64,000 nucleotides of DNA from Polyangiaceae bacterium (lineage in GTDB: Bacteria > Myxococcota_A > Polyangia > Polyangiales > Polyangiaceae), in the NCBI GenBank assembly GCA_036838085.1, contig DAITGX010000029.1:1-64000 (forward strand). The letters run 5' to 3'. The notes below the pieces were generated by a model that saw nothing but the letters and a program-made list of their open reading frames with translations, was not told the origin of the DNA and made no database searches. The stretch's first letter is position 1. The number at the start of each line of letters is the position of its first letter. Shown here piece by piece: positions 1 to 64,000 of the stretch. Made by a program: the position numbers and the translations under genes.

Positions 1-230
1 GAACGATTTTCGTCAAGTCCAGTAAAACCAGTGAAATATGAGGGGATCTTTCAGCATGATGAGGATACGAATGGGGAAATTGGCCGTGCCGCCATGTCAT
101 ATCGCCTGCCCGCGCCATACGATAGGCCATCCCTTATGGCATTGTCGTTTCGGTTCTCTGCGTCCGCATGCAAACCCGGACTGCCTCGCGTGCGTGGATA
201 CCCGCCCGCCCCGTCGAGTACACTACCCAC

Positions 231-2381
231 ATGAAACGCTCATCGGCTCCCTATCGCATCGCCATCGCAGCGACGTTGTTCGCTCACTCCGCCCACCCCC
301 AATCCGTGGTCTTTGCTCCCACGGGAACACAAGCCGATTTGCAAGCCGCCATCGAAGCCGTCGAATCACCGGCCGTGATCGTGATCCCCCCTGGCAAATG
401 GCAAGTCGTGGGGAGCATCAATCTCACGAAGGACGCCATCACCATCATTGGCGCGGGGATGGATAAAACCAGATTGCATAGAGATGCCCCTCCCCCCAAC
501 GCCGACGTCGCCACGCTCACCCAATACCGAGCCCCTTTCTTCCGCTCGAAAGCCACCAGTTCGGTTCGTCTTTCTTCGTTTGGGATCACGAGTTGGCAGG
601 CCGCCAGCCTCGAAGACCGAGAGGTCGGCATTTCTTTTTCGAATGTATCGGACTTTCGCGTGGATCAATGCTCCTTCCGTTTCACGGGAAATAGCGGCGT
701 CATGGTTGGGGGCGAGTCCCGGGGCGTAATCAACAATTGTACATTTCGGGATATATACGAAGCCAGCATCGGCAACTATGGCTATGGGGTTTCCGTCTAT
801 GGAACCGTTCATACGGGAGAACCTTACGGCACCGAGCGCGCCACCTTCATCGAAGACAGCCTCTTCGAAGGCTGCAGACACGCGGTCGCCTCGAACCGTG
901 GCGCGCGTTACGTATTCCGGCACAACACCGTGAAACACAACACCGTGTCCCACGCCATCGATACCCACGGCGCTGAATACCCTCCCAGTCCCAAACCCAC
1001 CTGTAACCCATGCTATGATCCGGATCCGGATAATCCGGGAACCGAATGGGCCATCGTTCACGACAATGTCATTGACGACCCCGACTACAGCGGCTCGGCC
1101 ATTACCCTGCGCGGCGGCAAGGGACTCGTCTATCAAAATACGATCCGCGGCTACACCAGGGCCATTCAACTCTCGAAACAGACGCCACAGGCCACGGGAC
1201 CCATTCATATCTGGGACAACGACATCATCGATCCCACGCAATTGGTCACCGGCGTTGGAACATGCTGCGGAAGTGGACCGACTTGGGAGCTGACCAAACC
1301 GAGTACGTACAATCCCTATCCGTATCCTCACCCTCTCACGGACCATCTGGTCGCTCACGCTGGACCGGATCAACGTGTCATGCCTCCCCCCCAGTCCAAG
1401 GTCGCTCAGGTATTCGTCGATGCCTCCGCCTCCAAAGCAAAAAAAGGCAATATTCAAGGCTTTGGTTGGTTCACCTCTCCTCAACCGAGTTCATCGTGCT
1501 CCCGCGACTTGCTCGAACTCCCCATCGGATCCCATGTCGTCTTGCTCGCGGTCCGCGGCCCAACCGGTTCCATCGAAGTGGATACTTTCACGGTCGACGT
1601 CCTGCCTCCGGGCCCGCTCGCATCCTCGAGTCAATGGAACAACCTTTTCTTTCCGCCGTTTCCAAAACAGGGAACCATCGTTTTCGATCTGGTTGCTCAT
1701 AGCAACAACCTCGATGCCTACGTTGGGCTCACAGGACGAATCCCTGTCCAATCCCACGGGGACCACGCCATGCAACTTCGGCTCAATAGCCAAGGAACCT
1801 TCGACGTTCGAAACGCGGAGGTCTACGAAGCCCTCGCTCCCATCCCCTACGAAAGCGGAAAAACTTATCATATTGCGATCGACTTCGATGTCGCCACACG
1901 GCGTTACGATGTGAGCGTGGATGGTAAGCCCATCGCCACACAATTCTCATTTCGAACTCCACAAGCCCTGATTGGACAGATCACGGCTTGGCATGTCGAT
2001 GGTTCGGCCGGGGTCGAAATCAAGGATCTGGCTTACTCGGGACAACAATTGGGCCCCGATCCCGCTTGCCAGGACCCCGTGGATGCGGGCGTGGACGCCA
2101 CGATTCCCGATGCACAACTACCATCCGACGCCGAACGAGACGTGGCCAAGGATGGTGTTTCGGATCATGCGGTCGAAGCCACCACACCCATGCCCAACGA
2201 TGCGGCAACCCCGCCAAGCGCCGATAGCCAGGAGGGCTGTGGTTGTCGCGTGCCCCAATCTCATAACCAACCGTATTCATTATGGTTAATCGTGTTTGGC
2301 GCCTTGTGCGGGTGCCGGGGCTTACGCCGGAACACCCATCGCAAAACAGACGATCATGGATGGTTCGAACCAACCCCATGA
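231..2381 (+). CDS. Secreted right-handed parallel beta-helix (pectate-lyase fold) protein with MYXO-CTERM-like C-terminal sorting tail
   Basis: ATG at 231 gives signal peptide MKRSSAPYRIAIAATLFAHSAHP. Beta-helix style repeats (…NNCTFRDIYEASIGNYGYGVSVYG…, …NTVKHNTVSHAIDTHG…). C-terminus GCGC + hydrophobic helix (SLWLIVFGAL) + Arg-rich (RGLRRNTHRK). Confidence 0.7.
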   Translation: MKRSSAPYRIAIAATLFAHSAHPQSVVFAPTGTQADLQAAIEAVESPAVIVIPPGKWQVVGSINLTKDAITIIGAGMDKTRLHRDAPPPNADVATLTQYRAPFFRSKATSSVRLSSFGITSWQAASLEDREVGISFSNVSDFRVDQCSFRFTGNSGVMVGGESRGVINNCTFRDIYEASIGNYGYGVSVYGTVHTGEPYGTERATFIEDSLFEGCRHAVASNRGARYVFRHNTVKHNTVSHAIDTHGAEYPPSPKPTCNPCYDPDPDNPGTEWAIVHDNVIDDPDYSGSAITLRGGKGLVYQNTIRGYTRAIQLSKQTPQATGPIHIWDNDIIDPTQLVTGVGTCCGSGPTWELTKPSTYNPYPYPHPLTDHLVAHAGPDQRVMPPPQSKVAQVFVDASASKAKKGNIQGFGWFTSPQPSSSCSRDLLELPIGSHVVLLAVRGPTGSIEVDTFTVDVLPPGPLASSSQWNNLFFPPFPKQGTIVFDLVAHSNNLDAYVGLTGRIPVQSHGDHAMQLRLNSQGTFDVRNAEVYEALAPIPYESGKTYHIAIDFDVATRRYDVSVDGKPIATQFSFRTPQALIGQITAWHVDGSAGVEIKDLAYSGQQLGPDPACQDPVDAGVDATIPDAQLPSDAERDVAKDGVSDHAVEATTPMPNDAATPPSADSQEGCGCRVPQSHNQPYSLWLIVFGALCGCRGLRRNTHRKTDDHGWFEPTP

Positions 2382-2693
2382 ACTCACCTCAGCCGACCGG
2401 ATCGCCGTAAAGGGCATGCTCGTAAACGTGCTCGCAACTATCCAGATACGGATATGCATCGGGGCAATGATCGGATGCCTTGGCATGGTTGCCATGCGGC
2501 AGACAGAACAAAGAGTCGGGTCATGCCATGGTTCAGCACGAATCCCGGACGCGGTGACTCCAACCGGCAACACGTCTGTGGCGCCTTCACACCACTGTGG
2601 TCTGTCCACAGCGCCACTTTTTCCGTTGAAAAGCGCAATGCCACGAAAAACGAGTTCATCTTCGCTGGCACAACCATTGCTCGTCATTGGGGC

Positions 2694-3533
2694 ATGAAGA
2701 CGCTCATCCCTTTCGTTTGCCTCACCAGTATGTTGTCGTTTTCCGCCTGTTCCATCGATTTGGAAAGCGAACCGGAGGGCCCCACGGCCAAAGATGCGCA
2801 GCAGGCTTGGCCTACCAAGCCCACCGTAGAACCCATCAGTCTCGAGTCGATAACCCGTGCGTGCATTGCCTACACCGCATGCGATGCGGACAATGCCCTC
2901 GGCCTCATGCAAGTAGAAATCTGTTTGACAGACCTGGCTTGGTCCGCTGAACGAGCCATCCCCATCTCCACGTCAAACCTTTTGTTTTCCGTGTTGGGTG
3001 ACACCAACGAACGAGCAGAATTCTTCGTGGATTGCGTAGAAAAATCCAAGGATTGCGGCGAAATCAAAGGATGCATCACCTCACGGGAAGCGGACTTCTC
3101 ATGCGAAGAAGATGGCTGCAAAGCCAATACAACATACTCCGTGTCCTGCGATGGAACCGTCGCCGTCATGACAACCGACAACTCCACCATCCGTCGTGAT
3201 TGCGCCCGCGTCTTCGGTGAATGTGACTCGAAAAGCCCCACGGGTTGCACCGACCGACACTACACCGCGTCTCCCTCCTCTCCTCCTCAGCCCGACCGTT
3301 GCGATGGCGATGTCCGTCTCGGTTGTGACAGTCTCCAACAAGTCAGCTACCGCGATTGCTCGAGGCTGAACGGCGTGTGCAAGCAAACCGAGGATTCCGC
3401 CATCTGCCACTACGGCGACGCCATCTGTGAGAAAACAGTGCGATGCGAAGGAGAAACGTTACACGCTTGTCTCGATGGAGCATCAGCTACCGTCCAAGCC
3501 CCCCACTTGTGTCCGCCCCCGGACCAACCATAA
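2694..3533 (+). CDS. Cys-rich secreted lipoprotein (unknown function)
   Basis: Internal ATG at 2694 gives MKTLIPFVCLTSMLSFSAC (lipobox-like). About 30 Cys in the mature part, suggesting a disulfide-rich extracellular domain. Follows the beta-helix gene closely on the same strand. Confidence 0.55.
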   Translation: MKTLIPFVCLTSMLSFSACSIDLESEPEGPTAKDAQQAWPTKPTVEPISLESITRACIAYTACDADNALGLMQVEICLTDLAWSAERAIPISTSNLLFSVLGDTNERAEFFVDCVEKSKDCGEIKGCITSREADFSCEEDGCKANTTYSVSCDGTVAVMTTDNSTIRRDCARVFGECDSKSPTGCTDRHYTASPSSPPQPDRCDGDVRLGCDSLQQVSYRDCSRLNGVCKQTEDSAICHYGDAICEKTVRCEGETLHACLDGASATVQAPHLCPPPDQP

Positions 3534-3536
3534 GCC

Positions 3537-4964
3537 TTACCAAAGACCACTCCACCCAACGCCCATCACCGGAGCATACGTACCGTCCGCTCGTAAGCTT
3601 TGTCCGATCACCCCCGCCATGGGATGAGTCAAAGGCGCGTCGGCGCTTTTTTCTTCACTCGCCGCTGTCATCCAAAACGCTGCCAATCCCCCCGCCACAG
3701 CGCCAGACATCGTCACCAACACCCACGCACGTTGCCGCCCTTCGGTCGAATCACCGATGAGAAGCGGGCTTCCCACAGCCGCAAAAGACAGCGCCCCAAG
3801 CCCAGCACCCACGTCCACCATCATGATGCGCGAAGGCGATTCCTGCACCCAACGTCCCCATATTCCACCGACCGCAACGCCCCCCAGAGCACCGTATCCA
3901 AGGCCTTCGTAGGGAGTCACATCGGCCTTGCCACGAATCGCCATCTCCACGCCAGCCCCCAAACCCGTACCGATAAATCCACCAGAATGCGCCACCGCCG
4001 CGCCACCTGTGCCCATGCCGGCAAAGCTCAGGGATATCGACGCCAACGACACGCCGGCCAGGCCACTTCCCACGGCCCACGCATAGCGATCCAATTCAGG
4101 CTGCACGTCGCGCCCCTTCGCCAACATCATTCCCCCGAAGACCGGCCAAACCGCCCCCGCGGACATATACCACGCGTCCCCAAGGCCCACGTCCCACTCC
4201 TCCGCAATGATCAGCGCACCCCCAAAACCCACGCCCGTTCCAAGCGCCATCAACGGATACGTCAGCCTCGCATCGTCCGATCCACTCGATTTTTGAAGAG
4301 AATATCCAACGAATCCGCCCAGCGCCGCCGCATGCATCACAAGCACCGCCCTTCCCTCGGAGCGACGTTGTTCCGGTCTCATCGGACGTAGATCTCCTTC
4401 GAATCCAGAACCCCGATCGTCGTAGGAAGGCCTTGCCCCACGCACAAGGTCGCGAAACATCACGACGGCTCGAACCTGGAAGTCCTCCGATGATACCGTC
4501 TCGGTGCGAACCAAAACGTGCTCCCCTCTCGGTGGCACCAAAAGCAAACGAAGGACGATATCCGAACCTTCGAATTCGAGGCGTGGTGATAACTGCCACG
4601 AAACGGAACGGGAAGCGCGGGCGAGCAATTCCCGCTCCGACACAATGACATCGGAGGTGCGAGGCTCCGACAAGTCGACGACAAACCCAAGGTCTTGCGC
4701 CGTGTCGTGCAGCAGATTGTCCAACTCCCGCGCCTTGGTCCAAAGAAGACCATTTTGCAATTCGGGACGCCCCAGGGCCTTATCCGTAGGCACTTCACCC
4801 GTGGGCGTCAGGGTCGGAAGAATGACAATCCTGACCTCTTGCGCAACGGAAGAGGATGAGTCCTGGGCGTGAGCGCGCGGCGACACGCCCGCCACAAAGC
4901 ACGCAAGGCCGAGCCATGATGCTTTTGCGAAACGCCTCAGAACATCACAACGCCATTGAGCCAC
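3537..4964 (-). CDS. Signal-peptide protein with periplasmic N-domain and Gly-rich multi-helix membrane C-domain (unknown)
   Basis: N-terminal MAQWRC…AGVSPRAHAQ signal. C-half has repeated GxxxG/AxxxG-rich hydrophobic segments. Long ORF with coding-like composition. Confidence 0.55.
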   Translation of the reverse strand: MAQWRCDVLRRFAKASWLGLACFVAGVSPRAHAQDSSSSVAQEVRIVILPTLTPTGEVPTDKALGRPELQNGLLWTKARELDNLLHDTAQDLGFVVDLSEPRTSDVIVSERELLARASRSVSWQLSPRLEFEGSDIVLRLLLVPPRGEHVLVRTETVSSEDFQVRAVVMFRDLVRGARPSYDDRGSGFEGDLRPMRPEQRRSEGRAVLVMHAAALGGFVGYSLQKSSGSDDARLTYPLMALGTGVGFGGALIIAEEWDVGLGDAWYMSAGAVWPVFGGMMLAKGRDVQPELDRYAWAVGSGLAGVSLASISLSFAGMGTGGAAVAHSGGFIGTGLGAGVEMAIRGKADVTPYEGLGYGALGGVAVGGIWGRWVQESPSRIMMVDVGAGLGALSFAAVGSPLLIGDSTEGRQRAWVLVTMSGAVAGGLAAFWMTAASEEKSADAPLTHPMAGVIGQSLRADGTYAPVMGVGWSGLW

Positions 4965-6511
4965 AGGTCCACCACGCTGACATCGTCAACCTTGAACCGT
5001 TGCCCAACCTGGTTGATCGACGGTCGATAGTTGGGATTCGGAATACCGGTCGCGCTGAACGTGGAAGTATCCCCCACCCGAGACACGTTTCGGCAAGGGC
5101 CCGCCTTCGACATGTCTTTTTTGAAGTCCGGGTTACACGGCTGGTCCATCGTGATGAAGTGCGGCTGCACATACATATATCCCACGCCGAGTTGGAACTT
5201 CACATACTCGCCCGCCTGCCACGTCACGCTACCCGAAGCCCGAAACTTGCCATGGGCCTGCACATCCGTAAGCCCTGTGAAGTACACCTTCTGCGATGAT
5301 GGATTGACCACGGAAGGATAGGTTTGCGCCGTCGCAGGATCGGGATTGCGCTGGTACGAAGCGTAGTTGGGACGACGCAAAGACATCGCGTCGCTGGAGC
5401 CCAGGGCATCAAAAAGCTCACTATAATCGCGGCCTTCCGAACGATAGGCCCCTTCGACGCGCGCATCGAAGGTGAGCCGTTGGAACTGCTCCCGATTCTC
5501 CCAAGGAATGACCATCATCCCCATGACCATCCATCCTTCCAACGGCGGATGGTTGACCAACGATCCCTCCAGATCCATCAAACCATAATCGCTCTTGTCC
5601 GTGGGAAACTCGAATAGTGCCCGGAAACCACCGTACGGCTCCAGATACTTGATACGTCGCGAGACCAACGTATGCACTTCGATACCGGTGGTGCCACGAC
5701 TCACCCCCGCGGACCGCTCCCCCGCTTTCGTTCCCTCGAGTTGATACGTCTGCCCAGTATGATCCGTATACGCGTAATTACCCGCCGTCCCATCGCGATT
5801 GACGTCGGATGGATCTGCACAGGAAACCTGCTTGTTGCCTTGATTGCCCCCCCCCGCACCACAGGCATGCATCGGCTCACTGAGACTGAACCTTCCCTCG
5901 AAACCAAACAACCACGTGGGTTTCGTGGCATCCCGTGCCTGGTTCATGATGTTCACATCAAACCCTAGCGCGAGATACTCGATACCCGATCGGTCCGGAG
6001 ATTCGAAGGGCAGACGAAACAACTGCTCTCCCGGCATCCCCGCAAGCACGACGCTCTGCACCCGATCGCTTCCATCAAGACCCGACAACTTGCTCGAGTC
6101 ATTCAAGATGATCGGCATGCGAAGGTAAAGCGCGACATCCTTGTACAACCCCACATCCACCCGCGTGTTGAGCCTCGAAGTCGAGCCGGAATACTTCGCC
6201 ACGTTCATCGTGTCCGCCACGTATCCGCCCGACGACAATGAGCCTTGGTCAATCGAGGTTTCACGCACGATGTTGGCGTTCTTCCACATATGTTGATAGC
6301 CAAGGGTGAGGTGCAAATCGAAAAGGTCGTCGTCGTCGAAAGCGTCGACTACGGCCGTCACCTCACCAGGCTCGTTGAGTACGGGCCGTTCCGTTGCCTT
6401 ATACGGCTCGTCCGCATAACCGGGCGAAACACCAAAAAGCATCGCGAACGCAACGAGGGCCCCACATCCCACCGGCACCGAATAGAGCGATTTCGTGGCC
6501 ATTAAGCACAT
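4937..6511 (-). CDS. Outer-membrane beta-barrel protein (unknown family)
   Basis: Signal peptide (…ALVAFAMLFGVSPGYA). Alternating amphipathic beta-strand pattern. C-terminal …NGVVMF with terminal Phe, typical of OMP barrels. Start uncertain (M1 or M4). Confidence 0.55.
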   Translation of the reverse strand: MCLMATKSLYSVPVGCGALVAFAMLFGVSPGYADEPYKATERPVLNEPGEVTAVVDAFDDDDLFDLHLTLGYQHMWKNANIVRETSIDQGSLSSGGYVADTMNVAKYSGSTSRLNTRVDVGLYKDVALYLRMPIILNDSSKLSGLDGSDRVQSVVLAGMPGEQLFRLPFESPDRSGIEYLALGFDVNIMNQARDATKPTWLFGFEGRFSLSEPMHACGAGGGNQGNKQVSCADPSDVNRDGTAGNYAYTDHTGQTYQLEGTKAGERSAGVSRGTTGIEVHTLVSRRIKYLEPYGGFRALFEFPTDKSDYGLMDLEGSLVNHPPLEGWMVMGMMVIPWENREQFQRLTFDARVEGAYRSEGRDYSELFDALGSSDAMSLRRPNYASYQRNPDPATAQTYPSVVNPSSQKVYFTGLTDVQAHGKFRASGSVTWQAGEYVKFQLGVGYMYVQPHFITMDQPCNPDFKKDMSKAGPCRNVSRVGDTSTFSATGIPNPNYRPSINQVGQRFKVDDVSVVDLWLNGVVMF

Positions 6512-6686
6512 GTCCGTGTCGCGGACGGTAATGGCCTGGGTGATGGGATGTCAATGAATTACTCCCCGACGGGCCGATCCTTGGGTTTCCCCGAACGTCC
6601 GACGCTGGATTTCATGGCTTTGGATTCGAGGCTTGCCGAAGGGAAAAAGCGCGGTCGAACCTTTGGGGCAAGGGAGCGAGTCCCTT

Positions 6687-8060
6687 TCATTCCCTATCTC
6701 GGTTGATCGTATTCGGAATGGTGGGACGAGAATGAATGTCCTGCTCCTCCGCCGACACGGTGTCTTCGGACTGTTCATCGCGAAAAATATCCGCGGTGAT
6801 GTCCTCGATTTCCATTTCCTCCCGCGCCGTTCGCAAGTCTTTCGTGGTCCGATCCAACCGGTCGGCCAGAACACCGAGAAATTGCCAGAGCAATTTGACG
6901 GCCATCTCGTGCTCTTTTCGTAAAATATCAAAGAAATCCGTACGGTTAATCGCAATGATCTCGCTTTTGGTTTCGGCCATGACATCCGCGCTTCGGGGCT
7001 GGCTTCGAATCAACGCCATCTCCCCAAAATGCTCCCCCTGTCCCAAGGTCGACAATTCTGCATCGCCCTTGAACACTTTGACCTGACCCGACAGCATGAT
7101 GAAAAGCTCATCACCTCGATCCCCGTCCCGAATCACTTGTTGTCCTGGCTCGTAGGTTCGCACCTCCGCCACTTGCATCACTCGCATCAATTCACGCTCG
7201 GATAGCTTGCCGAACAACGGCATGCGCATCAACACCTCGCGCTTGAGCGCCAAACGCTGAGCACGCTGCGCTTCCATCGCCGTGCCCTCGCCCACCACCC
7301 GCACCAACACCACCGTGATATTGTCTTTTCCCCCTTTTTCATTGGCCATCGCGATGAGCGCTCGAGCCGCCTGCCCCTCCGGCATCGCAAGAGGTGCCTC
7401 GAGTTCTTGCATGCTATCGAGGTAGCCATGCAGCCCATCCGAACACAATACGAGCTGGTCGCCCGGCAGCAATTCGAACGATAGCGTGTCCACCTCTACC
7501 TGTTCGTAAACCCCCAACGCTCGCGTGATCGCATGTTTCTGCGCAACCTTCTCGATTTGATCCCGCGACAACTTACCCCGTTTGACCAGTTCGTTGAAAA
7601 CCGTATGGTCTTCCGTGATCTGACGCCCCTTGCCGTTTCGTACGAGATAGATCCGCGAATCGCCCACGTGAGCAATGAAACCCCGGTTCCCACACACCAA
7701 AAGAAGCGACAACGTCGTGCCCATTCCCCGTTTGGCCACATCCACTTGGGCCGCTTCATAGATGTGCTTGCACGCCTGCTGAACCGAATACTCCAGCAGG
7801 TTCAACACCCCCTTGACCGTCACCCGCGAAGCCCCTGAAGCTCCCGACAGAAAGTCGTCGAGCAACGTTCGCTCGCCTTTTATCTTCTCGTGAATCGTCC
7901 GAACCGCCAGCGCACTCGCTATCTCACCCGCCGCATGCCCCCCCATCCCGTCTGCCACCATGAACAACGATAATCCCTTGTCAACAAGGAAGTTGTCTTC
8001 ATTGTGGTCGCGTTTGCGTCCAACGTCCGTCTCGGCGTGAAACAGGATGTTCGTCCCCAT
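6687..8060 (-). CDS. PP2C-family Ser/Thr phosphatase fused to cyclic-nucleotide-binding (CAP-like) domain
   Basis: N-terminus [14 protein letters not shown]…[17 protein letters not shown] (PP2C motifs). C-terminus …[19 protein letters not shown]…[12 protein letters not shown]…RSADV (cNMP-binding signature). Confidence 0.85.
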
Positions 8061-8154
8061 GCCTCGTTCCGTCGTGTGATTGATAACCGACCATACTCAA
8101 TCGCCATGGTCGATGCGAGCCCTGGCGCACGTTGGCCCAACCCATCCGTGTCGC

Positions 8155-9165
8155 TCAAGCATCCATCCGCGGATTCGCCGACAGTCCAGACCGCTCCGGT
8201 TTGACGTTTCCAGTCGGTACGGCCCCTGGTCGACGCCCCGCCGCCAACGCTCGGAACTCTCGAAGTTCCTTGAGCAATGTCTCAATATTGACCTCGTTCT
8301 TCAAATTCACTTTGAAGTCCGTCTCCGCTTCCTTTCGATCCTTGGCTGCCTGTCGGTTCTGGCTCATCACGATGAGCGGCCCTTGCAACGCCACCAATAC
8401 CGCAAGCAATAAATTGAAAAATTGATAGGGATATTCGTCGGGCGCGTGCGAAAACACCACTCCAGGAATGTTGATGAGCACCCATCCTACCGTCAACCCC
8501 GATAGGATAAGGATGAACGACCAACTGCCATTCAACTCCGCCACCCGATCGGCCAGACGATCCGCCCAGCCCATCCCCTTTTCAAACTCCTCGATCACAT
8601 TGCGTGCCGCTCGCTCGCTCAACATCGCGTTGGTCTGACGCAACCTTTCGGACATTGTTCGTAAAATGGCCATCGCCGCCCGCGGACGACGTTCCAAGTA
8701 CGATGTCAACACGGTTCTTCCCAACTCCAAAAGCACCGTATCGGTCATGGCTTGGGCACTTGCACTCCGCGGCTTGTCGTCGAATAGCGCGACTTCCCCA
8801 AATACTTTTCCCACGGTCAAGTCCGCCAACGACACGCGCGTCGTTGGATCGCCCGGCAGATGAATATTCACCGTGCCCTCGGCGACAAGGTACATCGTAT
8901 CGCCCGCCTCCCCTGCTTCGAATACGACCTGGCCCGCCGAATAGCGTCGTTCCACGAGTTCCGCGGCGAGGTCCTCGACGTCCTGATCATCGAGCCCCTC
9001 GAACATCGGAATGCTTCGGAGCAGGTCAGCGGGGTTTTTCACGACCCGCTCAGTGTGGCGCGCCTTTCCCTCACTTGCAATACTTGCGATGGCGGAAGGC
9101 GACTCTCCCTTTCGTTCCTTGCCCAATGTGCTAGACGACGCGCGTGAACGAAGCCATTGCAGCAC
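8155..9165 (-). CDS. Cyclic-nucleotide-binding domain protein with C-terminal DUF1003 membrane domain
   Basis: cNMP-binding motif (…IPMFEGLDDQDVEDLAAEL…FGEVALFDDKPRSASAQA). C-terminus GSWSFILILSGLTVGWVLIN…YPYQFFNLLLAVLVALQGPLIVMSQNRQAAKDRKEAETDFKVNLKNE matches the DUF1003 consensus (SQNRQ…KDR…NL). Exact start (ATG 9165 or GTG ~9045) uncertain. Confidence 0.8.
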   Translation of the reverse strand: MLQWLRSRASSSTLGKERKGESPSAIASIASEGKARHTERVVKNPADLLRSIPMFEGLDDQDVEDLAAELVERRYSAGQVVFEAGEAGDTMYLVAEGTVNIHLPGDPTTRVSLADLTVGKVFGEVALFDDKPRSASAQAMTDTVLLELGRTVLTSYLERRPRAAMAILRTMSERLRQTNAMLSERAARNVIEEFEKGMGWADRLADRVAELNGSWSFILILSGLTVGWVLINIPGVVFSHAPDEYPYQFFNLLLAVLVALQGPLIVMSQNRQAAKDRKEAETDFKVNLKNEVNIETLLKELREFRALAAGRRPGAVPTGNVKPERSGLSANPRMDA

Positions 9166-10073
9166 AATGCGACGCTGCCTTTCTCATTCTCGACCATGCC
9201 GTCGCACGCGCCGAAGGGGCGCCCACCACCGCCCCCAACCTCCGCGTCACACCAGATTTTCCACTCGCTACACGCACCGCTCCTCAACAAGTGCGCCTCA
9301 GACTCGACCGCACGCTCATGGCCCCCGACCCGGAAAGCGGCCTCGATGCTCTGCTCGATTACGGTGTGCTCGACGCCCTGCTTCCGGAAGTCTCTGCCTT
9401 GGTCGGATTCGGGGATGGCGAATGGCGTCATAAAGACGTTTGGAAACATACGAAACAAGTCGTTCGACAAGCAGAAGCTCGCCTGTCCGTGCGCTGGGCT
9501 GCCCTTTTGCACGATGTGGGGAAAGTCAAAACACGAAGCATCAGCGCCGACGGCCAAGTTCATTTCTTTGGGCATGCGGAGTTGGGCGCACGCATGTTCG
9601 ACCGCATTGGAAAACGATTGGGATTTTTTGAGCCCCCCCTGCACCGAAGCATCCGCTTTCTCATCTTGCACCACCTTCGCGCCAACCAATACGAAAAGGA
9701 TTGGACCGATAGCGCGGTGCGCAGATTCGCACGGGAAATCGGCGCCGAACTCGATGACCTGTTGTGCCTCTCGCGCGCTGATATCACCACCAAACGCCCG
9801 GAGAAAAAACGCCGCGGGCTGCAGCAGATCGCAGAACTTTCTGAACGAATTCGCGAACTTGCCGTTCTCGACGCCCGCGTGCCTCCCCTGCCCTCCGGCG
9901 TCGGCAACGAAATCATGGACGCCTTCGGCATCCCCCCTTCACGCCTCATCGGCCAAATCAAACAAGCCCTGGAACAAGCCATCGAAGAAGGCGAACTGCC
10001 GGGTCACGAACCCTCCGCCTTCTACGTCGCCTTCCTCAAAGAAAACCGAACCCGATTCGGCCTGCCCGAATGA
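9144..10073 (+). CDS. Stand-alone HD-domain phosphohydrolase resembling the C-terminal HD/2',3'-cyclic phosphodiesterase half of class-II CCA-adding enzymes
   Basis: …LLPEVSALVGFGDGEWRHKDVWKHT…RWAALLHDVGK…FFGHAELGARMF…ILHHLR aligns with the E. coli Cca region [22 protein letters not shown]…ATLCHDLGK. No nucleotidyltransferase head domain is present upstream. Confidence 0.7.
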   Translation: MNEAIAAQCDAAFLILDHAVARAEGAPTTAPNLRVTPDFPLATRTAPQQVRLRLDRTLMAPDPESGLDALLDYGVLDALLPEVSALVGFGDGEWRHKDVWKHTKQVVRQAEARLSVRWAALLHDVGKVKTRSISADGQVHFFGHAELGARMFDRIGKRLGFFEPPLHRSIRFLILHHLRANQYEKDWTDSAVRRFAREIGAELDDLLCLSRADITTKRPEKKRRGLQQIAELSERIRELAVLDARVPPLPSGVGNEIMDAFGIPPSRLIGQIKQALEQAIEEGELPGHEPSAFYVAFLKENRTRFGLPE

Positions 10074-10082
10074 CCCGACGCA

Positions 10083-10658
10083 TCATTCCGTCACGGTTAT
10101 CGTGATCTCATCCCAAGCGCGTTCCCGATGCTGCTGGTCGTAGCCCACGAGCCGAAGCGAATGAAAACCAGGCTCTGAAATCCACAAACGCCCCGACTTC
10201 GTCAACACAGGCTCCCACAACTCCGTCAAAGGAATCGAATCCGAAAAAATTTGTACGTAATCCACGTGACGAGCGCCAATCTCGAAAAAGAGGGGATTCG
10301 ATAGCGCCGCCCCCTCCGACGGTTGGATGAAAAACACTTTGCTTTCCAAGGGTTCCATCGTGGAGGGCATGGCATCCTCCGCGTCGGCTTCCCCCTCGAC
10401 AACACCCCCCTCCTGCCTTTCTTGGGCTTCCTCCTCGCCTCGCCCCGCATCCTGGAACGGCCATGGGGATGACGGCGCTTCCGCTTCGACCGAGTCTTGA
10501 GAAGGCTGCGGTTCAGAAGCCGTGGCCGCCTCAGAGGAAGGTTCATCAGTCATTTCAGGTTGATGACCGTCCGGAAATGAAACGAAAACCGGATCCGAAC
10601 ATCCCAAACCCAAGATCAACAACCCGCCTAGCACCATGGGGATAATCATCTTGCCCAT
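10083..10658 (-). CDS. Acidic secreted lipoprotein (unknown)
   Basis: MGKMIIPMVLGGLLILGLGCS lipoprotein signal. Long E/D/S/P-rich low-complexity linker, then a ~90 aa C-terminal domain. Confidence 0.5.
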   Translation of the reverse strand: MGKMIIPMVLGGLLILGLGCSDPVFVSFPDGHQPEMTDEPSSEAATASEPQPSQDSVEAEAPSSPWPFQDAGRGEEEAQERQEGGVVEGEADAEDAMPSTMEPLESKVFFIQPSEGAALSNPLFFEIGARHVDYVQIFSDSIPLTELWEPVLTKSGRLWISEPGFHSLRLVGYDQQHRERAWDEITITVTE

Positions 10659-10808
10659 GCCCAAGGAACTACAGCACATATACCTATATTGCCAGATATA
10701 AAAATACGATTAGCTACATTGTAGCAATACTGCGTTTGTCCGCTATGTTCAAACACCCCCGTGGCAAAGGACACCATTTCCTCGCCTCCCCGCCTGAAAA
10801 AGGCATTG

Positions 10809-11411
10809 TCATGGGGGGCGAAGTTCCACCTTTTTGACCACCATCACCTCGCAGGAACCAGCCCCCGAGTCCTGCCGTGATAGCGACGAGCGCCATCTCC
10901 ACCCGTCGCTCCCCCGAATTTCCACAAGATAGCCTTCGAGACGCACGATATCGTGTCTGCACACGGCTGCCAGCGCGGATTTCACGTCCCCATTGGCGGG
11001 AATAACGTGCATATTGCCGCTGTGCCGAATAATTTCATCCACGGGGATCGGAGGTCCTTTGGCGTCCCAACGATAATGATACCAACGGCCATATTGCTCG
11101 ATTTCCAGTTTTCCATAGATGGCTGAATCGCTCATCGCCCCCCAGCCAAGCGCCAGGTCGTAGGGTGCCAATTCCGATTCACGACCAAACCAATAGCGCT
11201 CCTTACCAAGCACCCGCGCTTCGAGCTTCAGGGTCGCAAGCGCTTCGAACTCGTAATCTCCCAACTTTTCCATCTTGGGAGCCGGTAACGAAACCTGCAC
11301 CGGATCGTTGGGCGCTTGCACGCCCGGCTCGGGAAGGCCGCCTTCACAGGCCATCGCGGCCAATCCAGCCGAAATAAGCCATCCGCCCGCCACGCAATCG
11401 CTGGTTCGCAT
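10809..11411 (-). CDS. Hypothetical lipoprotein
   Basis: MRTSDCVAGGWLISAGLAAMAC signal/lipobox. Coding-like composition. No recognisable domain. Confidence 0.5.
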   Translation of the reverse strand: MRTSDCVAGGWLISAGLAAMACEGGLPEPGVQAPNDPVQVSLPAPKMEKLGDYEFEALATLKLEARVLGKERYWFGRESELAPYDLALGWGAMSDSAIYGKLEIEQYGRWYHYRWDAKGPPIPVDEIIRHSGNMHVIPANGDVKSALAAVCRHDIVRLEGYLVEIRGSDGWRWRSSLSRQDSGAGSCEVMVVKKVELRPP

Positions 11412-11440
11412 GCCATGGCCCGATCGAATTCGCCTGCCGG

Positions 11441-11941
11441 CTATTCACCCATCGCAGGACCGCTGGCTTCCCAATTCTCTGCCGACGTCGTCACCACCGC
11501 TGTCGTCCTGCGGTATTCCTTGTCGATGGGTCGCCCATAACACGGCAACGGATCGGAGCTTTCTGGGCTCTTTTCCGGGGTTGGGCTCTCTTTCGACAGC
11601 CCGGCTTCGCCCACAGAACGCACGATGATATAAGAAGGAATGGCCTGATCGGTGGGAAACCACCATGGATTCCAAACCGGGTCTTGCGCTTGTTTCAGCA
11701 ACTGTACGGAAAGAATATCCACCCAAACTTCACTGACATTCAACGCGTTGACTTGCGCCAAAATATCTTCGAGGTCCCTATCGAGGCATAAACAAGCTTG
11801 ACGAACCGCATCATCGGCGTGTTGCGCTTGAACCACTTTCGCAGCGGGAAATGTCGCTCGATACGGCATGCAACTGATCCGTGTGTAACGCAAAACCAGC
11901 TCGACTCTGAAGTACCGAACGTTTTCGGGCTGATGCTTCAC
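11441..11941 (-). CDS. Hypothetical protein, translationally coupled to fxsA
   Basis: ORF start overlaps the fxsA stop by 4 nt (11938–11941). No recognisable domain. Confidence 0.45.
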   Translation of the reverse strand: MKHQPENVRYFRVELVLRYTRISCMPYRATFPAAKVVQAQHADDAVRQACLCLDRDLEDILAQVNALNVSEVWVDILSVQLLKQAQDPVWNPWWFPTDQAIPSYIIVRSVGEAGLSKESPTPEKSPESSDPLPCYGRPIDKEYRRTTAVVTTSAENWEASGPAMGE

Positions 11942-12501
11942 GGTTCTTCGTCCTCCCGGATACTGTCGTCCGAACTACCCGGACCCAACAGCAATCCTTC
12001 TTGAATTTCGACACCTTCCGTATCCACGACCTCGCCATGCCCGCTTTTTGAAAAAAACTCCGCCGCGCCAGGCATCCAGCCGTGCTGTTCGGGGGCTTGT
12101 TCCCATCCTTGCGGATCGAGGGCAACGACCTGCATGACGCCTTGTCGAGCTTTTTTCTCCATGACCGCGCGCAGACGCTCTGCAACCATGCACCGAAAAC
12201 GCGGAACGAGCAAAAGAAGACCGAAAAGGTCCGTCAAAAAACCCGGAAGAAGCAAGAAAACCCCGGCTGCGAGAATGAGAAATCCGCTCAGAATACCATC
12301 GCTCGGGAGCTGACCTTCGGATAACGACTGCCGCACCAGGCTCCAGACCCGAATTCCCCCCCGCTTGACCAGCACGCCACCCAGCACGCCGGTGACGAGC
12401 ATGAGGCCCAAGGTTTTCCAGACGCCAATCCACGATCCAACTGCCGACAGCACGAATACTTCGAGGACAAAAGCCAGCAGCAGAAAGGCAAAATAGCGCA
12501 C
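11938..12501 (-). CDS. fxsA: FxsA family cytoplasmic membrane protein
   Basis: MRYFAFLLLAFVLEVFVLSAVGSWIGVWKTLGLMLVTGVLGGVLVKRGG…ILAAGVFLLLPGFLTDLFGLLLLVP matches the FxsA pattern (…LLLLPGFFTDFLGLLLLLP). Confidence 0.75.
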   Translation of the reverse strand: MRYFAFLLLAFVLEVFVLSAVGSWIGVWKTLGLMLVTGVLGGVLVKRGGIRVWSLVRQSLSEGQLPSDGILSGFLILAAGVFLLLPGFLTDLFGLLLLVPRFRCMVAERLRAVMEKKARQGVMQVVALDPQGWEQAPEQHGWMPGAAEFFSKSGHGEVVDTEGVEIQEGLLLGPGSSDDSIREDEEP

Positions 12502-12685
12502 GCCCCTACCCTAGCCACGACAAGGTCGAGTTCCAAAGTAGAACGACACCAGGGGGGAGAAGATTTTCGTTTCGCTTATAAGTAATTATATTTATTGTGC
12601 TTTTTGGGGTTCTTCGAAGTCGATCCCCCCGCGAATCCCACGGCTATCCCCCAACCGCCCGTCGACCACGAGCCGCCGAAATCCA

Positions 12686-14236
12686 TCAGTCGGGTGAAGA
12701 GACCGCGGTCGGATCACGCTGGAAATAGCTCACGAAGGCCATGATTTCCCGAAAGACGTCCTGGGCTTCCATGTCTTGCATCATCTCGTGACCGCTATGT
12801 TCGAACCAAACCATTTCCCGAATCGGTGAACTGACTTTTTCGTAAATGATATTGGCCGATTCCGGCGCAATGATTTGATCCTTTTTCGACTGGAGAATGC
12901 GGATGGGGACATGGACTTCCGGCAAACGCTCGGCAATTCGCCGCGAATAATCGTAAAGGGAAGCGAAAGAGTCCGTGGCGAACATCGGATAGTTGGTGCA
13001 ACGCTTCGCCAAGGTCGGGTCGTTGAAAGACTCGGGCGACGGCCAGTACCGGACCCCTTTGGAAAGCAGAGACGTAAACATGGCGAGCGGGTCTTTGAAC
13101 TTGAGCGCCGCCGCCACCGTGACCAAACCCGCGATTTTGTCGGGATGACGCATGGCAAGCTCGAGCCCCACCAATCCTCCCATGCTCAGACCGACCACCA
13201 CCACCCGATCCACGCGATTCCACAATTGAAGAAGCGCGCGGTCCGCATCCACATACCAGTCCCGCGCCGTGACCCCCCGCATGTCCTGATACCGCGTGCC
13301 GTGACCGCGCAGAATCGGCCGCTCATAGTCGATCCCCTGCTTTTCGAGAAATGGTAGCAGCCCATCGACCGTGTCCGTCGAGGACGTGAATCCATGCAAT
13401 AGCAGCACACCAACCTTTTCGTAGGCGGGCGGCGCGGGAATGGGCACCTCGATGGGAGCGTAATTGCTGCGGTGATCGACGAGTTCGGAGATGCGACGCA
13501 TCAACTCATCGGTGAGTTCCCTCAGCACTTCCTTATCGACTTCTTGGCCGTGGTATTGGGAATAATCGATGGGCTCGCCGAACCGAATACGGATAGGAGA
13601 GGCGCCAGGCATGCGCAAAACCTCGAGCCGTGGATAGATTTCCGGAGGAAGCGCCCGCCCCGTGCCCGACACCCCCACCGGGACAATGGGAACACCTGCG
13701 CTGATGGCCAGTCGCACCGCGCCCGTCTTGCCCCTTAGCAAACCCGTCGACCGATCGACTGCACGACGCGGTATGTCTTCTTCTCCGGGGATCGTCCCTT
13801 CTGGGTAAATGGCCACCACCTTGCCCGAGCGAAGCGCTTCCTCAATATTATGCAGCGCTTCCGCATCGCCTCCACGGTTGACAAAGACGGATTCGGATAG
13901 CTCGATGAGATGACGCAACACCGGCCAGCTCTTGAACTCCATCTTCGCTACAAAATGAACACGACGCGGGCAAGAAGCCGTCAATACTTGAACATCCAGC
14001 CAGCTCTGGTGGTTCGATGCCATGACCAATCCACCGCTCGCCGGAACGTTTTCGGCTCCCTCGATGGCCAATTCATTGAGCCACTCAAACTGCGTGCGCA
14101 TCATCCCGCCGAACGTGTTGTACGCAGCACTGGAAATACGGTCGAATACCTCGCGCTGCCGAATCGTCTGAAGCAGGCGGTCGAGTACCCAATCGGCTGG
14201 AGTCAAGACGGCGTTCGCAATCTTCTGTCGATTCAT
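12686..14236 (-). CDS. Fusion of 1-acyl-sn-glycerol-3-phosphate acyltransferase (PlsC-like) with an alpha/beta-hydrolase (esterase/lipase) domain
   Basis: N-half carries the acyltransferase motifs NHQSWLDVQV (HX4D) and IYPEGT. C-half has the serine nucleophile elbow VVGLSMGGLVGL plus …EHSGHEMM, a serine-hydrolase fold. Confidence 0.8.
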   Translation of the reverse strand: MNRQKIANAVLTPADWVLDRLLQTIRQREVFDRISSAAYNTFGGMMRTQFEWLNELAIEGAENVPASGGLVMASNHQSWLDVQVLTASCPRRVHFVAKMEFKSWPVLRHLIELSESVFVNRGGDAEALHNIEEALRSGKVVAIYPEGTIPGEEDIPRRAVDRSTGLLRGKTGAVRLAISAGVPIVPVGVSGTGRALPPEIYPRLEVLRMPGASPIRIRFGEPIDYSQYHGQEVDKEVLRELTDELMRRISELVDHRSNYAPIEVPIPAPPAYEKVGVLLLHGFTSSTDTVDGLLPFLEKQGIDYERPILRGHGTRYQDMRGVTARDWYVDADRALLQLWNRVDRVVVVGLSMGGLVGLELAMRHPDKIAGLVTVAAALKFKDPLAMFTSLLSKGVRYWPSPESFNDPTLAKRCTNYPMFATDSFASLYDYSRRIAERLPEVHVPIRILQSKKDQIIAPESANIIYEKVSSPIREMVWFEHSGHEMMQDMEAQDVFREIMAFVSYFQRDPTAVSSPD

Positions 14237-14483
14237 TCCTTAAACCTCGAAATGGGGGCAGATTGCCGCAATCAACGCGGCGCGTTATCCATAGCATGAA
14301 CTCGACCCGACGCGTCATCGATTTTTCCACCGAAAGCGTGATGAGCCTTCGTGAAAATAAGGCATTCGAGAACGATAGGGCGCCGCCCGCCTCGCTCGTA
14401 TCCGCGTTGAAGTTCTTGCCCAACCCCCCCATGCTGAGGCAAGCCGAGGTAGAGCCCGTCGAACCCGCGCAAACGGATAGGCA

Positions 14484-15443
14484 ATGATCTTCGAGGACCA
14501 GAACGAACTCAAGGCCCGTATCGAACAAGTCACGCCGCGACGAGCCGCCAAGACCGTGGTCGTACATACGGATACCACGGCCTATATGGGAATCGAAGGC
14601 GGTCATGTCCTTCGCCTGCAAGGCAACGATTACTTCGTGCTCGGCGATGCCCAGGAAGGACGCTTCGGTATCGATGATCAGCCGAAATTTTGGGTCAAAT
14701 ACGCCGTGGACCTCACCACCGCCGAGCACAAAATCATCAAACTCGTCTTCCACGAACAGTTTTCCACCAACGTCGGCATGGTGCGCGTTCGCTGCATCCG
14801 AAGCCCCCAAAAAGAATCGCGAGTGCTCGACCTCGTGTCCGGCCACGACCGATTCATGCAAGGCAAAACCGTCGTCGACCCCGCAGGAAATCCCGTCCGA
14901 ATCGTCGACTTCATCCGAGGAAAAAGCCTATACGCGGTCCTCGAAGCTTCCGATATGCCCCATGAACGTTATTGGAACGAAGTGCTGCCAGGCATCATGC
15001 AGCAGTTGCTCACATGCATGGAAGCCATGGCTTGGCTGCATAGCATGGGCGAACATCACGGCGATATTCGCAACGACCATATCCTCATCGAACGCGAAAC
15101 CGGACGCTTCACATGGATCGACTTCGATTATGAGGTGAACTTCTCCGACTACGATGTGTGGAGCATGGGCAATGTGCTTACGTATGTGGTGGGGCAAGGC
15201 ATGCATACGTTTTCACAAGTGCAAAAAAGCCCAGCTTCCTATCCTTACGCCCAGCCGCTGCAAGAAGAAGACGCCCTCGTCTTGTACAAGCATCGAATTG
15301 CCAATTTGCGCAAGCTCTTCCCTTATATCCCCATCGAACTCAACGAGATACTAATGCGCTTTTCCCTTGGCACCACCGAGCCCTACGAGGATCTCGATAG
15401 CCAGGTACGCGACTTGCGATCGATCTTCGGTCGTCTGTGCTGA
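14484..15443 (+). CDS. Atypical protein-kinase-like (PKL) fold protein
   Basis: Catalytic-loop-like HHGDIRNDHILIE and DFG-like WIDFDY. No canonical Hanks subdomains otherwise. Divergently transcribed from the plsC fusion. Confidence 0.55.
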   Translation: MIFEDQNELKARIEQVTPRRAAKTVVVHTDTTAYMGIEGGHVLRLQGNDYFVLGDAQEGRFGIDDQPKFWVKYAVDLTTAEHKIIKLVFHEQFSTNVGMVRVRCIRSPQKESRVLDLVSGHDRFMQGKTVVDPAGNPVRIVDFIRGKSLYAVLEASDMPHERYWNEVLPGIMQQLLTCMEAMAWLHSMGEHHGDIRNDHILIERETGRFTWIDFDYEVNFSDYDVWSMGNVLTYVVGQGMHTFSQVQKSPASYPYAQPLQEEDALVLYKHRIANLRKLFPYIPIELNEILMRFSLGTTEPYEDLDSQVRDLRSIFGRLC

Positions 15444-15548
15444 AGTGATTCTCACGAACCGAGAGGGACAGATGGCCATCAGCATGGGGCAAACGAGTTA
15501 TGCGTCATGTTCCGAATTCGGGCTGGGGCTCGGACGCTCTGCAACGAA

Positions 15549-16340
15549 TCACATTGGGCTGTCGCGTTTGACGACCAGCAAGGGCAATTCTTCCGCCAAC
15601 GCCGAAGGCAAGACCCGCAGGAGCCACGTCTCGGGCCCCAGGCTTGTCGCATCATGAAACGCCTGTTCGTTGACCGCCACGACTTGTCCGCTCAGCGGCA
15701 TCGCCACGCCGTGGGCATCGCCCTCTTCATTCGATAGCACCAGCCCCACGAATCCCTGCTCGATCAACTCGATTTCCTGCGGTGGGGTGATGGCCAAAAT
15801 GGCCCCCGTGGCTTTCAGAAAGCTCTCTTCCACACCCACCGCGAAGGTACCTTCTTGTTCGTAACGGGCCCAGGAGTGGTGCGGAAGAAAAACGGTCATT
15901 CCGGGCACGAGAGATTGAGGATGCACCACGCCTTCGCTCTCGTGAATGGCTTGATCCTCGATGCGCAACGCCCGTTTGACCGGACTCAATAGTTCTTTTC
16001 GCGTGAAAGGCTTGGCCACGTAATCGACCGCACCCAGTCGCATGGCCTGGACGGCAGTGCGTATGGTCGGATAGCCCGTCACCATTAGAACAGGGGTCGT
16101 ATTGCCCCGCGCACGCAGCTCTTGAAGCAACTCGATGCCGTTCATCTGCGGCATCATCAGGTCCGTGATGATCAAGTCGAACGAGTCGGTTTGGAGCCGC
16201 GCAAGACCTTCCCGAGCCGATAAGACTCCGTCCACCCCAAAGCCCAGACGAGACAAGACCTTCCTCATGCTCGCATGGACGACGTCCTCGTCATCGATGA
16301 CCAAAACCCTGCGGTTGGCAGCGTCGTGATTTTGGGTCAT
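15549..16340 (-). CDS. Response regulator: receiver domain fused to a GcvH-like (glycine-cleavage H / lipoyl-fold) domain lacking the lipoyl-lysine
   Basis: Receiver RVLVIDDEDVV…DLIITDLMMPQMNG…VLMVTG…DYVAKPF. C-domain …HSWARYEQEGTFAVGVEESFLKATGAILAIT…IEQGFVGLVLSNEEGDAHGVAMPLSGQVVAVNEQAFHD aligns with E. coli GcvH ([37 protein letters not shown]…[25 protein letters not shown]) but has no lysine at the ESVK position. ATG at 16340 overlaps the kinase stop (ATGA). Confidence 0.8.
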   Translation of the reverse strand: MTQNHDAANRRVLVIDDEDVVHASMRKVLSRLGFGVDGVLSAREGLARLQTDSFDLIITDLMMPQMNGIELLQELRARGNTTPVLMVTGYPTIRTAVQAMRLGAVDYVAKPFTRKELLSPVKRALRIEDQAIHESEGVVHPQSLVPGMTVFLPHHSWARYEQEGTFAVGVEESFLKATGAILAITPPQEIELIEQGFVGLVLSNEEGDAHGVAMPLSGQVVAVNEQAFHDATSLGPETWLLRVLPSALAEELPLLVVKRDSPM

Positions 16341-18223
16341 GAATAGCTCCCCTCGTGTTTCCTGGCTTCTTCCGTGGAAGAACCCCGTCTTCCCTCCCCG
16401 GCAGCGGGAAGGACGACACGAAATACAGTACCTTTTCCCATCGTGGATTGCACGGTGATGCGTCCGGCGTGTTGATCGACGATGCTTCTGACGGCTGCAA
16501 GGCCCAAGCCGTTTCCCTGGGCTCCTTTGGTGGTAAAAAACGGCTCGAATACCCGTGCCCAATGCTCTTCGGGGATGCCCACACCCTCGTCTTTGACATC
16601 CAATACCACCATTCCTGCTTCATCGACCCCTACCCAGCAGTCGATGGCCCCTTTTCCTCCCATCGCATCGCGCGCGTTGATGATGAGGTTGAGAATCGCT
16701 TGTTGAAGCTGGTTCGCATCCGCGAGCACTTCTGGCGTGTTGGGCTCGACATGCACACGAAAGACGATGTCGTGAAAAGACGCTTGTTTTTCCACGAGCT
16801 TGAGCGCTTGGCGCAAGACGGATTCAGGACGAAGACGCTGTCGATCGGGTTTGGTTTGACGAGAAAAATCGAGCAAATCCCGTACGATTTGCCGACAACG
16901 CAGCGTCTCGCGAACCACGAAATCCAGGTCTTCCCGCGCGGTGGAATCAGGCTCCGCATCGTCGCGCAATTCCTCCGCGAACGTGAGAATCCCCGTCAGA
17001 GGATTGTTGATTTCATGGGCTACACCCGCCGCAAGCTTGCCCACGGCCGCATGTTTTTCCGTCAGCAATAGCTCGTGCTGCAAGCGTCGCGAATCGGTAA
17101 CGTCCCGCGACACATTGCAGATCGCCACGATCTCGTTTTTGTAATCGCGCAGCAAAATCCGCTCCGAAATCAGGATTTTCTCCACACCCCCAAGAACCAA
17201 CACTTCCTCATCACTGCGATGCCCCCCACTTCGCACGATGGCCGCATCGTTGCGTTCCATGACACTCGCAATGGCCGGAGAAAAAAGCTGTCGCGCCGTT
17301 TTGCCCAAAAATGCTTCGGTGGGAATGCCAAAAAAACGAGAGGCACTCGGATTCGCCAATTGATACCGGCCATCCAACCCCTTGATGGTGATGATGCCTC
17401 GCACGGTCGCCATGATTTGATCGAAACGATGAGCCGCTTCCTTCGTTTCCCGCGTGAGCAAGATCTGCTCGGTGACCTCTCGGGAGGTGATGACCACCCG
17501 TCGCTTTCCCGAAGGCGAACCGATGGGATTCGCGGTCACCTCGTAATACGCCTCCCGATCGCCGTTATGCGCGCCAATGCATGCATGCTGGCGAATGACA
17601 GTCAGCGGTTCACCGCTGGCAAGTACCTGAATTCGCGGACAATCCGGCACCACCACGCCGCGAGAACAATCCTCGTGCGGACAACAAACCGCCGCACAAT
17701 ACTGCCCCTGGATTTGCCCGTGATGAAGCGAGGTCAACGTTTCGAAACGACGATTGACGCGCTCGATACGGCCCTGCTCATCGACCACCATGACGGCATC
17801 CGGCAAAGAATCGAGAATGTCCTGCAAGTTGCGACGATCCTGCTGGATTTCTGCTTCCAGCTTGGTTTTCTCATCGAGTTGACCGCGAAGGTTCTGGGCC
17901 ACTTCGTCGAGATCCCAAAACACGCGAGCCATGGTGTGATCCATTACGCGCACACCGGCGGGAGCCCGACGCACGATCTCGTCGCGAACGATATCGATGC
18001 CAGTAACCTCGATGATCAATTCGAGGTCGGGCAATCGGATGGCTTCGGCCAGATCGGTAAAGGTTCGCCATCCATTTTCGCGAGCCAAAACCATGGCCGG
18101 CGCATCGGGGTCCAGGTCGACAACGCCAAGGATTTGCAGGCTGAGTGTAGCCAGCCGGCGCTGGATCACGAGTTCCAGCACAGCGCGACAGCCTCGTCCG
18201 CCACCGACGAATACCGTTCTCAT
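16337..18223 (-). CDS. Sensor histidine kinase with N-terminal Rossmann-like domain and Cys-rich PAS region
   Basis: H-box AHEINNPLTGIL. HATPase GLGLAAVRSIVDQHAGRITVQS…GKGTVFRVVLP. N-terminal VFVGGGRGCRAVLELV… resembles a dinucleotide/CoA-binding fold. Middle region carries six clustered Cys (QYCAAVCCPHEDCSRGVVVPDCPRIQ…HACIG). Confidence 0.85.
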   Translation of the reverse strand: MRTVFVGGGRGCRAVLELVIQRRLATLSLQILGVVDLDPDAPAMVLARENGWRTFTDLAEAIRLPDLELIIEVTGIDIVRDEIVRRAPAGVRVMDHTMARVFWDLDEVAQNLRGQLDEKTKLEAEIQQDRRNLQDILDSLPDAVMVVDEQGRIERVNRRFETLTSLHHGQIQGQYCAAVCCPHEDCSRGVVVPDCPRIQVLASGEPLTVIRQHACIGAHNGDREAYYEVTANPIGSPSGKRRVVITSREVTEQILLTRETKEAAHRFDQIMATVRGIITIKGLDGRYQLANPSASRFFGIPTEAFLGKTARQLFSPAIASVMERNDAAIVRSGGHRSDEEVLVLGGVEKILISERILLRDYKNEIVAICNVSRDVTDSRRLQHELLLTEKHAAVGKLAAGVAHEINNPLTGILTFAEELRDDAEPDSTAREDLDFVVRETLRCRQIVRDLLDFSRQTKPDRQRLRPESVLRQALKLVEKQASFHDIVFRVHVEPNTPEVLADANQLQQAILNLIINARDAMGGKGAIDCWVGVDEAGMVVLDVKDEGVGIPEEHWARVFEPFFTTKGAQGNGLGLAAVRSIVDQHAGRITVQSTMGKGTVFRVVLPAAGEGRRGSSTEEARKHEGSYS

Positions 18224-18401
18224 CGTCTGGACTCCGTGTTGTTAGGGGGCTTAGACAAGGGTAACACGAAGGCCGCGGATGGGAGCCGCGGAACTCGTGG
18301 CGCATGAGTCAGGGCGAAAACATGGCTTGTTGCCACCTGCTCGCGACCATGGCGATACGACTTCGAAAATTGCTTCGATAGGGCCGAGGCCGCTGGGGGA
18401 T

Positions 18402-19487
18402 TCAACCCGCCGCTTCCATCACCGCCCGCGCCACCCGCTGCTGCTCATCCTCGCCCAAGTACGGATGCATCGGCAGGCTCAGCACTCGTTGCGCCAGGGC
18501 GTCTCCCACCGGCAGACTGACCTTCGCATCCGCCACGGCCGGTTGTTGATTCAACGGCATGGGATAATGCACGGCAGTAGGAATTCCTTTTTCTTTCAAA
18601 TAGTTACACACTTTCCGACGATCGGATACCTGCAGGGTGTACTGCGCCCAGGCGCTGGTATTGTGGGGCGCGACGACGGGAAGGGTTACGGGGCAAGACG
18701 CCAACCACGCAGCATAACGCCCGGCCACTTGTTGTCGTAGCGCCAATTCTTCTTCGAAAATCGATAGCTTGGGTAAAAGTACCGCGGCTTGAAGGGTATC
18801 CAAACGGCTGTTGATACCCACGCGCACGTGGTGATAACGGCTCTGTTGTCCGTGACGGGCGATCTGGCGCATGAGCTGGGCCAGCGTTTCGTCACTCGTG
18901 AAGATGGCGCCGCCATCGCCATAACAGCCGAGAGGCTTGCTCGGGAAAAAGCTCGTGCAAGCGATGGTGCTGAGGTTACCGCTTTTTCGTCCCTTGTAGC
19001 TGGCACCAAAGCTCTGGGCTCCATCTTCGATCACCGGGATGCCATGCCGCGCGGCGATCGCGTTGATGGCGTCCATGTCCGCGCATTGGCCGTAGAGGCT
19101 GACAGCGATGATGGCTTTGGTCCGTGGGGTGATGGCCTCTTCGAGCCGAGCGGGGTCGAGGTTATAGGAGCAAGGGTCGACGTCGACGAAGACGGGTTTG
19201 GCACCGAGCAGGGCCACGGTTTCGGCGGTGGCGATGAAAGTGAAAGCGGGAGTGATGACCTCGTCGCCGGGGCCGATATCGAGGGCCATTTGAGCGATTT
19301 GCAGGGCATCGGTGCCGTTGGCGACGCTGATGCAAAAGCGGGCGCCGGTATAGACGGCAAGTTTTTCTTCCAGTTCGGCCACTTCCGGTCCGAGGATGAA
19401 CTGACCGTGGTCCAACACCTTCTGGATGTTGGTGTCGATTTGCGCTTTTACCCGTTGGTATTGGGCTTTCAGATCCACGAATTGCAT
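18402..19487 (-). CDS. DegT/DnrJ/EryC1/StrS-family PLP-dependent sugar aminotransferase
   Basis: MQFVDLKAQYQRVKAQIDTNIQKVLDHGQFILGPEVAELE… and …SFFPSKPLGCYGDGG (PLP-lysine motif), typical of UDP/dTDP-4-keto-sugar aminotransferases. Confidence 0.85.
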   Translation of the reverse strand: MQFVDLKAQYQRVKAQIDTNIQKVLDHGQFILGPEVAELEEKLAVYTGARFCISVANGTDALQIAQMALDIGPGDEVITPAFTFIATAETVALLGAKPVFVDVDPCSYNLDPARLEEAITPRTKAIIAVSLYGQCADMDAINAIAARHGIPVIEDGAQSFGASYKGRKSGNLSTIACTSFFPSKPLGCYGDGGAIFTSDETLAQLMRQIARHGQQSRYHHVRVGINSRLDTLQAAVLLPKLSIFEEELALRQQVAGRYAAWLASCPVTLPVVAPHNTSAWAQYTLQVSDRRKVCNYLKEKGIPTAVHYPMPLNQQPAVADAKVSLPVGDALAQRVLSLPMHPYLGEDEQQRVARAVMEAAG

Positions 19488-19493
19488 GGGTCC

Positions 19494-20093
19494 TCAGGCT
19501 GATAATTTGCGAACGACGCGGCCCCTGAGTTCATATTTCGCGCCCATATGGGGGCAGACGGCATGTTCGTGGCCTTCCAAAGGAAGGTCGAGTCGCTCGC
19601 CGTATTCACTCATCCAGCCGATTTGACGAGCTGGCACTCCTACCATGAGCGCATAGTCCGGCACGTCTTGGTTGACCACCGCTCCAGCCCCGACGAAGGC
19701 GTAGGAACCGATGGTAATCCCGCAAAGAATGGTGCAATTCGCGCCGAGGGTGGCGCCCTTTTTGACCAACGTGGCGCGGTATTCATGCTTGCGCTCGATG
19801 AGCGAACGCGGATTGTAGACATTGGTGAACACCATGCTTGGGCCGCAAAAAACACCTTCTTCCAACGTAACGCCATCGTAAACGCTAACGTTATTTTGGA
19901 TTTTGCATCGGTCACCGATGACGACCCGATTGCCGACAAAAACGTTTTGACCGAGGGAAACCCCCTGGCCGATGCGTGCCCCGGCGCAAACGTGGACGAA
20001 GTGCCAGACACGGCTGCCAGTGCCGATTTGCGCGCCGTCATCGACGATGGCGCTGGGATGAATCAGGGGAGGCGTCATTTCAAGGGGATTCAT
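19494..20093 (-). CDS. Left-handed beta-helix (hexapeptide-repeat) sugar N-acyltransferase
   Basis: Hexapeptide repeats …[34 protein letters not shown]…[40 protein letters not shown]. Sits immediately downstream of the aminotransferase, the classic aminotransferase/N-acetyltransferase pair. Confidence 0.8.
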
Positions 20094-29103: not shown

Positions 29104-29919
29104 TCAGCGAAGGCTCGTCGAAGGGGCGGGAGGATTTCCACGTTCCGGCATGGCACGAGTCTCGCCCGCGTCCACCGCCCCTACGGGTTTCGGCTCTCCC
29201 TGCGCGGAACTTGCCCCAGACGCCTGCGCATCACCCAATCTCATGGAATCGAGCATGTGGACAAACCCTTCCCTCGAAGAATGCACCGTATCCCGCGGAC
29301 CGAGCAGCTTGAAATAAAATGGTCCGACCGGCGCCACGACAATCGCGCCAATCAACGCCCACGATGAATGACTTCGAGGTTCCACGCCCGGCTCGAGCCC
29401 CATCTCCGACTCTCGATACGTTCCCGATACCTCCACGATATACACCGGCATCGAGCCAACCTGTCGACGGGAACGCGTGGTTTGCTGCCCTTCGAAAGAG
29501 GATGCCCAGCGATCGAGCGTCTCATCCACTCGCAACGCCGAAGGCCCAAGATGAAAAATAGATAGCTCCGCAGGCTCACCACCCGGCTTCGATGAGTCCA
29601 CCCGATACTCCGACAATCGCATCGGACTCGATACCGGCACTTGTACCCAATCCGACGGAACATCCCACGTAACCGATGCCTCGCCCTGCATCGCGACCGG
29701 TGGTTCTTTTTCGCGCAGCAACGATGAATCCACGGGCGTTGGCACACCGTTCACAAACACCACGGTGAGGTTGCGCGAACCATTGGGACGCTGCGCCGCT
29801 GGATCATCGAAACGTGAATCGACGGACGCTGCATGGTTGCAAGCGATCGACGCTACCGTGACGATGACCGACGAACCAATCGATCTAAGCAAGAATCGGC
29901 AAAGCGACGAGCTGAACAT
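29104..29919 (-). CDS. Hypothetical lipoprotein
   Basis: MFSSSLCRFLLRSIGSSVIVTVASIAC signal/lipobox. No recognisable domain. Its start overlaps the serA stop region by ~35 nt, so the start is uncertain. Confidence 0.45.
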   Translation of the reverse strand: MFSSSLCRFLLRSIGSSVIVTVASIACNHAASVDSRFDDPAAQRPNGSRNLTVVFVNGVPTPVDSSLLREKEPPVAMQGEASVTWDVPSDWVQVPVSSPMRLSEYRVDSSKPGGEPAELSIFHLGPSALRVDETLDRWASSFEGQQTTRSRRQVGSMPVYIVEVSGTYRESEMGLEPGVEPRSHSSWALIGAIVVAPVGPFYFKLLGPRDTVHSSREGFVHMLDSMRLGDAQASGASSAQGEPKPVGAVDAGETRAMPERGNPPAPSTSLR

Positions 29920-31099
29920 GCAATACCTCGTCGTGGAACGCTCCAATTTCTTGCAAGCAATGCTCGGTCGGACGCGCCACCACGTTGATCCGTGTGCAAG
30001 CGGCAGAGGAATGATCGAATACGTTGGTTTTGAGTTCTTCCACGTTGATTCCGTGCCTTTTTAGCACATTGAGCGTATTGGCTAGCGCGCCGATTTTGTC
30101 GTAATGGCGAACGACAATCTGGTATCTGGCGCTGTGAACGGTTCGTACATTGACCGCGTTGGGGACAGAGCCTTCCACGAGAAATCCGCGGACGATACGG
30201 ACGGTTTCAGCGGCCACGGCCCGCTTGGCTTGTTGGGTCTGAGAGCCGATGTGCGGAGTACCGTACCAGATGACCTCGGGAGCAAAAGCTGGAGGAGCAA
30301 ACGTTGTCATGGGCACATGGGGAAAGTCTGCGTAGACATCCAGTCCCACCCGCAAGTTTTTGGCAGGAGCGATTTCGAGCAACGCCTCGTAATCGACAAG
30401 CTCGCTTCGAGCCGCGTTGATGAACGTAGCGCCATGAGGAAGCGCCTCGAGCACGTCCCTGGAAACAATGCCCCGCGTGCGTTCGCTGGCCGCAAGATGA
30501 ACCGTGAGAACGTCCACTTTCGAAGCAAGATCTTTGGGCGATTTGACGCACGTAAGGTCGAACTCTCTCGCACGCGATGCCGTCAGCCCCCGCGACCACG
30601 CATACGGGATCATGCCGAACGCTTTCGCACGGCTCAACACCTCGCGCCCAACCGTCCCCAACCCCATGATGCCGATGCGCTTGCCCTTCAACCCCGACGC
30701 TTCCGAAAAGCCGCCTTTTTCCCAGCGCCCAGCACGAACCGATTCCACCGCATCCGGGATCCGACGATCCAACGACAAGATCAGCCCCATCGTGAGTTCC
30801 GCCACGGCCACCGCATTCATGCCCTTGCACGAGGCAACATAAATGCCCCTCGTCGAAGCTGCTTCGACATCGATGTTGCCAACCCCATGACCCGCTCGCA
30901 CGATGAGATTGAGTTGGTTGGATGCATCAATGGTTTTTGCGGTGACCCTTTTGGATCGAACGACAAGGATGCCAACGTTGTGAATGGCATCGGGTAAGGT
31001 TTCACTATCGATCTCGGGTTCGTAGATCACCTCGGCTCCAAGGTGTCTCAATTCCTCGATCCCAAGAGGATGAAGGGTATCAGCAATGAGAAGACGCAT
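29885..31099 (-). CDS. serA: D-3-phosphoglycerate dehydrogenase (2-hydroxyacid dehydrogenase with C-terminal ACT domain)
   Basis: NAD-binding GIMGLGTVGREV. Catalytic …GTPHIGSQTQQA. C-terminal ACT …IVVRHYDKIGALANTLNVLKRHGINVEEL. Confidence 0.85.
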   Translation of the reverse strand: MRLLIADTLHPLGIEELRHLGAEVIYEPEIDSETLPDAIHNVGILVVRSKRVTAKTIDASNQLNLIVRAGHGVGNIDVEAASTRGIYVASCKGMNAVAVAELTMGLILSLDRRIPDAVESVRAGRWEKGGFSEASGLKGKRIGIMGLGTVGREVLSRAKAFGMIPYAWSRGLTASRAREFDLTCVKSPKDLASKVDVLTVHLAASERTRGIVSRDVLEALPHGATFINAARSELVDYEALLEIAPAKNLRVGLDVYADFPHVPMTTFAPPAFAPEVIWYGTPHIGSQTQQAKRAVAAETVRIVRGFLVEGSVPNAVNVRTVHSARYQIVVRHYDKIGALANTLNVLKRHGINVEELKTNVFDHSSAACTRINVVARPTEHCLQEIGAFHDEVLHVQLVALPILA

Positions 31100-31299
31100 G
31101 ATGGCAGACCGTCAAGGTATCACAGGCCATGAACGTTTCCCATGCCGCCGATCAAGCGCTCATGGATTTACCCTTACCGTATCCTTGTCCGCGAAAAGCT
31201 AGCTGTCATTTCTCACAACCACCATCTTGACCCTTGCCGATGCGCGGGCTTGGCAAGGTGGTTTCGTGGTCACCGCCCGGAACATCGCACGCCGGTGGT

Positions 31300-32655
31300 C
31301 TATTTTTTTCGCGCAATGAGATCACTCAACAAAAGCTGATACGCAATCGACAAGGCTCGATCCCCTCGCCCCACCGGATTGCTCGGCACATGCCTCGGAA
31401 TCATGATCTCACTGGTCGTCGCAGTAGAAGGCGAGGAAACTCGCGGCGCCGCGTTCGGTGAAGCAAGATGTCCCTCGATATCTTGCTCACGAACAATGGG
31501 AAAACCATCTCCCGAGCCCGGTTGCTGCACGGCTACGCCCGGCGTTATCCCCTCCGCCTGAATCGTTCTGCCCAGCGGCGTGTAGTACAACGTTGTCGTA
31601 AGCTTGAGCGCCGCCCCCTCCGGCAACTCCACAATGCTTTGCACGGACCCTTTTCCAAATGTCTTCGCTCCCACGATGATCCCTCTGCCGTGATCTTGTA
31701 TAGCCCCGGCCACAAGCTCCGCCGCACTCGCCGTCAATTCGTTGACCAACACCGCTAGCGGAAGACGACTCGCCGCACCACCCAATGACGCCGTCACCTC
31801 GTCCAACACTCGACCACGAGCGCGCGTCGTAAAGATGATACCCCCATCGAGCAACTCATCCGCCACCTGCGCCGATTCGTGAACAAGACCTCCGGGATTG
31901 GCGCGCAAGTCCAAAATCATGCCTTCAAGAGGCTCGTCTCGCTGCAAACGCAAGTCCCCAAGCACCTGCAAAAACTCCTGATGAGTGCCCCGTTGAAACT
32001 GCTTGATGCCCACATACGCCACGTTGCCCTCGAGACGTTTCCCGATCACACTTCGCACGTGGACCTGCGCGCGCACAATGCGCACACGAAGCGGTTGCGC
32101 CACCCCAGGACGACGAAGCAGAAGCGATACGGGTGTTCCTTGCTGACCACGAATGCGTCGCACGACTTGGTCGAGCGGCTTGGCTTGGGTAGGCCAATCA
32201 TCGATGGCAATCACTTGATCACCCGGACGCAAACCGGCACGCTCCGCAGGCGATCCTTCCATGGGACGAATCACAGTGATGAGCCCATCGCGTGCATCCA
32301 CTTCCACACCGATCCCTACGAAATGCCCCTCGGTGTCATTTCGAAACTCTTCATATTCTTTCGGCGAAAGATAGGAAGAATGCGGATCAAGTTCAGCCAC
32401 CATCCCCTTGACCGCGCCCTCCACCATCCTCGCTCGATCGACAGGTTGGACATAGTGATTCTCAACCAACACCAAAACGCGAGCCAATTGCTCGACCAGA
32501 TGAAAGGGACTCTGCGACTGGGATTGCGCCCGCAGGGGGCCCGCTCCCAAAAATACGAAAAGAAAAGATATAAGAGAAACAATTCTTCCCCGCCTCTTCG
32601 CCCTTCCCCGAGCGCACAATTGCTCAAATTCGCTACACAAACTCAAATTTTTCAT
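31300..32655 (-). CDS. ctpA: S41-family C-terminal processing (tail-specific) peptidase with PDZ domain
   Basis: Signal peptide. PDZ …GLRPGDQVIAIDD. S41 catalytic region …ILDLRANPGGLVHESAQVAD…IVGAKTFGKGSVQS. Confidence 0.85.
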   Translation of the reverse strand: MKNLSLCSEFEQLCARGRAKRRGRIVSLISFLFVFLGAGPLRAQSQSQSPFHLVEQLARVLVLVENHYVQPVDRARMVEGAVKGMVAELDPHSSYLSPKEYEEFRNDTEGHFVGIGVEVDARDGLITVIRPMEGSPAERAGLRPGDQVIAIDDWPTQAKPLDQVVRRIRGQQGTPVSLLLRRPGVAQPLRVRIVRAQVHVRSVIGKRLEGNVAYVGIKQFQRGTHQEFLQVLGDLRLQRDEPLEGMILDLRANPGGLVHESAQVADELLDGGIIFTTRARGRVLDEVTASLGGAASRLPLAVLVNELTASAAELVAGAIQDHGRGIIVGAKTFGKGSVQSIVELPEGAALKLTTTLYYTPLGRTIQAEGITPGVAVQQPGSGDGFPIVREQDIEGHLASPNAAPRVSSPSTATTSEIMIPRHVPSNPVGRGDRALSIAYQLLLSDLIARKK

Positions 32656-32779
32656 GGGGGCAGCCTACGCCAATCCGCGCCCGATGCACGCGCCCTTTGA
32701 TCTTCTATCGTAGCAGAGGTACTTTGTGCCCTGCCGATGTGGCGCTGGCTACGACATGTATGACGGAGGTCCCCGTTCG

Positions 32780-33001
32780 ATGGGCGATAAGGAAAATCTC
32801 AAATACGAAGCTTCGAAGACAGACAAACGCAAGCAGAGCCTCTACTTCCCAGAGGCCATGCTTCAAGAGATCAAGGAAGAGGCAGCCCGTCTCGACCGAT
32901 CTCTTTCTTGGATCGTTCAACGAGCATGGAAAATTGCGCGCCCCGATCTTCGCAAACTTCCAAGCGTCAATGAAATCCCCGACGACGAAACGGACGGCTG
33001 A
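32780..33001 (+). CDS. Small ribbon-helix-helix-like protein (CopG/Arc/MetJ-like), ~73 aa
   Basis: …KRKQSLYFPEAMLQEIKEEAARLDRSLSWIVQRAWKIA has the beta-strand + two-helix RHH pattern (basic residues then S-L-Y-F-P). Start chosen at the MGDKENL ATG. Confidence 0.5.
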   Translation: MGDKENLKYEASKTDKRKQSLYFPEAMLQEIKEEAARLDRSLSWIVQRAWKIARPDLRKLPSVNEIPDDETDG

Positions 33002-33108
33002 TTGTTTGATCGCTCGAACGCAAAAATGAACCTCGTGAGGTGATGCCAAGACATCATGCGCGGTTCGACGTTTGCCTCGATTGGCCCCCGAAGAAATTGG
33101 CTTTCCCC

Positions 33109-33507
33109 ATGGAGATGAGAACCATCAAAACGTGGTTGGACTCCTTCGGATGGCAATTTCTCACGATGGATGAAACGACCCTTCGTATCTTTCGCAACGA
33201 AAACGATGATGTCGATTTCTTTCTTCGCAACACCTCCCACTGGATCCTGTTGAAGATCGTCCCCGCAATCCCCCCCACCCTCACCAAACCAAGCGATATC
33301 ACCCGTCGATTGCTTGCCGTCAATCGCGACATGCGGCTCGCCAAGCATACCCTCACCAAAGAGGGTGATATCGCATTGGCTGTCGAACTACCCAAAGATT
33401 CTCTCGAACCCGCCGTGCTTCGAGATGCCATCGAACGAATGCACCGGTATATCAGCCATTACCGATCCTACTTGTCCATCGTTCCACCACCGTGGTTCCA
33501 CTCCTAA
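33109..33507 (+). CDS. YbjN-like (putative sensory-transduction / T3SS-chaperone-like fold) protein
   Basis: ~130 aa. …IKTWLDSFGWQFLTMDETTLRIFRNENDDVDFFLRNTSHWILLKIV…LAVELPKDSLEPAVLRDAIERMHRYISHY fits the YbjN-family length and pattern. Low–moderate certainty. Confidence 0.45.
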   Translation: MEMRTIKTWLDSFGWQFLTMDETTLRIFRNENDDVDFFLRNTSHWILLKIVPAIPPTLTKPSDITRRLLAVNRDMRLAKHTLTKEGDIALAVELPKDSLEPAVLRDAIERMHRYISHYRSYLSIVPPPWFHS

Positions 33508-33523
33508 CCACACCTATTCGAAT

Positions 33524-34756
33524 TCATCGCTGCTCGATCACGATTCGCCCTTGATCGCGATGAACGATGAGACCTTCTTCCCCAATACAACCCCAACAAC
33601 TACTCCAAGTCAGACGATTTTTCACCCAGCCGTTGAATCCAAGCACGATCGGCCCTGGATCGTTTTTGAGCACGAACGTCGATGCTATCCGATAACGGTC
33701 ATCGGGCAGACGATGGAACGCCGCGATGAACGACGATCCAGACGCTCCCAAACCCGCCATGACCAACAGCTCTTCGCCGAGTGCCGGGCTCCACAACAAG
33801 GGGCTGGTCGTCAGTGTATTGCCTTGCCTTCCCGCGTCGCCGCGAGCCACCACTCGGTTGACATCGTCGGGCTCTTGAAAAAACTTCACCTCACCAAGAT
33901 CCGCAAGCTGTGGAACCGTCCTGAGCATGCTCGCTACCTGGGAAGCATCGAGCTTGGCTCTGCGAAACGTCGGCAGCGTGGGAGGCTTCGAGACACGCGC
34001 CGCATTGGCCGCACCTCCACAACAACGAAACCCCAGATCCATCCCCTGGGCTTGCGCATCCGCAAGCTCCCTTCGCGCACAACGATGCTCCGTATCCGCT
34101 ACACCCTTCCTTCCTCCACGCAACACCGCCGAGGTCTTGCTCTCACCATCGCCCACATCCCAATCACTCGAGGTCCATTCGCGAATCGTTCCCATGCCCA
34201 CCACATCGAATCCGCTCGCACACGCCTGCGGCTGTTTTTCGCACGCCCCATCCCATCCTTGACCCGTGGAATAGGCATTCTCTTCCGGCCCCTTACACGC
34301 TCGCTCCCACTCCAATTCCGTACACAACCGCTGCTTGCGCTCCGCACATAACTGCTCGGCCTCACGTCGTGTCACCCCCGTGCGAGGTTCCATCGACGGA
34401 TCATTGGGATATGGTAGCCGATCGATCGAATAGGCCCCAAGTTCCACCTTGACCAACGCGGGCTCCAAGGAAGCGTCTCTGCCTCGATCCCCAGGCGTGC
34501 TTCCAGACAAAAACGCTCCACTCGGTATGTCGACCTTTTGCCCCACCTCGAGTTTCTTGTTCACCGGACGATGCGTTCCCGCTGCCTCAGATTGCTCCGG
34601 CGCCGCCGACAAAACCACCGTCGAAGACGGCCGAATCTCCGTACTTTGCTCCTGCGGCGAGTCGGAAGATGCCCCCTTCGACTTGCAACTCCCAAGCACG
34701 AGCAACCATAACGCGATCGCTCCCAGGCACATTCGGTCCATATCGTATCGCTTCAT
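33524..34756 (-). CDS. Lipoprotein with formylglycine-generating-enzyme (SUMF1/FGE-sulfatase) domain
   Basis: Signal MKRYDMDRMCLGAIALWLLVLGSC. FGE-type motifs …RLCTELEWERACKGPEENAYSTG… (cf. RLPTEAEWEYAARGG), …GTIREWTSSDWD…, …VLRGG. Confidence 0.7.
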   Translation of the reverse strand: MKRYDMDRMCLGAIALWLLVLGSCKSKGASSDSPQEQSTEIRPSSTVVLSAAPEQSEAAGTHRPVNKKLEVGQKVDIPSGAFLSGSTPGDRGRDASLEPALVKVELGAYSIDRLPYPNDPSMEPRTGVTRREAEQLCAERKQRLCTELEWERACKGPEENAYSTGQGWDGACEKQPQACASGFDVVGMGTIREWTSSDWDVGDGESKTSAVLRGGRKGVADTEHRCARRELADAQAQGMDLGFRCCGGAANAARVSKPPTLPTFRRAKLDASQVASMLRTVPQLADLGEVKFFQEPDDVNRVVARGDAGRQGNTLTTSPLLWSPALGEELLVMAGLGASGSSFIAAFHRLPDDRYRIASTFVLKNDPGPIVLGFNGWVKNRLTWSSCWGCIGEEGLIVHRDQGRIVIEQR

Positions 34757-34821
34757 TCGCACTGCCATCCCTATGCCTCGACCCATGCGTTTCGTCAAAG
34801 ACCGAGCTAGACTTTCCCCCA

Positions 34822-35082
34822 ATGCCTCACCTCATGGCTTCCCAAATGGCTCAACTGCTCGTCGATAGCGATCTCGACGAGTTGCAAGAGATCGTTGCGC
34901 GTTGGATCCAAGACGCCCCCTCGGATTCTTTCCGTCTTCGCTATCAGCAGTTCGGAACCCATCTATTGCAACTCAAACGCCAGCTCATGAGCTTGCCCGA
35001 ACCTCCCCAACGAGAAGATCTCGAAACCGCACTGCAGATGATGCTGGAGTTCGCCGCACAACAAAAAGAGCCGCGAGGCTAA
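34822..35082 (+). CDS. Possible small helical protein (~86 aa), hypothetical
   Basis: Internal ATG (MPHLMASQMAQLLVDSDLDELQEIVARWIQ…) in an ORF lying between two minus-strand genes. Composition is protein-like, but there is no homology evidence. Confidence 0.3.
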   Translation: MPHLMASQMAQLLVDSDLDELQEIVARWIQDAPSDSFRLRYQQFGTHLLQLKRQLMSLPEPPQREDLETALQMMLEFAAQQKEPRG

Positions 35083-36449
35083 ATCGTTCGTCTTCGAGCA
35101 GAGACTCGAGTTCCCATATCCCTCTTTCCATCATCGCGTTTCGCACGCCGAAATCGGGATGCCGATCCCATGAGCAGCAGCATACCCAACCCAAACCACC
35201 CGGCAGAATGAGATACGGGCGCGTAGGCACATCCACCAGACTCCGGTGGGCTATACACCGACCCCGCGCTCTTCTCCTTGAAACATACTCCTACCTCCGG
35301 CGCGCAGGAAAACCCGACCGGACACTCCCCCTGCAGACCACAGAGCGGCGAGCAGTAATTCTTGCCATCGTTCACACAACGAAGCCCCTCCGCACAATCC
35401 TCGGGTGCCGAGCACGGCTCGTTCATAAAACAATAGCCACTGCCCGCTCCCACGTCCCCGCACGTTTGTCCCGAAGCACAATTCGGCGCTGCCAGATCAC
35501 ACGACCGCGTGCAATACTGACCATGAAATCCCTGCACACACGTCAACCCCTCGGGACATACCCCATCGTTGCATAACTCCAGCCTCGGCGTCCCATCGTA
35601 TTGCTTCCCCTCCTCGCTCGTATACGTGGTTCCAGCGAGACGCACGGCTTCATCGATCAATGCCTTGAACCGATCCGTGCGCGTCCAGATGTTGTCATCC
35701 CCCATACAGTTCAACCCCCGAGAGGTCACCCCTATCACCGCATGATTCGCCGAAATCGCTGGTCCTCCCGAGTCTCCCTGGCAAATCGACTGCGTTCCCG
35801 TAAAATCCGCGTCCCCGGTACCCATGACGAACCGCAATACTTTCACGCCATCCCGACGATATCGCACGCCCGAACTGTTCATATCCTTCGGGTCCGTCAA
35901 ACCATAGCCCACCGCCGTGAATACCTCGCCAATCTCCGGTCCCTTGTTCACACGCACCCGCAGCGGAACGATCGGAATCTGAGACTGCGTCTCGCCCGTC
36001 ACGTCATCCTTGTCCAACACAATCAAAGCCAAATCATGTCCACACAAACTCGTCGAACCGTCGTGAACGATATGCTTACCTTTCGCCAACTTTCCTTGTG
36101 GATTGTGAGCAGCATCATACCCCCGCATGATCAACAGCGTCTGCGGATCCAAATCCGATATCACGTCTTGATAACAATCCACGTATTCCGTGGTCTTGGA
36201 TACGCAGTGCCGGGCGGTCAGAACAACGTTCGGCGCGATGAGGGCGCCAGTACATAACCCCCCTCCAAAAATGCTCGTCCCGGCGTAGATCATCACCACG
36301 GCATCGTTTTCCTGTGGCGTATCCACAACGCCCCCCACAATCGGTTGCACCTGCTGCGCGACAGGCTCCAGTGACGGCTCGGAGGAACCACAGGCAAAAC
36401 AAGCAACAGCATAAGACCCGAAACCCAAATATTTTACAAACCAACGCAT
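35079..36449 (-). CDS. Secreted trypsin-like S1 serine peptidase with Cys-rich EGF-like C-terminal region and MYXO-CTERM-like tail
   Basis: Signal MRWFVKYLGFGSYAVACFAC. …IVGGVVDTP…LTARHCV (His), …GDSGGPA (Ser). C-terminal repeated CxxGxxC modules, then GGCAYAP…WFGLGMLLLMGSASRFRRAKRDD (Cys + TM + Arg-rich). Confidence 0.85.
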   Translation of the reverse strand: MRWFVKYLGFGSYAVACFACGSSEPSLEPVAQQVQPIVGGVVDTPQENDAVVMIYAGTSIFGGGLCTGALIAPNVVLTARHCVSKTTEYVDCYQDVISDLDPQTLLIMRGYDAAHNPQGKLAKGKHIVHDGSTSLCGHDLALIVLDKDDVTGETQSQIPIVPLRVRVNKGPEIGEVFTAVGYGLTDPKDMNSSGVRYRRDGVKVLRFVMGTGDADFTGTQSICQGDSGGPAISANHAVIGVTSRGLNCMGDDNIWTRTDRFKALIDEAVRLAGTTYTSEEGKQYDGTPRLELCNDGVCPEGLTCVQGFHGQYCTRSCDLAAPNCASGQTCGDVGAGSGYCFMNEPCSAPEDCAEGLRCVNDGKNYCSPLCGLQGECPVGFSCAPEVGVCFKEKSAGSVYSPPESGGCAYAPVSHSAGWFGLGMLLLMGSASRFRRAKRDDGKRDMGTRVSARRRTI

Positions 36450-36916
36450 GCTCGACAGCCTAGTCGCACGTCGATACGGTGGCCACCACAACACCCATTA
36501 TTCCTGGCAAATACCACCGTGATCGGTGCAATCCCTGCGCCCGTGCCATGCCACCAAACCCTTCGCGAAAATGTCGAATAGTCTCCCCCTTTTTCGTCCG
36601 CATGCACCAGCCCGTCATGCATCGGTACACGGATGCACCCGAGCGCCCACTCTCCTGTCGCAAGGCCGTGACTGCCCCGAGAGGTATGCGTCAAATGGCC
36701 GTAAAACCCAATACTGTCGTAGAAATCGGTCGCGCAACCCCGGGCCCGCAAAACGTCGCGTGAAAGATGGAGACGACAACCGAAAAATATCTCGTCCTGA
36801 ACCTGATAAGGCCTGCCTCCCTGCAAGGACAGCATGCCTCCAAGCCTGATACAAGTTCGAGACGCCTCTCGAGTGTGCCCGTAATATCGATCCGTAATAC
36901 AATCAAGCCCCGCCAC
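36434..36916 (-). pseudogene. Possible degraded metallophosphoesterase-like ORF (or non-coding spacer)
   Basis: Only protein-like frame in the ~640 bp gap between the S1 peptidase and pmbA. Contains …FYGHLTHTSRG… / …YYGHTRE…, faintly reminiscent of YfcE-type GHTH motifs but with insertions. No start context; overlaps the protease start. Confidence 0.15.
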
Positions 36917-37088
36917 AGCGATAGCTTGAATGGCCTAATCACCCATCTGGGTCCTCGATGCGGAATCCCGTTCTCAGTCCAATTCAATACGTTAGACAAA
37001 CGGCCCCCTCGGCCTTCTCCAACCTCCCGCCAGCGTTCTCGCTTCTCCAAGCAGCTTCTCCCACCCAATTCCCGATACCGGAGGGAAA

Positions 37089-38417
37089 TCACACCCCGGA
37101 AAACTGCACTTCATGGAACCGCATCGAAGGGGTCCGTGCCCCACGATACGGGTATGGATCCGAACCAAGCTCCGCCAAGGCTTGCCAGAACGTGAGGTGG
37201 TTGCCCGCAAGATTCATTTCGGCCACGGGTTTGACGATACGCCCGGACTCCACCCAATGCCCCCGGATGCCAATCGAAAAATCACCCGTCGCTGCATTGG
37301 AATTGCCCCCGGAAAACCCCGTGACGAGGATTCCTCTTCCCATCGTGCGCAACAATCCCGCAAGATCTTGTTTTCCTTTGGGAAATACTAGATTGCTCGT
37401 CTCCCCGACCGTCGGCTCCCACCCCAATTTGGAAGCGTAATAGGTATCCAACAAATACGTTCGCAAAACTCCTTTTTCGAAAATCGGACGACGTCGGGTG
37501 CTCATCCCTTCGTAATCATACGTTCGAGAAGCCGCCCCCTTTGGCAGCAGAGGGTCATCGTCGATGTGAAGGAGGATCGACCCCACCTTTTCTCCGAGTT
37601 TACCCGACATATACGAGCGTTTTTGCTGCAAGGAGTTGCCCCCCAACGGCCCCAATAGCCCCCCGAGCAAACGATCCGCCACCCGGTTCTCAATGATACA
37701 AGGATACTTACCACTCTTCCAAGGGGTTTCTCCAATCCCCGCCAACGCCCTTCGCACCGCTTCTTTGCCCATGAGGTCCATCGAAGGAAGTTCGGCATAA
37801 TGATGAGTAGCAGCGTAGTCTCCCCCGGAAGGTTTTCGATCCCCTTCGCCTCGAACCGTAGCGGAAGCCGAGCGAGCGAAAACCGAAGATTCCCGCTCGC
37901 CTTTCGTGCCCTGACTATCCCTCATCGCGCTCATCGTGTGGTAGACACGCATCGCTCCCGTAGCCGAAAGGATGAGATCCGCGCCCTCGGCCTGCCGCAT
38001 CGCTCGTTCCAGCTCCATCGCCTGCTTTTTTTGCGCCGCACCGTCGATGACACCAAGATTGTCCCTGTCCAACAGCAGAAGATCGCCCTCAAACCTCTCT
38101 TGGCAGCGCTCCAAAGGGGGAAGCTTGCGATGGGGATCCGGCTGAAGCACCTTGGTCATCGCCACCGACTCGGCCACGAAAAGCTCCATGGCTTCCGGAC
38201 GCAAATCGCTTGTCGTGTGGGAAGAATAACGCCCATCGACAAATAAGGAGATGGAAAGGCCCTTGTGGACAGACTCACGCAAGCGGTCGAGCTTCCCATC
38301 GCGCCACTCCACACCACTTTCCCGCATGCGCCATACGCTTGCCCGCGCCGCCGCTGCGCCCTGCCGTTTCGCCAAAATAAGCGCATTTTCAACAAGTTGC
38401 ATAAGCGTCGCGTTCAT
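37089..38417 (-). CDS. pmbA: PmbA/TldE-family metallopeptidase (U62) partner subunit
   Basis: Start MNATLMQLVENALILAKRQGA…SVWRMRESGVEWRDGKLDRL…LSISLFVDGRY… Typical PmbA N-domain and C-terminal …GNSNAATGDFSIGIRGHWVESG… The ATG overlaps the tldD stop (ATGA). Confidence 0.8.
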   Translation of the reverse strand: MNATLMQLVENALILAKRQGAAAARASVWRMRESGVEWRDGKLDRLRESVHKGLSISLFVDGRYSSHTTSDLRPEAMELFVAESVAMTKVLQPDPHRKLPPLERCQERFEGDLLLLDRDNLGVIDGAAQKKQAMELERAMRQAEGADLILSATGAMRVYHTMSAMRDSQGTKGERESSVFARSASATVRGEGDRKPSGGDYAATHHYAELPSMDLMGKEAVRRALAGIGETPWKSGKYPCIIENRVADRLLGGLLGPLGGNSLQQKRSYMSGKLGEKVGSILLHIDDDPLLPKGAASRTYDYEGMSTRRRPIFEKGVLRTYLLDTYYASKLGWEPTVGETSNLVFPKGKQDLAGLLRTMGRGILVTGFSGGNSNAATGDFSIGIRGHWVESGRIVKPVAEMNLAGNHLTFWQALAELGSDPYPYRGARTPSMRFHEVQFSGV

Positions 38418-39988
38418 GCTCCCCTCCCACCCACGGAAATACCACTCACTTTTAAGGTCGGTAATCCAAAACCCACCGGAACGCCCTGCCCATCCTTGCC
38501 ACAATAGCCAGCCCCGGTGATATGCTTCAAATCGTTGCCGATCATCGCCACCTTCTCGAGAACGTTTGGGCCATTGCCGATGAGGTTCGCATCCTTGATC
38601 ACATGGGTCAGTTTCCCATCTTCGATGAGCCTTCCGTGTTTCAAATAGAAGGTAAAATCCCCGGCACCAATCATCACCTGTCCGTTGGTGAAGATCTCGG
38701 CGTAAATCCCCTTTTTGACGGAAGCGATGATCTCCTCCGGGCTTTCTTTCCCCGCAAGCATATAAGTGTTGCGCATTCGCGGCACCGGTGGATAACAATA
38801 GGATTCACGACGTCCCGAGCCTGTACGGGGCGCCTTGAAGTGCTGCGCTGAAATACGGTCGTGCAAATAGGTGCGTAATACGCCGTTTTCCACCAATACC
38901 GTCTCCTCGGTGGGATGCCCTTCATCGTCGATGTTGAGCGAACCACGCTGTCGTCCAGTGCCCCCATCCACGATGGTCACACCCTCCGGAGCGATTCTTT
39001 TTCCAATCCGGTTCGCATAAATCGAAATCCCCTTGCGATTGAAATCCGCTTCCATCCCGTGCCCAATGGCCTCGTGCAAGAGCAGTCCTGGATTTCCTGG
39101 CCCAAGGACGACCGGCATGTCTCCCACCGGCGGAGACACGGCTTCAAAAAGCAACACCGTATTGCGCGCTGCCGTGGTTCCCGTGTCGTCGATATGAGCT
39201 GGCGTGAGAAAACGAATCCCATCGCGCTGGGCGAAGGTCCAGTACCCCGTCTCAGTTTTTCCCTTGTTTTCTCCTACACAGGACACGGAAAGGACGCCCA
39301 TGGGCCGCTCGTCGGCGACCAGCAGCCCCTCGGAATTGGCGATCAGGATGTGGGAGGTCTCATCTTGAAGAGCCACCGTCACCTTGATGATTCGCGTATC
39401 ATGATTTCGCGCCGCTTTTTCCGCCCGCTGAACGATCGGAAGCTTGCGGTCGATGCCGACTTCGGTCCACGGCGTTTCCACGGTGTAGCGAGACACGACG
39501 ATACGAGGCGTGAGGGTTATCGAACGCGGGCTGGAAGGGCCATCGGCCACCGCGGAAGCCATGTCCGCGGCTTCGAGCAAGGCCCCGGGCGTCAGGTCCT
39601 CCGTAAATGAAAATCCGGTCGTATCCCCTTGAATCACGCGAATGCCCGCGCCAAGACCCACCTCGGAATAGGCCCTATTGACCTCGCCATCTTCCATACC
39701 CACCCAATGCGATACCCTGTGCTGCAAAAATATTTCCGAAAAAGAAGCCCCCCGCGACAACGCCCGGGATAATACCTTGCGTATCAATCCCTCATCGACA
39801 CCGAAAGCATCAAAATGACTCACGCTCACCGCTCCCGAATCCTTGCCCGGTTCCTGCAAACTCGGTGACTTGGAAGTCAAACGCTGGATTTCCGTGCGAC
39901 CACAACCCGCCACGAAAGGCAGCGATACGGTAGCCGCACCGTAGCCCATGACTTGCAATAAGTCCCTGCGATCCAGAGAAGTGGACAT
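38414..39988 (-). CDS. tldD: TldD-family metallopeptidase (U62) with twin-arginine (Tat) signal peptide
   Basis: N-terminal MSTSLDRRDLLQVMGYGAATVSLPFVAGC (S-RR-x-LL Tat motif + lipobox-like Cys). Conserved TldD core …GIRVIQGDTTGFSFT…, …LLHEAIGHGMEADF… (HExxxH-like metal site). Confidence 0.85.
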   Translation of the reverse strand: MSTSLDRRDLLQVMGYGAATVSLPFVAGCGRTEIQRLTSKSPSLQEPGKDSGAVSVSHFDAFGVDEGLIRKVLSRALSRGASFSEIFLQHRVSHWVGMEDGEVNRAYSEVGLGAGIRVIQGDTTGFSFTEDLTPGALLEAADMASAVADGPSSPRSITLTPRIVVSRYTVETPWTEVGIDRKLPIVQRAEKAARNHDTRIIKVTVALQDETSHILIANSEGLLVADERPMGVLSVSCVGENKGKTETGYWTFAQRDGIRFLTPAHIDDTGTTAARNTVLLFEAVSPPVGDMPVVLGPGNPGLLLHEAIGHGMEADFNRKGISIYANRIGKRIAPEGVTIVDGGTGRQRGSLNIDDEGHPTEETVLVENGVLRTYLHDRISAQHFKAPRTGSGRRESYCYPPVPRMRNTYMLAGKESPEEIIASVKKGIYAEIFTNGQVMIGAGDFTFYLKHGRLIEDGKLTHVIKDANLIGNGPNVLEKVAMIGNDLKHITGAGYCGKDGQGVPVGFGLPTLKVSGISVGGRGA

Positions 39989-40604
39989 GGATTTGCCTCA
40001 TTTTCCAAGGGTTTTCCCTGGTCTACCGGAGAACCTTCGAAGACGCCAACGGAAAAAGTCTCCACCCGTCATCTTGGCCGATCCCGCCGGGACTTCCATG
40101 CTTTTTCGAGCATGTGCCCTGCCAACGCAACACCCCCTTGACGCGTTCCCATGGTGGTTGACTACACCCAAAACGACCGCTGCAGCCCCAAGCGCCCACC
40201 ACGTCGATACTGCATCATAACGAGTTCACCGCATTGACATACTTCCTTGTTGAGCCTTTTCGACAGGTTGGATCTCGACCAGGGCGGGCTCGTGTTGCGC
40301 CATCACGACTCTGTCGGCGATGCCGAGGTTTTTCCCCGCAGCGGCGTCGATAGCCGGATACTCCCACGCCACAAGACTCCCGAGCCATGGACGAGCACAG
40401 ATTCATATTCATCAATTATTTCCATTGCTTACACATTAATCACCCATGCCGATGCGTTCAACCTTGCGGAAACGAAAGCCTGTCCCGCTCATTCGCTTTG
40501 AAACCGCGTCATCGGGTTGTCTTGCAACCAGATAGTCGCCGGAACTCTCCACTCCCGCACAACTCGACCTTGCTCCCATCACCGCATCACTGTATCCTTG
40601 GAGA

Positions 40605-42098
40605 ATGAAACGCGCGCTTTGCCTCGCGGCGCTCGTCATTGTCCCACCCGCTTGCGCCGCGGACCGCGAGAGCCACGTTTCCGCCGGAGCGACCAATCCT
40701 GTGCTCGACGCCAGCATCGACCCGGATGATGTTTCTGATTCCTATATTCCATGGGATGGTTCGCCCGAAGAGCCCACCCCAGTCGATGCTTCCGATGAAA
40801 TCGGCGGGGATTCATCGATCGACTCGTCTAAGGATGCCGGGGAGGAAAGCGCCATCGAGCCGTTCATCCCGGCCGAATTGCGGGTGGGGCTGATCCACAC
40901 CGGACCTTCCCCCCAGACGACACCTGCCACATGGAATGCCCACCTGCCGAAAATCGTGGGCGACGGCGCATTCTGGTATGCGGTCCATACCCATTATCCC
41001 CCCTCCGTAGCGGATCGTTATGCGGCAATCATGAGACGCGAGGCCGGAAGCGCCCTCCATGCTTGGGTGGAAGTTGCGCGTATCGCTTATCCGCATCAGT
41101 CCCCTGGGATCGTGATGGACATATCGCAGCGGCTGCACCTCATCTTCGATTGTATGCGCCCCGCCACGCAAGATGTGCTCTGTTTTCCAGGAGGAGCGGG
41201 GACGACGGGAAGAAACTCGCGATTCTACCACCTGATCTTCTCCACGCGGGATGGCAGCGGCGCGCTCCGTTTCGATACCTACAGCAACCATGACGAATGG
41301 ACCGCGGAGTCCAACGGCTACCAGGGAATCGCAACCACCACCGACGGGGTGACAGTATGGGCACTGGCCGACTCTGCCTGGGGACGTGTGGTACAGTGGT
41401 GGTACAGCGGTGCGCAATACGGCACCATCGGCACGTTGACAGCCGCCCCCGCATACCTGCTTTATCCAATCTTGACCGGACACCCGTCCCTCGGTTCTTC
41501 ACAACTCATCCTTTACGCCGGGGAGTTCGACCCCGCGGGGGGCAATAACGCAAGCTACCTCGCTTCCACCGCCTACGTTGGAAATACGTCGTCGCTGAGC
41601 CAATTATTCCGTCGTGCGCCAGCGCAACCCGTTCCAGGCATAGTCAGCGCCTATCCCTCGGACCTCGAACACGACGCGCAGGGCACGTTGTACGCGCTCT
41701 CCTATTTACCGAAAAGTGAAAAACAATGCACGGAACTCCTTCGCTTCGACAGCGAGCTCGCGCAGCCGCCCACGATCGTGCCAGTGGGATGCGTAAGCAA
41801 CTACGCCAAGCTCAAATTCGCTAGCCATGGAGCGCTATACCTGCTCGACGCCGGCCCCGGCGCGACTATATCCCTTGGCGTGAGCATGGACCGGGGCGAT
41901 AGCTGGACATGGCATTCGGTTCCCATCACGGGATTGCCATCCAACGGTGATATTCGCTACGTGGGATATACGCCGGTTAAGCCCTACACCTCGCCACTTA
42001 CGTACGAACCAAATCGATGGGTGGTGTTTTTCTCCGGACTCGATGAGTCGAACGGATCGGTGCATAGCTACGTCGGCGAGATGGATCTGGCGCCGTAA
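40605..42098 (+). CDS. Secreted BNR/Asp-box repeat (sialidase-like beta-propeller) protein
   Basis: Signal MKRALCLAALVIVPPACA. Asp-box SMDRGDSWTW (S-x-D-x-G-x-S-W) plus further …STRDGSGA…/…TTTDGVTVW… repeats. Acidic Ser/Asp-rich linker after the signal. Confidence 0.6.
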   Translation: MKRALCLAALVIVPPACAADRESHVSAGATNPVLDASIDPDDVSDSYIPWDGSPEEPTPVDASDEIGGDSSIDSSKDAGEESAIEPFIPAELRVGLIHTGPSPQTTPATWNAHLPKIVGDGAFWYAVHTHYPPSVADRYAAIMRREAGSALHAWVEVARIAYPHQSPGIVMDISQRLHLIFDCMRPATQDVLCFPGGAGTTGRNSRFYHLIFSTRDGSGALRFDTYSNHDEWTAESNGYQGIATTTDGVTVWALADSAWGRVVQWWYSGAQYGTIGTLTAAPAYLLYPILTGHPSLGSSQLILYAGEFDPAGGNNASYLASTAYVGNTSSLSQLFRRAPAQPVPGIVSAYPSDLEHDAQGTLYALSYLPKSEKQCTELLRFDSELAQPPTIVPVGCVSNYAKLKFASHGALYLLDAGPGATISLGVSMDRGDSWTWHSVPITGLPSNGDIRYVGYTPVKPYTSPLTYEPNRWVVFFSGLDESNGSVHSYVGEMDLAP

Positions 42099-42455
42099 TG
42101 CCCGGGCCGCGAACGGAAGCGTCGCGAGATGGCCACCCCCTCGACAGCAAGACCGCTGCCAAGCTCCAAAGCGCGAAGATTCATCCCATGATTTCCAAGG
42201 CAAGCCGCTCGTTTTTCAACATCCTCCTCAAGGCTCCCCCCAATATCCACCGCACTATCGCATAGACTACGATCCATGAAAGCTCGTCTCCCCCGCGCAC
42301 GAGCAGCCGGGATGTGACAAATCTGTCGTATCTCGCTCATTCCAATGTCCTTATCGGGACTGCTTCGCAGACCTCCCTGTCGAAAAACGTCCACCCGCGG
42401 TGCCATTATCACAGGACCATAGCAGGAAAGATCGCTGGAACTTACCCGCGTTGGC

Positions 42456-45400
42456 CTAGATACCGTACTCAGCGCGCTCGATCAGCTCGAGCTGCATCTG
42501 CTTGTTCAGCGTGACGAAATAGGCATTATACCCGGAAATCCGCACGAGCAAATTGCGATAGTTCTCCGGATGAACCATCGCGTCGCGAAGGGTATCGGAC
42601 GTGACTGCGTTGAGCTGCATTTGCATGCCCCCCAGCGAAAAATAGGACTTCACGTACGCGGCCATCGTGTCGACCGTCCGCTCCCGCGACTCATGGGCCG
42701 ATGGCACCACCTTCACATTGAAGGCAATATTGTTCGGCATATTGGCCGGATCCAACCTGGCCACATCACGGATATTGTCCAATAGGTTCGGCGATGCCCC
42801 CGGTGTGGGAGTCAGACCTGGCGTAAATGGCTTGCCCGCCAACCGCCCCGACGGCAAAGCTCCAGCCAGCGTGCCGTAAGATACATGCGTAGACATCGAC
42901 CAGAACCCAGCCGCATAACGGCCTCCCCGGTAGTTGGTATACCGATCATACAGCGACTGCACCATCTTGGTAATGCGGTTGCCCATCGCCACGGCGTCTT
43001 CGTTGCCCGAGCCAAAAAGCGCTACTTTGTGGGATACCTGCGCCAATAACAGCGGATCGTTGGCGAAATTCGTGTCCACTGCCCGCTTGAGGTCAGCGAA
43101 TGACACAACTCGTTGCTCGAATACGAGCTTCTGGATCACCAACATCGAATCGATGACGTCAACCAGCCCGATGCACGCAGCCCCAGAACTGTTGTACCTG
43201 GCTCCCCCATACGTAACATCCTTTCCCGATGCAATGGTGCCCTCGATCAGGCTGGACAGCAGTGGCGTCGGACGAAGCTGCTGATGCGCCTTACCCAACA
43301 TCTCGTTGTACTCGATCGATCGGTCGACCAGAAAAGCCACCTGCTGCCGGTAAGCCTCGAAAAACTGGTCGAAATTCGCAAAATCGCCAGCCTCGATCGA
43401 ACCGGTAGATGGTCCCACCTTCCAATCCATCAGCGGATGCCAGCCGTCGTTCAACGCCATCTCCAGCGCCGCCACCAGACTGAGCATCTGGAAATTGGTA
43501 TGGCCGATATGCTTTCCCGACAGCGTCGGCTCCACACACCCGGTCGCCGCCCAATCACGCACGTCACGTACCTCATAGCCATAGCGGCTCAAGGCCTTCC
43601 CCACGACCTCGTCGTTATGCAACGACGGAGTCGCCGCCGTGATCAGATTGACCTCGCAAAGACGCTTCAGGTACGCTTGGCTGTTTTTGCCCAGATGGAA
43701 TCTAGCGTTCACATTTGGGTCGCGAAGACTAAGGATTTCAGTGACTTTCAAGAATATATACGTCATATCGCAGACCGCGTCTTCGCCTTCGGGGGTCACC
43801 CCGCCCAGCGTGATCGCTTGATCCGAGGAACTGCCACCAAAGTAGTAGTTGGCCACGTCGGGAGTCAGCGGCAAGTGGTCCGTGCAGCGCAGCATCAAGT
43901 CACCCACCAGTTCAATCGCACGTTTGGTGTAGGCCCGCCGCTGCTCCAAAGTCTCCAACTTGCCCATATCGGCCTCGAAATATGGCTGCAGCCACTGGTC
44001 CAACCGGCCCATCGACAGCCCGGCATTGGTGCTTTCCATATGCAGCCCCACCCACGTGATCCACACCGAATTCACCGCCTCATCGAGCGTGCGGGCTGGC
44101 CCCACGACCACCTGGCTACAGATCTCGGCCAGTCGGCGCAACTCAGCCGCCCGACTGGGGTCGCTTTCCCGCTCCGCCTCATACGCCGCTTGCGCCGCCA
44201 AATGCCGAGAATAGGTGCCCAACCCCTCCAGCGCGAGAATGAATGCCCGCCGGGTGGTATTACGCTCCTCATCCGAGTCGGCAGCCATCGCTTCCTCGAT
44301 CTCGGCGATGATGCCGGACGTTCCCAGCCGCAACATCTTGGGGAAATCCGGGATCGTGTGTGAGATGGTTGCGGTTTTCCAGTCGAAATAGACCGCAAAT
44401 CGGTCGTCGATACGCTGGCCCAAAGGCGAACGGTAGTGGTCTCGCACCCATTCCTTGAAGTTGCGACGGCTCCAATAGGGGAATACATCCTTATGCAGCA
44501 ATTCTCGGGTCTCCTCCGAGACACCGTAAGGATTCAGAGGTCGATGCGGCACCGTCAGCAGCTCGCCCCAGATCATCGTCCCATGCCCCTCCGGATAGAC
44601 AACCACACCGGTTTCCTTGGTAGTTGTCGTGCCGGCAATGAGGTCGTTGGCATGGATGATCGGCCGACGATTCTCCATCACATATTGATAGGCCAGGGCT
44701 TTGCGCAGCACCGGGTGCCAGGGCTTGCCCTTCGAATCTCGCTCGAAACCGTGTTTTCGATGCCATTCGGTCAATAGTTTCGGCAATTCTGGGCATACCT
44801 CGGCGTCATGGTCGAGGTGCCGGTTCAAAAACTTAGCTAGCCGCGGGAAATCCTTCAAACTGAAATCACGCAAGTAGGGGTCCTCGAGATATTTCACACC
44901 CGGATCGACTTGCGAAGTCGCAATGCGGTAGTCCGCACGCTCGCGCATCTGCCGGGCCAGATCAGGATTCGTGGCACCGGCTTGTGTGCGACGATCAGCG
45001 TTATCGTTACGAAGATCTTTCGCCAGATTCTTGATTTGCTGGCGGAAAAGGAGTCGGGAAATCAGATATACGAACAGGTTTAGCGATGATGTATTGCCAT
45101 CGACGTAAAAGTCGTTGCGCAACGTCATGAGGACCTGCTCGGTTGGCGTGGCCGTGAGGAATTTCGTAACTTCAGCGTCGGATTTGAATACCAGCACGAC
45201 ATCGACGGCCTCGGGAATGCGGCCCATCGCCTTTGCTTTGCCATCTCGAAACCGGATTCCGGTGCGCACGGAGCCAGAGCGGGTGCGAATGCCGACCACA
45301 AGATCGATCCAACCGTCCTTGATACGCAATTCGTCACGCAACCTGGGGTGCCAGGTGTAGAGCTTGGCCATGAGACCGAGCAGCCCACGCACGATCAATT

Positions 45401-45563
45401 GTTGCGGACTGTGGCGCGCCGCATCGCTCACCGCCGGGTCCGGATGAAATGGGCGCATGTCCAGCGGGTCCACCGGGGGCAGCTTCACAGCGGTCGGTTC
45501 GGCCATGGTCATGGCATGCTCGGTTCCGGAAGAAGTGGACGAAGAGGTGTTGGGGAACGTCAT
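42456..45563 (-). CDS. Glycyl radical enzyme (PFL2/glycerol-dehydratase/CutC-like eliminase class) with ~200 aa N-terminal SCP2-like extension
   Basis: C-terminal glycyl-radical motif …LLVRISGYNAYFVTLNKQMQLELIERAEY (RISGY). Cys loop …ATGCVEPTLSGK (GCVE, as in glycerol dehydratase/CutC/HypD-type enzymes). 1035 aa. N-terminal …GRIPEAVDVVLVFKSDAEVTKFLTATPTEQVLMTLRNDFYVDGNTSSLNLFVYL resembles the SCP2 sterol-carrier fold. ATG overlaps the activase stop (ATGA). Confidence 0.9.
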   Translation of the reverse strand: MTFPNTSSSTSSGTEHAMTMAEPTAVKLPPVDPLDMRPFHPDPAVSDAARHSPQQLIVRGLLGLMAKLYTWHPRLRDELRIKDGWIDLVVGIRTRSGSVRTGIRFRDGKAKAMGRIPEAVDVVLVFKSDAEVTKFLTATPTEQVLMTLRNDFYVDGNTSSLNLFVYLISRLLFRQQIKNLAKDLRNDNADRRTQAGATNPDLARQMRERADYRIATSQVDPGVKYLEDPYLRDFSLKDFPRLAKFLNRHLDHDAEVCPELPKLLTEWHRKHGFERDSKGKPWHPVLRKALAYQYVMENRRPIIHANDLIAGTTTTKETGVVVYPEGHGTMIWGELLTVPHRPLNPYGVSEETRELLHKDVFPYWSRRNFKEWVRDHYRSPLGQRIDDRFAVYFDWKTATISHTIPDFPKMLRLGTSGIIAEIEEAMAADSDEERNTTRRAFILALEGLGTYSRHLAAQAAYEAERESDPSRAAELRRLAEICSQVVVGPARTLDEAVNSVWITWVGLHMESTNAGLSMGRLDQWLQPYFEADMGKLETLEQRRAYTKRAIELVGDLMLRCTDHLPLTPDVANYYFGGSSSDQAITLGGVTPEGEDAVCDMTYIFLKVTEILSLRDPNVNARFHLGKNSQAYLKRLCEVNLITAATPSLHNDEVVGKALSRYGYEVRDVRDWAATGCVEPTLSGKHIGHTNFQMLSLVAALEMALNDGWHPLMDWKVGPSTGSIEAGDFANFDQFFEAYRQQVAFLVDRSIEYNEMLGKAHQQLRPTPLLSSLIEGTIASGKDVTYGGARYNSSGAACIGLVDVIDSMLVIQKLVFEQRVVSFADLKRAVDTNFANDPLLLAQVSHKVALFGSGNEDAVAMGNRITKMVQSLYDRYTNYRGGRYAAGFWSMSTHVSYGTLAGALPSGRLAGKPFTPGLTPTPGASPNLLDNIRDVARLDPANMPNNIAFNVKVVPSAHESRERTVDTMAAYVKSYFSLGGMQMQLNAVTSDTLRDAMVHPENYRNLLVRISGYNAYFVTLNKQMQLELIERAEYGI

Positions 45564-46492
45564 ATCGCCTCCAGGCCGAGATCAACGAGATGTTGGCGCA
45601 GTCGGGCTGCCAGGCCGCGGGGCAGCCATGTCCGCATAATATCTAACTCAGTGAATTTGTTAGCAATTCCCAATTGAGGACCCTTGTCTACCCAGGTTGG
45701 ATTGTAATCCAGCAACCGGACTTGACGAACCCCCACATCGAGCAGAAATCGGCCGATCGCCGTCAGGTTTTCTTCCGTCGCGGTGATATCCGGGACCAGC
45801 GGAATGCGCGGCTGCAGATCGAACGTCCCGGCACGGGATAGCTCCACCAACCGCTTGAAATTGGCCAGGATCCGCTCGTTCGGCACCCCGCAATACGCAC
45901 GGTGGTCCTCGGAATCCATGAGTTTCAGGTCATAATAGATGGCGTTCAGATGCGGCAGCACCCCTCGTTCGAACGGCTCCCACCGAAAGTATCCGGCAGT
46001 CTCTAAAAGGGTGTGTATACCTTCGGCACGACAGGCCGCGGCAAGTTCCCCAAGCAGCTCCATCGCTAGAGTCGGCTCTCCCCCGGAAAAGGTGACGCCG
46101 CCTCCGGAGGCTTCATAAAAGGGCTTATCCGCGCGAAGCTTGGCCATCAACTCGGCGACGTTGGCTGGCTTACCCACCTGGCGCAAAGCCCCCGATGGAC
46201 AGACCGGTACGCAGTCGAAGCATCTGGTGCAGGCCCAACGATTGATGCCGACACCAGGCATGATGGCGTCCTCGGGGCAGTGGCCACGACATCGGGTACA
46301 GCCGGAAATACAATCCGCAACATTAAATGACAACTCAGCGTTTTGACTCAAACTTTCCGGGTTATGACACCATCGGCACGACAGCTTACAGCCCTTGAAA
46401 AAAACCACCGAGCGAATGCCCGGACCGTCGTCAAGCGCGTTGCCTTTCACCTCGAGCAGCAACGGTTCGTGCTTCGTCAGAATGGCCGTCAT
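45560..46492 (-). CDS. Glycyl-radical-enzyme activating enzyme (radical SAM) with extra ferredoxin-like Cys clusters
   Basis: N-terminal …GPGIRSVVFFKGCKLSCRWCHNPE (CX3CX2C). Two additional Cys clusters …CISGCTRCRGHCPE… / …CTRCFDCVPVCPSGA… typical of non-PFL activases. Confidence 0.9.
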   Translation of the reverse strand: MTAILTKHEPLLLEVKGNALDDGPGIRSVVFFKGCKLSCRWCHNPESLSQNAELSFNVADCISGCTRCRGHCPEDAIMPGVGINRWACTRCFDCVPVCPSGALRQVGKPANVAELMAKLRADKPFYEASGGGVTFSGGEPTLAMELLGELAAACRAEGIHTLLETAGYFRWEPFERGVLPHLNAIYYDLKLMDSEDHRAYCGVPNERILANFKRLVELSRAGTFDLQPRIPLVPDITATEENLTAIGRFLLDVGVRQVRLLDYNPTWVDKGPQLGIANKFTELDIMRTWLPRGLAARLRQHLVDLGLEAI

Positions 46493-46507
46493 CGCTGCTA
46501 TCCCTCC

Positions 46508-47188
46508 TCACTGCAGGGTTGGCTGCTCACGCGCAGCGGTGGGGTTCAGAGCGAGAATCTCATGGACAACGCTATTTTTGATCCGTGTGATCATGCGCTC
46601 TTTCAGAGAAGCCGGGTCAGGATGCATGTAGTCGATGAGGTGGTTGTGGATGCCTGCGATATAACCATGTAACTGCGTCCACAGGCGAACCGTGATGAAG
46701 TACAGGTCATCCCTTGCTGGCGGCGTGCCGGTGCAGGCAGCGATGGTAGTGGCAGTCAGGCGGAGACTGTCGAGCGCCGTCTCGAGTTCGACCCGAGCCG
46801 TGTTCTCCATCGCCGTGCCCACGTAGTCGTCATACTTGGGCACATGCCAGGTGAACATCAACCCGTATAGGTGTGTATTGTCGAAGGCAAACGTCACGTA
46901 GGCATCGATCAGCGCGTCGAGCCGTTCGAATGGGTTGGTATGGGGTTCGGCCGCTTTGGCAAGAGCCTGACCGAGGCTATGAAAGCCGCGGGTGAGCAGA
47001 CCGAGGTACAATTCGTCTTGGGAGGCGAAGTAGTTGTAGACCGTTTTCGCGGCGATGCCCAGGCGAGCGCCGAGTTTGCGCATGGAAAAACCTTGCCAAC
47101 CTGCCTCCACGAACAAGTTCAATGCCTCGTCCAAGATCTGGTTTCGCACGGCTTCGACCTCGTTTTCCGAACGACGGCGTCTTGGCAT
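46508..47188 (-). CDS. TetR-family transcriptional regulator
   Basis: HTH …FSMRKLGARLGIAAKTVYNYFASQDELYLGLL… 226 aa. Sits 15 bp upstream of the activase on the same strand. Confidence 0.85.
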   Translation of the reverse strand: MPRRRRSENEVEAVRNQILDEALNLFVEAGWQGFSMRKLGARLGIAAKTVYNYFASQDELYLGLLTRGFHSLGQALAKAAEPHTNPFERLDALIDAYVTFAFDNTHLYGLMFTWHVPKYDDYVGTAMENTARVELETALDSLRLTATTIAACTGTPPARDDLYFITVRLWTQLHGYIAGIHNHLIDYMHPDPASLKERMITRIKNSVVHEILALNPTAAREQPTLQ

Positions 47189-47702
47189 GGGGGCTCCTTC
47201 CGGTGCGGTTCGTGGATGTAATGCTGTTACAATAACACCGTTACCTTAACGTCGCAACCGACTGATCGGCATGTATTTCGGCTCTGAGCACGATTTTGGG
47301 AAGCCCCCTAACGCCGCGACTGTGCAAGCGCCGACTGCACGGGGCTGCCGCGTCTGCTACAACCCATATTATGCTGAATCGACGAACGTAAGCCGTGCGC
47401 GCCTTGGTTCGATGCGTTGGTGATTCGCCATCGCGTGAGCAGGGAAGCTGGAAGGACGGTTTTCCGCTGGAGGTGAGCGAGTGTTGATCTGATTTATCCG
47501 CTACGTGGCCCATCCCCCGCGGAACCACCTCCCCACAACCCATGGCCCTTCGAATCACCCCGATAGACCAACGTCAATACCACCCAATACACCGCCCTAA
47601 GCGTGTATATTGTTGTATTTATTATAGTTTATCAATACCCCGACGTTCGATGGAAACGACACGGTCACCGGAGCGGATTCTCTTGCTCTCTATTGATCGG
47701 AA

Positions 47703-48638
47703 TCAACTTCCGAACGCAATGAGTTCGCTTTTACGAGCTTTGCGGGAACGTCCGTCCTGGTCCACGATGAGCACTCCTTTGGCATCGATACTCTGCACCC
47801 GGTACAACTCCCACACCGACCCTTTTCTCGGACGAGCCAGAACCATTTGCCCCGGTTGCACATCCTGCGGCTTTTTCGGTTTCGGCGTGACCTCACGCGC
47901 TTCCCGGATCGAAAGCGGTGACTTATCGTCCCACGAAACATGCACGTTCGTGGGCGTGATGCGGCGAATCCTTCCTCCACGCCAGGAGCCGTCTTCGTGT
48001 CTTGCCACCACTTCATCGCCTGGTTTTGGCTCCCATCCCGGCGGTTGATACGGTCGTGTTTGCTGGTTCATGGCCGCGAAAAAATCTCTATGTTCGGACA
48101 ATTCCTTGTGTTTTTGACCGATCCGCCGCCGCGTCTCCTCCCGTAGCCCCACCACATCGCCCTCCGCTAGGTCATACGTCTTGCCCTGCGCATCTTCCAC
48201 CTCTACCCGTCCCGAAGCGACCTGCTTGATGAGACAGCCCACCCAGGTATCCGGGGCAGTTTTGCACGCCGCAAAATCGTTGATGGTTACCGCGGCCGCA
48301 CGAGAACCCAGCCCATACACCCGGTCGTCGGAAACCCTGATCTTCGTTTTTCGGCCGCCATATTCCACCGTGATCGGGTCGCCGTCCTTGACCACACGGC
48401 CTTGCACAAACTGCCCATCTTCTTTTTCCACCAACACATTCTCGCCCATTGACGGTCTCGAAGGTTGTTGCACCGGAGCAGGCGCCGACACCGTCGACGA
48501 CGCCGAGGCTACCCCTTGGTCGGATGGTTCACGATGGGAGCACCCCATCGAAGGAAGGAATGCCCAACCTAGCAAGAAACCAACCGCGAAACGCCACGCC
48601 ATGGGCGCCGACGATAGTGCAGGTTGCCCCAGAGGCAA
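47703..48638 (-). CDS. Hypothetical secreted lipoprotein
   Basis: MAWRFAVGFLLGWAFLPSMGCS signal. Repeated small beta-rich modules (…GRVVKDGDPITVEYGG…, …GKTYDLAEGDVVGL…, …GQMVLARPRKGSVWELYRV…) reminiscent of SH3/Tudor/KOW-like barrels. No firm family assignment. Confidence 0.5.
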   Translation of the reverse strand: MPLGQPALSSAPMAWRFAVGFLLGWAFLPSMGCSHREPSDQGVASASSTVSAPAPVQQPSRPSMGENVLVEKEDGQFVQGRVVKDGDPITVEYGGRKTKIRVSDDRVYGLGSRAAAVTINDFAACKTAPDTWVGCLIKQVASGRVEVEDAQGKTYDLAEGDVVGLREETRRRIGQKHKELSEHRDFFAAMNQQTRPYQPPGWEPKPGDEVVARHEDGSWRGGRIRRITPTNVHVSWDDKSPLSIREAREVTPKPKKPQDVQPGQMVLARPRKGSVWELYRVQSIDAKGVLIVDQDGRSRKARKSELIAFGS

Positions 48639-48644
48639 GGACCG

Positions 48645-51353
48645 TCAGTGGGCGTCGGCCCAGCTTGGTCCAACCCCGACATCGACGAGCAACGGCACAT
48701 CCAGATCCATCACCGACTCCATGGCCTGACGAACGCGGTTTTCGGCTTCCTCCACATGGTTTTCGGGTACTTCGAAGATCAATTCATCGTGAACCGTCAA
48801 AATCATTCTGGCCCCTGGCACGACAGGAGCCGCCAAACGAACCATTGCAAGTTTCAATAGATCGGCGGCGCTCCCTTGAATTGGCGTATTTCCCGCTATT
48901 CGCTCCGCTTGGGCGCGCAGGACACGGTTTGAGCTACGCAAATCCGGCAAATACCGACGTCGACCTAGAATGGTTTCCACGGCCTGCCCTTGACGTGCCG
49001 CTTCCAACGTCGAATCCATGAACCTTCGCACGCCTTCGTACCGCGAAAAATACCGATCGATGAATTGTCGAGCCTCCCCCCGCTCGATCCCTAGTTTCTT
49101 CGATAGCGCCACTTCTCCCATTCCATAAATCACACCAAAGTTGATCGTCTTGGCTTGACGACGTTGCTCGGCCGTTACCTGTTGCGACGATACGCCAAAG
49201 ATTTCCATCGCGGTGCGCGAATGAATATCTTCATGATTTCTGAAGGCATCGATGAGCACTGGATCTTTCGATAGATGCGCCAGGACCCGCAATTCGATCT
49301 GCGAATAGTCGGCGCTCAACAACGTATAGCCTTGTGGAGCAATGAAAGCGCGACGAATGGCCAGGCCTTCTTGCGTTCGCACCGGGATATTTTGCAAGTT
49401 CGGATCGCTGGAGGAAAGCCTACCCGTGGCGGCCACACTTTGATTGAACCGTGTATGAATACGCCCCGTGGTCGGATGAACCAACTTCGGCAGGGTTTCG
49501 ACATAGGTGCTTTGCAGCTTCGAAAGCTGACGAAGGGCAAGAATCGTCCCAACCAACGGATGCATGTCCACCAACGCTTCCAGCACACTGGCATCGGTGC
49601 TGCGCGCGCTTTTGGTCCGCTTTTTCACAGGAAGCCCAAGCTCATCGAAGAGAATCGTTTCGAGCTGTCGGGGGGAACCCACGTTGAAGTCGCGTCCCGC
49701 CTGCTGTTTCGCTGTAGCTTCCAACTCTTTCATCCGCTCTTGCAGCATCGATCCTAGCTGCTCGAGCTGAATGACATCGATCAGCACGCCAGCGCTCTCC
49801 ATATCTATCAGCACGGAAATCAACGGGATTTCGACTTGCGTGAGAAGATCGCTCATCCCTTGTCGTTCGATTCGATCTCGCTGCAGGTGGTGAAGCTGCA
49901 AAGACAGATCCGCATCCGCGCACGCATAACGAGACGCTCGTTCGAGTGGCACCTTATCGAATGTGACTGCCTTCGAACCTTTGCCTCCCACCACCTGCTC
50001 GTAGGTCATCATCTCCACGTGAAGTTCGCGTTTCGCAACCTCCTTCAGTCCATGGGAAGCTTCAGGGTCCAACAGATAACTCTCGATCATCGTATCGGAG
50101 GCCACGGCTTGCATCGGACCGAAGCCGTGGCGGCGCAACACGGTTTCGTCGAACTTCACATGGTGCCCCACCTTGCGAACTTCACTCGAAATCAGCAGTG
50201 GATTGAGAATTTCCCGAACGCGGTCGATGTCCAATTGCGAAGGAACGCCAAGGTAAGCATGCCCGACCGGGATGTACCACCCCTCATGGGGACGACAGGA
50301 TAGAGAGATTCCCACGAGGCGAGCTCGCATGGCGTCGGTGGAATCCGTTTCCGTATCCAGGCCCATCAGGCCAGCCTCATGACAGGCTTGCACGGCCGAA
50401 CGAAGATCCGCCTCCTCAAGCACCAAGCGATAATCGTCTGCCTGGGGCTGATCGAAGTCGATCTCCATTTGTGGACGCATCGCTTCGAGCATGCGCGAGA
50501 ACCCAAGCTCGACATACGCGGCCTCCAAGCCTTTCCAATCCGTTCGAGCATGAAAATCCAAGGCCGATCGCTCGAACGAAACGTCCAAGTCGTCGCGCAA
50601 GGTCACGAGCAAACGTGCAAGTTCCGCAGAGGCGCGATGCTCGACAAGGTTCTCCCGAAGCTTGCCTTTGATCTCGTCGATTCCTTCGTACACCCCTTCG
50701 ATGGATCCGTATTGATCCAGCAGCTTGGCCGCCGTTTTCGGTCCGACCGAGGGAATGCCCATCACATTGTCGGAACTATCTCCCGTCATGGCGAGAAGAT
50801 CCCTCATTTTATCAGGAAAAACCCCAAATTTTTCTCGCACTTCCGCGGGCCCGTACACCTTGTTGCGCATCGTGTCCCACATAACCACAGATGCACCAAC
50901 CAACTGCATGAGGTCCTTGTCCGCGCTGATGATCACCACGCGAAGACCTTCCGAGCAGGCTCGTTTCACCCCACTGGCGATCAAGTCATCCGCTTCGAAA
51001 CCATCTTGTTTCCAGACGGTAAGACCAAGCAAGGACACGAGCCCGCGAACGCGTTGCATTTGAATCGAAAGGTCTTCGGGAGGAGGCGGGCGATTCGCTT
51101 TGTAGGCATTGTCGATTTGCTTTCGAAACGACGGACCTTTCGAATCCATGGCCACCGCCATCAGCGTCGGCTTTCGCTCATCGATCAGTCGGTTGAGCAT
51201 CGTGATAGTGCCGTAGGTGGCATGCGACGGCTCGCCGGTCGGAGAGGAAAGCGGAGCAATCGCGTGGTATGCGCGAAACACGTAGCCAGACAGATCAACG
51301 ATATACAGGGCATCGGTGGCCCCAACCGGAGGAAGCGTCGTCATGGGAGCCAT
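48645..51353 (-). CDS. polA: DNA polymerase I
   Basis: 5'-3' exonuclease N-domain (…LYIVDLSGYVFRAYHA…). 3'-5' exo/Klenow region. Pol A motifs …RRQAKTINFGVIYGMG… and …LTVHDELIFEV… 902 aa. Confidence 0.9.
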   Translation of the reverse strand: MAPMTTLPPVGATDALYIVDLSGYVFRAYHAIAPLSSPTGEPSHATYGTITMLNRLIDERKPTLMAVAMDSKGPSFRKQIDNAYKANRPPPPEDLSIQMQRVRGLVSLLGLTVWKQDGFEADDLIASGVKRACSEGLRVVIISADKDLMQLVGASVVMWDTMRNKVYGPAEVREKFGVFPDKMRDLLAMTGDSSDNVMGIPSVGPKTAAKLLDQYGSIEGVYEGIDEIKGKLRENLVEHRASAELARLLVTLRDDLDVSFERSALDFHARTDWKGLEAAYVELGFSRMLEAMRPQMEIDFDQPQADDYRLVLEEADLRSAVQACHEAGLMGLDTETDSTDAMRARLVGISLSCRPHEGWYIPVGHAYLGVPSQLDIDRVREILNPLLISSEVRKVGHHVKFDETVLRRHGFGPMQAVASDTMIESYLLDPEASHGLKEVAKRELHVEMMTYEQVVGGKGSKAVTFDKVPLERASRYACADADLSLQLHHLQRDRIERQGMSDLLTQVEIPLISVLIDMESAGVLIDVIQLEQLGSMLQERMKELEATAKQQAGRDFNVGSPRQLETILFDELGLPVKKRTKSARSTDASVLEALVDMHPLVGTILALRQLSKLQSTYVETLPKLVHPTTGRIHTRFNQSVAATGRLSSSDPNLQNIPVRTQEGLAIRRAFIAPQGYTLLSADYSQIELRVLAHLSKDPVLIDAFRNHEDIHSRTAMEIFGVSSQQVTAEQRRQAKTINFGVIYGMGEVALSKKLGIERGEARQFIDRYFSRYEGVRRFMDSTLEAARQGQAVETILGRRRYLPDLRSSNRVLRAQAERIAGNTPIQGSAADLLKLAMVRLAAPVVPGARMILTVHDELIFEVPENHVEEAENRVRQAMESVMDLDVPLLVDVGVGPSWADAH

Positions 51354-51439
51354 GCGTAGCGCACATTGAGCAAGGATAGAATGCTTACGGTTGGCGACCG
51401 CACCAAGGAAAAGGTAGTCTAGGGGCGGCGAACGAAACG

Positions 51440-52801
51440 ATGAACGACGCAGCAGACGCTCCGAACAGCGAATGGATAGCCGGCAAGTACCGATTGATAC
51501 GCATGATCGGACAAGGGGGAATGGGCACGGTCTGGGAGGGGCAACACATTACGTTGGGAACGAAGGTCGCGATCAAGATGATCGAACACGACCTGGCCGA
51601 AAACCACGAAGCACGGAATCGATTCGACAAGGAAGCCCGCGCCGCGGCAACGCTTTCCTCTCGTTATGTCGTCACCGTCTTCGACCATGGAGTGATGCCC
51701 GATGGTCGTCCTTTCATCGTCATGGAATACCTTCGGGGGCAAACGCTCGAAGAGCGTGCCGCTACCAATCACCGTCTGCCTCTTGTCGAAGTGGCACGGA
51801 TCATCGACCAGGTCGCTCGCGGCCTGTCCAAAGCGCACGAGCATGGCATCGTGCATCGTGATCTCAAACCAGAGAATATCTTCCTGACCGAGTCTCCCGA
51901 TGAAGACGAAACCGTGGCGAAGATCGTCGATTTCGGCATTGCCAAATTCATCGAAGGCACCCCGCTGTCTCAGCCATCGTCGACGCGTTCCGGTACGATT
52001 TTAGGAACGCCCGTGTATATGAGTCCAGAACAGGCTCGCGGCCTTCGGGATATCGACCATAGGAGCGACCTTTGGGCCCTGGGCGTCATCGCTTACCGCT
52101 GCGCCGTCGGCACCCTACCGTTCCAAGGCGAAGCCGTCGGCGATATCGTTGTCAATATCTGCACCAAAGATCCCGTGCTCCCCAGCACACTCGTTCCTTC
52201 CCTTCCTAAGGCTTTCGACGATTGGTTCCGTCGTTGCGTGGCCCGGGACCGCGAGATGCGCTTTGACTCTGCCAAAGAACTCGCCTCATCGTTATGGGCG
52301 GCGTCGGGTTCATCGCCCCCTCAGTCCTTCGCCACCGACCTTCTCAACCCGCACCTGGTCGAAAGCCGCACAAATGCTTCTCATTCATCGATCGAGAGTG
52401 CCACGACACAAGTCGCGACCACGAATCCGCCAGGGCGCAGCCGAATGTCCAGGGGTGTGTTGGGAGGAACACTCGTGCTGTTGGGAGCTTGCGCATCGCT
52501 GCTGGTGGGCTGGTGGTATTCGTCGGCTTCCCTTTCCGAACCGATGGCCGCCGAGGCGTCCCATCCTTATTTTCCTGAGGAAATACAAATAGTTAACATG
52601 ATTGCGCCCGCAGCGAACTCGGAAGAGGAAGCCTCAATTTCCTTGCCTGAATCGATGGCCTCGAATGCTGCCGCCTCGGATGCGCCATCGTCATCACGCC
52701 CAAAAATACGCCCACCCCAGGCATCGGCTGTCCAAACCGCAAGCCGGGGACCAAGTCGAACGTTACCGCCCTCGACGACAACCATTGACCTAGGGTATTG
52801 A
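51440..52801 (+). CDS. Hanks-type Ser/Thr protein kinase with C-terminal TM/Pro-Ser-rich region
   Basis: YRLIRMIGQGGMGTVWEG…VAIKMI…HRDLKPENIFL…DFGIAK…GTPVYMSPEQ. One hydrophobic helix (LGGTLVLLGACASLLVGWWY). Confidence 0.9.
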   Translation: MNDAADAPNSEWIAGKYRLIRMIGQGGMGTVWEGQHITLGTKVAIKMIEHDLAENHEARNRFDKEARAAATLSSRYVVTVFDHGVMPDGRPFIVMEYLRGQTLEERAATNHRLPLVEVARIIDQVARGLSKAHEHGIVHRDLKPENIFLTESPDEDETVAKIVDFGIAKFIEGTPLSQPSSTRSGTILGTPVYMSPEQARGLRDIDHRSDLWALGVIAYRCAVGTLPFQGEAVGDIVVNICTKDPVLPSTLVPSLPKAFDDWFRRCVARDREMRFDSAKELASSLWAASGSSPPQSFATDLLNPHLVESRTNASHSSIESATTQVATTNPPGRSRMSRGVLGGTLVLLGACASLLVGWWYSSASLSEPMAAEASHPYFPEEIQIVNMIAPAANSEEEASISLPESMASNAAASDAPSSSRPKIRPPQASAVQTASRGPSRTLPPSTTTIDLGY

Positions 52802-52900
52802 GACTGCAAACCTGCCAAGCGACGCTCCGCCTGTTGACCAATGCCTCGCAAAGATCCAGGGTCATACGGCTCAGCCCAAGGCGAGTACCATGATGGAGAA

Positions 52901-53200
52901 ATGATGACGGACACTAGAATTTTATGGGACTTCGATGTGCGCGTTCGAGACCGGAACTTGAAAACCGGTCGTCTGAAGAAAGACGAAGTGGATAGGTACT
53001 ACGACAACCTCGTGGACGTGACCAACAACGTCGATGCGATGGAGGCGCGTCAACCCACATTGCCGACCGCGGAAGACAAGCACGAGGAAGAGCCTTCGGC
53101 AGTCCAAGGGTCACCGTCGATGGGATACGCCCCCGCGGCTCCCGGACTACCGATGATGCAGCCTATCATTCCTCACGCCAAGAACGAGGACGATTACTGA
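52901..53200 (+). CDS. Hypothetical small protein
   Basis: ORF between the kinase and DUF1844 genes on the same strand. Start taken at the MMTDTRILWDF ATG. No recognisable domain. Confidence 0.4.
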   Translation: MMTDTRILWDFDVRVRDRNLKTGRLKKDEVDRYYDNLVDVTNNVDAMEARQPTLPTAEDKHEEEPSAVQGSPSMGYAPAAPGLPMMQPIIPHAKNEDDY

Positions 53201-53225
53201 GTTACGGGCCCTATGGGAGGCGAGC

Positions 53226-53513
53226 ATGGCGGACGAAAAGGCACAACAAGCCACTGAACTTCCAAAGACGGATTTTTCCACGTTCGTGTTGTCGTTGAGT
53301 CATTCCGCGCTCGTGCATCTCGGGGACGCGCCATCCCCCGACGGGGTTGCGCGAACGCCCAATCTCGTTTTGGCCCGACAAACCATTGATTTGCTCGAGA
53401 TTCTTTCGGAAAAAACCAAGGGCAACCTCACGGGAGAAGAAGAACGTCTGCTCGAGCATATTTTATATGAACTGCGGATGCGTTTCGTCGAGGTCGCCAA
53501 GGAGAAGTCGTGA
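53226..53513 (+). CDS. DUF1844-family small protein
   Basis: MADEKAQQATELPKTDFSTFVLSLSHSALVHLGD…LARQTIDLLEILSEKTKGNLTGEEERLLEHILYELRMRFVE matches the conserved DUF1844 pattern. Stop overlaps the htrA start. Confidence 0.6.
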   Translation: MADEKAQQATELPKTDFSTFVLSLSHSALVHLGDAPSPDGVARTPNLVLARQTIDLLEILSEKTKGNLTGEEERLLEHILYELRMRFVEVAKEKS

Positions 53514-54691
53514 ACGGCTGGATGCGCGCTTGGAGGGCAGCGTCGCTGACGATCAGTTTGCTCACGCTGCTTTTGCCGGTATCGTGTGGCAAAGGGCATT
53601 CTTCGCCGACGGCGGAGCAGACGGAAAGCGCGGTTCCTGCTGTCCAGGCGGCATCCGTGACGCCCCCCACGACCGCGGCGGCGCCGACGCCGACCATGAT
53701 GCCGATGGGGGCACCCATGTCGTTTGCATCCTTGGCAAAAACCGCAGATCCCGGCGTGGTGACGATCCAAAGCCGTGTAGAACGAACGTTTGGAAGCGGT
53801 CGACGTCGCGTGCTTTCCGAAGGACTTGGAACGGGATTCGTGTACGACAAAGCCGGTCTCGTGCTCACCAACAACCATGTGATTGAGGGGGCCACGGCGG
53901 TGGTGGTTCAATTCGCGAGCGGGCGTTCGGTGCAAGCGGAGGTGAAGGGACGGGACCGTCATACGGACGTGGCGGTTTTGCAGTTGGAGAAAGCCGAAGG
54001 GCTACATGCGTTGCCGCTGGGTGACTCCGATGGGATTGAGGTAGGTGATTGGGTGGTAGCGATTGGCAATCCTTTTGGGCTGGCTCACACCGTTTCGGCG
54101 GGGATATTGTCTGGAAAAGGGCGAACGAAGGACGATGTCAAGGGCCTGGACCCGAGCGGGTATTTCAATTTTCTTCAGACGGATGCGGCGATCAACCAGG
54201 GCAATTCCGGCGGGCCTTTGTTGAATTTGCGTGGGGAAGTGGTGGGAATCAACACGGCCATCCGCGCGAATGCCAACAACATCGGTTTCGCGATTCCGAT
54301 CAACATGGTCAAAGAGCTGCTGCCGATTTTGGTCAAGGATGGGAAGATCACGCGTAGCGCGCTGGGTATCAGTGTCCGGGAGTTGGATTCCACCGAGTCG
54401 GAACGATTGAAAAGGCCGGACACGAAGGGAGCGTGGGTGGTGGATATTGCTCCGGGCTCCGGAGCCGACCGCGCGGGAATTCGTCCAGATGACGTAATTT
54501 TAGGATTTGACGGTAAACAAGTTCTGGATCCGAATATGCTTCGGTGGTGGGCGAGCATTGCGGGTGTGGGCAAGACGGTGGATGTGAAGGTGGGAAGAGG
54601 AACGAGGACGTTCGATGTAAAAGTTACCTTAGGGGAGTTACCGGAACAACCGGAACCACCGTCTCCGGGATTTCCGCCTGGATTTCCGTGA
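53510..54691 (+). CDS. HtrA/DegP-family periplasmic serine endoprotease with PDZ domain
   Basis: …GTGFVYDKAGLVLTNNHVIEGA (His), …DVAVLQLE… (Asp), …GNSGGPLLNLRGEVVGINTAI (Ser). C-terminal PDZ …GAWVVDIAPGSGADRAGIRPDDVILGFDGKQV. Confidence 0.9.
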   Translation: MNGWMRAWRAASLTISLLTLLLPVSCGKGHSSPTAEQTESAVPAVQAASVTPPTTAAAPTPTMMPMGAPMSFASLAKTADPGVVTIQSRVERTFGSGRRRVLSEGLGTGFVYDKAGLVLTNNHVIEGATAVVVQFASGRSVQAEVKGRDRHTDVAVLQLEKAEGLHALPLGDSDGIEVGDWVVAIGNPFGLAHTVSAGILSGKGRTKDDVKGLDPSGYFNFLQTDAAINQGNSGGPLLNLRGEVVGINTAIRANANNIGFAIPINMVKELLPILVKDGKITRSALGISVRELDSTESERLKRPDTKGAWVVDIAPGSGADRAGIRPDDVILGFDGKQVLDPNMLRWWASIAGVGKTVDVKVGRGTRTFDVKVTLGELPEQPEPPSPGFPPGFP

Positions 54692-55449
54692 TGGACGATA
54701 ATATCCGCCATGAGGAAGGCTCTGCTGGGAGCGTAGGAGGGGAGCAAGCTACGACCGTGGTGAATACCCAATCGGTGGTTGCGTCCAACCGTGAGCAACG
54801 AAGGGCGGAAGCCGAGGAAGATCGTGTACTCATCGAAGCAGCGCAGAAAGGTGACGTGGCCGCATTTCGAGCCCTGGTGGAAAAGCACCAGCGGCGAGTA
54901 TTCTCGATTGCCCTTGGCATCGTGCGTGACGAAAACGACGCGCGAGAAATTTCTCAAGAAGCCTTTATTCGGGTGTACCGCGGATTGGACCGGTTCCAGG
55001 GCGGGTCGAGCTTTTTTACCTGGCTTTATCGAATTGTCACCAACTTATCCATTGACCTCATTCGTCGGCCCGGCAGGCGCGACGCGGAGCTTGTGGAAGA
55101 TCGAAAGGTGTATGACGTCGCGGATGGGAGTCTCGAACCTTTCGTGGCCCGCCTGGAGGGGGAAGACCCTCTGCGAGTCGTGCGTCGCCGAGAAATTGCC
55201 GAACGTTTGCAGGAGGCGCTTGACGCATTGCCGCCCTACCACTTGGGCGTCATTCTGATGAGAGAGGTTGAAGGCATGTCGTACGAAGAAATGGCCGAGG
55301 CAATGGGCGTGTCCAAGGGCACGATCATGAGCCGTCTATTTCACGCACGACAGAAACTCCAGCGAGCACTTCGGGATTGCTATGAAGAGGAAATCGAATC
55401 CATCGACGAGCCGATGAGCGCGTCGGGAAAGCATGAGGCTCAACCGTGA
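54691..55449 (+). CDS. ECF (sigma-70 family, group 4) sigma factor
   Basis: Region 2 …FRALVEKHQRRVFSIALGIVRDENDAREISQEAFIRVYRGLDRFQ…FFTWLYRIVTNLSID. Region 4 …SYEEMAEAMGVSKGTIMSRLFHARQKLQ. The ATG at 54691 overlaps the htrA stop codon by 1 nt. Confidence 0.85.
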   Translation: MDDNIRHEEGSAGSVGGEQATTVVNTQSVVASNREQRRAEAEEDRVLIEAAQKGDVAAFRALVEKHQRRVFSIALGIVRDENDAREISQEAFIRVYRGLDRFQGGSSFFTWLYRIVTNLSIDLIRRPGRRDAELVEDRKVYDVADGSLEPFVARLEGEDPLRVVRRREIAERLQEALDALPPYHLGVILMREVEGMSYEEMAEAMGVSKGTIMSRLFHARQKLQRALRDCYEEEIESIDEPMSASGKHEAQP

Positions 55450-56081
55450 ACAACCGCGCCAACAATAGCGATGGCCGTGGGGAACTGTCTTCGGATAGCG
55501 TGACTTCCCACGATTTGATGATGTTCGCGGACGGGGAGTTGGATGCGCAGCGTGAGGCTGCCGTAGCCTCGTATCTCCGGGAGAATGAGACTGGCCGTGC
55601 GGTTGTGTCCACGGTGTGGGAGATGGGGGCGAGGATACGGGAACTGCAGGATCGCAAGGCGATCGACGCCGGTGCGGACGGGATTGCTTCTTTGGTGATG
55701 GCTCGCATCGAGCAGGAGGCGTCTGCACCGCGGAAAGAAAATGTCGTCCCGTTGGTAACGTCGGAGCGTCGTGCCGTGGGGTTTGGCCCTGTGGTGGTGG
55801 GGGGATTGGCGTTGGCGGCTGGGGTGGCGTTGTTGGTGTGGCGGCTGGTGGGGATGGATTTGACACAGCCTATCCCTGAGAAAACGGCCGGGGCTTTGAG
55901 CAGTGAGAAGCCGGTATCGGTTTCCGCCTTGTCGACGGAAGACGATCCGGAGCCTGGGGTGTCGGTGGATTCGATTGATTTCGGTGCTCGAACGGGCACA
56001 ATTTTCTATGTTCCTAACGGTGCAGGTTCTACGACGACGGTCGTTTGGCTCACGGATGATGAGGTCGGAGGCAACCCATGA
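55446..56081 (+). CDS. Probable membrane-spanning anti-sigma factor
   Basis: Immediately follows the ECF sigma with a 4-nt overlap. N-terminal …DLMMFADGELDAQREAAVASYL… anti-sigma-like. Single TM (VVGGLALAAGVALLVWRLVG). Periplasmic tail. Confidence 0.6.
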   Translation: MNNRANNSDGRGELSSDSVTSHDLMMFADGELDAQREAAVASYLRENETGRAVVSTVWEMGARIRELQDRKAIDAGADGIASLVMARIEQEASAPRKENVVPLVTSERRAVGFGPVVVGGLALAAGVALLVWRLVGMDLTQPIPEKTAGALSSEKPVSVSALSTEDDPEPGVSVDSIDFGARTGTIFYVPNGAGSTTTVVWLTDDEVGGNP

Positions 56082-56671
56082 CCCGAAGCGGATACACTGT
56101 ATTTGGACTCGCCCCTCGGTGGATCGCGCTGTGTGGGGTGGGATTGATGGTTTCGGCCAGTTGGTGGGCTCACGCGCAGCAGCAACCAGCTTCTGAACCG
56201 CCAGTGGCTGAGCCGATGCAGGCCGATGGGGGGACCGCACCGCAACCGCAGGTTCCTTCCGAGATTCTTGTATTGCATGCCACCAACACGGGCGGCGGAA
56301 TCGATCCCGAACTGCAGCATCTCAAACAGCTACAAAAACCGCCATTTTCCGCCTACGACACGTATCGTTTGCTGCATCGGCATTCGATTGTGTTGCGGTT
56401 GCAGCAACCAGATTCCACGCAACTTCCCAATGGCAGAACGCTGCGAACCGTGTTGAAAGCGGTATTGCCGGAAGAACGATACCGGGTAGCGGCGAGCATC
56501 AGTCGACCACCGCAAGACAAGGATGGCGGATACTTACCTTTGCTCGAGGTAACGGCGAAAAGTGGGGAGCCATTTTTCGTAGCGGGGCAGAGCTATCGGG
56601 GGGGGATTCTCGTGGTGGGCATCCAGGTGGGAAAAGCTACGAAAAAAGACAAGCCTCCGGCGGATAAGTGA
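56078..56671 (+). CDS. Hypothetical secreted protein, last gene of the sigma/anti-sigma operon
   Basis: 4-nt overlap with the anti-sigma gene. Signal …ALCGVGLMVSASWWAHAQQ. No recognisable domain. Confidence 0.5.
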   Translation: MTRSGYTVFGLAPRWIALCGVGLMVSASWWAHAQQQPASEPPVAEPMQADGGTAPQPQVPSEILVLHATNTGGGIDPELQHLKQLQKPPFSAYDTYRLLHRHSIVLRLQQPDSTQLPNGRTLRTVLKAVLPEERYRVAASISRPPQDKDGGYLPLLEVTAKSGEPFFVAGQSYRGGILVVGIQVGKATKKDKPPADK

Positions 56672-56724
56672 ACGTAAGGGCTTCGTATTCGGACAGCGCT
56701 CGTGCTAGACAGTTGCCTCTTCGA

Positions 56725-56801
56725 GCGCCCGTAGCTCAGTTGGATAGAGCAGCGGCCTTCTAAGCCGCGGGTCACTGGTTCGAATCCAGTCGGGCGTGCC
56801 A
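56725..56801 (+). tRNA. tRNA-Arg (anticodon TCT)
   Basis: GCGCCCG-TA-GCTC-AGTTGGATA-GAGC-A-GCGGC-CTTCTAA-GCCGC-GGGTC-ACTGG-TTCGAAT-CCAGT-CGGGCGT-G-CCA. Anticodon loop CTTCTAA gives TCT. Near-identical to E. coli argU-type tRNA. Encoded CCA; G1·U72 wobble. Confidence 0.9.
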
Positions 56802-57217
56802 CGGTCATTCCATCATCAAGAGCGTGACGACGATGGCGAGCCTGTGGGGTTGCGTCACAAGGGCCAGCGCAACAATGTCCTAGCGAGCCGTACGTTGGGC
56901 GACGGCTTCCATGATGACGTGCTTCGTTGGTTCCACCGATCGAACGCGCCCCTCGATGACCGACGCAACAGGCAGCGTCGATGGCGCTTCTCTTGGCGCT
57001 CACCCACAGTGGCAAAAAAACTTTATATTACTCATAGTTACACAGATCACGGTCGAGACCATCGACGACGATTCTGTATGACAAACACCACGGGCGGAGG
57101 CGGCAGCCCAGGGGTTTTCTCGATGCAGCCGGTGGCGGAAGGCCCTCGACTTGGGCGAAGGCATAGGGAGCACGGACGAAGCGAGAGCCTGGTTTTGCCG
57201 TTCTTTCGTTCGAGACC

Positions 57218-58480
57218 TCAGGCATTGGTCAATACGTATCGCGCGGCTGCCGTGCCAGCTTCGACTCCCGTGGCGATGGAGGCCAATGAGGCCGCGGGTC
57301 GTTTCAGCGCCAATTCGCCTGCGACAAAAAGGCCCGCGAGTGGATTATTCGAGGCATCGAGGACCTGGACGCCATCGCGGAGCACATTGATCCTATCCAT
57401 CCACCAAACGCCGTGGTCGTCGCGCGGCCAGGCGAGTCGTTCGAGATTGAACCCATGAAGGGATGCGACCGTTTCGGAGATTCGACCATCGACCGTAAGG
57501 ACCAAGGGCCCGCGATACGAAAGGGAAAATGGATGGGCTGGTGAAAACGACTGCTCGTTGCCCTCCTGGGGCTCACCAGAAGTGAGGATGATTCCACCTC
57601 CCGCGATACCGCCCGTCGCGACCACGACAGCCTTGGCCTGGTACGGGCGCTTCGACTGGGAAACATGCACATTCCAATCGCCATCGACCTGCTCGAGCCG
57701 CTGCACGCGATCTTGGATCCGCGTGATCCGTTGTTGGGTCAGCCACCGATTCGCGGCATGCTCCCACCGGGCTCCGGCGGTACTTCCAAGCCCCGCGCAA
57801 GCTTCTCCGATTTGTATCCCTATATGGTTAGTCAGGATCGAAGCAACGGGCGTATCGATGCCCAACCACGGTCCCAGCAATACAGATTTTCCGCCTCCAT
57901 GCCGCTGGACCTCCGCGCTCAGATGCTCACCGAATTTCGTACGACCCTCCGGACTATCAAGGTGAAAGGCGATTTCCGTATCGGAACCAAAACGCATTCG
58001 ATCGTCGTCGAGTGACGAGGCATCGAAGCTTTCGAAACGAAGACCTTGCTCACGGCACCAGAGATCTTCCGACCATGATCGGGCGAGGAAATCAGCATCC
58101 CAATTCGGTCTATCGATACGAGGCACAAGAATCGTTTCGTTTTTGTGAGAGGCCAGATTGAGCAGGGCGCGGTCCGCGGCATCGGCGGTTCGAACGACTC
58201 CGGCGAGAGTGGCAACTCGTGTTTTTTCGGGATCAACACACCATATATCGATGGCGTCGATGAATTCTTTTTGTCGTTCGTCCAGCGATGAACTCCTGGG
58301 ATGCAGGTTCCAGACGCCATGGTCCAAACAACCGGAATACAGCGTAGTGGCGCCATTTCCGAGGGAAATGAGCAGCGGCCGCACCCCCAGGCGAAGCGAT
58401 GCATGAGCCGCGGCAACTCCCGCCGCGCCATCGCCAAGGATGATCACATCTTCGTGATGATTCACGGTTCTTGTCCCCAT
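57218..58480 (-). CDS. glpB: Anaerobic glycerol-3-phosphate dehydrogenase subunit B
   Basis: …HEDVIILGDGAAGVAAAHASLRLGVRPLLISLGNGATTLYSGCLD aligns with E. coli GlpB ([43 protein letters not shown]). Follows glpA. Start (ATG 58480, or GTG 58465 forming GTGA with the glpA stop) uncertain. Confidence 0.75.
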   Translation of the reverse strand: MGTRTVNHHEDVIILGDGAAGVAAAHASLRLGVRPLLISLGNGATTLYSGCLDHGVWNLHPRSSSLDERQKEFIDAIDIWCVDPEKTRVATLAGVVRTADAADRALLNLASHKNETILVPRIDRPNWDADFLARSWSEDLWCREQGLRFESFDASSLDDDRMRFGSDTEIAFHLDSPEGRTKFGEHLSAEVQRHGGGKSVLLGPWLGIDTPVASILTNHIGIQIGEACAGLGSTAGARWEHAANRWLTQQRITRIQDRVQRLEQVDGDWNVHVSQSKRPYQAKAVVVATGGIAGGGIILTSGEPQEGNEQSFSPAHPFSLSYRGPLVLTVDGRISETVASLHGFNLERLAWPRDDHGVWWMDRINVLRDGVQVLDASNNPLAGLFVAGELALKRPAASLASIATGVEAGTAAARYVLTNA

Positions 58481-60147
58481 CCGACTTGTGCTCGAATCGC
58501 GGCTCTCAACAATGCTTCTTGCCGTGCCTGAGCGCTTCCCAGAGCGACCGCGCGCGTAAACGAAGACGAAAGCAAAAGGCGAAGGGCCTGCGAGCGCCCC
58601 TGCGATGGCGTCCACCCCAGTTCATCCGCCACGATGGCACCCGCACGAAGGACGCAATGCAGCCCCGCGCATGGTCCAAGCCCCAAACGAGTACGTCGAG
58701 ACAAATCCTCGAAGCATCGAACGAATTCATGTCGAACGACGAATCGGATTTCTTCTTCCGTGATGGCTTCGCAAGAGCAGATGAAGCGAGGCGTACGTTT
58801 TGACTCGACGATTTGTTCTGCAATGAGACGCGCGCGACTTCCATGCCGGTAGATGAGTCGTCGCGCTGCCACCGGGTCGATTCCGCAGATCTTGGCGAGT
58901 TCCCCGGCATCGAGGGATTCATCGCCGCCTGGCAAAGGCAGAAGATGTGTTTGGGAGGGCTGATGACAATCGAGGCGAGCGGCTACGATGTCGGTCATCT
59001 GTTGTGCGAAGATCCGGTAGCTTGCAAGCTTTCCACCGATCATCGAGTAGATGCCGTCTTTGCCATGGCTGGCGTGATCGATGATCTCGTGTTCACGGGA
59101 CAATTTGTCAGGAATGGGTCCATAAGCGTACAAGGTGGGTCGCACACCCGCGAAGGTGTGAATGGCTCGTGCGTTTTGGATGGACGGGAATACGCGGCGA
59201 ATCGCCTCGATGAGATAGCGGACCTCATCACTGGTGGCGGTCACCTGATCGAGATCGCCGTAGTAGTCGGTGTCGGTAGTGCCCAAAATGCTGACATTTT
59301 GCCAAGGTTCGAGAAAGATCTGCCGATTGTCGATGGCCTGAGCCACCACGGCGTAGTTGGAAAGGCGTCGGTCGAAAACGACATGGATGCCTTTTCCTGG
59401 ACGAACGGCCGCGACGGAGGGCGGCATATCCGCGAGGGATGCGGTCAGGGGGGCCCAAGCGCCGGAAGCGTTGACGACGACGCGCGTCGATACGGAGCCT
59501 GATTGATTGGTGATTCGATCCCGCCAGCGAACGGCCATGCGGGCTGGGGAAGAGGAAAGCAGTTCAAGCCCTTCGACCGTGGTATGCGTGCGAACGTGGG
59601 CTCCGCGTTGGTGAGCATCGACGGCATTGGCGGTGCATAGTCGTGCGCCGTCGATTCCCCATTCATCGAAGGTGACGGCACCAACGATGTCGCCGGACAG
59701 GCCTGGCTCGAGAATTCTGGCTTGCTCTGGTGTGAGGCGCGTATGGGGGCGTCCTCGTTTGAGCGGTTGAAAGCTGTCATAGGCGCCGAAGAAGGCATCC
59801 ACGAGTTGGAGAAAAATCCGAGAGCCGATGCTGCGATGGATCGGCATGATAAACGGGATACGAAAGAGCAAGTGGGGGGCGATTCGTTGAATATAGCCGG
59901 AATCTAGGCATGACAATCGGGTGACCTTCGGACTGGAAGTGAGGTAGCGAACCCCACCGTGGATCATGCCACTGGAGTTGCCGCTAGCGCCGAAGGCCAG
60001 GTCATTTCGCTCGAACAAACACGCGGACAACCCTCGGATCGCGCAATCTCTGAGCACTCCCGTGCCATTGACACCACCTCCAATCACAACGACATCGTAG
60101 TCCGTGTTCGGGTGAGCCAAAGAAAGTGGCGATGGCGCCTCGGTCAT
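58462..60147 (-). CDS. glpA: Anaerobic glycerol-3-phosphate dehydrogenase subunit A (FAD-dependent, C-terminal BFD-like [2Fe-2S])
   Basis: DYDVVVIGGGVNGTGVLRDCAIRGL…GASGNSSGMIHGGVRY (FAD). C-terminus …CSCEAITEEEIRFVV…DLSRRTRLGLGPCAGLHC matches the GlpA BFD-like cluster (CECEAVTAGEV…DLRRRTRVGMGTCQGELC). Confidence 0.85.
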   Translation of the reverse strand: MTEAPSPLSLAHPNTDYDVVVIGGGVNGTGVLRDCAIRGLSACLFERNDLAFGASGNSSGMIHGGVRYLTSSPKVTRLSCLDSGYIQRIAPHLLFRIPFIMPIHRSIGSRIFLQLVDAFFGAYDSFQPLKRGRPHTRLTPEQARILEPGLSGDIVGAVTFDEWGIDGARLCTANAVDAHQRGAHVRTHTTVEGLELLSSSPARMAVRWRDRITNQSGSVSTRVVVNASGAWAPLTASLADMPPSVAAVRPGKGIHVVFDRRLSNYAVVAQAIDNRQIFLEPWQNVSILGTTDTDYYGDLDQVTATSDEVRYLIEAIRRVFPSIQNARAIHTFAGVRPTLYAYGPIPDKLSREHEIIDHASHGKDGIYSMIGGKLASYRIFAQQMTDIVAARLDCHQPSQTHLLPLPGGDESLDAGELAKICGIDPVAARRLIYRHGSRARLIAEQIVESKRTPRFICSCEAITEEEIRFVVRHEFVRCFEDLSRRTRLGLGPCAGLHCVLRAGAIVADELGWTPSQGRSQALRLLLSSSFTRAVALGSAQARQEALLRAAIRAQVGWGQEP

Positions 60148-60343
60148 GTCGAAAGGTTACCCTTTCCTTCGTCGGTTTTCCGCAATGATGCGACCTTCGC
60201 GCAGAAGGTTCAGCTTTCCACGCTAGCGTCTGCCCAGTCGAGAAGATCAATCAATAATCAAGAAACAACATAGATTTACAGCATTTCGACTCTTGCTAGG
60301 CGATAAGCTCGTCGAACGACGAAGCACTCGTCCCACCGGTTCA

Positions 60344-61411
60344 TCAAGGTCTGTCGAACCGGTCCAGCACCTCGTCAAGCTTCTCGAAAAGCATTCGATT
60401 GCCGTCTTGGTGGTGGTTGCCAAGAGCATCGAAGTACCGGTCTTCTTGCTGGAGAAACCAAGATAAAACGTCGAACTCGATCTTCGAGGCTCCCAGGCCA
60501 TAGCCTAATTTTTCGAGGTAGCGCGCGTTCATTTCCTGTTCGAATTGGTGGCGGATGGGCACGCTGAAGACGGGTTTTCGCAAGTAGATGGCTTCGTGAA
60601 TCAGCGACAAGCCGCCATTGGATACGACCGCGCGAGCCGATGACAGGTCACGGATGAACTGATCTTCGCTGAAGTCTTTGATGATGCAATTGCCTTGCAC
60701 CTCGTTTCGTCGCAGGCCGTAGATGATGAATTGGTGGTCGGAAAGGCGACGGAGGGTTGGGATGAGCGACGTATCCGAGACGGAGGTTTGGTAAACGAGG
60801 ATGTGTTTTGCGCGTGATGATGAAGCGTTGAGGATTTCCGGGCGAAGGATAGGCGGAACCAGGGTGGTATTTTTCGCGTGCTTCCCTCGGATCTTGGGGA
60901 AAAAGAAGGATGTAATGAAGTAGTGATCACAGCCTGGCAGCTTTGCTTTGACGAAAGCTTTGGTGGAGAAAAAATCGAAGTCGACGCCTTTTCGAATGTC
61001 TTCCTCGTGCTCGCAGCGGTGGATGATTTGTTGATTGTCGATGGATATGACGGGCGTGGCATGAGCTTTGGCGTAAAGGTAAGCAAAGGAGTCGAAGTCG
61101 CTGATGACGAGTTGCGGTGCGAAGTCCACGACTCGTTCGAAGTACGCCGCGGCGTTGCCAACGACAATGGCTGGCGAGCGCATCATGTTATCGAGCACGG
61201 ACCGGTCACGGTCCATGGCTCCATCGTCGTAAGTAATGGAAAGTCCTTGTATTTCTACGACATCGTCGAAGTGTTTTTTCAAGAAGTGGTAAGCGCGCCC
61301 GGACACGACGATGCGAACGCGATGATTGTTTTCCAGAAGGTGGGCGATGACCACTTTGGATCGCGTGGCATGCCCCATGCCTTCGCCAACGACACCGTAT
61401 AAAACACGCAT
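60344..61411 (-). CDS. GT-B glycosyltransferase (MGT/GT28-like, MJ1255-type)
   Basis: N-terminal MRVLYGVVGEGMGHATRSKVV…RVRIVVSGRAY typical of GT1/GT28 UDP-sugar transferases of the MJ1255 type. C-half donor-binding …VVSNGGLSLIHEAIYLRKPV. Confidence 0.7.
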   Translation of the reverse strand: MRVLYGVVGEGMGHATRSKVVIAHLLENNHRVRIVVSGRAYHFLKKHFDDVVEIQGLSITYDDGAMDRDRSVLDNMMRSPAIVVGNAAAYFERVVDFAPQLVISDFDSFAYLYAKAHATPVISIDNQQIIHRCEHEEDIRKGVDFDFFSTKAFVKAKLPGCDHYFITSFFFPKIRGKHAKNTTLVPPILRPEILNASSSRAKHILVYQTSVSDTSLIPTLRRLSDHQFIIYGLRRNEVQGNCIIKDFSEDQFIRDLSSARAVVSNGGLSLIHEAIYLRKPVFSVPIRHQFEQEMNARYLEKLGYGLGASKIEFDVLSWFLQQEDRYFDALGNHHQDGNRMLFEKLDEVLDRFDRP

Positions 61412-61437
61412 GGCTTTTCCGGATTCGATGTGAAACG

Positions 61438-62991
61438 TCAGAACGAGTGAGAAGCTCCAAACGATAGCGCATTGATGACGGAACGATTGGAACCGCCATT
61501 GACTGGATAGTCTGTGCGATACGTGGGGGCAGCGCCAGCCAGGCCTTGGGTTTTGCCGTCCCCTTGGTTGTCGAGGCCTTGATAAAAGACGTGCGCATAA
61601 GCCACCATCAGGTCGAGGGCTCCAAACCGGACGGTTCCCCCCACATGCAGACCGAACTTGCGAGAGGGGACGTAATCGACGTTCAGGTATTTGGGGTCTT
61701 GCGCTTCGGAATCGAAGAAGGCGCCGGCACGTGCGGCCAGTCTATTGGGCAACATGACGTAGTCGCCGCCGAGACGAAAACCGAAGGAGTCTTTCCAATG
61801 GTGTGGGACGCGCGCATCGGTCGGCATGGCGAAGGCGACACTGGAATTCGGATTGGGATCCGCGGGGTTATGCACTTCGAGAAAGACGCCGTCGGGCATG
61901 GTGGCGTCGAGATATTTGAAGTGCGAGTTGTTGGCCCACGTCATATCGAGTTCGATATCCCAAACGTCGTTGGCGATGGGATCCCGCATTTTCGAATGGA
62001 TTCCGTCTCTAGGTTGGTGCCATCGAAAACCAACTCGGGCCTGCATCGGCCATGGCGCAACGACCTGCACGCTGTCTTTGGGAGCACGCACGGAGTTTCG
62101 TGAGCTTGGGCGTTGATGGGGCGGGTCTCCGTAGACACTTCCTTCGACAGCCATATCTCCTTTGGCGCGGATATCGTCCATCCAGTGGTACCAAGCAGCC
62201 ACGTCAATGTTTGGCGAGGGCGACCATAACGTGCCGACGGTGAATCCCGGAACGAACAGGTCTTTGACATCGATATCGGCTTGGAAATCGAGGTATTGTT
62301 CCGCGAGGTATGGGTAGTTTTGAATGGTTTCGCCGGCGGATCGTCCGGCAGCGAGGATGGAGAACTTCAGCCGAGCGATGCCCCAGATCAACGAAGCACC
62401 GAAGCGCAAATCATCGATGGGTTCCCAACCGATACCGATTTGGGGCCATATGAACAATAGTTCGTCGCTTTGCAGCAGATAGCGTTGGGGGCTCGGGACT
62501 TCTCGTTCGACTCCACCGACTCGAGAGCCCGTGACATGGGATGGGAACGTGAATTGGCCGCGGGTCGAGGGGCCGAGGACGGCGAGGCCCAAGCCAAGAC
62601 GGTCGGACAATCGTAGGACTCCCGCGAGTTGCGGGTTAGGGAAAGGGGTACCGCTATCGTCGTTGCAGACTTCGTTGGGGTATTGATAGGCGCCACCATT
62701 TCCCAGACGAACGGGGTTGCCGTCGGGGTAGGTGCGTTTCAGACAATTTTTTTGCCAGATCAAGGAAGAATTGAGCAGCAGGCTGGAAGGCTGGCCGGCG
62801 AGGCCGGCGGGATTGAAAAACGTGGCGAGAGAGTTGGAAGCGCGCGCGGTCCACGCGCCGGCACGGCCAAGCTGTTCGGTTCCGTTTTCGGGGAATTCGT
62901 AGCCCGTCGAAGCATCCGTACGACTCGAAACAAGCGCGAGAGATAACGCAGCAGCGATGCAAACCACCGAAGGACATCGAGTCACCTGCAT
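61438..62991 (-). CDS. FadL/TodX/OmpP1-family outer-membrane hydrophobic-compound transporter
   Basis: Signal peptide. N-terminal …ASTGYEFPENGTEQLGRAGAWTARASNSLATFFNPAGLA (FadL hatch motif …A.F.NPA.L). C-terminal …LSFGASHSF with terminal Phe. Confidence 0.7.
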   Translation of the reverse strand: MQVTRCPSVVCIAAALSLALVSSRTDASTGYEFPENGTEQLGRAGAWTARASNSLATFFNPAGLAGQPSSLLLNSSLIWQKNCLKRTYPDGNPVRLGNGGAYQYPNEVCNDDSGTPFPNPQLAGVLRLSDRLGLGLAVLGPSTRGQFTFPSHVTGSRVGGVEREVPSPQRYLLQSDELLFIWPQIGIGWEPIDDLRFGASLIWGIARLKFSILAAGRSAGETIQNYPYLAEQYLDFQADIDVKDLFVPGFTVGTLWSPSPNIDVAAWYHWMDDIRAKGDMAVEGSVYGDPPHQRPSSRNSVRAPKDSVQVVAPWPMQARVGFRWHQPRDGIHSKMRDPIANDVWDIELDMTWANNSHFKYLDATMPDGVFLEVHNPADPNPNSSVAFAMPTDARVPHHWKDSFGFRLGGDYVMLPNRLAARAGAFFDSEAQDPKYLNVDYVPSRKFGLHVGGTVRFGALDLMVAYAHVFYQGLDNQGDGKTQGLAGAAPTYRTDYPVNGGSNRSVINALSFGASHSF

Positions 62992-63021
62992 GGGGACACT
63001 CCTTTGGGGAGCCAGGGTTGC

Positions 63022-63981
63022 TTATCGAACGGGGCTAGCTTTGAGGGCAGCCCTCCCATCCTTGACGTAGACCGTGAATTTGACGCGTTTACACTTGGTT
63101 TTGGCAATGAGTTGCTCTCGATTTTTTCGGAGCGTGACCTGAAACTTTTCGAAGGTCAGCCCGGAGGTGGGCTCTCCACATTGTTTTTTGGTTCGGAGGA
63201 ATTCCTCGAAGGTGTTGTGCCATTCGGCGATCTCACCGGCTTCTTCCACCGCGGCATGGGCACCGGTCGCGGAGGCTTCGAGGATTTCGGGAGGGACCGC
63301 GGAAACGACGGTAGCATCGTCATCATCCTCGGAGGGGGCTAGGTTGGGAGTCATCGCGTCGGCCGGTTTTGGCGCAGGCATTTTCGGTGAGTCTGGCTTT
63401 GGAGCCGGCATTTGGGGCTTGCTGTCCGGTGATGGTTTGGGAGCAGGCATTTGCACGGGCATTTTTGGGGCCGATTCACGGAGCGGAGGCACACGAAGAG
63501 GCCCAGATGTGGACGGGGAAGCGCCATCGACCGGGAATGAAAACGCACTCATTTCGGGCTGAGCTGGGATGGGTCCAAGCACCGATTCGAGGTCGGCGGC
63601 TTTTCGTGGGACACCGCCTTTGGCCGCCACCTTGTCTGTCCCATCATTCAGGTCGCTTGCGATTTTTCGGTACAATCCTCTGAATTTGCTGACTTGAAGC
63701 ATGTCGATCTCGCCCTTGGCCAGGCGTTCGGCTTCAGCCTTGAGAATTCGAAGAGGCCGAGTGTGTTCGAAAAGAGAGAAAACGAGACCGAGTCCAGCCC
63801 CCAGCACGACAATCAAAGCGATGATCCACCAAGGCTGGCTCTTTTTCTCTTTTGCGTCGGCAAGTTGAAGCAGATCGAAAGGATTTTTGACGACACTCGC
63901 CGAGCGGCCCACCACATAACCGGCCCCCAGGTCCCACGCTTCTCCTGGGATCTTGGAATAAATCACCCCGATATCGTCCAT
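63022..63981 (-). CDS. Hypothetical membrane protein with Pro-rich tandem repeat (start possibly beyond window end)
   Basis: One TM (WWIIALIVVLGAGLGLVF). Repeats MPAPKPSPDSKPQ-MPAPKPDSPK-MPAPKPADA. Conserved-looking C-terminal domain …FEEFLRTKKQCGEPTSGLTFEKFQVTLRKNREQLIAKTKCKRVKFTVYVKDG. The ORF is open to within 19 nt of the window end. Confidence 0.5.
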   Translation of the reverse strand: MDDIGVIYSKIPGEAWDLGAGYVVGRSASVVKNPFDLLQLADAKEKKSQPWWIIALIVVLGAGLGLVFSLFEHTRPLRILKAEAERLAKGEIDMLQVSKFRGLYRKIASDLNDGTDKVAAKGGVPRKAADLESVLGPIPAQPEMSAFSFPVDGASPSTSGPLRVPPLRESAPKMPVQMPAPKPSPDSKPQMPAPKPDSPKMPAPKPADAMTPNLAPSEDDDDATVVSAVPPEILEASATGAHAAVEEAGEIAEWHNTFEEFLRTKKQCGEPTSGLTFEKFQVTLRKNREQLIAKTKCKRVKFTVYVKDGRAALKASPVR

Positions 63982-64000
63982 GAGGATTTTGGGTTTGCTC

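Follow-up and report, generated by a model that had tools for sequence, protein, structure and literature searches.

The window analysed here, a 64-kb stretch of Polyangiaceae DNA, encodes an oxygen-sensitive glycyl radical enzyme (GRE) fused to an N-terminal domain of the SCP2 fold, an architecture that defines a deep clade of roughly 1,000-residue proteins from anaerobes. With about even confidence, we read this uncharacterised clade as glycyl radical 1,2-eliminases or eliminase-like isomerases in which the SCP2-fold domain is a lipid carrier and the substrate is lipid- or amphiphile-like.

The clade comprises at least 421 clusters at 90% identity, and a full-length alignment search placed relatives in up to about 580 species genomes, the best 80 of which were inspected. 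Its range takes in Thermodesulfobacteriota, Spirochaetota, Actinomycetota, Chloroflexota, Acidobacteriota and Myxococcota, with at least one cultured host (Desulfatibacillum alkenivorans DSM 16219), and databases annotate all members solely as 'pyruvate formate lyase family' or formate acetyltransferase. The fusion had appeared new to the first-pass annotation; no mention of it was found in the literature searched, including a GRE review of June 2026, but it is not peculiar to this genome and defines a cross-phylum clade already present in databases. A literature search for expression data in Desulfatibacillum or strain Hxd3 returned nothing relevant. A paper on a limonene GRE concerns a succinate synthase outside the clade.

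A regulator–activase–enzyme operon

An ORF check of the window delimited a three-gene operon, preceded by a candidate operator:

47218–47244, no strand assigned: candidate TetR operator, two tandem imperfect GTAAC-N3-GTTAC palindromes (pattern scan)
46508–47188, minus strand: TetR-family regulator, 226 aa (Pfam TetR_N and TetR_C_33)
45560–46492, minus strand: glycyl-radical activating enzyme, 310 aa (TIGR02494, CX3CX2C, two-cluster ferredoxin-like insert)
42456–45563, minus strand: GRE, 1,035 aa, or 1,016 aa if the start is Met20

The spacing is exactly as first described: a 15-nt gap containing GGAGG separates the TetR stop from the activase start, and the activase stop overlaps the GRE start in the sequence ATGA. 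A GGAGG 4 nt upstream provides a Shine–Dalgarno sequence that favours this start. The NCBI record of the identical protein begins at Met20 (1,016 aa) and GRE homologues align only from about residue 45–55 onward, so residues 1–48 are not conserved and it is uncertain where the protein really begins. That record belongs to a Polyangiaceae MAG, which agrees with the Myxococcota-like origin first suggested. The operon-like character proposed for the trio is strengthened by its recurrence as a unit in other phyla. By tblastn, an activase homologue was present in 71 of 84 fetched loci and a TetR homologue in 41; by ORF clustering, 36 of 80 loci had a TetR homologue upstream in the same orientation. 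Within the window the module is flanked by genes for PolA, a Ser/Thr kinase and TldD/PmbA, with no lipid-metabolism gene among them. A scan for sigma-70 promoters and terminators scored no better than shuffled sequence.

The activase scored 247 bits against TIGR02494 (cut-off 174), and its translation contains the radical-SAM motif C35x3C39x2C42 followed by two further four-Cys motifs (C61/65/68/72 and C88/91/94/98), matching the two extra ferredoxin-type clusters attributed to it earlier. A dedicated radical-SAM activase is thus encoded beside the enzyme, as is characteristic of the GRE superfamily.

The regulator matched Pfam TetR_N and TetR_C_33 at 44 bits each. Its nearest solved and curated relatives appear to be lipid or acyl-CoA sensors, all through weak matches; the closest solved ones are 6o6n/6o6p (40 bits), which we take to be FasR, and KstR. 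Copies of the candidate operator at 47218–47230 and 47232–47244 lie 30–56 nt upstream of the TetR start and are the only two sites in the window that fit GTAAC-N3-GTTAC with at most one mismatch, where 0.34 would be expected by chance. Related loci totalling 1.3 Mb contain 10 exact occurrences, 7 of them 30–208 nt upstream of the TetR homologue. An inverted-repeat search upstream of the TetR gene with a seed of 6 found nothing; the palindromes, whose arms are 5 nt, were detected by pattern scan instead. The helix–turn–helix, ligand domain and conserved upstream palindrome together suggest a TetR-family repressor, which would hold the operon silent at these sites until a lipid-like ligand binds; from fold and gene neighbourhood, we infer induction by lipid.

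The N-terminal extension

The enzyme divides into four parts:

45051–45407, minus strand: SCP2-fold N-terminal domain, residues about 53–171
44814–45047, minus strand: linker, residues 173–250 (conservation and secondary structure)
42873–44819, minus strand: PFL-like catalytic barrel, residues 249–897 (Pfam PF02901, 515 bits)
42513–42827, minus strand: glycyl radical domain, residues 913–1017 (Pfam PF01228, 81 bits)

Alignments to solved GREs begin only near residue 270, so the N-terminal excess of roughly 240 residues is real, somewhat longer than the 200 or so first estimated. The linker combines a long charged helix with a low-confidence stretch and a conserved DPGVxYLxDPYL...DFPR motif that leads into the barrel.

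Two independent structure searches of the modelled extension identify it as an SCP2 fold, an alpha/beta arrangement that combines N-terminal helices with a five-stranded sheet and has its C-terminal helix lying over a cavity; the best Foldseek match was UbiJ-SCP2 (TM 0.71 on the target). The initial reading of the extension as SCP2-like therefore rests on agreement between these searches plus a recurrent weak Pfam signal: Pfam SCP2 (PF02036) was matched weakly by 8 of 28 homologues (best E 0.0025), and no other Pfam family was matched by more than one of them. In the window protein itself, residues 1–252 gave no PF02036 match, leaving the family's gathering score unreached, and a search of PDB sequences with an N-domain profile found nothing. 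All full-length relatives retain the domain, even those of only about 40% identity, and it is absent elsewhere among 1.84 billion representatives.

The same fold is found in bacterial proteins of the UbiJ/UbiT type and in eukaryotic SCP2, MFE-2 and SCPx, which deliver isoprenoid or acyl lipids to enzymes; none of these is fused to a radical enzyme, and no sequence similarity to them was detectable by profile among PDB sequences. The alkylsulfatases SdsA1, Pisa1 and YjcS likewise join a catalytic domain to an SCP2-like domain, although there it is C-terminal rather than N-terminal and the chemistry, on a metallo-beta-lactamase fold, is hydrolytic and oxygen-tolerant. Long-form CutC (9F3W, 1,150 aa) is a GRE eliminase that also has a long N-terminal extension, but that extension is not SCP2, and part of it gives a weak alignment (20 bits) with residues 405–543 of the GRE barrel. 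From the modelled fold and the gene neighbourhood, lipid binding by the domain is predicted. A full-length AF2 model, built on a shallow alignment of 23 close sequences, has pLDDT <50 around the Cys and Gly loops and cannot be relied on in the barrel core.

The catalytic domain among characterised families

The barrel and a glycyl radical domain with an RVxG[FWY]-type motif place the protein in the GRE superfamily on sequence. Pocket residues were assigned by alignment to glycerol dehydratase (GD) 1R8W, and the two motifs were read from the translation:

44358–44360, minus strand: His402 (mapped onto 1R8W)
44019–44024, minus strand: Ala514-Gly515 (mapped onto 1R8W)
43821–43823, minus strand: Asp581, within GGSSSDQ, residues 576–582 (mapped onto 1R8W)
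43530–43541, minus strand: Cys loop GCVE, residues 675–678 (translation)
43494–43496, minus strand: Asn690 (mapped onto 1R8W)
42900–42902, minus strand: Trp888 (mapped onto 1R8W)
42528–42542, minus strand: RISGY, residues 1008–1012, with Gly1011 (translation)

The translation thus carries both the glycyl-radical motif and the eliminase-type Cys loop noted at the outset. Cys-x-Glu is the Cys-loop motif of the 1,2-eliminase/isomerase class of GREs, and catalytic roles have been described for the GD equivalents of GCVE and His402 (PMC13450708). GCVE does not vary among 23 family members, His402 and the other pocket residues mapped onto 1R8W are likewise invariant across the family, and the combination of the Cys-x-Glu loop with the general-acid His of 1,2-eliminases predicts eliminase chemistry for the enzyme.

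Comparison with solved structures points the same way: eliminase-type GREs scored 330–375 bits, X-succinate synthases 157–185 bits and PFL 95 bits. The best-scoring solved relative, Archaeoglobus fulgidus PFL2 (2F3O, 375 bits), has the GCVE loop and the His in common with the window GRE but is archaeal, 776 aa long and without an SCP2 domain, its alignment starting at query residue 276. GD 1R8W and propanediol dehydratase 5I2A come second and third after it (355 bits), with a common PFL-like barrel, Gly loop, Cys-x-Glu loop and His at GD His164, and with an activase of the same type, ferredoxin-like insert included; they too lack the SCP2 domain. The YbiW/PflD isomerases, which open the ring of 1,5-anhydrohexitol-6-phosphate, share the Cys-x-Glu loop and provide a precedent for radical C–O (ether) cleavage next to a ketyl radical, but they score lower (246–318 bits), act on sugar phosphates and have no SCP2 domain.

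The catalytic domain nonetheless falls outside every characterised family, failing every family cut-off as well as the specificity residues. Neither result named beforehand as refuting the first-pass reading was obtained, a non-SCP2 N-terminal region or a catalytic domain inside a characterised family with its specificity residues intact. Scores were 500 bits against 678 for TIGR01774 (PFL2-3, glycerol/propanediol dehydratase), 367 against 1,050 for the choline TMA-lyase CutC (TIGR04394), and, against NCBIfam equivalog cut-offs, 356 against 1,100 for hydroxyproline dehydratase HypD, 340 and 338 against 1,000 for the DHPS enzymes HpsG and HpfG, and, among aryl-acetate decarboxylases, 259 against 1,100 for indoleacetate decarboxylase and 173 against 1,150 for HPAD. 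Of the GD diol-binding set only His164 (His402) is kept; His281/Ser282 become Ala514/Gly515, Asp447 becomes Asn690 and Tyr640 becomes Trp888, and a further substrate contact, Tyr339, becomes Asp581. CutC, for its part, has an Asp at the trimethylammonium-binding position where the window GRE has His402. The small Ala514-Gly515 pair in place of the substrate-contacting His281-Ser282 would fit a larger substrate.

These comparisons also bear on two other identities. Genuine pyruvate formate-lyase (formate C-acetyltransferase) has only the database names in its favour and is virtually without prospect: TIGR01255 gave 108 bits against a cut-off of 994, PFL 1h16 aligns over just the C-terminal 170 residues, and the loop has a single Cys (GCVE) rather than the Cys-Cys pair of PFL, sequence features that rule it out. 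A hydrocarbon-activating, C–C bond-forming GRE, whose SCP2 domain would deliver alkanes or alkenes, is suggested by the top hit, A. fulgidus PFL2, the function of which is debated between GD and MASS and which has been proposed as an alkylsuccinate synthase, and by the presence of the clade in the known hydrocarbon degraders Smithella, D. alkenivorans and Desulfosudis oleivorans. We consider this identity very improbable, as MasD (185 bits) and TutD (157 bits) score far below the eliminases, the Cys-x-Glu loop and His are of eliminase type, and the clade turns up just as commonly in lineages without known hydrocarbon use (Spirochaetota, Actinomycetota, Acidobacteriota and Myxococcota). Furthermore, no conserved ORF family resembling the small beta, gamma or delta subunits was detected beside the GRE in 80 loci, by crude ORF calling with a 70-aa minimum.

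Gene neighbours, substrate class and proposed reaction

Beyond the activase, TetR and short-chain dehydrogenases/reductases (SDRs), neighbours vary widely among genomes. In 25 of 80 loci, SDRs are immediate neighbours encoded on the same strand. One extended type has HpnA, OleD and SdmB as its best sub-threshold matches, and PDB searches with the neighbouring SDRs matched nothing more specific than SDRs in general. A long-chain-fatty-acid–CoA ligase occurred in 8 loci and an aldehyde:ferredoxin oxidoreductase in 5, and in D. alkenivorans a phospholipase A1 adjoins the module (one locus).

The invariant pocket residues (GGSSSDQ and Asn690) are polar, so only the head group of a substrate would fit the active site. 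The same polarity would suit an eliminase for a small polar metabolite, such as a diol, amino alcohol or polyol, with the SCP2-fold domain serving in oligomerisation, membrane or partner tethering, stabilisation or regulation of activation; SCP2-like folds do serve a structural role in Eis and GNAT proteins. At some loci (L002) the GRE has as neighbours an amino-acid permease, a class-III aminotransferase, a Zn-ADH and a ThDP enzyme, a set resembling taurine/isethionate-type small-molecule pathways, and partly identified ORF families from a second locus on that contig (L021) recur in some Actinomycetota loci. Strict conservation of the domain across a deep clade, its retained SCP2 sequence signal and the recurring lipid-type neighbours (the ligase, the oxidoreductase, the phospholipase and the OleD/HpnA-like SDR) all weigh against a small-metabolite enzyme, which we judge a rather unlikely, if substantial, alternative. 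Enzyme–SCP2 fusions elsewhere, among them the alkylsulfatases and MFE-2/SCPx, use the SCP2 domain to serve hydrophobic substrates.

Under the preferred reading of an amphiphile-directed eliminase, the SCP2 domain would hold or extract the hydrophobic tail and present the head group to an active site that lies buried, in the way that alkylsulfatases use their SCP2 domain to recruit the alkyl chain. Example substrates would be long-chain vicinal diols and lipids of the monoalkyl- or monoacyl-glycerol type. The activase would install the radical on Gly1011, after which Cys676 would abstract a hydrogen atom from the carbinol carbon of the polar head, Glu678 would deprotonate that carbinol hydroxyl and His402 would protonate the vicinal oxygen leaving group (hydroxyl or alkoxy), yielding an aldehyde or ketone. 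In other genomes, the SDRs, aldehyde:ferredoxin oxidoreductase and long-chain acyl-CoA ligase could carry the product into beta-oxidation.

A bolder version, which we regard as improbable, is that the clade is the first lipid-directed GRE and cleaves or dehydrates a membrane-lipid head group by radical chemistry that needs no O2. 1-O-alkylglycerol ether lipids might then be split into fatty alcohol and hydroxyacetone, in a reaction analogous to those of HpsG and YbiW/PflD; alternatively, long-chain vicinal diols might be dehydrated to fatty aldehydes. PMC9192799 and PMC7911779 present the O2-dependent monooxygenase AGMO as the sole known enzyme for cleavage of the alkylglycerol ether bond. If the lipid-directed version is true, anoxic sediments gain a route for degradation of ether or diol lipids.

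Apart from the hydrocarbon-adding succinate synthases, characterised PFL-like GREs all act on small water-soluble metabolites (PMC13450708). A built-in lipid-carrier domain in a widespread clade suggests a substrate class new to radical eliminases. In sediments, digesters and the subsurface, such an activity would add a step to anaerobic lipid or amphiphile turnover that has so far gone unrecognised. The assignment corrects a systematic misannotation ('formate acetyltransferase') and offers a compact, testable module of regulator, operator candidate, activase and enzyme. For the Polyangiaceae source, the module indicates a capacity for strictly anoxic radical chemistry.

Operon layout and catalytic residues

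The glycyl radical enzyme (GRE) is encoded together with its activase and a TetR-type regulator:

46508-47188, minus strand, TetR gene (Pfam TetR_N and TetR_C_33)
45560-46492, minus strand, activase gene (NCBIfam TIGR02494, 247 bits against a cut-off of 174)
42456-45563, minus strand, GRE gene, 1035 aa (PFL-like at residues 249-897, 515 bits; Gly_radical at residues 913-1017, 81 bits)

ORF boundaries and spacing matched exactly the tight linkage described in the first-pass annotation: a 15-nt gap containing GGAGG separates the TetR stop from the activase start, and a single ATGA holds both the activase stop and the GRE start, preceded by a GGAGG 4 nt upstream. The exact GRE start (within 45507-45563) is ambiguous, because an identical NCBI protein ('pyruvate formate lyase family protein [Polyangiaceae bacterium]') begins at Met20 and residues 1-48 are unconserved and disordered in models; the Shine-Dalgarno GGAGG and the ATGA coupling lead us to favour the long form, with its ATG at 45563. 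Translation bore out the motifs that the annotation had named, placing the GCVE Cys loop at GRE residues 675-678 and the RISGY glycyl-radical motif at residues 1008-1012. The activase carries C35x3C39x2C42 and two further four-Cys motifs (61/65/68/72 and 88/91/94/98), in line with the two extra ferredoxin-type clusters proposed for it.

The annotation had named, as one of two outcomes that would speak against it, a catalytic domain inside a characterised family with all specificity residues conserved. The catalytic domain fell under every curated NCBIfam cut-off tested.

GRE catalytic domain against curated family models
TIGR01774: 500 bits, cut-off 678
CutC model: 367 bits, cut-off 1050
HypD model: 356 bits, cut-off 1100
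HpsG/HpfG models: about 340 bits, cut-off 1000
PFL model: 108 bits, cut-off 994

Among solved structures, Archaeoglobus fulgidus PFL2 scored highest at 375 bits, followed by glycerol dehydratase at 356, propanediol dehydratase at 355 and CutC at about 330-344; MasD (185), TutD (157) and PFL (95) were lower. Pairwise alignment to glycerol dehydratase (GD; 1r8w), in which GD numbering matched the literature Cys433, Glu435 and His164, gave the correspondences below. Across 23 family members the mapped GRE residues are fully or almost fully conserved, and the same is true of an unusual motif, GGSSS(D)Q, at residues 576-582.

Glycerol dehydratase residues and their GRE counterparts
Cys433: Cys676
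Glu435: Glu678
His164: His402
His281/Ser282: Ala514/Gly515
Asp447: Asn690
Tyr339: Asp581
Tyr640: Trp888

The Cys-x-Glu motif is the defining mark of GRE eliminases and isomerases, and in GD His164 protonates the leaving hydroxyl while Glu435 deprotonates the carbinol (PMC13450708). CutC has Asp at the position of His402. The GRE therefore has the catalytic residues of an eliminase that would expel an oxygen leaving group, but its binding pocket differs, two small residues standing in place of His281/Ser282. The database name 'formate acetyltransferase' is wrong, given the PFL-model score and the eliminase-type residues, and the probability that the enzyme is a true PFL is negligible. Hydrocarbon addition chemistry also seems improbable for an enzyme with these residues, although somewhat less so.

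The SCP2-fold domain and its clade

Solved GREs aligned with the protein only from about residue 270, in keeping with the earlier remark that it is longer than typical members. No Pfam match was found in residues 1-252, but the N-terminal region is kept in all ~1000-aa relatives. An AlphaFold2 model of residues 45-250, built on a 28-sequence alignment, had a mean pLDDT of 82.6 (>90 across the globular part) and the order H-H-E-E-E-E-H-H-E-H, and the same elements were recovered in a full-length prediction. In an independent Foldseek search, all 25 matches with E<=0.001 were SCP2-fold proteins or domains, led by UbiJ-SCP2 (E 1.6e-6, TM 0.71 on target), and Pfam SCP2 was weakly matched by 8 of the 28 homologues (best E 0.0025), with other Pfam families each matched by at most one. 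These results uphold the SCP2-like extension suggested at first reading. The window's own N-terminal sequence was below every Pfam threshold, and a profile of the domain (residues about 53-171) had zero matches among PDB sequences; the assignment is therefore firm for the modelled fold but remote by sequence, where the signal is recurrent. The closest solved GRE (PFL2, 2f3o) is from A. fulgidus, and so is AF1534 (3bn8), one of the two SCP2 structures nearest to the domain; they are separate proteins there, and the shared origin is probably coincidence.

The fusion marks a clade and is not a single-genome oddity. A full-length search returned at least 421 clusters at 90 % identity, with identities of 60-84 % over about 95 % of the length among the 120 matches listed. 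Scanning one genome per species identified 580 stretches encoding a relative, the best 80 of which all cover the SCP2-fold domain and come from Desulfobacterales, Smithella and other Syntrophales, Desulfatibacillum alkenivorans DSM 16219, Desulfosudis oleivorans, Spirochaetota, Leptospirales, Actinomycetota, Chloroflexota, Vicinamibacteraceae, Myxococcota and SAR324. The domain itself defines the clade: searched against 1.84 billion representatives, its profile had just 268 matches, either N-termini of ~1000-aa GREs, with identities as low as about 40 %, or short metagenomic fragments that were mostly collinear with the GRE, a few having unmatched tails, and no clear case of another protein architecture was found among them. 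In two Chloroflexota loci (L036 and L079), a second GRE of 838 aa with its own activase directly adjoins the SCP2-GRE/activase pair; the two GREs could be paralogues serving one pathway.

Regulator, neighbourhood and candidate substrates

Two tandem copies of a GTAAC-N3-GTTAC palindrome, each with one mismatch, lie at 47218-47244, 30-56 nt before the TetR gene begins, and are the sole such matches in the 64-kb window (0.34 expected by chance). Across 1.3 Mb of related loci there were 10 exact matches, seven of them 30-208 nt upstream of a TetR homologue, in loci from several phyla (Actinomycetes, Desulfobacterales, D. alkenivorans and D. oleivorans); all seven loci share the window's TetR-activase-GRE order. 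This conservation makes the palindrome a good candidate for the TetR operator. Loci ordered TetR-GRE-activase may use a different operator, since the palindrome was mostly absent within 230 nt upstream of their TetR (one near-match, locus L059). The nearest solved or curated TetR relatives, all weak matches, were FasR, KstR, Mce3R and FadR-type lipid sensors, including 6o6n/6o6p, which we take to be FasR, an acyl-CoA sensor.

The module's flanks in the window (PolA, a Ser/Thr kinase, a TldD/PmbA pair and ORFs without a family match) are unrelated to it. Four ORFs had no Pfam match (40605-42098, plus; 42068-42412, minus; 47241-47558, minus; 47542-48048, plus), one such flanking ORF being 497 aa long and convergent on the GRE, and a 311-aa ORF (47703-48638) had a weak cupin match only; tblastn found no counterparts of these five beside the GRE in related loci. 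The two consecutive TldD/PmbA-family metallopeptidase ORFs (37089-39988, minus) overlap by 385 nt as listed (38414-38798), so the downstream one probably begins later than its listed TTG start.

Neighbours were counted in the best 80 of 580 loci by crude ORF calling and clustering, and by tblastn on 84 fetched loci. By clustering, an activase gene adjoins the GRE in at least 55 of 80 loci, a same-strand TetR gene occurs upstream in 36, and one or two SDR genes directly adjoin in 25; by tblastn, 71 of the 84 loci have an activase homologue and 41 a TetR homologue. A Smithella-type arrangement recurs, TetR-GRE-activase-extended SDR-classical SDR-DUF362/Fer4, and its extended SDR has only sub-threshold top NCBIfam matches: HpnA (hopanoid-associated), OleD (2-alkyl-3-oxoalkanoate reductase) and SdmB (sterol demethylation). 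Lipid-catabolic neighbours are occasional. Near the GRE we found a long-chain-fatty-acid-CoA ligase (8 loci), aldehyde:ferredoxin oxidoreductase (5 loci), an acyl-CoA dehydrogenase-like protein (4 loci) and, in one Desulfobacterales genome, a sulfatase. The D. alkenivorans DSM 16219 locus (L053, 8985-17320) reads TetR-activase-GRE-SDR, then an opposite-strand phospholipase A1 and a long-chain-fatty-acid-CoA ligase.

We give about an even chance to a substrate that is an amphiphile: the SCP2 domain would hold its hydrophobic tail, its hydroxylated head group would undergo radical 1,2-elimination, and the carbonyl or alcohol product would pass to fatty-acid catabolism. A small polar substrate, with the SCP2 domain structural, is unlikely but retains real weight, kept alive by a Smithellaceae locus (L002/L021, 3827-9850) in which a ThDP enzyme, a Zn-ADH, a class-III aminotransferase and an amino-acid permease precede the GRE; a small number of Actinomycetota loci have some of its ORF families, partly identified, close to the GRE. 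The arrangement is reminiscent of taurine-to-isethionate-to-GRE logic, so this subgroup may use a substrate derived from an amine.

Significance of the clade

A full-text literature search found no paper linking GREs to SCP2, sterol carrier or lipid-binding domains, and the first-pass annotation likewise knew of no such fusion. The June 2026 GRE superfamily review includes no lipid-directed or SCP2-fused member and stresses that whole GRE clades are still unassigned (PMC13450708). The protein belongs to a known enzyme class but has a domain architecture not described in the literature found, and its substrate class is probably new. The SCP2-GRE clade is widespread and open to experiment, with the cultured D. 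alkenivorans DSM 16219 as the most accessible organism.
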